Source: a virus
Strand: one strand, 5' to 3'
Virus record (IMG/VR): IMGVR_UViG_3300045988_001845
Location: 1 to 5,610 of that record
DNA: 5,610 nt
In this document: piece after piece, positions 1 to 5,610 of the stretch
How positions within the stretch are numbered: position 1 is the first letter of the stretch
How the letters are laid out: every line of letters starts with the position of its first letter
The notes under the pieces: generated by a model
Told to the model about the DNA's origin: nothing
Seen by the model: the letters and a program-made list of their open reading frames with translations, nothing else
Database searches by the model: none
Program-made: the position numbers and the translations under genes

Positions 1-77
1 AAGAAAAAAATAAACTGGAGTGGAACGGCGTATATACAGGACACACTGACACAAACCAAATTGCATATATCGGCGCT
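1..77. repeat. Terminal direct repeat, copy 1, identical to 5534-5610. This is the assembly overlap of a circular genome.
   Basis: Base-by-base comparison shows 1-77 equals 5534-5610 (77/77). The VP1 reading frame runs seamlessly through the junction: frame 1 at the window end corresponds to frame 3 at the window start. Confidence 0.95.
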
Positions 78-845
78 AACTTAGCAGAAGTAACTGGTGC
101 AACCATCAACCAGTTAAGACAGGCCATCAGCGTACAGCAGTACTATGAAGCACTGGCACGAGGCGGCAGCCGATACCGTGAACAGGTACAGGCACTGTGG
201 AACGTAGTCATCAGCGATAAAACCGTACAGGTGCCAGAATACCTTGGCGGTGGCAGATATCACGTCAATATAAACCAAATCGTGCAGACAGCGGAAAACG
301 ATAAGTCACCGCTGGGCGAAACTGGTGCAATGTCAGTGACGCCGATAAACGAAAGCTCTTTTACAAAATCTTTTGAAGAGCATGGGTTTGTAATTGGTGT
401 CTGTTGTGTGCGACACAATCGCAGTTATCAGCAGGGCTTGGAGCGTTTCTGGAGCCGAGAAGACAGACTAGACTACTATGTACCGCAGTTTGCAAACATC
501 GGTGAGCAGCCTGTAAAAAAGAAAGAAATCATGTTGACCGGCAATGCAACAGATGAAGAAACATTCGGATACCAGGAGGCTTGGGCCGATTACCGAATGA
601 AACCAAACCGCGTATCTGGATTAATGCGAAGCAATGCCACTGGCACGCTTGACTTCTGGCACTACGGAGATTATTACGAAAGTGTACCAACGCTTTCTCA
701 GGAATGGATGGCAGAAGGCAAAAAAGAGATTGCACGGACTTTGGTCGCAGAGGATGAACCACAGTTCTTCGGTGCAATCAGAGTGGCAAACAAAACAACC
801 AGACGAATGCCGCTTTACAGCGTGCCGGGTCTGTATAAACTGTAA
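1..845 (+). CDS. VP1: Major capsid protein VP1, C-terminal part, continuing from 4708-5610 across the circular junction. Codons are in phase with position 3 and the stop is TAA at 843-845.
   Basis: Frame 3 is open from the window edge, with no stop before the GTG at 231 that the ORF track used as a start. The translation [13 protein letters not shown]...[30 protein letters not shown]...[14 protein letters not shown] has the RGGSRY-type block and C-terminal region typical of Microviridae F/VP1 capsid proteins. The joined ORF is 1,671 nt, or 556 aa. Confidence 0.93.
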
Positions 846-846
846 G

Positions 847-880
847 AAAGGAGGAAGCCCGGAGAAATCCGGGCTATTTT
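847..880 (+). terminator. Shine-Dalgarno sequence followed by a GC-rich hairpin with a GAAA tetraloop and a T4 run. It is either a weak intrinsic terminator or attenuator after VP1, or a structure bridging the SD to the VP2 start.
   Basis: AAAGGAGG lies at 847-854. The stem AGCCCGGA (856-863) pairs with TCCGGGCT (868-875) as 8 perfect base pairs, with loop GAAA (864-867). ATTTT follows at 876-880, and the VP2 ATG is at 884. Confidence 0.6.
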
Positions 881-883
881 AAA

Positions 884-1771
884 ATGTCGCTATTAGGAAT
901 ATTAGGAACAATTGGAAACGTAGCCGGAACAGTTGGCACAGTAGCAAACGCAGTTGGACAAATCGGAAATGCGTTTGGTGCATGGGGTCAGACAGGACAA
1001 AGCCAAAGCCAAGGCGGAAGTACACAGCAAGGCGGTGGACAAAGCCAAAGCATGAGCAAATCTGGAACGAATGATGAACAGGTAATGCAATATCTGAAAG
1101 GCGCATACCAATATCAAAACGCCGAAGGAGCAAGACAAAGCCAGTTCAACCAGAGATCTATGCTGGAACAAATGGGTTATAACACATTGGGAGCAATCAT
1201 GCAAGGCATATATAACCACATCGAAAACGCAACGGCAATGAATTTCAACAGCACAGAAGCCATGAAAAATCGGGAATGGCAAGAACACATGTCAAACACG
1301 GCATATCAAAGAGCAGTGGAAGACATGAAAAAAGCGGGTTTAAATCCTATTCTAGCATTTCAGAACGGCGGCGCAAGCACACCGGGAGGCAGTGCAGCAA
1401 CGATCTCGGGCGCAAGCATGGGTGCACCATCGTCAAGTGCACTAGGAGTAAGCAGAGCAAGCGGCTTCGTACCTAACTCATACTCAAGTGAAAGTTGGTC
1501 GCAAAGCGACTGGTACAATGCAGCGCAAAGCTGGAATCAGATGCTTAGCAGCACAGGCATGACACCACTGGGATTACAGAAAACACTATCAGAAATCGGA
1601 GAAGGAACAGGAAGCTTAATCGACAAAACCGTTGGAGCAGGAAGAAAAGCCGCAGAAGAAGGAAAAGGAAACATAAACAAAGCCATGGACAACGTAAGAA
1701 ACGGCCATGGAATAGACAACATCACAGGCAATAGAAATAGAGCCGGTGGTGGAGCAGGAAGGAGCAAATAA
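884..1771 (+). CDS. VP2: Minor capsid / DNA pilot protein VP2 (295 aa)
   Basis: It sits immediately downstream of VP1, as in gokushoviruses. It has a Gly/Gln/Ser-rich low-complexity N-terminus and the conserved block [29 protein letters not shown], which I recognise from microvirus VP2 proteins. Confidence 0.85.
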
Positions 1772-1774
1772 AAA

Positions 1775-2794
1775 ATGAGCTGCTATAAGCCGTTAATACG
1801 GATATACAGCCCAGAAAACAAAGAAATCAGCGGGCAGGTGTATACGCTTGCCCGCTTTTCTGAAAGAATGGGCAAAAAATTAAAATATGAAGATTTGATG
1901 TATGAACCAAAAATTATGCTAATACCATGCGGGCAATGCATCGGATGCAGAATAAGACAACGCGAAGACTGGACAACGAGAATTGAACTGGAAGCACGAG
2001 ACTGGCCAAAAGAACAAGTCTGGTTTATTACGCTAACTTACGATGATGAGCACGTACCGGGAATGATTCTTAAAACAGGCGAAATCATGAGAAAAGTTCA
2101 ATACGTCTGGAAACCGGGAGAGAAAGCACCAGAAAGCGTACAAACGCTAATGTATCCCGACGTTCAAAAATTCTTAAAACGTCTCAGAAAGGCTTACAAG
2201 GACAAATTGCGCTATTTCTGTGCCGGAGAGTATGGAGAACAGACAGCAAGACCACACTATCACATGATTCTATATGGATGGGAACCGAAAGATCTGAAAC
2301 AGCTGTACAAAATCCATCACAACGGGTATTACACAAGCGAATGGATGCAAAAAATATGGGGAAATGGACAAATTCAAATAGCGCAAGCAGTACCCGAAAC
2401 ATATAGATATGTTGCAGGATACGTAACAAAAAAAATGTACGAAATTGACGGCAAAAAAGCAAACACTTACTATGAACTAGGGCAACAAAAGCCATTCGCG
2501 TGCATGTCACTCAGGCCAGGACTAGGCGATTCTTACTATCAAGAACACAAAGAAGAAATATGGAGAAAAGGCTACATTCAATGCACTAATGGAAAACGAG
2601 CACAGATACCGCGATACTATGAAAAAATGATGGAGAAAGAAAATCCAGAAAGGCTATGGAGAATCAAGCAGAACAGGCAAAAAGCCACGATCGAAGAAAA
2701 AAGACTAGCGTTGGAAAACTCAGACTATAAGACCACACTCGAAACAAAAGAGCGTGTCACCAAAAAACAAATGAAAAAACGTGGAATTTTATAG
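1775..2794 (+). CDS. VP4: Replication initiation protein VP4, an HUH rolling-circle endonuclease of the phiX174 gene A family (339 aa)
   Basis: An N-terminal Cys cluster PCGQCIGCRIRQREDW is present. The rolling-circle replication motifs are FITLTY (motif 1), RPHYHMILYG (HUH motif 2, H161/H163) and YVAGYVTKK (motif 3, paired tyrosines Y212/Y216, compare phiX174 A YVAKYVNK). AAGGAG at 1759-1764 lies 10 nt upstream of the ATG. Confidence 0.95.
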   Translation: MSCYKPLIRIYSPENKEISGQVYTLARFSERMGKKLKYEDLMYEPKIMLIPCGQCIGCRIRQREDWTTRIELEARDWPKEQVWFITLTYDDEHVPGMILKTGEIMRKVQYVWKPGEKAPESVQTLMYPDVQKFLKRLRKAYKDKLRYFCAGEYGEQTARPHYHMILYGWEPKDLKQLYKIHHNGYYTSEWMQKIWGNGQIQIAQAVPETYRYVAGYVTKKMYEIDGKKANTYYELGQQKPFACMSLRPGLGDSYYQEHKEEIWRKGYIQCTNGKRAQIPRYYEKMMEKENPERLWRIKQNRQKATIEEKRLALENSDYKTTLETKERVTKKQMKKRGIL

Positions 2795-2806
2795 TTGGTG
2801 TCACCT

Positions 2807-2838
2807 AGCCCAGTACCTATCAAGTAAGGTACTGGGCT
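2807..2838 (+). terminator. Perfect 12-bp stem-loop directly after VP4. It may be the end of the transcription unit or a structural element of an origin.
   Basis: AGCCCAGTACCT (2807-2818) is the exact reverse complement of AGGTACTGGGCT (2827-2838), with an 8-nt loop ATCAAGTA. The downstream sequence TATTCGCG has only a poor T tract, so a role as an intrinsic terminator is uncertain. Confidence 0.45.
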
Positions 2839-2842
2839 TATT

Positions 2843-2888
2843 CGCGCGCACACGCGCACGCGTAGACGCGCGCACACGCGCACGCGTA
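2843..2888. repeat. Tandem duplication of a 22-nt GC-rich alternating pyrimidine-purine element (period 24)
   Basis: CGCGCGCACACGCGCACGCGTA at 2843-2864 is repeated exactly at 2867-2888, separated by GA. Each copy is 11 consecutive Py-Pu dinucleotides (CG/CA/TA). Only G2865 breaks the alternation across the 46 nt. The block is about three-quarters G+C in an otherwise A-rich genome. Confidence 0.95.
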
Positions 2889-2928
2889 TTTATAATATTA
2901 ACTTGTTGTAGACGTAGTAGTAGAGTAT

Positions 2929-3091
2929 GTGGAAAAGTTGAAAGCAGATAAATTTGAACGTCAGAGCATTAAAAAATGGCAAAAACAAATATTAAAAGAA
3001 ATGTTAAAAACTTGTTAAATTGTTGAAACACTCTGTTATGCTAAAGTTTAACAATGTTAAAATGTTGAAAACTATGTGGAAAATGTTAAAA
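2929..3091 (+). repeat. Iteron-like array of same-orientation GTT(A/G)AAA heptamers with GTGGAAA and GTTAAAT variants
   Basis: Exact GTTGAAA or GTTAAAA occurs at 2937, 3003, 3022, 3056, 3064 and 3085. Variants are GTGGAAA at 2929 and 3076 and GTTAAAT at 3014. They fall in three clusters with 8-12 bp spacing. A longer imperfect direct repeat is TATGTGGAAAAGTTGAAAGCA (2926-2946) versus TATGTGGAAAATGTTAAAAGCA (3073-3094). Confidence 0.85.
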
Positions 3092-3104
3092 GCACCTACA
3101 GTGA

Positions 3105-3155
3105 ACCTACCGAAGTTTCAAAAGTTGCTACGCAACCCTTGAAAATTCGGTAGGT
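3105..3155 (+). other. Long imperfect hairpin of 51 nt with 21 base pairs, present in the packaged + strand
   Basis: All pairs share one axis (i+j=3260). Positions 3105-3114 pair with 3146-3155 (10 bp), followed by a G/A mismatch. Positions 3116-3121 pair with 3139-3144 (6 bp), followed by a 2x2 internal loop. Positions 3124-3128 pair with 3132-3136 (5 bp), closed by the triloop TAC. Confidence 0.85.
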
Positions 3156-3167
3156 GTATGATACAAT
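3139..3167 (+). promoter_or_regulatory. Sigma70/SigA-type promoter with an extended -10 element, driving the peptidase-to-VP4 gene block
   Basis: The -35 is TTGAAA (3139-3144). A 17-bp spacer follows, then TGaTACAAT (3159-3167), which is TGn plus a TACAAT -10. AAGGAG at 3186-3191 lies 9 nt before the ATG at 3201. No other comparably good -35/-10 pair was found in the intergenic region. Confidence 0.55.
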
Positions 3168-3200
3168 GCCAAATAGAAGAAAAGAAAGGAGCTGTAGAAC

Positions 3201-3593
3201 ATGGAAATTAAAGCATACGTGATGGAAGAACAAGGAAACGTAAAAGTAGCAGAACACTTTAGAGTAAAAGAATTTGCATGTAAAGACGGCACACCAATCG
3301 TTTTTATTGATGAGTATCTTGCAATTTTACTTGACATTGCAAGGAACGAAATTGGAAAGCCAATCACAATCACGAGTGGATATCGAACGGTTCTACACAA
3401 CGCGAAAGTAGGCGGAGCAAAATACAGCTTTCATACAAGAGGTATGGCCGCTGACATTAAAGCAGACGGCGTAAAGCCAAAAGAACTTGCAAAAGTACTA
3501 GACAGAATTGTGCCGAACAGTTGCGGCATCATCGTATACGACAACTGGGTGCATTTCGATACAAGAAACACAAAATACAGAAAGGGGGTATAA
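3201..3593 (+). CDS. Zinc D-Ala-D-Ala-carboxypeptidase-fold peptidase, family M15 (Peptidase_M15_3 / YcbK-like), a putative cell-wall hydrolase or endolysin (130 aa)
   Basis: Diagnostic motifs are FRVKEFACKDG, ITSGYR, N-x3-GG, SFH-x6-D (H78, D85) and VHFD (H118, D120), which form the H/D/H zinc triad of LAS/M15 enzymes. The protein is a single catalytic domain with no signal peptide, transmembrane segment or wall-binding domain. Confidence 0.85.
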   Translation: MEIKAYVMEEQGNVKVAEHFRVKEFACKDGTPIVFIDEYLAILLDIARNEIGKPITITSGYRTVLHNAKVGGAKYSFHTRGMAADIKADGVKPKELAKVLDRIVPNSCGIIVYDNWVHFDTRNTKYRKGV

Positions 3594-3597
3594 ACAA

Positions 3598-3720
3598 ATG
3601 GCTCTTATCAGTATCAAAGATGTAAAGCAGGCAATCCGCATCATGATGCAGATTCTGGAAAAGCTGGATGAGATCTATCATGCACTGCATGACAACATCA
3701 ACGATAAAGAAGAGGAGTAA
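3598..3720 (+). CDS. Hypothetical small acidic protein (40 aa) with a predicted amphipathic or coiled-coil helix
   Basis: The ATG lies 4 nt after the peptidase stop, with AAAGGGGG (3581-3588) 9 nt upstream. The sequence is MALISIKDVKQAIRIMMQILEKLDEIYHALHDNINDKEEE. Hydrophobic residues follow a heptad pattern (6, 9, 13, 16, 20, 23, 27, 30) and the net charge is about -4. The ORF track's 3508 start lies inside the peptidase gene and is unlikely. Confidence 0.5.
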   Translation: MALISIKDVKQAIRIMMQILEKLDEIYHALHDNINDKEEE

Positions 3721-3722
3721 CA

Positions 3723-3950
3723 ATGGTATACAAAACATGGAACGTAAGAGACCAGCCCAAAGAAACACTGGAAAGACAACTCGAAAAAAAATACAAAGAA
3801 ATTAATAGCAATTACAAATTGCTTAGAAAAGTATCAAACATTGATGATGCAAAAAAACTAATAGATGAAATTTGGCAATGCAAAAGCTTTGCCAACGACA
3901 TCGAGTTAGAGCTAATGAGAAGGGAGAGCAACAATGGCCCGACATCGTAA
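3723..3950 (+). CDS. Hypothetical protein (75 aa), charged and helical, with no motif I recognise
   Basis: The ATG lies 2 nt after the preceding stop, with GAGGAG just upstream. It is packed between neighbouring genes and overlaps the next ORF by 17 nt. Confidence 0.55.
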   Translation: MVYKTWNVRDQPKETLERQLEKKYKEINSNYKLLRKVSNIDDAKKLIDEIWQCKSFANDIELELMRRESNNGPTS

Positions 3951-4056
3951 AGCAATGCGCAGTGCAAAGGATAAGCGCATGTTTAACGTGACTGCACGAA
4001 AAACGAAAAGCATCAACTTGAGCCAAAAGCCCATGCGCGGTGGAATCCGGCTCTAA
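3934..4056 (+). CDS. Small, highly basic, putative DNA-binding/packaging protein (40 aa), analogous to gokushovirus ORF8 and phiX174 J
   Basis: This ORF is not in the ORF track. The sequence is MARHRKAMRSAKDKRMFNVTARKTKSINLSQKPMRGGIRL, with 13 Lys/Arg and 1 acidic residue. The C-terminal RGGIRL ending resembles small basic proteins I recall from gokushovirus genomes. AAGGGAGAG lies 6 nt upstream of the ATG. Confidence 0.65.
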   Translation: MARHRKAMRSAKDKRMFNVTARKTKSINLSQKPMRGGIRL

Positions 4057-4072
4057 GAGAAAGGAAAAAAAA

Positions 4073-4318
4073 ATGGTTCACAATTATTACGGTATCTACG
4101 ACAACGTAGCAAAATGCTATGCATGGGTAGGCGAGAGCAAAAATGACGGCACATTTGCACGAATGTGCAACGTGATGCAGAAGGACAAGAGCACGTTTAT
4201 CGGACAGTCCCCGACCGATTACGCGGGCTATAAGCTGGCAGAATTCGAAGACGAAAACGGTTGCTTCGTCATGGGCGATGGACAGCACAAAGTATGGGAG
4301 GGCAAACCGAATGAATAA
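4073..4318 (+). CDS. VP5: Conserved gokushovirus small non-structural protein, VP5-like (81 aa)
   Basis: The pattern YGIYDNVAKCY...ND..FAR......D.S......PTDY..YKLAEFEDENG matches the (V/I)(F/Y)D..A..Y / A.R.F / P.D(F/Y).LY.IG.(F/Y)DD.TG signature I associate with VP5/ORF5 proteins. I chose the ATG at 4073 (AAGGA plus a 7-nt spacer) over the track's 4040, which lies inside the previous ORF. Confidence 0.6.
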   Translation: MVHNYYGIYDNVAKCYAWVGESKNDGTFARMCNVMQKDKSTFIGQSPTDYAGYKLAEFEDENGCFVMGDGQHKVWEGKPNE

Positions 4319-4724
4319 GAGGTATGAAGAGGGGCGAAAACCCCTCTTTTCTGCATCAGGAGAAACACAGCGCAAACAGTACGTATGGGCAAAAGACAAA
4401 GAAGGAAAAGAATATCTACAGGAAACAGAAAGTATCGATATTCAAGCAGAAATTGAAAGCTATTCGGATGAATGTGATATTAAAAACATTGTCCGGAAAG
4501 CAAGCTTTGACCCACAGTTTATGAAGAGTCTTTCACAGGGAGCATTGGACGGAACAGAGGTAGACATTACCGAATGGCCGCAGAATATCCATGAGTATCA
4601 TCGAATGATTGCAACAGCCCAAGCAAATGCAATGATGCTACAGGAAATACAGGAAAAAGAACCGAAGGAAGAACCAAAGGAAGAACCAAAAGAAGGAGGA
4701 ATGAACGGTGAACAGAAACAATGA
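4311..4724 (+). CDS. VP3: Internal scaffolding protein VP3 (137 aa from the preferred start)
   Basis: The block IDIQAEIESYSDECDIKNIVRK...GALDGTEVDITEWPQNIHEY fits the conserved VP3 pattern (I..eIqSY.e.CDI..I...G.y.D.T.mP). GGGAGGG (4296-4302) lies 8 nt before the ATG at 4311. The track's 4278 start has no SD. The gene sits immediately before VP1, as in gokushoviruses. Confidence 0.78.
   Translation: MNKRYEEGRKPLFSASGETQRKQYVWAKDKEGKEYLQETESIDIQAEIESYSDECDIKNIVRKASFDPQFMKSLSQGALDGTEVDITEWPQNIHEYHRMIATAQANAMMLQEIQEKEPKEEPKEEPKEGGMNGEQKQ
4659..4694 (+). repeat. Three tandem 12-bp repeats (GAACCNAARGAA) encoding (EPKE)x3 at the VP3 C-terminus
   Basis: The three copies are 4659-4670, 4671-4682 and 4683-4694, differing only at synonymous positions. 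The repeat runs into the AAGGAGGA SD used by VP1. Confidence 0.85.
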
Positions 4725-5610
4725 ACGGCACTTTAATCAGATTCCACAGATGAAAGCAAGCCGAACGAGATTCAATCGAGACCAGACAATTCTAACCACA
4801 TTTGATGCAGGAAAATTAATCCCTTTTTACGTAGATGAAGTCTTGCCGGGTGATACTTTCAGCGTGGACACGGCGGCAATCATTCGTATGACCACACCGA
4901 AGTACCCAGTGATGGACGACAGCTTCATTGATTTTTATTACTTCTTCTGTCCAAACCGCATTTTGTGGGACAACTTCAAGTACTTTATGGGCGAAGTCGA
5001 AGAAACGCCATGGACACCTGCAAAAACGTACTCTGTGCCACAAATCAAAATCAACGGGGCGAATGCGAAACCGGCACCGGACGAAAGAAGCATTCTCGAC
5101 TATATGGGAGTGCCAACGAAGGTGAAAAAACCTTTCAGCATCAACGCACTTCCTATCAGAGCGTATATAAAAATCTGGAATGAATTTTTCAGAGATGAAA
5201 ACGTGGACAACGCGGCAGTATTAAAAACAGACGATGCAGACGTAAACTACGAATTTGGAAACGAAAATTCGATCCAAGAAGCAGAAAACAACGCGTACAA
5301 AGGCGGAAACCTGTTACCTGTAAACAAATTTCACGACTACTTCACAAGCTGTCTGCCTTATCCTCAGAGAGGACCAGATGTGACATTACCAATGGCAGGA
5401 AACGCGCCAGTCGAGATATACGGAGACAGCAAACTAACACAAGAACCAAACTGGCTATACAATGAAAGAAGCTACGTAGGGGGAAACAACGTAGGAGCAA
5501 AAATTTACGCAACAGACCCAGGCACAAACCCAAAAGAAAAAAATAAACTGGAGTGGAACGGCGTATATACAGGACACACTGACACAAACCAAATTGCATA
5601 TATCGGCGCT
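4708..5610 (+). CDS. VP1: Major capsid protein VP1, N-terminal part. It runs off the window end and continues at 78 (equivalent to 1-845 after removing the duplicated 77 nt).
   Basis: Frame 1 is stop-free from 4705 to 5610. A GTG at 4708 lies 7 nt after AAGGAGGA (4693-4700). The translation is (M)NRNNERHFNQIPQMKASRTRFNRDQTILTTFDAGKLIPFYVDEVLPGDTF...HDYFTSCLPYPQRG. The H.F.Q(V/I)P....R..F(D/N)R.....TTFDAG.LIP...DEVLPGDTF N-terminus is the hallmark of gokushovirus VP1, and it begins upstream of the first ATG (4750). Confidence 0.93.
   Translation, partial: MNRNNERHFNQIPQMKASRTRFNRDQTILTTFDAGKLIPFYVDEVLPGDTFSVDTAAIIRMTTPKYPVMDDSFIDFYYFFCPNRILWDNFKYFMGEVEETPWTPAKTYSVPQIKINGANAKPAPDERSILDYMGVPTKVKKPFSINALPIRAYIKIWNEFFRDENVDNAAVLKTDDADVNYEFGNENSIQEAENNAYKGGNLLPVNKFHDYFTSCLPYPQRGPDVTLPMAGNAPVEIYGDSKLTQEPNWLYNERSYVGGNNVGAKIYATDPGTNPKEKNKLEWNGVYTGHTDTNQIAYIGA
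5534..5610. repeat. Terminal direct repeat, copy 2, identical to 1-77
   Basis: It matches 1-77 at all 77 positions and lies inside the VP1 coding sequence. Confidence 0.95.

Follow-up and report, generated by a model that had tools for sequence, protein, structure and literature searches.

Few phages of the mammalian gut are more abundant than the gokushoviruses, and the manner in which these leave their hosts is a testable question. The locus described here poses it in compact form, in a lineage that has one recognisable lysis enzyme, a peptidase, and no holin, and that has close relatives which manage without the enzyme. How might such a protein gain access to the wall? Its route could expose a core lysis function of the gokushoviruses, the bond that it cleaves could help to tell whether the hosts belong to the Firmicutes (if so, a novelty among cultured microviruses), and the peptidase itself might serve as a stand-alone lysin of very small size. 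That the gene is present is in itself unimportant, as it has been reported and annotated many times.

The window, by which we mean the whole stretch of 5,610 nt that was analysed, has a terminal overlap of 77 nt, so that the true circular genome is 5533 nt long. VP1 at first seems to be broken by a stop at the window junction; this stop is accounted for by the overlap, and the idea of a disrupted capsid gene was dropped. The genome is that of a gokushovirus-type microvirus, a circle of about 5.5 kb that carries on a single strand the capsid gene VP1 (Phage_F), the pilot gene VP2, the scaffold gene VP3 (Chlamy_scaf), the Rep gene VP4 and VP5 (Phage_ORF5), and its closest records are classed as Gokushovirinae. 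The nearest GenBank record has about 80% nucleotide identity to it. The features needed for the argument are the following.

884 to 1771, + strand: VP2 DNA pilot protein (PHROG 8742, E 5.7e-107)
2795 to 3200: sole long non-coding region, between VP4 and the peptidase gene, with hairpins, TGTTRAAA repeats and a promoter-like site
3139 to 3167, + strand: best sigma-70-like promoter match, TTGAAA-17-TGnTACAAT, 10/12 matches with a TG extension (a consensus match only)
3201 to 3593, + strand: peptidase ORF, 130 aa, ATG start, single-domain Peptidase_M15_3 zinc peptidase (LAS fold), putative endolysin
3598 to 3720, + strand: 40-aa acidic amphipathic-helix protein, a core gene of the gokushovirus lineage and not a peptidase-specific partner
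3723 to 3950, + strand: 75-aa charged helical protein, under purifying selection

Downstream of the non-coding region the genes run in the order peptidase, 40-aa ORF, 75-aa ORF, a basic 40-aa ORF, VP5, VP3, VP1, VP2 and VP4. The original prediction had the peptidase following the only promoter-bearing intergenic region. The best promoter-like site on the + strand does lie just there; in total, promoter-like sites are no more numerous than shuffled sequence would give by chance. A Shine-Dalgarno-like AAAGGAG can be read from the sequence at 3186 to 3192 (+ strand), about 9 nt 5' of the peptidase start, and the 40-aa ORF, the 75-aa ORF and the basic 40-aa ORF have comparable purine-rich sites ahead of them. 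Two ORFs in the gap, 2781-2951 and 3020-3142, were considered and rejected as coding; their conservation looks to be at the level of DNA, with repeats and hairpins falling in differing frames. Across relatives this region behind VP4 is a hypervariable accessory slot. The core genes, structural genes included, are unchanged in peptidase-less relatives, and the peptidase is therefore an add-on in this variable slot.

When the four Pfam profiles proposed as a check on the family assignment (PF08291, PF05951, PF02557 and PF01427) were searched, an M15 match was found and the subfamily proved to be M15_3. The match to PF08291 (Peptidase_M15_3) has E 4.9e-21 and 75.3 bits, against a cut-off of 23.2, and covers profile positions 2-108 of 108; that to PF05951 has E 2.1e-5 and lies slightly below the PF05951 cut-off. 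The Pfam profiles for VanX/VanY-type D-Ala-D-Ala peptidases, PF02557, PF01427 and PF13539, gave no match at E <= 0.1. Among the PHROGs the protein matches number 894, "endolysin", with E 8.3e-39. It carries the zinc-ligand pattern of Peptidase_M15_3, H-x6-D ... H with a neighbouring catalytic Asp and a conserved Arg. The zinc site had been described as intact from the letters of the sequence, and its residues H78, D85, H118 and D120, together with R62, are indeed invariant in 40 aligned relatives. In the alignment with 1LBU, the Streptomyces albus Zn DD-peptidase, H78 and D85 fall on H154 and D161, which are zinc ligands of that enzyme. An AlphaFold (AF2) model of the peptidase (pLDDT 92, pTM 0.86) was compared with the PDB by Foldseek. 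The top fold match is again 1LBU (E 1e-4), followed by VanY, VanXY, ChiX, Ply500 and hedgehog N-domains, all of LAS fold, in line with the original assignment. That a DD-carboxypeptidase comes first, and VanY/VanXY after it, counts against taking specificity for the wall, as opposed to its precursors, for granted. The VanX/VanY types resemble the peptidase at the fold level only (TM-score 0.41-0.45); phage "peptidase" models in BFVD give TM-scores of 0.91-0.94. The gene is conserved throughout the lineage and is under purifying selection (pN/pS 0.32, 82 relatives), and the 130-aa protein has no wall-binding domain. On the strength of the profile matches and the model, the ORF at 3201-3593 is confirmed as encoding a LAS-fold M15_3 peptidase with an intact metal site, for which zinc-dependent activity on peptidoglycan peptides is predicted.

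Does the protein carry any means of leaving the cytoplasm? Its acidic N-terminus, MEIKAYVMEEQGNVKV, is one of the strands of the fold, and a hydropathy scan of the peptidase revealed neither a signal sequence nor a SAR segment, in agreement with what had been proposed. Some relatives have N-terminally extended peptidase calls (up to 199 aa), which were examined as possible hidden signal sequences and set aside, the extensions being hydrophilic upstream read-through. Every + strand frame was then scanned from stop to stop for transmembrane segments, using mean Kyte-Doolittle values in windows of 17-19 aa. No window exceeded a mean of 1.53, and there is thus no membrane helix in these frames, including those of the 40-aa and 75-aa ORFs, as anticipated. 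The two highest windows fall in a buried helix of the peptidase and in the Gly-rich N-terminus of VP2, the latter with a hydropathy of 1.53. This VP2 segment, which has similar counterparts in relatives, is the only membrane-helix-like one on the + strand when the buried peptidase helix is left aside. The original prediction, that nothing on this strand resembles a transmembrane segment, therefore stands as far as helices above 1.53 are concerned; it had overlooked the hydrophobic VP2 N-terminus. The latter is presumably analogous to the N-terminal membrane helix of phiX174 protein H, and to regard it as a source of membrane damage would be speculative.

The lack of a membrane partner extends to the lineage. 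No holin, signal sequence or SAR segment was found on the + strand of this genome or in 82 of 83 relatives, which bears out the original reading of the coding strand, and it is this lineage-wide absence that is documented here. The exception, L012, has a 46-aa single-helix ORF placed directly before the peptidase start and overlapping the peptidase, which is the classic holin-endolysin layout. We considered this ORF as a general partner and rejected it; it is the sole holin-like ORF before the peptidase gene in the 83 relatives and has no homologue in phage records or in a set of 5.8 billion proteins.

These features may be compared with known lysis systems. A canonical holin-endolysin cassette combines a muralytic enzyme gene, which is present here, with a co-encoded small membrane protein, which is not. 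The likeness to phiX174 and its single-gene lysis lies in a very small phage with one recognisable lysis gene and no holin. Protein E, however, is a membrane protein without enzymatic activity, encoded by an overprinted gene, and acts by blocking MraY, whereas the present protein is a soluble hydrolase in its own frame, and the + strand contains no hydrophobic overprinted ORF that might encode a small membrane protein of the E type. Holin-independent endolysins, namely those with a signal peptide, those with a SAR segment and Ms6 LysA with its Gp1 chaperone, reach the wall without a holin hole. The peptidase differs from them in having no N-terminal hydrophobic segment, and the small ORFs that might be chaperone-like are not specific to carriers of the enzyme.

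Outside the microviruses the closest homologue is an endolysin of 137 aa, 48% identical, in Faecalibacterium phage FP_Toutatis, with a membrane protein and an XhlA-like protein encoded behind it. The same arrangement of endolysin and membrane protein occurs in two human-faecal phage fragments. The endolysins of the Faecalibacterium phages FP_Toutatis and Lelie (PHROG 894) are, like the microviral protein, stand-alone M15_3 enzymes of about 135 aa; they are 48% identical to it, share its catalytic motifs and precede a membrane protein and an XhlA-like membrane protein, neither of which the microvirus possesses. This comparison of sequences places the origin of the peptidase in tailed-phage lysis cassettes, from which the microvirus took the enzyme only.

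Among microviruses the gene is widespread. There are 214 relatives in IMG/VR, and the 80 loci retrieved lie nearly all on contigs of 4.3-6.3 kb; of 1,102 homologues in the protein database, the best 120 are mostly on contigs of up to about 6 kb. An identical protein is present on other public contigs, and a KX513868 protein annotated "peptidase M15" has 81% amino-acid identity to it. The gene class is not new: it was described in 2012, and GenBank relatives are annotated "peptidase M15". Roux et al. reported M15_3 peptidases in human-gut gokushoviruses in 2012, proposed an endolysin role and inferred horizontal transfer from Faecalibacterium-type phages (PMC3394797), so that both the endolysin reading and the Faecalibacterium link date from that time. 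Later surveys list an M15 peptidase as a recurrent accessory lysis gene of microviruses (PMC9239249, PMC7062461, PMC11499846), and M15-carrying microviruses are in culture (PMC11499846, PMC9865509). Between the M15_3 genes of human-gut Gokushovirinae and Alpavirinae (PMC3394797; KX513868, KX513876, KX513877 and the MG945xxx series) and the present one there is no essential difference: the Pfam family and size are the same, and so are the nearest non-microviral relatives, the Faecalibacterium phages. In the GenBank relatives examined the gene follows VP4, as it does here, and in the three with complete annotation, KX513868, MG945430 and MG945781, it lies between VP4 and VP5/VP3. Our search of the literature for gokushovirus M15 enzymes found no functional study, as the original prediction had supposed, and no discussion of the missing holin in the gokushoviruses that carry them. 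The only accessory wall-degrading enzyme of a microvirus to have been verified biochemically is Gp7 of the Rhodobacter microvirus Ebor, which degrades peptidoglycan when purified (PMC11980548). Ebor Gp7 is of similar kind, an accessory enzyme of about 146 aa that is absent from smaller relatives, but it belongs to another subfamily and a proteobacterial host. The methods of that paper call it a lysozyme, so that it may fall outside M15. A further gene of Ebor, with no counterpart in the genome described here, is that for Gp1, a predicted membrane protein of 45 aa.

The explanation that we favour, and regard as fairly probable, is that the peptidase is a captured endolysin used for release, with the membrane breached by something other than a dedicated holin. 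The ancestral gut gokushovirus of the lineage would have acquired a peptidoglycan peptidase, minus the accompanying holin, from a tailed-phage lysis cassette; among tailed phages, those of Faecalibacterium have the closest versions of the gene. As the product of the first gene behind the promoter-like site, the folded protein would accumulate in the cytoplasm, and at the end of infection it would cut stem peptides or cross-links of the sacculus and so aid the release of progeny. We infer that the breach does not depend on a dedicated holin, because close relatives that lack the peptidase must still exit their hosts and because no holin, signal sequence or SAR segment is present. It might be provided by a core function of the lineage, for example the Gly-rich VP2 N-terminus or a small conserved protein, or by a general failure of the envelope late in infection. 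In either case the peptidase would be an accelerator of lysis and not the whole of the lysis system. We regard as doubtful the broader proposition that a very large clade of gut gokushoviruses achieves lysis by means of a soluble endolysin without any holin, whether through precursors inside the cell or through a membrane breach by VP2 or the 40-aa protein. If it were true, cytoplasmic action on precursors would be the first enzymatic single-gene lysis, and either holin-free mechanism would add a strategy of lysis so far undescribed in phages.

Action on precursors may also be considered on its own. The peptidase would cleave D-Ala-D-Ala, UDP-MurNAc-pentapeptide or the stem peptides of lipid II in the cytoplasm; wall synthesis would fail and growing cells would burst, and no export would therefore be needed. 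This is consistent with the absence of both an export signal and a membrane partner, with the presence of precursor-acting DD-peptidases (1LBU, VanY and VanXY) among the closest solved structures, and with the position of the gene, first behind the promoter-like site, which would permit steady accumulation like that of phiX174 protein E. We nevertheless consider it unlikely. The nearest homologues for which the context is available are short stand-alone endolysins beside membrane proteins in tailed-phage cassettes, there is no match to the VanX or VanY families of Pfam, and L012 has gained a holin-like ORF before the peptidase, which would be needless for a cytoplasmic enzyme. Furthermore, canonical endolysins, M15 types included, build up harmlessly in the cytoplasm until the membrane is breached.

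A second alternative is that the enzyme acts at entry, a few copies in or on the virion making a local opening in the wall that gives a tail-less capsid access to the membrane; a thick-walled Firmicute host is where this would count most. Against such a role, there is little space to spare in a T=1 capsid that already holds 5.5 kb. In its favour, an M15A-type domain is fused to tail-hub (Gp5 OB-fold) proteins in tailed phages, Ebor Gp7 occurs in trace amounts in virions (PMC11980548), and the peptidase ties the lineage to Faecalibacterium phages, both in the sequence comparison made here and in PMC3394797. However, the peptidase stands alone, neither fused to VP1 or VP2 nor equipped with a detectable segment for docking to them, its closest homologues are cassette endolysins and not tail proteins, and relatives without it have the same structural genes. 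We hold this possibility to be distinctly unlikely; it and cytoplasmic action on precursors are both less likely than a captured endolysin used for release.

It is quite improbable that the two small proteins, of 40 and 75 aa, play for the enzyme the part that the Gp1 chaperone of mycobacteriophage Ms6 plays for LysA, escorting or releasing it. The peptidase gene and the two ORFs are adjacent and tightly packed, and both ORFs are genuine genes, being called on other contigs too and being under purifying selection. The 40-aa ORF is present in all 83 relatives with a median identity of 84%, its pN/pS of 0.14 indicates strong purifying selection, and its product forms a helix of strong amphipathic character, with a hydrophobic moment of up to 0.67. 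This protein is, however, acidic (net charge -4) and has no membrane segment, and its gene is found, with 67-73% identity, in the peptidase-less gokushovirus genomes L086-L090. The 75-aa ORF likewise has a clear homologue, 50% identical, in one peptidase-less genome (L091), and weak partial matches in the remaining ones. Because they occur in relatives that lack the peptidase, both small ORFs serve the virus independently of the enzyme, and the suggestion that they are its partners is weakened accordingly.

Finally, it is scarcely credible that a membrane protein hidden on the complementary strand or in an overprinted frame serves as the holin: many hydrophobic - strand ORFs do exist, among them 3128-3400 antisense to the peptidase and 3529-3768 antisense to the 40-aa gene, and Roux et al. 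noted one complementary-strand ORF adjoining a peptidase (PMC3394797), but such ORFs were rejected as a composition artefact, being found in every 100-nt bin in most relatives because the - strand, lying opposite an A-rich coding strand, is T-rich, the antisense segment that recurs, VRYPLVIVIGF, is no more than a mirror image of KPITITSGYRT, a conserved motif of the peptidase, synonymous variation inside the peptidase gene shows no dip and is not reduced where the antisense ORF overlaps, and no + strand frame contains a membrane helix.

With regard to the host, a scan of a genome collection with patterns from the peptidase alignment gave no match, the patterns probably being too specific. A scan of the collection with VP4 yielded distant prophage-like copies only (in a Clostridia MAG, Desulfovibrio and Kiritimatiellia), together with one 5.8-kb contig binned with Prevotella.

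The window holds the whole genome of a gokushovirus-type microvirus. Its first 77 nt repeat its last exactly (1-77 = 5534-5610), which marks an overlap left by the assembler; the circular genome is 5533 nt long, and the capsid gene VP1 runs intact across the junction. Genes were identified by Pfam and PHROG scans, and every identified gene is on the + strand.

Features of the window
4750-5610 then 78-845, +, VP1 capsid (Phage_F; 542 aa, intact)
884-1771, +, VP2 pilot (PHROG 8742, E 5.7e-107)
1775-2794, +, VP4 Rep (PF23343, REP_ORF2-G2P; PHROG 942)
2795-3200, sole long non-coding stretch, between VP4 and the peptidase
3201-3593, +, peptidase (Peptidase_M15_3, PHROG 894)
3598-3720, +, 40-aa ORF, without family match
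3723-3950, +, 75-aa ORF, without family match
3934-4056, +, basic 40-aa protein (phrog_10695, function unknown)
4076-4318, +, VP5 (Phage_ORF5)
4278-4724, +, VP3 scaffold (Chlamy_scaf)

The original prediction of an M15 enzyme was borne out. The 130-aa product matches Peptidase_M15_3 (PF08291) with E 4.9e-21, well over the curated cut-off, and PHROG 894 "endolysin" with E 8e-39. In the Pfam scan M15_2/DUF882 matched weakly and the VanX and VanY families not at all, and the score against the NCBIfam model of the L,D-endopeptidase MepK falls far below that model's cut-off. The proposed zinc site, H78, D85 and H118 with D120, is invariant in all 40 relatives aligned, as is R62. The AlphaFold model is confident (pLDDT 92) and its PDB matches have the LAS fold, 1LBU being the best, followed by VanY, VanXY, ChiX, Ply500 and LysECD7; phage peptidase models in BFVD give TM-scores of 0.91-0.94. 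As claimed, there is no N-terminal hydrophobic segment, the N-terminus being acidic and structured. Selection on the gene is purifying (pN/pS 0.32, synonymous sites close to saturation). It had been proposed that the enzyme attacks wall precursors in the cytoplasm; VanY and VanXY do appear among the structural matches, the VanX/VanY profiles are silent, and we regard this activity as unlikely.

We consider it probable that the peptidase is a captured endolysin, degrading the sacculus at the end of infection. Outside the microviruses its closest homologues, with 48% identity, are endolysins of 137 aa from the Faecalibacterium phages FP_Toutatis and Lelie. In these phages two membrane proteins are encoded after the endolysin: one of 131 aa whose membrane helix is N-terminal, and an XhlA-like one of 105 aa whose membrane helix is C-terminal. 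The layout of endolysin followed by membrane proteins recurs in two human-faecal phage fragments. Enzymes of this subfamily thus normally act as part of a lysis cassette with membrane proteins. The microvirus acquired the enzyme alone.

The gene belongs to a kind known since 2012, in agreement with the earlier mention of M15-type ORFs in metagenomic microviruses. Roux et al. (2012) described M15_3 peptidases of five gokushoviruses from the human gut and of six alpaviruses, and demonstrated their horizontal acquisition; the nearest relatives of the gokushovirus versions were Faecalibacterium genes adjoining holin genes. They suggested that the enzymes act as endolysins and remarked on unknown ORFs next to the gene (PMC3394797). 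Kirchberger and co-workers list peptidases among the few recurrent microvirus accessory genes and describe gokushoviruses as otherwise without a known lysis gene (PMC9239249, PMC7062461). M15 peptidases are also present in cultured Alphaproteobacteria microviruses (PMC11499846, PMC9865509). The statement that no functional characterisation was known holds for gokushovirus M15 enzymes, on which we found no functional work in the literature. Gp7 of the microvirus Ebor, when purified, degrades peptidoglycan, which its authors present as the first such activity to be verified experimentally for an ssDNA phage (PMC11980548). Ebor also encodes a 45-aa predicted membrane protein, and its virions contain trace amounts of Gp7 (PMC11980548). 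That the present peptidase is instead a virion enzyme acting at entry seems to us quite unlikely.

The absence of a holin, also part of the original prediction, is real and lineage-wide. In the + strand frames of the whole window, read from stop to stop, no stretch of 17-19 residues exceeds a mean hydropathy of 1.53. The two highest stretches are a buried helix inside the peptidase and the glycine-rich N-terminus of VP2; the latter had been overlooked when the + strand was said to lack transmembrane-like ORFs, and is the one omission in an otherwise correct description. Among 83 related genomes, + strand hydrophobic segments are confined to VP2 N-termini and a few isolated ORFs, and a single genome (L012) has a holin-like ORF before the peptidase. 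There a 170-nt insertion directly 5' of the peptidase start carries an ORF for a protein with a single, strong membrane helix and a charged tail (2775-2942, likely start 2802; 46 aa, or 46-55 aa depending on the start). The ORF is served by a ribosome-binding site of its own and overlaps the beginning of the peptidase gene, the classic holin-endolysin arrangement. It has no homologue in the databases searched. This genome shows that a holin can be added, in keeping with an endolysin, and that the lineage for the most part manages without one.

Two hydrophobic ORFs elsewhere may be recorded. L091 (MG945657), a gokushovirus without the peptidase, has a 58-aa ORF with two hydrophobic stretches just after VP4 (1099-1275), which may be due to chance because it overlaps a GC-rich repeat region. 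In L101 (Dulem virus 195), an M15-carrying microvirus, an annotated 35-aa ORF (2593-2700) with a strong membrane helix lies just 3' of the pilot gene; hydrophobic ORFs are numerous in all three frames of its coding strand, so this one may mean little.

The two small ORFs 3' of the peptidase had been proposed as its partner. The 40-aa ORF occurs in all 83 relatives, with a median identity of 84% as against 64% for the peptidase, and its pN/pS of 0.14 indicates a real, strongly constrained protein. Its product is an amphipathic helix with a hydrophobic moment of up to 0.67, yet acidic. It recurs at 67-73% identity in more distant gokushoviruses that lack the peptidase (VP4 about 47% identical), followed there by the same basic protein, VP5 and VP3. 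A homologue of the 75-aa ORF, 50% identical, is present in one genome that lacks the peptidase, L091; the other peptidase-less genomes give weak partial matches only. The lineage thus has the 40-aa ORF as a core gene, and both ORFs also occur where there is no peptidase, which weakens the partner idea; export of the enzyme by these proteins is very unlikely, though they may have a general role in lysis. The 40-aa ORF, the most conserved small gene of the lineage, is not annotated in GenBank KX513868, MG945430 or MG945781. A hidden antisense or overprinted membrane gene is hardly credible: the hydrophobic ORFs of the complementary strand, rejected as holins, are a by-product of its T-richness, and synonymous variation in the peptidase gene does not point to a second gene overlapping it.

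If the peptidase is a captured endolysin, how would it reach the wall? As to the promoter claimed for the intergenic region, the best + strand site (3139-3167) is just 5' of the peptidase, but promoter-like sites overall are no commoner than in shuffled sequence. Because the peptidase is the first gene behind this likely promoter, it probably builds up in the cytoplasm from early on. Since peptidase-less relatives must still exit their hosts, a factor common to the lineage, or failure of the envelope late in infection, is a likelier cause of the membrane breach than the enzyme itself. Candidate factors would be small conserved proteins and the N-terminus of VP2, which we take to be analogous to the membrane helix of phiX174 protein H. 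We found no discussion in the literature of the missing holin in M15-carrying gokushoviruses, and its lineage-wide absence has some value as a testable question.

The region 5' of the peptidase differs greatly even between carriers, and in peptidase-less relatives other, unrelated small ORFs fill the space after VP4; the peptidase thus sits in a variable accessory slot. Unrelated small ORFs occupy this hypervariable slot in L048, L049 and L051 (5' of the peptidase) and in the peptidase-less L086-L090 (between VP4 and the 40-aa ORF); several are cysteine-rich and zinc-ribbon-like. In the window, a perfect 12-bp hairpin (2807-2838) just 3' of the VP4 stop codon is followed by two tandem 24-nt GC-rich units (2836-2883) with a GCGCGCACACGCGCAC core. 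Many relatives have similar DNA after VP4, and because the reading frames differ between them 2807-2883 is probably non-coding. Five + strand copies of TGTTRAAA lie within about 90 nt (2987-3094), inside AAATGTTAAAA-type repeats, where 0.74 would be expected in the whole window; they resemble iterons or binding sites for a protein, and are retained in the related genomes L004 and L012. An imperfect 24-bp hairpin with a 3-nt loop (3105-3155; -19.8 kcal/mol as ssDNA, z -7.5 against shuffles) overlaps the -35 box of the best promoter-like site. Across seven related genomes, 7 of its 20 pairs stay paired despite changes on both sides, and it could serve as an origin for the complementary strand or regulate the promoter.

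The nearest GenBank genomes (about 77-82% nucleotide identity; human, pig and monkey faeces) share the gene, labelled "peptidase M15" or "similar to peptidase". The peptidase has 214 relatives in IMG/VR, nearly all of the 80 loci examined being on contigs of 4.3-6.3 kb, and a large protein collection yielded 1,102 homologues, the best 120 of which are mostly on contigs of at most about 6 kb. The identical peptidase occurs with the same neighbours on at least three further public contigs from different samples. A Firmicute host would fit the strong Shine-Dalgarno sites that precede most genes, as well as the affinity of the enzyme to Faecalibacterium phages; genome scans for a host turned up nothing beyond distant prophage-like copies and a small contig that had been binned with Prevotella. 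Distant gokushovirus-like gene sets, all without the peptidase, occur in L093, L095 and L097. Two long bacterial contigs, one of 132 kb from a Clostridia MAG and one of 235 kb from Desulfovibrio, contain such sets, and a contig of a Kiritimatiellia MAG carries two VP1/VP4 sets in opposite orientation.
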